DNA of 16,402 bases from an uncultured Candidatus Bathyarchaeia archaeon (GCA_964450845.1 CAYVGZ010000031.1:1-16402), one strand, 5' to 3'. Counted from the stretch's first letter, positions 1-16,402 are shown. A program made the numbers and translations. Notes: a model not told the origin generated them from the letters alone.

Positions 1-976
1 TCCACATGGACCTTGGATTTTTGGCGTGGAAGCGTTCTTTCATTATTTTTGCCCACAGTCTGCGGGCTGCTCTGAATTTGGCTATTTCTTCGAAGAAATC
101 GTTGTGTGATGCGAAAAAGAATGATAAGCGATGGGCAAAATCGTCCACTTTTAATCCTCTTTCTATGGTGGATTCAACGTAAGCTATTCCGTCATAAATG
201 GTGAAGGCTAATTCTTGAAGGGCAGTTGCGCCAGCCTCGCGGATGTGGTAGCCACTTATGCTCACGGGGTTCCACTTTGGCAAATGCTTAGCGCAATATT
301 CAATTATGTCTGTTGTGAGTTTTACTGAAGGCTTTGGCGGGAATATGCATAATTTCTGAGCGAAAAACTCTTTCAGATTGTCGTTTTGCGTTGTTCCCCC
401 AATTTTTTCTCTCGGAACATCTTGCTTGTCTCCTACGGCTACGTACATGGCAAGCAGCATGGGTGCTGGACCATTTATTGTCATAGAAGTTGTAACTTGA
501 TCTAGCGGTATTCCGTCAAACAGGATTTCCATGTCCTTCAATGACGAGATGGCTACTCCGCATATGCCTACTTCCCCCTTTGCCATGGGGTGGTCTGAAT
601 CGTAACCCATTATAGTTGGATAATCAAAAGCCGTGCTTAAACCAGATTCTCCTTCCTTTAGCAGGTATTTGAAACGCTTGTTCGTGTCCGCTGCTGTGCC
701 GAATCCAGCGAACATTCGCATCGTCCATAAGCGACCGCGGTACATGGTTGCGTGTACGCCGCGAAGGAAGGGGTATTCGCCTGGAAAACCCAAATCCCGC
801 ATATAATCTAAGGCTTTAATGTCTTCTGGAGTGTAAACGCCTTTTATTAGCATGCCTGAATGGTTTCGGAATTCACTTTTCCTTTCATGCGATTGCTTCA
901 ACCACTTCGGGAGGGTCGTTTGTTCCCAGCGTTCCCGCTCTCGCCTTATTTCGTTAATCTTCTCTTCATCAAACAT
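1..976 (-). CDS. Adenosylcobalamin-dependent acyl-CoA mutase, large (substrate-binding) subunit; methylmalonyl-CoA mutase family, isobutyryl-CoA-mutase-like residues; truncated at left window edge
   Basis: Not in ORF track; translated by hand from ATG at 976: [19 protein letters not shown]...[29 protein letters not shown]...[17 protein letters not shown]...[16 protein letters not shown]...[13 protein letters not shown]...[32 protein letters not shown], open to position 1. GGAGG SD at 993-989. Confidence 0.95.
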
Positions 977-1102
977 TGTCCTATTTTGCCTCCACTATTT
1001 GGAGTGTTTCTGTTAAATTCACATATGCGTATTAAATCTAAAGGATATTTTCTTATCGGTTCACAATCACAAATTTAACGTGTAGGTTTTGCTGTTTAAT
1101 TC

Positions 1103-2218
1103 TTATTTGTGTTTTAGTAGGGCAGCGGAGGCTGAAAATCCTAATCCATAACCAACCATCAAAACGATGTCGCCCTTTGAGAGTTTGCCCTCTGAAACTA
1201 TTTTTTCAAGTATGAACGGCAAACTTGCCCCCGCCAAGTTACCATATTCCCTAAGCACTTCGTGCGATTCCCTAATTTTTTCATATGGGATTCTGTGGTG
1301 TTTGGCTATTCGGTTTAGGATTTTTTCGCTGCCCGTGTGAACAACCCACTTCTTTGCCACTTTTATCGTGTTTTCAGCGTTTTTTCCAAGCAGTCTTTCG
1401 AGAGCTAAAGCCGCATATTTTGTTCCCAATTCTGGAATTTCTCTGCCAAGATGCGAATGAAAGCCAAATTTGAAAGGCTCGTTTAAGGCTGAGAGCCTAG
1501 TATAACCAGCCAAAAAATCTTTCTTTCCAAGGTTTGTAGCTTCCACAGTCTTTTCAACCGATAAGCCTATTCCCTCTTTTGCCACGATTGCAGCGGCTAC
1601 TCCGTCTCCGAAAAGGAAAAACTCCATGGTCGCAATCCATTTTCTCAACTCTATCTGCCTTTTTGTCTCTTTTTTTATCTGGTTAATTTGACTGATTTCC
1701 ATAACATCCTTTATTCCCCGCACTTGATTTTGGAACCAGTATGAGCTTACTCCTGAAATGCAAAGCAAAACGTAATCTTCCGGATGCGCCGCAAGGTAGT
1801 TTTCTGCAAGTTCTAAGGCTTTAGGAAATGCGGTGCTGGCGATTCCCTGAGCGTTAACGTGTTTAACGTAAGGGTCAAAACCAAGTTTTCGAACCAAAAG
1901 TTGACTGAGTCCAGGGCACAAAAACGGGTTCACATCATAAGCAGCAATAAAATAGCCTACGTCCCTAACGGATAAGCCTGCCTTTTCAACGGCTTTTTCA
2001 CATGCCTCTACGCAGAGTTCAACAAGGCCAGCTTCGCTTAAGATTGTTTCCAACTTTGAAGATGAAGCCTCATTGTTGATGAGGTAACGTTTTGCAACTC
2101 CCAAGTTGAGTATGTTCTGTTTGACGCCTTCTGGAAGTTTACATGGAAAAACATCAATCAGCTTTTCTGTTGAATACCCATTTTTGGGAAGAGAAGTTGA
2201 TAGCTGTAGTATCTGCAT
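1103..2218 (-). CDS. Type III polyketide synthase / KAS III (thiolase-superfamily) protein with Ser at the catalytic Cys position
   Basis: 371 aa. Motifs FLFGDGVAA, VVHTGS (His294), YGNLAGAS (Asn327; 33-residue His-Asn spacing as in chalcone synthase), GYGLGFS. Nucleophile loop reads QGIAS(128)TA instead of the usual xGxGC. Confidence 0.85.
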   Translation of the reverse strand: MQILQLSTSLPKNGYSTEKLIDVFPCKLPEGVKQNILNLGVAKRYLINNEASSSKLETILSEAGLVELCVEACEKAVEKAGLSVRDVGYFIAAYDVNPFLCPGLSQLLVRKLGFDPYVKHVNAQGIASTAFPKALELAENYLAAHPEDYVLLCISGVSSYWFQNQVRGIKDVMEISQINQIKKETKRQIELRKWIATMEFFLFGDGVAAAIVAKEGIGLSVEKTVEATNLGKKDFLAGYTRLSALNEPFKFGFHSHLGREIPELGTKYAALALERLLGKNAENTIKVAKKWVVHTGSEKILNRIAKHHRIPYEKIRESHEVLREYGNLAGASLPFILEKIVSEGKLSKGDIVLMVGYGLGFSASAALLKHK

Positions 2219-2379
2219 GCAAATAAAATGATAAGCGACATTATAAAAAGATTCTCAGATTCTTTCTAACCAGCCTCTCAAAACCACGTTTCCATTCTTA
2301 ATTTTAGGGCTAATTGCCGCAAAAATCTTATTAATTGTTGAAATCCACTAACTACATCTTTCAAAATTGAGGTGGAAAG
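2219..2379. promoter_or_regulatory. Divergent promoter region between the PKS-like gene and the thiolase operon
   Basis: Minus-strand TTTTATAA at 2248-2241, about 22 nt before ATG 2218 (leaderless geometry). Plus-strand purine-rich stretch then CTTATTAA near 2327-2334. SD GAGGTGG at 2369-2375 before TTG 2380. Confidence 0.55.
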
Positions 2380-3672
2380 TTGAAGAAAGTAGGAATAGTC
2401 GCTGGTAGCATTTCAAGGTTCGACAATCCGAGACATACGTTGCAAGAAGAGATGTGTGCAGAAGCCGTCAAAATGATATTGGACGATGTTCCAGACTTGG
2501 AACTTGGAGATTTCGTGAAGAAAGGATACGCATGCTGCTACTCATACTTCAGCGACATCTTGGAACAGCAACAGTGCATGCACTGGATAATTCACGACTA
2601 TCTAGGCTTAAGCGCTGTACCAGCCTACAGAGTTGAATCTGGCGGCGCAACCCCAATCGACGCAATAGTAAACGCAGCCCTATGGATACGCTCAGGCATG
2701 TTCCCAGTGGTTCTTGTTGTTGGATGGGAAAAAATGGACGAGCTGCCAATTCAGAAGGTTAACGAAGCTATAGCAATTGCTGGCGACACAGACTGGGACT
2801 TCGTTTCAGGTTTTACTTACAACGCTTTCTATGCAACACTTGAAGCTCGTCGAATGCACGTTTACGGCGATACTGAAGAAGACTTGGCTGAAGTTTCAGT
2901 TCTATGTCACAACAATGCACTTGAAAATCCCTACGCGCAGTGGCCAGCTCAACATGGTTTCAGCAAAATAACAGTAGAAGACATCTATAAATCTCGTTTA
3001 ATCTCGTGGCCGTATAGGCTTCTTGAATGTGCAATGACAAGCGAAGGCGCATCGGCTTTGCTCTTGGCAAATGAAGAAATCACGAAGAAACTCACTGACA
3101 ACCCAGTTTGGATAAGCGGAGTAGGTTTCGGCACAGATACGATGAGGCCTGGAGACCGCCCCGATAACCCAGCATGGAAAGGCTTGTACCCCGAAGACGA
3201 AAAAATCTGGCCTAAAAACATTCCAAAGCCAATGTCACCTTACCCTGACCTTGTCAACTTTGGTTCGCTAAGAGTAGCCGCGAGGATGGCTTACAAAGAC
3301 GCTGGAGTGAAGAATCCGCGAAAAGAAATCAGCCTTGTCGAAATTTTCGACCCGTATGCAGGCGTTGTTTTGGCAGGACTTGAAGACTTTGATTTCTGCA
3401 AGAGAGGCGAAGGAAAGAAACTGCTTCGAGAAGGCGTAATTGCGCCTCATGGAGAACTTCCATGTCAACTCAGTGGAGCTTTAACCGCACAGGGACACGC
3501 AGTTGGTTCCACATCAGTCGCTCAAGTGGTTGACGTTTACTGGCAACTGAGCAATCAGATTGGCAAGAAATGGGGCGCACCACGCAGACAATTAAGCAAC
3601 CCGAAAAAAGGCTTCATACACGGACACGGCGGAACAGGATGCCAAGCAGGAGCCGTAGTTTTGGAGGTGTAG
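2380..3672 (+). CDS. Thiolase-family protein (archaeal/SCP2 type), non-canonical active site
   Basis: 430 aa, thiolase fold motifs VVGWEKM, LLECAMTSEGASA, SGALTAQGHAVGST. Nucleophile loop RVESGGATP has no Cys; EIFDPY replaces EVHDCF. Confidence 0.9.
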   Translation: MKKVGIVAGSISRFDNPRHTLQEEMCAEAVKMILDDVPDLELGDFVKKGYACCYSYFSDILEQQQCMHWIIHDYLGLSAVPAYRVESGGATPIDAIVNAALWIRSGMFPVVLVVGWEKMDELPIQKVNEAIAIAGDTDWDFVSGFTYNAFYATLEARRMHVYGDTEEDLAEVSVLCHNNALENPYAQWPAQHGFSKITVEDIYKSRLISWPYRLLECAMTSEGASALLLANEEITKKLTDNPVWISGVGFGTDTMRPGDRPDNPAWKGLYPEDEKIWPKNIPKPMSPYPDLVNFGSLRVAARMAYKDAGVKNPRKEISLVEIFDPYAGVVLAGLEDFDFCKRGEGKKLLREGVIAPHGELPCQLSGALTAQGHAVGSTSVAQVVDVYWQLSNQIGKKWGAPRRQLSNPKKGFIHGHGGTGCQAGAVVLEV

Positions 3673-3675
3673 AAA

Positions 3676-4362
3676 ATGAAGCAACCAGGATCAGAGAAGA
3701 TTCTGAAAGAAAAGAAGATTGACGAGGAATGGTGGAAAGACTGGGAGCGCAAGGGTGGCTGGAGGCCTGAAGGATGGAAAATAGTTGAAATGAATGATGG
3801 ACCAACCTTAAATGAGTTGAAACCTGAGAAATTCTTGATTGTGCACAGGCCTCACGGCAGCATGTTTCATCATAGCTACGGCAAAACCTCTAAGTTCTTC
3901 TCAGGGCTCTTAGAAGGCAAATTGTATGGAACAAAATGTCCAAAATGTGGATTAGTCTATTGTCCGCCACGTGCACACTGCTTTAATCCCAAGTGTAGGC
4001 TTGCAGAAACAAAGTGGATCGAGCTTCCTAAGAAAGGAGAAGTCCACTCATATACGACTATGGCTATTGCATGGCCTTCGATGGCGCATCTGCAGCCATT
4101 AGTCGGTGCAATGGTTAGGATAGATGGAACAAACACTTGTTTACCCATGACGATGAGAGACATTGACCCTGAGAAAGTAAACATTGGCTTAAGAGTAAAC
4201 ATACACATTGATAAACAACCCAAAGGCGACCTCTTAGACGTTTACGCAACGCCTGCTGAAGAACCTAAACCGCCGAAACGGACGCCAGAAGAGCTGAAAC
4301 GCTTCAGGGAAGACATGGAGAAAACAAGAGCTTGGGTCAAAAAAACATTCGGCAAAAAATAG
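3676..4362 (+). CDS. DUF35 Zn-ribbon/OB-fold protein with N- and C-terminal extensions
   Basis: GKLYGTKCPKCGLVYCPPRAHCFNPKC Zn ribbon, then KGEVHSYT OB fold. GGAGGTG SD overlaps the end of the thiolase gene; 3-nt gap. Confidence 0.9.
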   Translation: MKQPGSEKILKEKKIDEEWWKDWERKGGWRPEGWKIVEMNDGPTLNELKPEKFLIVHRPHGSMFHHSYGKTSKFFSGLLEGKLYGTKCPKCGLVYCPPRAHCFNPKCRLAETKWIELPKKGEVHSYTTMAIAWPSMAHLQPLVGAMVRIDGTNTCLPMTMRDIDPEKVNIGLRVNIHIDKQPKGDLLDVYATPAEEPKPPKRTPEELKRFREDMEKTRAWVKKTFGKK

Positions 4363-4395
4363 TTTCAGAAAGCTTTGTCTTAGGCCAAACCCCAC

Positions 4396-4401
4396 TTTTT
4401 T
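4396..4401 (+). terminator. Possible oligo-T archaeal terminator after the first thiolase/DUF35 pair
   Basis: T6 run about 35 nt downstream of the stop at 4362. Confidence 0.3.
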
Positions 4402-4420
4402 AAAACTTATTACAAAATTC

Positions 4421-4510
4421 TTTCGTGAAAAATTTCAAAATACTTGAAGAAATTTAAATACTTGTTCAATTACTATTCCATTTTCCACATTAATCGTGGT
4501 AGCAAAGGAG
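4421..4510 (+). promoter_or_regulatory. Promoter and SD for the second thiolase/DUF35 pair
   Basis: TTTCGTGAAA near-palindrome at 4421-4430; GAAGAAA then TTTAAATA (BRE/TATA) at 4446-4460; AAGGAG SD at 4505-4510. Confidence 0.5.
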
Positions 4511-4521
4511 AAATCTCTAAT

Positions 4522-5694
4522 TTGAAGGGTAAACCCCTAGTCTCAATAGTCTCTGCTGGATTATCAAAATTCGGAAAACTGGAAGGCTTTTACGCCAGAG
4601 AAATTTTTGCAGAAGCAGCCAAAGAAACCTTTGACCGCTGTCCAAACCTAGATCCAAAAAAGGACATAACTGCCTTGTTTGTTGGGCACATGGGAGAATC
4701 CTACGAGCATCAAGGACATACAGGTGCAACAGTGGCTGACTGGGCTGGTTTGTTGCATGTTTCCGCCACAAGAACGGAAGCCGCATGTGCTTCTTCTGGA
4801 GCTGCCCTGATGGCTGGAATTTACGCTGTTCTTTCTGGCTTATGCGATGTTGTTATGGTCGGCGGAGTTGAGAAAATGACTCATAGGACAACGCCTGAAG
4901 TTACTGAATATTTGGCTATGGCTTCGGATTATCCTTTTGAACAGTGGCATGGCATAACTTTTCCAGGCTTGTTTGCGTTAATGGCAACTGCGCACATGCA
5001 TGAATACGGCACGACAGAAAACCATCTTGCCATGATCGCCGTCAAAAACCATTATAATGGAAGCCTCAACCCTAAGGCTCACATGCAGAAGGAAATAACC
5101 ATTGAAAATGCCCTGTCTTCACGTGTTATTGCTTGGCCACTTAAGCTTTATGATTGCTCATTAATTACAGACGGCGGAAGTTGCCTAATTTTAACAAAGC
5201 CAGAACTAGCCAAAAAATACACAGACACACCAGTGCACATTATTGGAAGTGGACAGGCAAGCGACACCATAGGCATCTATGAAAGGGAAGGCTTCACGTC
5301 ACTTACAGCTGCCAAACTAGCCGCCAAAAAAGCCTACGAAATGGCTGATGTAAAGCCTGAAGAAATAGATGTTGCAGAAGTCCACGACTGCTTCACCATA
5401 GCTGAAATAATAGCTTACGAGGATTTGGGCTTCGCCAAGCCGGGCGAAGGCAGACGCTTAGTTGAAAGTGGAGATACAAAGCTTGGAGGAAGAATCCCGG
5501 TAAATACGAGCGGCGGATTAAAAGCTAAGGGTCATCCAGTAGGTGCAACAGGAACAGCTCAAGCCTACGAGATTTATCTGCAGCTAACTGAACAAGCAAA
5601 CAGGCGGCAAGTGAAAGACGCTGAAATAGCGTTAACACATAATGTTGGCGGTTCAGGTGCCACAGCCGCTGTTCATATTTATAGGAGGGACTAA
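4522..5694 (+). CDS. Acetyl-CoA acetyltransferase (archaeal/SCP2-type thiolase), canonical active site
   Basis: RTEAAC(89)ASSG, GGVEKM, AEVHDCFT, GGLKAKGHPVGATG, HNVGGSG. Start moved from track TTG 4444 to TTG 4522 because of the SD at 4505-4510 and the TATA box inside the longer ORF; 390 aa. Confidence 0.93.
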   Translation: MKGKPLVSIVSAGLSKFGKLEGFYAREIFAEAAKETFDRCPNLDPKKDITALFVGHMGESYEHQGHTGATVADWAGLLHVSATRTEAACASSGAALMAGIYAVLSGLCDVVMVGGVEKMTHRTTPEVTEYLAMASDYPFEQWHGITFPGLFALMATAHMHEYGTTENHLAMIAVKNHYNGSLNPKAHMQKEITIENALSSRVIAWPLKLYDCSLITDGGSCLILTKPELAKKYTDTPVHIIGSGQASDTIGIYEREGFTSLTAAKLAAKKAYEMADVKPEEIDVAEVHDCFTIAEIIAYEDLGFAKPGEGRRLVESGDTKLGGRIPVNTSGGLKAKGHPVGATGTAQAYEIYLQLTEQANRRQVKDAEIALTHNVGGSGATAAVHIYRRD

Positions 5695-5697
5695 CAC

Positions 5698-6102
5698 ATG
5701 AGCGAGCAAGCGCAACTTTTCACCATAGAACAGTTCTACAAACATATACTTCAAGGAAAACTTATGGGTGGAAAATGCAAGAAATGCGGAAAAATTCACC
5801 TCCCGCCAAGACCATTATGTGACAACTGTTTTTCCAACGAGTTTGAATGGATTGAACTTCCGCAAAAAGGAAAACTGTTAACGTACACGGTTATTCATGT
5901 GGCACCAACACAATTTCAGGGAATGGTGCCATATGCCGTAGGCATAGTGCAACTTGAAAACGGCTTAAAAATTCCAGGCATGATTAGAGGTGTAGCCCCT
6001 GAACAGATAAAGATAGGCATGCAGTTAACGATAGACTTTGGAACCTGCACGGCGACTCAGCCATGGCCTCAATGGCCAAGATACTACTTCAAACCAGCCT
6101 AA
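5698..6102 (+). CDS. DUF35 Zn-ribbon/OB-fold protein (thiolase partner)
   Basis: 134 aa; CKKC-x10-CDNC, KGKLLTYTVIHVAP, PYAVGIVQLENG; GGAGG upstream, 3-nt gap after the thiolase stop. Confidence 0.92.
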   Translation: MSEQAQLFTIEQFYKHILQGKLMGGKCKKCGKIHLPPRPLCDNCFSNEFEWIELPQKGKLLTYTVIHVAPTQFQGMVPYAVGIVQLENGLKIPGMIRGVAPEQIKIGMQLTIDFGTCTATQPWPQWPRYYFKPA

Positions 6103-6134
6103 AAAGAAACCAAAGCTATTTTCCAAGTTTTCTT

Positions 6135-6824
6135 TTATTCTTCTAGTGCTTTGTTGATGTACTCTATTAGGGTTGGCAGGTCTGTTATTGATGTGATAAA
6201 GTAGTTTGCTCCAGAACTGATCAGTTCTTTTGGATGAGAAACTCCAGTCGGCAAGCCCACAGCAATTGCGTTTAATTCTCTAGCGCATTTCATGTCGCTG
6301 ACACCGTCTCCAACGACCATGGTTTCTTCTGGATCAACCCCTAAAGCCTTTAGTGTGGCTTCAAGGTGTTCGGTGTTGGGCTTAACATATCTCACATTGT
6401 TTCTAGGCGTTACAGCATCAAAAAATTCTGCTATCCCAAACCGCTTTAAAATGTAGTTTGTTGATTTTTCACTGTTAATTGTGCACAAGCCTATCTTCAA
6501 AGTCATTTTCTTCAAAGTCTTCAATGTTTCCAAAATTCCTGGAAGCAAGCCTGTGGTTTTCGCAGCTTCCAGCTCGTATTTTTCAGCTATCGCCAAAGCT
6601 TTATCGCGAGTTTCCATCAACGTCTCCTCCGACTTGCCGTTGTTTTTCATGAAAATTTCAGTTTTCTTCAACATTTCGAATATACTTTCGTTTATGGATA
6701 GGATGGAGGCTGGCAACCCTCTTTTTATAAGATAGCTCCTAACATCAGCCCTAACAGCCTTATAGTCAATGTTGAACTTTGCAATAGTTCCATCCAAATC
6801 AAAGACAACAGCCCTAACAACCAT
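6135..6824 (-). CDS. HAD-superfamily hydrolase (phosphoglycolate phosphatase-like)
   Basis: Motif I FDLDGT, motif II CTIN, motif III KP, motif IV VGDGVSD. Confidence 0.9.
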   Translation of the reverse strand: MVVRAVVFDLDGTIAKFNIDYKAVRADVRSYLIKRGLPASILSINESIFEMLKKTEIFMKNNGKSEETLMETRDKALAIAEKYELEAAKTTGLLPGILETLKTLKKMTLKIGLCTINSEKSTNYILKRFGIAEFFDAVTPRNNVRYVKPNTEHLEATLKALGVDPEETMVVGDGVSDMKCARELNAIAVGLPTGVSHPKELISSGANYFITSITDLPTLIEYINKALEE

Positions 6825-7115
6825 CAGCTCTCACTTTTGCCACTATGGATTTGAAGCGTTTAATCACGTTCTGAGAGAGATATACTTTGTGGTAAAAGCT
6901 TTTGTTTGTCAGACAAAATTTTTCACGAAGAGACAAAGGCGATAAGCTTTAGAGCCCGCAATGAAAGTAGAAGAAATATCTTTAAAAATGGCATGCAATG
7001 TCGATTACGAATGGAAGCAAATAGTGCAAAATCTGTGCCTAACGATTTTTGCGCAGAATGTTGCAAGGGTAAATTGAATATTCAACCTTCAACATAATGC
7101 TATGTTTGATGCGTT

Positions 7116-7352
7116 ATGAGCTTGGAAGAGTATACGAAAGAAAAGCTCTGGCCCATACTAATCGAAACTGTCCACGCACTTGTAATGTATTCAAATCACA
7201 AAGCCTACGTGAGAGAAACAATTCTTCAAGAAAAACCAGACATAACACCAGCAGAATTAAGTGTAAGGCTTAAGACAACTTTAGGCGAAGCCCTAGTAAT
7301 TTTACACGAGTTGGCAGAAGAAAAAAATCTGAAATCGTCTAGTATGGCTTAA
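7116..7352 (+). CDS. Small hypothetical protein, possible C-terminal helix-turn-helix
   Basis: 78 aa, helical and protein-like composition, fills an intergenic gap without overlap, T-run after the stop; ITPAELSVRLKTTLGEALVILHEL resembles an HTH. Confidence 0.6.
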   Translation: MSLEEYTKEKLWPILIETVHALVMYSNHKAYVRETILQEKPDITPAELSVRLKTTLGEALVILHELAEEKNLKSSSMA

Positions 7353-7415
7353 GCTTTTTTTCAGTACATCTGAGCAACTTTGTTTAGCGTAGGTCCTATC
7401 TGAAATTTGGTTTTT

Positions 7416-8816
7416 CTAAGACGTCCATTCTTCGAGTGCGTTCTTCATATGTTGGATGGCTTCTTCTTCATTGGGTTTAACTTTCCTAAGCAGTTCCGCT
7501 CCCTTTTTTCTGTCCGCTGGCGTCATGTTGCCTTGAAACTTGAACGGGAAAAGCTGCGTGAACTCCATCATAAGCTTCCAGCCCCTTTCATAACATTCTG
7601 CTGCTTTTAGCAAGTGCTTTGACTGCTTGCCTGGATACTTCTTGGCGAGACGTTTCAGGAATTGTGCACATACCTCTCTGCTCTCACAATAGCAAGCGCC
7701 AACATAGCTATTTCCGTGATAGTTCTGCTTCTCTTCTGGAAGCGTTTCTAACACGTTTGCCCATTCATCAAGCGCCGCTGGACCAGCCGCATAGTTGCTG
7801 AGTATTGGCACTTTTGCTGACGCGAAGCCTATGGCTCTTCGCAAAGCCCCTTTGTCTACAGTTTCGTCTCGTCGCTTGACCTTGTTGCTGAAGAATAATG
7901 CGTCAAGGCAGCCGGGAGCCTTTAAGTCATAGAAAGGGATTGGGTTTTCTGGTTGACCAGTGAGGCTTCTAAAAGTGCTCACAATGTAAGAATCGCCCTC
8001 GTAACCCTTAACAATTCCATACTCAGGAACGACTAAACCCCAAAGAACGACAGGTCTGTCTCTTTCGTCTATCTCCTGTTTTATTTTGTCCAAGATTTTC
8101 CGTGCTTTTTCGATTTCTTTGGATGTTGGCGCGCCTTCTTTTTCTGGGTATGAGCCTTCATAGCTAAGTGTTTCTATTGTCCAGCCAAGCTCTTCCGTTG
8201 CATCGCGTATTTGCTTCCAGGTTTTCTCTGGAAAGGCCGTGGGTCCAGATGGGCATGTTACGCCTTTTGCCACGTTTATCAAGAATGCATATCCAGAATG
8301 ACCGCCCACATCAACCATGTCACAGTCTGTCCCTAAAGCTTTCAAACAACCAGCAACTGCACCGAAGTAAGATATCCAGCATGGTTGATACTCAACTTTT
8401 TTGCTGATCACTTTTTTTTCCAAATGTTTCACCTCCTTCAAACCTTCAGTGTAGCGTCTCGAAAGCTGTTGCCGCTTCGCCTCTAGTCTTTGAATAGAAC
8501 TCTCGTACATTGCTGCTGCGGCTTTTAGCAATTCTTTGCCATCAGTTGTTAGGTCGTATTTGCCTCTGCCCATTTTTTCAACAAGCTCTTTGTCGACTAG
8601 CTGGTTTAGATGATTAGCCAAAGCTGTTTTCGACAGTCTCGTCTGTTGCATGAGTCTAGAGAACTCGTGCTCTCCTTGGAGAAGTAGTGTCATTATCTGT
8701 ATTCTTGCAGGATGCGCAGCCAACCTCAGCAATTTAGCTACGCCATTCGGAGACTCAAGCAGAATGTTTTGTGGAGAGTTATCCTCTGTTTTTCTCAATT
8801 TGCTACACCATTGCAT
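7416..8816 (-). CDS. ArsR-like winged-HTH regulator fused to a ~335-aa C-terminal domain (tentatively papain-like/BtrH-N-like, without an evident catalytic dyad)
   Basis: AAHPARIQIMTLLLQGEHEFSRLMQQTRLSKTALANHLNQLVDKELVEK...YDLTTDG is a typical wHTH. C-terminal PVVLWGLVVPEYGIVKGYE segment resembles the C39/BtrH strand but with Glu where His is expected (assignment from memory). Confidence 0.75.
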   Translation of the reverse strand: MQWCSKLRKTEDNSPQNILLESPNGVAKLLRLAAHPARIQIMTLLLQGEHEFSRLMQQTRLSKTALANHLNQLVDKELVEKMGRGKYDLTTDGKELLKAAAAMYESSIQRLEAKRQQLSRRYTEGLKEVKHLEKKVISKKVEYQPCWISYFGAVAGCLKALGTDCDMVDVGGHSGYAFLINVAKGVTCPSGPTAFPEKTWKQIRDATEELGWTIETLSYEGSYPEKEGAPTSKEIEKARKILDKIKQEIDERDRPVVLWGLVVPEYGIVKGYEGDSYIVSTFRSLTGQPENPIPFYDLKAPGCLDALFFSNKVKRRDETVDKGALRRAIGFASAKVPILSNYAAGPAALDEWANVLETLPEEKQNYHGNSYVGACYCESREVCAQFLKRLAKKYPGKQSKHLLKAAECYERGWKLMMEFTQLFPFKFQGNMTPADRKKGAELLRKVKPNEEEAIQHMKNALEEWTS

Positions 8817-8840
8817 ACTGAACTCAGTGTTGGCAGTACT

Positions 8841-8884
8841 TAAAGTCTTCGATTTCGTGAACTAAAGTACTAGTTTTCGTGAAC
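8841..8884. repeat. 22-bp tandem direct repeat overlapping the promoter of the wHTH gene
   Basis: TAAAGTCTTCGATTTCGTGAAC (8841-8862) and TAAAGTACTAGTTTTCGTGAAC (8863-8884), 18/22 identical; minus-strand TTTAAGTA TATA at 8844-8837. Confidence 0.75.
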
Positions 8885-8906
8885 AAAACCTATTCTTCAG
8901 CTAAAT

Positions 8907-9968
8907 TCATATTATTTGGACAGTTGAGGCTTTAAAAGTCAAGAAAACTTCAGTGTTTAGGTTGAGTCCCATTTCGCTGAAGGAACGCCTAGTTACCTGA
9001 ACAGTAAAGATTTTTCCAACATCAACTTTAAGCCTGACCACAGAGCCTAAATCCGAAATTTCAACAATTCTGCCTTTGAGAATGTTTCTTGCGCTCGATG
9101 AAAAGCGGTCTTTAGATAATATTATGTCTTCTGGACTGATGAAAACTGAAACTTTGCCAGAGCTTTGGACAGTTGCCTCTATTCGAACGTCGTTTCCAAC
9201 ATCTATCAAGGTTGTGCCGTTCTCAGTGATTTTTGCAGTTCCAGCAAAAGTGTTGTCAACAGCAGCGAAACTAGCCAAATTCTTGGAGAGCTTGCCGAAA
9301 ACCTCCGCTGGCGTGCCAATCTCAGTTATTTTTCCATCGCTCATTAATGCGATGCGCTTGGGCAGGGTCTTAGCTTGGAACATGTTGTGTGTAGCCATGA
9401 CAATGGTGATTTTGTGCTCATGGTTCACTGTAGCGATTACTTCCTCGATGATTGAGGCATTTTTCGGATCCAAGTTTGCAGTTGGTTCATCCAAAAGAAG
9501 AAGTTTAGTCTTAAGAGCTAAAGCTCTGGCTATCGCAACTCTTTGTTGTTCTCCGCCGGAAAGTTTTCTTGCTGGGCGTTTCTCGAAGCCCTCTAACTTC
9601 ACCAGTTTCAGCACCGTTTTTATTTCTTCATTACGTGCATCTTTCGGTGTTTTCCTTACTTTTAACCCATAAGCAATGTTATTGTAGACTGATGTGTCGA
9701 AGAGAGTTGTTTTTTGAAAAACGAGAGTGCTTTGCATCCGCATTTTTTCCGTGTTTTTGAAGCTCACGGTTTCGCCTTGAAACTTGACTTCGCCACCTGT
9801 GGGTTTTTCGATAAATGCTAGGATTTTCAGCATTGTTGTTTTGCCTGAACCGTTTGGGCCTAAGAGTGCTAGTATTTCGCCTTCGTAGATTTGCAAGTTT
9901 ACGTCGTCTAGTACTGTTTTGTTTCCAAATACTTTGGTTATGTTCTTCAACTCAGCGGTTATTGTCAT
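8907..9968 (-). CDS. tupC: Tungstate ABC transporter ATP-binding protein with C-terminal TOBE domains
   Basis: Walker A GPNGSGKT, signature LSGGEQQRV, Walker B LLLLDEP, SSARNILKGRIVEI TOBE motif. ATG 9968 preferred; upstream TTG 9989 is possible. Confidence 0.88.
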   Translation of the reverse strand: MTITAELKNITKVFGNKTVLDDVNLQIYEGEILALLGPNGSGKTTMLKILAFIEKPTGGEVKFQGETVSFKNTEKMRMQSTLVFQKTTLFDTSVYNNIAYGLKVRKTPKDARNEEIKTVLKLVKLEGFEKRPARKLSGGEQQRVAIARALALKTKLLLLDEPTANLDPKNASIIEEVIATVNHEHKITIVMATHNMFQAKTLPKRIALMSDGKITEIGTPAEVFGKLSKNLASFAAVDNTFAGTAKITENGTTLIDVGNDVRIEATVQSSGKVSVFISPEDIILSKDRFSSSARNILKGRIVEISDLGSVVRLKVDVGKIFTVQVTRRSFSEMGLNLNTEVFLTFKASTVQII

Positions 9969-9999
9969 CTTTCTGCCTTCTTTAGCCAAGTTTCATTTT

Positions 10000-10719
10000 T
10001 TATTGTGGTGACCTGCCTAACGTGAGCAGCATTCTCGCTTTTCGGGCTGTAATTATTATCATGTTTATCAAGAAGACTATAACCATCAATATTATTCCGA
10101 GGGCTATGGCTAAATCAAGCTCGCCTCTTTGTGTATAGCGCGAAATTGCTGTTGTCAAGATGTCAGTTAAGCCTGCTATGTTACCACCAACCAAGAGAGC
10201 CACGCCTAACTCAGCTATTGCTCGGTTGAAACTTGCAATGTTCGATAAAAGAACCCCGTTTAACGCTTCTTTCAATACAGCTATGGATGCCTGTGATTCT
10301 GAAGCTCCCAGCGTTTTGGCCAAATTCATTATTTCTGGGTCAACCGCTTCTATGGCAGTGGTTGTTATACTGATTAGTATCGGTGTTACAAGCACAGCCT
10401 CACCCAATATTATGGCACCTGGCGTGTAAAGTAACCCTAGAAATCCTAGTGGTCCACCCTTCGAAAAAACAAGATAAAGAACCAAGCCCAAAACCACTGT
10501 CGGTATACCTATCAAAGAATTGAAGAATCCCTTGATTATGGTTTTGCCTCGAAAGTCTCTAAGACCTATTAACATCGCGATCGGCGTTCCCCAAAGAATT
10601 GCTAAAATGACGGCAATTCCAGAAAAAAAGAGGGAGCGGTAGACGATTCCATAGAGTGTTGGGTCGCCCGAAATAATCAGTTGCAACGCTTTCATTATGC
10701 CACCGAGTATATCAACCAA
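10000..10719 (-). CDS. tupB: Tungstate ABC transporter permease
   Basis: Hydrophobic 239 aa; GIPTVVLGLVLY, EAA-like LAKTLGAS loop, FNRAIAELGVALLVGGNI typical of TupB. Confidence 0.9.
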   Translation of the reverse strand: MVDILGGIMKALQLIISGDPTLYGIVYRSLFFSGIAVILAILWGTPIAMLIGLRDFRGKTIIKGFFNSLIGIPTVVLGLVLYLVFSKGGPLGFLGLLYTPGAIILGEAVLVTPILISITTTAIEAVDPEIMNLAKTLGASESQASIAVLKEALNGVLLSNIASFNRAIAELGVALLVGGNIAGLTDILTTAISRYTQRGELDLAIALGIILMVIVFLINMIIITARKARMLLTLGRSPQ

Positions 10720-10731
10720 TCTTGTTTTCCT

Positions 10732-11742
10732 CTAAGAGTAGAGTTCTGGATAGCCATTTCTGTATTGCGGTGGGCATTCTGAACCATCAAAGAAGGCAGC
10801 ACTTTGTATCCAACTGACTATAAGTTGAGGCGCATTATCTTTTAGTGGTTGTACAGCACCATAGAAAAGACTTTGTCCATACTCTGTTTTGCCGTAGTTT
10901 TCTATTAACTGTTGTGTCTCATCCGAAACCAAGTATTGTATGAATTCCATAGCGTCAACGTAGTTAATTTGCGAATGGAGAGTTTGGTTGGCGGGCACAG
11001 TTTGGTTTACTGCAATGACGCTGTAGATGTTAAGCAAAGATTTCTCTTCTGTTAGAAGCGCAGTCAGAGATATTACGCCTTCCTTCGAAAATTTCAGATA
11101 GGTGCCTATGTCTGAAAGCGTGTAAGCTGATTTCTGGTTAGCTATGTTTAGCGTGTCACCCATGCCTGAGCCTACGCTTGCGTACCATGGCTCTGCGGAT
11201 ATCAATGTATAATTGTAGCCTGCTGCTTTCCAAAGGCTCTGTTCCTTGGAATGTGTGCCAGAGTTGTCTCCTCGAGAAACCCAGACTTTAGTTTGCCCAG
11301 ACTGGTCCGCTAAGCTTTCTCCGTAGGCGACTATGCTATTGAGGGCTTCTGTTGCGTTTTTCCCCAAGATTGCTGCTGGGTCAGCGTCTGGTCCTACGAT
11401 GGTGAAGAAGTTGTAGGCTATTATCTTTCTGTTTACACCGTAGCCTTGTTCGAGGAAGCTTTTTTCCATTGATGGAGAATGGACGAGGATGAGGTCAGCG
11501 TCGCCGTTCTGAGCATGCAGGATAGCTATGCCTGTTCCTGCGGAGATTATGTTAATGTCCACTGTGTGAGTGGCATCGTAGTTTTTCTCTATTTCGTCGA
11601 GTAGACCAGTGTCGTAGAGGCTGGTGGTTGTGGAGATTATGAGTCTTCTCTTGGTGAAGTATTTGAAGTATACTAATGTGCCGGCGATCACTACTATGGT
11701 TGCCAGTGCTGCGATTATAAAGAGTTTTTGCCATGTCTGCAT
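10732..11742 (-). CDS. tupA: Tungstate-binding protein, N-terminal membrane anchor
   Basis: STTTSLYDTGLL (TTTS signature), GTG, SRGDNSGTH. Start reassigned to ATG 11742 (GGTG SD upstream, hydrophobic anchor follows). Confidence 0.9.
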   Translation of the reverse strand: MQTWQKLFIIAALATIVVIAGTLVYFKYFTKRRLIISTTTSLYDTGLLDEIEKNYDATHTVDINIISAGTGIAILHAQNGDADLILVHSPSMEKSFLEQGYGVNRKIIAYNFFTIVGPDADPAAILGKNATEALNSIVAYGESLADQSGQTKVWVSRGDNSGTHSKEQSLWKAAGYNYTLISAEPWYASVGSGMGDTLNIANQKSAYTLSDIGTYLKFSKEGVISLTALLTEEKSLLNIYSVIAVNQTVPANQTLHSQINYVDAMEFIQYLVSDETQQLIENYGKTEYGQSLFYGAVQPLKDNAPQLIVSWIQSAAFFDGSECPPQYRNGYPELYS

Positions 11743-11751
11743 TTCAAACAC

Positions 11752-11790
11752 CGTTATGCACTTCCATTCATATCGACTAAGCCTTATAAG
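11752..11790. promoter_or_regulatory. Candidate ModE operator plus palindromic TATA element between divergent tupA and modE
   Basis: CGTTAT-N12-ATATCG at 11752-11775 matches the CGnTAT-N12-ATAnCG ModE-box geometry; CTTATAAG palindrome at 11783-11790. Confidence 0.65.
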
Positions 11791-11816
11791 CATTGCGTGC
11801 AGATTTTATAGACAGA

Positions 11817-12374
11817 ATGCTCACCCAAAGAAAACACACGAGTTCATGCAAAATCTGGATAGAATATAAGGGAAAGCCCTTAATAGGCAAGGGCGGAGCC
11901 CAAATCCTAGAACAAATAGAAAAGGCAGAGTCCATTTCAAAGGCGGCTGAAAAACTTGGCATGTCTTACCGTTATGTTTGGAGCTACCTACAAAAAATCG
12001 AGAAGAGCATTGAAGAGCCAATCATAGAAACATATAGAGGCGGCAAATCTGGCGGAGGCGGCGCAAAACTGACTAAGCTTGGTAAAAGTTTGTTAGAGGA
12101 GTATAGGCATGTTGAAGGTTATCTGGGTGAGGTTCTTTCTGATGCAGAATATTGGGAGGCTCTTGGTTTGAAAATTAGTGCAAGAAATCGTTTAAAAGGG
12201 GAAGTATTAACTGTTGAGAAAGAAGGTTTAACCGCAAAAGTCAAGGTTAAAATAACCGTGCCAACCGTTGTGACAGCATTGATTTCAAGAGAAGCAGCTG
12301 AAGACCTAAACATAAAAGTTGGAGATGAAGTGGAAACTGTAATAAAGGCAACAGAAGTCATGATAGCAAAATAG
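11817..12374 (+). CDS. modE: ModE-family molybdate/tungstate-responsive transcriptional regulator (wHTH + one TOBE domain)
   Basis: IGKGGAQILEQIEKAESISKAAEKLGMSYRYVW, GGKSGGGAKLT, ISARNRLKGEV. ATG 11817 preferred over the track start at 11793. Confidence 0.9.
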   Translation: MLTQRKHTSSCKIWIEYKGKPLIGKGGAQILEQIEKAESISKAAEKLGMSYRYVWSYLQKIEKSIEEPIIETYRGGKSGGGGAKLTKLGKSLLEEYRHVEGYLGEVLSDAEYWEALGLKISARNRLKGEVLTVEKEGLTAKVKVKITVPTVVTALISREAAEDLNIKVGDEVETVIKATEVMIAK

Positions 12375-12552
12375 TTTTATGGGCAATGCATCCAATGTAA
12401 CGTTTCACTCTACATCCTTCATTTTTTCAGATCAAACGACTTAATCTTAAATCCCGAAGGTTATGATGTCGAAAAAATAACAGACCTTTGTGCATGACTT
12501 AGATATCTAGCCTAATCTGAGCATAACGTATGTTCCTTCGTGTTGACAAGTT

Positions 12553-12594
12553 TTTTATAGTAATGATTCAAATAAGCTGGAACGAAATGGTGAG
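12553..12594 (+). promoter_or_regulatory. Promoter/SD of the S8 protease gene
   Basis: TTTTATAG at 12553-12560; GGTGAG at 12589-12594, 6 nt before ATG 12601. Confidence 0.5.
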
Positions 12595-12600
12595 TTATGT

Positions 12601-15600
12601 ATGAAAGAAAAAATCACCACTTGTATGATATTAGCGATGCTTTTGATAACAATAGTTCCGACGATATACGTACAGGGAATGGATGAAAATCAGTGCATTT
12701 TTACTGAAAATTCACAATTAATGCCTCAGCAGAAGATTAGTTCACAACTTCTGGAGAAATTAGAAGAAGCTGGAATCAACGGTGATCCAAATGAACTTGT
12801 AAGAATCCTAATACGACATGATCTGCTTTCAGAGGTCAAGATGCCTGAGGGAGTTGAAGTTCTAAAACGCTTCAATCTCGTTCCAATAATATCTGCTATA
12901 CTGCCTATTTCGATGGTCGAAGAAATAAGCAGGATGCCAGGCGTTGAATATGTCTACCTTGACTCGCAAATGCACGTTACAAGCGATGAATATCCAACGC
13001 TTCCTTATCCTGACTACTCAGCGGCAAAGGATTGGAGAAACGCTCAAGTTGTTGACGAAGAATTTCCAGCTGACCCGTATTTTGGACAATACCCCACCTA
13101 CCTAAATGAAACCACAGAACTCATTGGCGCAAGAAAGCTTTGGGCAGAGGGGATAACAGGCAAAAATGTCACCATATCGATAATAGACACAGGAATCAAC
13201 AAGTATCATCCAGACCTAGATGACATGGATGATGACCCAACAACACATGACCCTAAAGTGCTTGCTGAAGCCTCCTTCGTCCCATATGAACCTTCAGACG
13301 ATCTCCACGGGCATGGCACCCACGTCGCTAGCACGGCAGCAGGCACAGGCGCTACTGGAGCAATGGGCTTTTATGGAACTTTTCCATACTATGGGATTCA
13401 TAACGCAACTATTTTACCTGGAACCGAAAGAGGGGTTGCACCAGGCGCATATCTCTACAATGCCAAAGCTTTTGACAGCGGAGGTTCAGGATATGACAGC
13501 TGGATTATAGGAGCTATCGAATGGTCAGTGGCGCAGGGTGCAGACGTAATCAGCGGAAGCTTCGGCGGATGGCCAGAAACCTCGCCAGACCAAGACCCAG
13601 TAGTTTTAGCCTTGAAGGAAGCTATCAAACACGGAGTAGTTGTGGTTATTGCTGCAGGAAACGAAGGATGGGGCTACTTTTCAACAGGAACTCCCGGCTT
13701 CGCACCAGACGTCATAACGGTTGGCGCAACAACTGAAACTGATCAATTAGCCTTCTTTAGTAGCCGTGGGCCTGAACAGTTTGAATTGCATGCAAAGCCT
13801 GACATAGTTGCACCTGGAACTTGTGTGGTTGCAGCTTTAAGTTTCTTTAGAGAATTTGAGGAGTACGTTGGGCTTCAGGTTTTCTATTGGGAGATTAGCG
13901 GGACAAGTATGGCGACACCCCACGTTTCTGGAGCAGTAGCGTTACTATTGCAGGCTTTTCCAGGCGCAACGCCTTACTCTGTTAAAGCAGCATTAATGCA
14001 AGGCGCAGAAGATTTAGGATTAGATTCTATGGCTCAAGGTGCTGGCAGATTAGACGTGAAAAAAGCCTACGACATCATGAATGAGGCACCTAAAGCTCAG
14101 TGGGCTGCACCTTTACCAACTGACACCATTGTTCCGAATCTGCCAGACTTTTCGACTATGCTTAACCTAACAGGTAAGACTATCCTAATTGATACTTCAT
14201 ATTGGGATCATGTAAATGAATTCATGCAGTTCTTCAATGTGCTGTATAGCTATGGAGCTTACCTCTATGGAATGACAGGTCCATACACTAATGATACGCT
14301 CGTGGACCCGGGAACCGGCGAACCCTACTTCGACGTTTTCATAATTCCAAAACTGACTTTTGTCGACACTATATACATGCCGCCTAGTGTACTAGATAAC
14401 TACATTAAGCACAATGGAACAGTGCTTTTCATCGGAGATGAACCATTTTATCCTGATCTACCTAAAGACTACAATGATTGGACCGAAATCTGGGGTATCA
14501 CTTGGAACAACACCGCAGTAGGCGGCTACTCGTCTCATATGATTTCGCATAACATAACAAACGACGTAACAGAGCTTTACTTCGGCAGTCCAATAACTAG
14601 TTTGATTGTAAACGCAAGCATGCAAGCAGAAACTGTAGTTTGGGACCCAATATTCCCAGCAATCGCCTTTTGGGAGACTCCTGCGCCAGCTACAGGAAAA
14701 GTTGTTGTAATCTCCGACGACGGGGTTCTCAACAACTTATACTTGTACGCAGCGGACAATCTGAAGCTTGGTTTAAACATTATTAAATGGTTTACTGGAA
14801 CAAAAGAGATTGAGTGTTACGTCAGCGAAGAGGTTGTTGGAGTCCCAACATGGATCGAATCGGGTCACCCATATCCACCATATGCATATGAGGTGTATCC
14901 AATCTATCAATCAGGAGCATCTTGGATTAGCGTACACTTTACTGCAATCGAGGTGGAGGGGGGCTGGGACGCTGTCTCGGTCTACGATGGGGGCTGGAAC
15001 CTAATAACGTACTATACTGGGTACTACTATGATGTTTGGACGCCACCTGTGCCTGGCGACACAGTCTACATATTGCTGACCAGCGATGGATCAATTGAGT
15101 ATTGGGGATTCGTCGCCGACTACTACGAATATAACTATAGAATAGTAACGCCCCTTCCACCAGCCTACCACGAAATCGGCGTAGGTGGCACTTGGCCACA
15201 ATATGTAATCGCGAACGCAACAGCCACAGTATCAGTCAACGTCACCAACTTTGGAACGTACACGGAAGATGTTGGACTCTACATGAACGGCATAAACGTA
15301 GAAACTGTAAATAACTTGGCGCCTGGCACGTCGACAATAGTCGAGCTAAGTACACCGCAACTTAATGCTACATTGATATGCGACGAGTCTGGCGTTAACA
15401 TGACGTTGATAAGCATATGGGCTAACATTACAGACCTAGAAATTGACTACACGAACAACGGCTTCGTTGCTGAAATCGCAGCAGTGCCAAAAGGAGAAAG
15501 AAAAGGCGACAATCCTCTCTTGTCTGTGATAACTCCGATGAAAATTGATTCTACAAGTGCTCCATTAATCACGATGTATCCTGAAGACTTCACACTACAT

Positions 15601-16402
15601 AACATGACAGCGTTTGTAGGCGGCGGAGAGCTTGTCGACGCTGAATTCCAGATCACAGGCAACGTTTCGCAAATTGCCGACTTCATAGATGTGACAGAGT
15701 TCGCATATCATGTGGATCTCGGAGGACTTCTAGACCCATCGCCAGCTTACTTCAAACCGAACATGACAGCAATTATAGGCGATACTCTCAGCTTGGGCGA
15801 TGTTTCAGCGCCTGCCATGCTTTTTGCGGAATTACAAGTATATATAGATGAAGACACGCCGACAGGAACATATACTGGCCAAGTAAGATTGATGAACGGA
15901 ACAACTACGATAACTTCCGCAAGCTTAAGCTTCGAAGTGAAAAATCCGAAGTACAAGGTTCTATGGGAAGATTATTACAATGGCTATGAGTATTATTGGT
16001 ACGACTGTGAACGTCTTTGGGGAGGAGCAGTATGGGGCTATGGCGTGTTTGAATGGTGGAAACTAGTATCTCAGGCGGGATTCGACGTCGATTCATTGCA
16101 TCAGCAAGTATACTTGAAACAACACATCGGCTATTTGGGAACAAGTTCAGTAGACCCGCTGGGAATAATTGCTTATGGTGGTTACGATGCGCTTTACATG
16201 CACGATGTGGACTTCAGTTTCAACCCAGACCAAATATCAGTCTTCAGACAACTGTACGAAACTGGAAAGATGGACTTTGTGGTGCTATTTGATGGAGGAA
16301 GCGAAGCATTGTCTTCATTCACCAGCTACTACGGTATCAGCGCGTCATGGTCTTGGGTCTATGACTTGGTAATCACTGGACTTGACAAAACGCATCCTAT
16401 CT
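12601..16402 (+). CDS. Large secreted multidomain subtilisin-like (S8) serine protease, truncated at right window edge
   Basis: Not in ORF track; frame read codon by codon with no stop from 12601 to 16402 (1267 codons). Signal peptide MKEKITTCMILAMLLITIVPTIYVQG, I9-like propeptide, catalytic IID(196)TG, HGH(238)GTHVA, AAGN oxyanion Asn, SGTS(436)MATPHV. Confidence 0.96.
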   Translation, partial: MKEKITTCMILAMLLITIVPTIYVQGMDENQCIFTENSQLMPQQKISSQLLEKLEEAGINGDPNELVRILIRHDLLSEVKMPEGVEVLKRFNLVPIISAILPISMVEEISRMPGVEYVYLDSQMHVTSDEYPTLPYPDYSAAKDWRNAQVVDEEFPADPYFGQYPTYLNETTELIGARKLWAEGITGKNVTISIIDTGINKYHPDLDDMDDDPTTHDPKVLAEASFVPYEPSDDLHGHGTHVASTAAGTGATGAMGFYGTFPYYGIHNATILPGTERGVAPGAYLYNAKAFDSGGSGYDSWIIGAIEWSVAQGADVISGSFGGWPETSPDQDPVVLALKEAIKHGVVVVIAAGNEGWGYFSTGTPGFAPDVITVGATTETDQLAFFSSRGPEQFELHAKPDIVAPGTCVVAALSFFREFEEYVGLQVFYWEISGTSMATPHVSGAVALLLQAFPGATPYSVKAALMQGAEDLGLDSMAQGAGRLDVKKAYDIMNEAPKAQWAAPLPTDTIVPNLPDFSTMLNLTGKTILIDTSYWDHVNEFMQFFNVLYSYGAYLYGMTGPYTNDTLVDPGTGEPYFDVFIIPKLTFVDTIYMPPSVLDNYIKHNGTVLFIGDEPFYPDLPKDYNDWTEIWGITWNNTAVGGYSSHMISHNITNDVTELYFGSPITSLIVNASMQAETVVWDPIFPAIAFWETPAPATGKVVVISDDGVLNNLYLYAADNLKLGLNIIKWFTGTKEIECYVSEEVVGVPTWIESGHPYPPYAYEVYPIYQSGASWISVHFTAIEVEGGWDAVSVYDGGWNLITYYTGYYYDVWTPPVPGDTVYILLTSDGSIEYWGFVADYYEYNYRIVTPLPPAYHEIGVGGTWPQYVIANATATVSVNVTNFGTYTEDVGLYMNGINVETVNNLAPGTSTIVELSTPQLNATLICDESGVNMTLISIWANITDLEIDYTNNGFVAEIAAVPKGERKGDNPLLSVITPMKIDSTSAPLITMYPEDFTLHNMTAFVGGGELVDAEFQITGNVSQIADFIDVTEFAYHVDLGGLLDPSPAYFKPNMTAIIGDTLSLGDVSAPAMLFAELQVYIDEDTPTGTYTGQVRLMNGTTTITSASLSFEVKNPKYKVLWEDYYNGYEYYWYDCERLWGGAVWGYGVFEWWKLVSQAGFDVDSLHQQVYLKQHIGYLGTSSVDPLGIIAYGGYDALYMHDVDFSFNPDQISVFRQLYETGKMDFVVLFDGGSEALSSFTSYYGISASWSWVYDLVITGLDKTHPI

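Follow-up and report, generated by a model that had tools for sequence, protein, structure and literature searches.

A Bathyarchaeia clade of type III polyketide synthase-like proteins with serine at the position of the catalytic cysteine

In the thiolase superfamily, the catalytic cysteine is treated as a defining residue. For Claisen condensation, a thioester is a better electrophile than an oxyester. Engineered replacement of the cysteine by serine abolishes the activity of tomato chalcone synthase (PMC7608815) and leaves only residual activity in the Physcomitrella enzyme (PMC3431822), which indicates that a simple swap in a polyketide synthase (PKS) scaffold is normally crippling. Serine occurs naturally at this position in DpsC, which works with an ACP in actinomycete type II PKS systems. 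DpsC has a Ser118-His297-Asp302 triad, self-acylates, primes with short acyl-CoAs and transfers acyl groups (PMC12664062). In PhlA and MucA the whole catalytic tetrad has been lost and catalysis has moved to the thiolase subunit; HMG-CoA synthase (HMGS) uses Glu-Cys-His-Asn, and the archaeal HMGS/ACAT/DUF35, PhlACB and MucABC proteins form complexes (PMC12960953).

In this study, we analyzed a stretch of 16,402 nucleotides (GCA_964450845.1 CAYVGZ010000031.1:1-16402; hereafter the window) from an uncultured Candidatus Bathyarchaeia archaeon, a member of an abundant uncultured sediment group. The source genome is a 120-contig draft of 1.64 Mb that is 93% complete. An earlier note on this DNA had proposed that positions 1103-2218 encode a type III PKS-like protein in which the histidine and asparagine of the catalytic triad are intact and the nucleophile is serine. 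The literature that we searched on archaeal or Bathyarchaeota type III PKS or KAS III contained no description of a family of this kind, nor did it describe any member of the type III PKS lineage in which a Ser-His-Asn triad occurs naturally. The gene, whose protein is named P0001 here, and its active-site codons are as follows.

1103..2218, minus strand: P0001, type III PKS / KAS III-like protein, Ser-His-Asn variant (Pfam, AF2 model, structure matches)
1835..1837 (read 1837-1835), minus strand: codon AGC of Ser128, nucleophile position (phmmer alignment, codon check)
1610..1612, minus strand: codon TTC of Phe203 in the FGDG motif, gatekeeper position (codon check, alignment)
1337..1339, minus strand: codon CAC of His294, motif HTGS (codon check, alignment)
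1238..1240, minus strand: codon AAC of Asn327, motif YGNLAGA (codon check, alignment)

The open reading frame is intact over its whole length, as the earlier note had held, with 371 aa, an ATG start and a single stop. Two Pfam domains were matched over cut-off, ACP_syn_III_C with 57.1 bits and Chal_sti_synt_C with 44.6 bits (cut-off 27). FAE1_CUT1_RppA reached 18.5 bits against a cut-off of 27, and a Pfam match to Chal_sti_synt_N, the N-terminal domain of chalcone synthases, was absent from P0001. The protein also scored far under every cut-off of the curated NCBIfam FabH, DpgA and HMGS models (FabH: PRK09352, 74.5 bits, cut-off 249, and TIGR00747, 71.3 bits, cut-off 292; HMGS: NF003274, 16.7 bits, cut-off 244). 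Solved type III PKSs were matched by phmmer down to an E-value of 2e-15 at about 20% identity. An exhaustive HMMER search gave only 23 representatives with E <= 1e-30, so the family is a small and distinct one.

The catalytic cysteines of THNS (1u0m), CylI (8ysp) and Pks18 (1ted/1tee) align with Ser128 in the phmmer alignments. Together with the verified codons AGC, CAC and AAC, this alignment to solved PKSs bears out the earlier placing of Ser128 at the nucleophile with His294 and Asn327 intact; P0001 thus lacks a Cys-His-Asn triad in that serine stands at the cysteine position. All 149 aligned relatives have His294 and Asn327, position 203 is Phe in 147 of the 149, and Asp205 is conserved alongside these three residues. 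Phe203 is the counterpart of the gatekeeper Phe215 of chalcone synthase, and the alignment with structures of the chalcone synthase type begins at FGDG.

The AF2 model of P0001, built on 149 relatives, has a pLDDT of 95.1 and shows a strand at 119-124 followed by a helix at 127-144 with Ser128 at its N-terminus; in this predicted structure Ser128 thus occupies the thiolase-fold nucleophile elbow. The best Foldseek matches of the model were type III PKSs (TM 0.75-0.80). The best 10 rows of VIA-align were likewise all type III PKSs, with Z 40.0-42.6 and an rmsd of 2.0-2.5 A over 330-348 residues, and lower ranks were taken by KAS III (Z about 36-37), HMG-CoA synthase (35.5) and PhlA (34.0). PhlA and MucA matched with Z 32-34, and CerJ and ChlB3 with Z 30-32. 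As modeled, P0001 has a thiolase fold and resembles type III PKSs more closely than the other structures matched, and the structure matches agree with the type III PKS-like identity first suggested for it.

Comparison with the described systems shows a mixture of shared and divergent features. Bacterial type III PKSs (CylI 8ysp, Pks11 4jao, THNS 1u0m, Pks18 1ted) have the closest fold, share Phe, His and Asn with P0001 and, like it, are stand-alone, no ACP having been found in the genome of P0001. However, P0001 has Ser for Cys, HTGS instead of HPGG and the loop GYG(L/W)GFS instead of GFGPG, and its gene lies in an acyl-CoA mutase/thiolase locus and not in a secondary-metabolite cluster. FabH (KAS III) is similar in that P0001 carries ACP_syn_III_C over cut-off and has the fold at Z about 36-37, but the curated FabH cut-offs were not reached, FabH uses malonyl-ACP, and its structural rank is under that of type III PKSs. 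The locus resembles those of PhlA/MucA and archaeal HMGS in that a KAS III/HMGS-fold protein is combined with an SCP2-type thiolase and DUF35, and the fold of P0001 matches theirs at Z 32-35.5, but P0001 keeps His and Asn together with Ser, its gene is divergent from the thiolases, and it is probably not an obligate companion of theirs. DpsC is a parallel at the nucleophile itself, a KAS III-fold protein with a natural serine; its third residue is Asp, whereas that of P0001 is Asn327, so P0001 does not have a Ser-His-Asp triad.

The serine is a shared feature of the nearest relatives. Of the 120 nearest protein clusters (at least 70% identity), 74 have Ser at position 128 and 46 have Cys, and His294 and Asn327 do not vary among them. 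Every match above about 76% identity to P0001 has Ser, and Cys is found throughout the relatives at 25-66% identity; the motif around the nucleophile is GIASTAFP in the Ser form and GMACAAFS in the Cys form. The possibility raised in the earlier note that close homologues all carry Cys was therefore contradicted, since the nearest homologues, at 76-91% identity, are all Ser and Cys is confined to more distant family members. The only other Ser among the 149 aligned proteins belongs to P0260, an unrelated bacterial Pks11-like protein. At the nucleotide level, 80 metagenome loci were available, of which 54 are Ser-type (AGC 46, AGT 8, TCN 0) and the others Cys-type (TGC 20, TGT 6). In the species genomes, codon 128 is AGC in all 9 Ser-type genes, and both TGC and TGT occur in the Cys-type genes. 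The presence of Ser in 74 of 120 clusters and in 54 independently assembled loci indicates that Ser128 is not a chance feature. Within the Ser group of 74 proteins, there was no reversion to Cys and no Ala, Gly, Thr or Asn at position 128. Codons for Cys, Gly, Thr and Asn lie one step from an AGY serine codon. That only Ser has been kept, and no neighboring residue, argues that the hydroxyl of Ser128 itself has a role.

The Ser form probably arose once. A maximum likelihood tree of 82 proteins places the Ser forms on one side of a single branch, which corresponds to one change, and the clade that encloses them (SH-aLRT 99) has only two other members, both Cys proteins. When the active-site columns were removed, a free quick search gave a tree with two changes; however, a tree constrained to keep the Ser proteins together was 18 logL units above the free quick tree (p-AU 0.81), so that multiple origins of Ser are not indicated and a single Cys-to-Ser change is the most probable history. 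Because the relatives at 25-66% identity have Cys, Cys is taken as the ancestral state. The codons on the two sides, AGC and AGT for Ser and TGC and TGT for Cys, point to one substitution at the first codon base, TGY to AGY, in agreement with the remark in the earlier note that AGC is one base from TGC. On these codon data, the third base of codon 128 has drifted since the change and the amino acid has stayed fixed.

Ser and Cys forms are under equally strong purifying selection, with a median pairwise dS of 1.72 and dN/dS of 0.106 in the Ser group and 1.18 and 0.117 in the Cys group. Selection had been expected to show itself in TCN codons. That part did not hold, as none of the 63 Ser-type genes (54 metagenome loci and 9 species genomes) has a TCN codon; the expectation of selection itself stood, through the AGC/AGT variation, the dS of about 1.7 and the dN/dS of 0.106. 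The two forms are best told apart at six positions (Cys to Ser form), M126I, A129T, S132P, N158S, Y163Q and S209A. By sequence position, they flank the nucleophile, sit in the loop 158-163 or come just after FGDG, and in chalcone synthases the loop in question lines the pocket. Taken together, these changes look like a coordinated remodeling. The sequences are best read as the record of an ancient swap that became fixed in the common ancestor of a Bathyarchaeia clade that has since diversified.

In one genome, the same picture could in principle come from an error of sequencing or assembly, from a private mutation or from a pseudogene in decay, given that AGC is one base from TGC and that the genome is a 120-contig draft. 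The chance of this is negligible. Both AGC and AGT encode the Ser that 54 independent metagenome contigs and 9 species genomes share, the frame is intact, the dN/dS of the Ser group is 0.106, and the AF2 model is of high confidence. The sequencing error and the lineage-specific mutation that the earlier note had kept in view are excluded by the independent assemblies, the codon variation and the low dN/dS (about 0.11).

The serine of DpsC appears to have a different history. DpsC was not among the matches listed for P0001 in the phmmer, Foldseek and VIA-align searches. Since Ser in the P0001 family arose inside a Cys-bearing archaeal family, an independent origin is argued for, and P0001 is most likely not DpsC-like by descent.

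The P0001 family is found in 18 of 301 species genomes of the class. The source genome has two copies, the Ser form P0001 and a Cys form, P0121 (G000:C100:159-1271), which is 75% identical to P0001 and adjoins acyl-CoA dehydrogenase and ETF-alpha genes; P0121 is part of a separate Cys subgroup located by acyl-CoA dehydrogenase/ETF genes. The Cys-type members P0121 and P0068 have 62-76% identity to P0001, are of equal length and have His, Asn and Phe in common with it, but differ in the Cys nucleophile and in M126, A129, S132, N158, Y163 and S209. The Ser form is the sole copy in five species genomes, namely G286 (98% complete, 2 contigs), G184, G294, G072 and G298, which indicates that the Ser enzyme is independent of a Cys partner. 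In G300, the Ser form is accompanied by a Cys copy that is broken into two frames. An obligate heterodimer of Ser and Cys paralogs was considered and is ruled out by these genomes.

The genes around P0001 in the window are listed below.

2..976, minus strand: large subunit of a B12-dependent acyl-CoA mutase, N-terminal part, cut by the contig end (Pfam MM_CoA_mutase, 6e-127)
2219..2379, no strand: divergent intergenic region of 161 bp between the Ser-type gene and the thiolase-DUF35 cluster (coordinates)
2380..3672, plus strand: thl1, SCP2-type thiolase fold without the nucleophile Cys, motif ESGGATP (Pfam Thiolase_C_1/Thiolase_N)
3676..4362, plus strand: DUF35 protein with zinc ribbon and OB fold, partner of thl1 (Pfam zf-ChsH2, OB_ChsH2_C)
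4444..5694, plus strand: thl2, canonical SCP2-type thiolase with Cys, motif TEAACASS (NCBIfam PRK06064, 501.9 bits, over cut-off)
5698..6102, plus strand: second DUF35 protein, partner of thl2 (Pfam OB_ChsH2_C 5e-19, zf-ChsH2 4e-12)
6135..6824, minus strand: HAD-family hydrolase, end of the syntenic cluster (Pfam HAD_2)

This arrangement is widely kept. Upstream lies the divergent cluster thl1-DUF35-thl2-DUF35-HAD, with thl1 next to the Ser gene in 45 of the 51 Ser-type loci that are informative, and the B12 mutase is downstream on the same strand as the Ser gene in 35 of 42 informative loci. The DUF35 partner of thl1 is syntenic in related loci, and the HAD hydrolase occupies the corresponding site in L022, L024 and L026 and in numerous metagenome loci. 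Five of the 54 Ser-type loci are in unrelated contexts, and one of these adjoins an IS240-type transposase. In G286, the Ser gene is followed in a co-directional row by the mutase large subunit, the B12-binding small subunit, MeaB and a corrinoid adenosyltransferase. The nearest Cys relative of the Ser clade, P0068, is in the same mutase operon, and the Cys form of G008 is also at the mutase locus; this suggests that the change from Cys to Ser happened in place. The ESGGATP motif of thl1 is kept in at least 45 loci at 91-98% identity and occurs in Ser-type and Cys-type loci alike, which indicates that the loss of the thiolase cysteine is older than the Ser swap. Orthologs of thl1 with 80-92% identity are present in genomes in which the P0001 family was not detected, such as G118 (97% complete), G318 and G323, and in G223 thl1 and the Cys-type gene are on separate contigs. 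It is thus unlikely that thl1 is an obligate partner, and an obligate complex of P0001 with thl1/DUF35 is unsupported.

The best solved relative of the mutase is the 2-hydroxyisobutyryl-CoA mutase HcmA (4r3u). At the diagnostic positions, the mutase of the window has Phe at Tyr89 of methylmalonyl-CoA mutase (MCM), Ala at Asp117 of HcmA and Gln at Arg207 of MCM, a combination that we take to be the signature of isobutyryl-CoA mutase (ICM); judged by these residues, the operon mutase would be of the ICM type. A methylmalonyl-CoA decarboxylase role for P0001, as the 'MM_CoA_mutase' neighbor might suggest, was considered and is weakened by Phe, Ala and Gln at the carboxylate/hydroxyl-binding positions of MCM and HCM. 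In the sister family f5, the mutase that adjoins the Cys-type gene has Tyr/Arg and is a true methylmalonyl-CoA mutase. Contig 27 of the source genome encodes domains of biotin carboxylase and carboxyltransferase, and a supply of malonyl-CoA is therefore plausible. No ACP domain (PP-binding, PF00550) was detected in the source genome, which is 93% complete, while the same search was positive in 11 control genomes; this fits CoA substrates for P0001. A genuine HMG-CoA synthase is encoded elsewhere (G000:C108:348-1346, 376 bits).

Of the functions considered, the likeliest for P0001, on which purifying selection acts, is that of an active, CoA-dependent enzyme that works through a serine oxyester intermediate, and taken broadly the chances of this seem evenly balanced. 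A mechanism of this kind would have begun with the single change of TGY to AGY in the ancestor, together with replacements near the nucleophile and in the pocket loop. His294 would act as the base that activates Ser128, and Ser128 would take an acyl group from a short acyl-CoA as an oxyester, a step modeled on the acylation of Ser118 in DpsC. His294, Asn327 and Phe203 might then decarboxylate malonyl-CoA for a Claisen condensation, or might support transfer to another acceptor. The acyl substrate would probably be a C4 unit, butyryl- or isobutyryl-CoA; this proposal is drawn from gene order only, because the Ser gene usually heads an operon of the ICM-type mutase with MeaB and the adenosyltransferase. 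In its specific form, the Ser clade would be an oxyester type III PKS-like condensing enzyme, in which butyryl- or isobutyryl-CoA delivered by the presumably co-transcribed mutase acylates Ser128 and condensation with malonyl-CoA follows, and we put this forward tentatively. Several points speak against the oxyester model. Chalcone synthases engineered from Cys to Ser are inactive or nearly so, an oxyester is the poorer electrophile, and a conserved Ser could just as well donate a hydrogen bond in a decarboxylase. DpsC pairs Ser with Asp and P0001 pairs it with Asn, so that DpsC would be an imperfect precedent. Against the C4 substrate stand the five of 54 Ser-type loci that lie in unrelated contexts.

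Other roles have to be weighed against oxyester condensation. In the main rival reading, P0001 would no longer form an acyl-enzyme and would be a decarboxylase only, in which Phe203, His294 and Asn327 act on malonyl-CoA or on some related carboxy-acyl-CoA and the part of Ser128 is only that of a hydrogen-bond donor. Cys mutants of chalcone synthase and E. coli FabH C112S retain malonyl decarboxylation, the residues for this reaction are invariant among the 149 relatives, an acyl-CoA carboxylase is encoded in the source genome, and the f5 gene beside a true methylmalonyl-CoA mutase also speaks for this role. However, the dedicated decarboxylating KS variants that are known use Gln, and the mutase beside P0001, with Phe/Gln in place of the carboxylate-binding Tyr/Arg, gives no pointer to a carboxylated substrate. 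Mere loss of the nucleophile would also allow Ala, Gly and Thr, whereas more than 120 sequences show Ser only, and the replacements around the pocket point to a changed binding of the acyl group, for which a decarboxylase would have no use. We regard this role as possible but somewhat doubtful. It is less likely that P0001 transfers or hydrolyzes acyl groups without forming a C-C bond, the O-acyl serine being resolved by water, as in a thioesterase, or by an O- or N-nucleophile, much as in the KAS III-like acyltransferases CerJ and ChlB3. The conservation evidence would be the same as for the oxyester model, acyltransferases and hydrolases typically use Ser-His chemistry, DpsC too transfers acyl groups, and CerJ and ChlB3 have the fold. 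On the other hand, they rank well under type III PKSs structurally, and Asn327 and Phe203, which serve mainly for decarboxylation of the extender, are invariant in the Ser clade. A thioesterase would presumably squander the thioester energy in a fermentative anaerobe.

Catalysis might also have been given up altogether, leaving a scaffold subunit of a thiolase/DUF35 complex, like PhlA or MucA, and the earlier note had named a PhlA-like structural subunit among its options. The position of the Ser gene, facing two thiolase and DUF35 pairs in 45 of 51 informative loci, is suggestive in this respect, as complexes of a KAS III/HMGS-fold protein with an SCP2-type thiolase and DUF35 are known and PhlA and MucA have the fold. 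However, PhlA and MucA are without the whole tetrad, whereas His, Asn and Phe are invariant in the P0001 family and its dN/dS is like that of the Cys forms. The Cys-less thiolase also occurs in genomes without the family (G118, G318 and G323), the two genes of G223 are on different contigs, and the place of a genuine HMG-CoA synthase is elsewhere in the genome. A structural role is therefore quite improbable.

The Ser clade is, on the sequence data, a natural variant of type III PKS/FabH-type chemistry in which the change from Cys to Ser was made once, with changes near the active site, and was long kept under selection. P0001 and P0121 form a matched Ser/Cys pair in one genome and provide a built-in control for enzymology; with this pair, it can be asked how a Ser-His-Asn site could carry out acyl transfer or condensation and which second-shell changes help. 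The locus also points to a putative acyl-CoA pathway in Bathyarchaeia, in which an ICM-type mutase would be combined with a type III PKS-like enzyme and with thiolase/DUF35 proteins. If oxyester condensation is correct, short and possibly branched acyl-CoAs would be extended without ACP in Bathyarchaeia, the beta-keto products would be handled by the neighboring thiolase/DUF35 proteins, and no condensing enzyme of the type III PKS lineage before P0001 would have been shown to use a serine ester.

A word-based search scored 755 relatives of P0001, and the names given by their sources lead to Bathyarchaeota. The automatic labels that P0001 relatives carry include 'naringenin-chalcone synthase', 'alkylresorcinol/alkylpyrone synthase' and '3-oxoacyl-ACP synthase III'.

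The gene with Ser at the nucleophile position (the Ser-type gene) is followed on the same strand by a B12-dependent acyl-CoA mutase. This neighbour and the other features discussed here are listed below.

Window 2-976, (-): 'methylmalonyl-CoA mutase' neighbour; related loci L022:5084-8706 and L120:1888-5500
Window 2380-3672, (+): thl1, thiolase-fold protein; nucleophile Cys absent, motif ESGGATP
Window 8907-12374: tungstate/molybdate-type ABC transporter (WtpC-like ATPase, TupB-like permease, PBP-like binding protein)
Window 12601-16401: subtilase of >1267 aa, open at the contig end
L070:3523-4668: Ser-type gene in an unrelated context
L033:8689-9791 (G300:C11:27688-28793): Cys-type paralog of G300, beside acyl-CoA dehydrogenase/ETF

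In the mutase, Phe occupies the position of methylmalonyl-CoA mutase (MCM) Tyr89, Ala that of HcmA Asp117 and Gln that of MCM Arg207. Because of these three residues, the sequence points to an isobutyryl-CoA-mutase-type enzyme. In related loci, the genes that come after it encode a B12-binding small subunit, then MeaB, then a corrinoid adenosyltransferase. In the sister family f5, however, the Cys-type gene (L028, L029) adjoins a true MCM with Tyr/Arg rather than the Phe/Gln mutase found here.

The thl1 protein is 91-98% identical across loci and is more conserved than the product of the adjoining Ser-type gene. It is also present in genomes where the Ser-type gene was not found (G118, G318 and G323). 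It may be an Ltp2/Sal-like aldolase that acts together with its DUF35 partner.

The L070 copy of the Ser-type gene has as neighbours a DDE transposase of the IS240 family and a type II restriction-modification methylase, which suggests that the gene relocates now and then. In G300, a species genome that carries both types, the Ser-type gene is intact. The Cys-type paralog there is broken into two frames that overlap, one covering residues 1-200 and the other residues 182-369; a frameshift may have made it a pseudogene, or the assembly may be wrong at this place.

A second, independent natural Ser variant is P0260, a bacterial Pks11-like type III PKS homolog of 351 aa with an HPGG motif, in which Ser (GETGSHAGL) takes the place of the nucleophile. 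The PDB entry that matches P0260 best, 4jat, likewise has Ser at the aligned position (LGSVAG), and therefore looks like a Pks11 mutant with the nucleophile Cys changed to Ser. P0133 is a predicted protein of 4818 residues in which 17 separate stretches match the query, with 25% identity. Either the gene was mis-called or the protein is a giant one built with numerous KAS III-like repeats.

Elsewhere in the window, the stretch 8907-12374 includes a divergent HTH+TOBE (ModE-like) regulator along with the ABC transporter.
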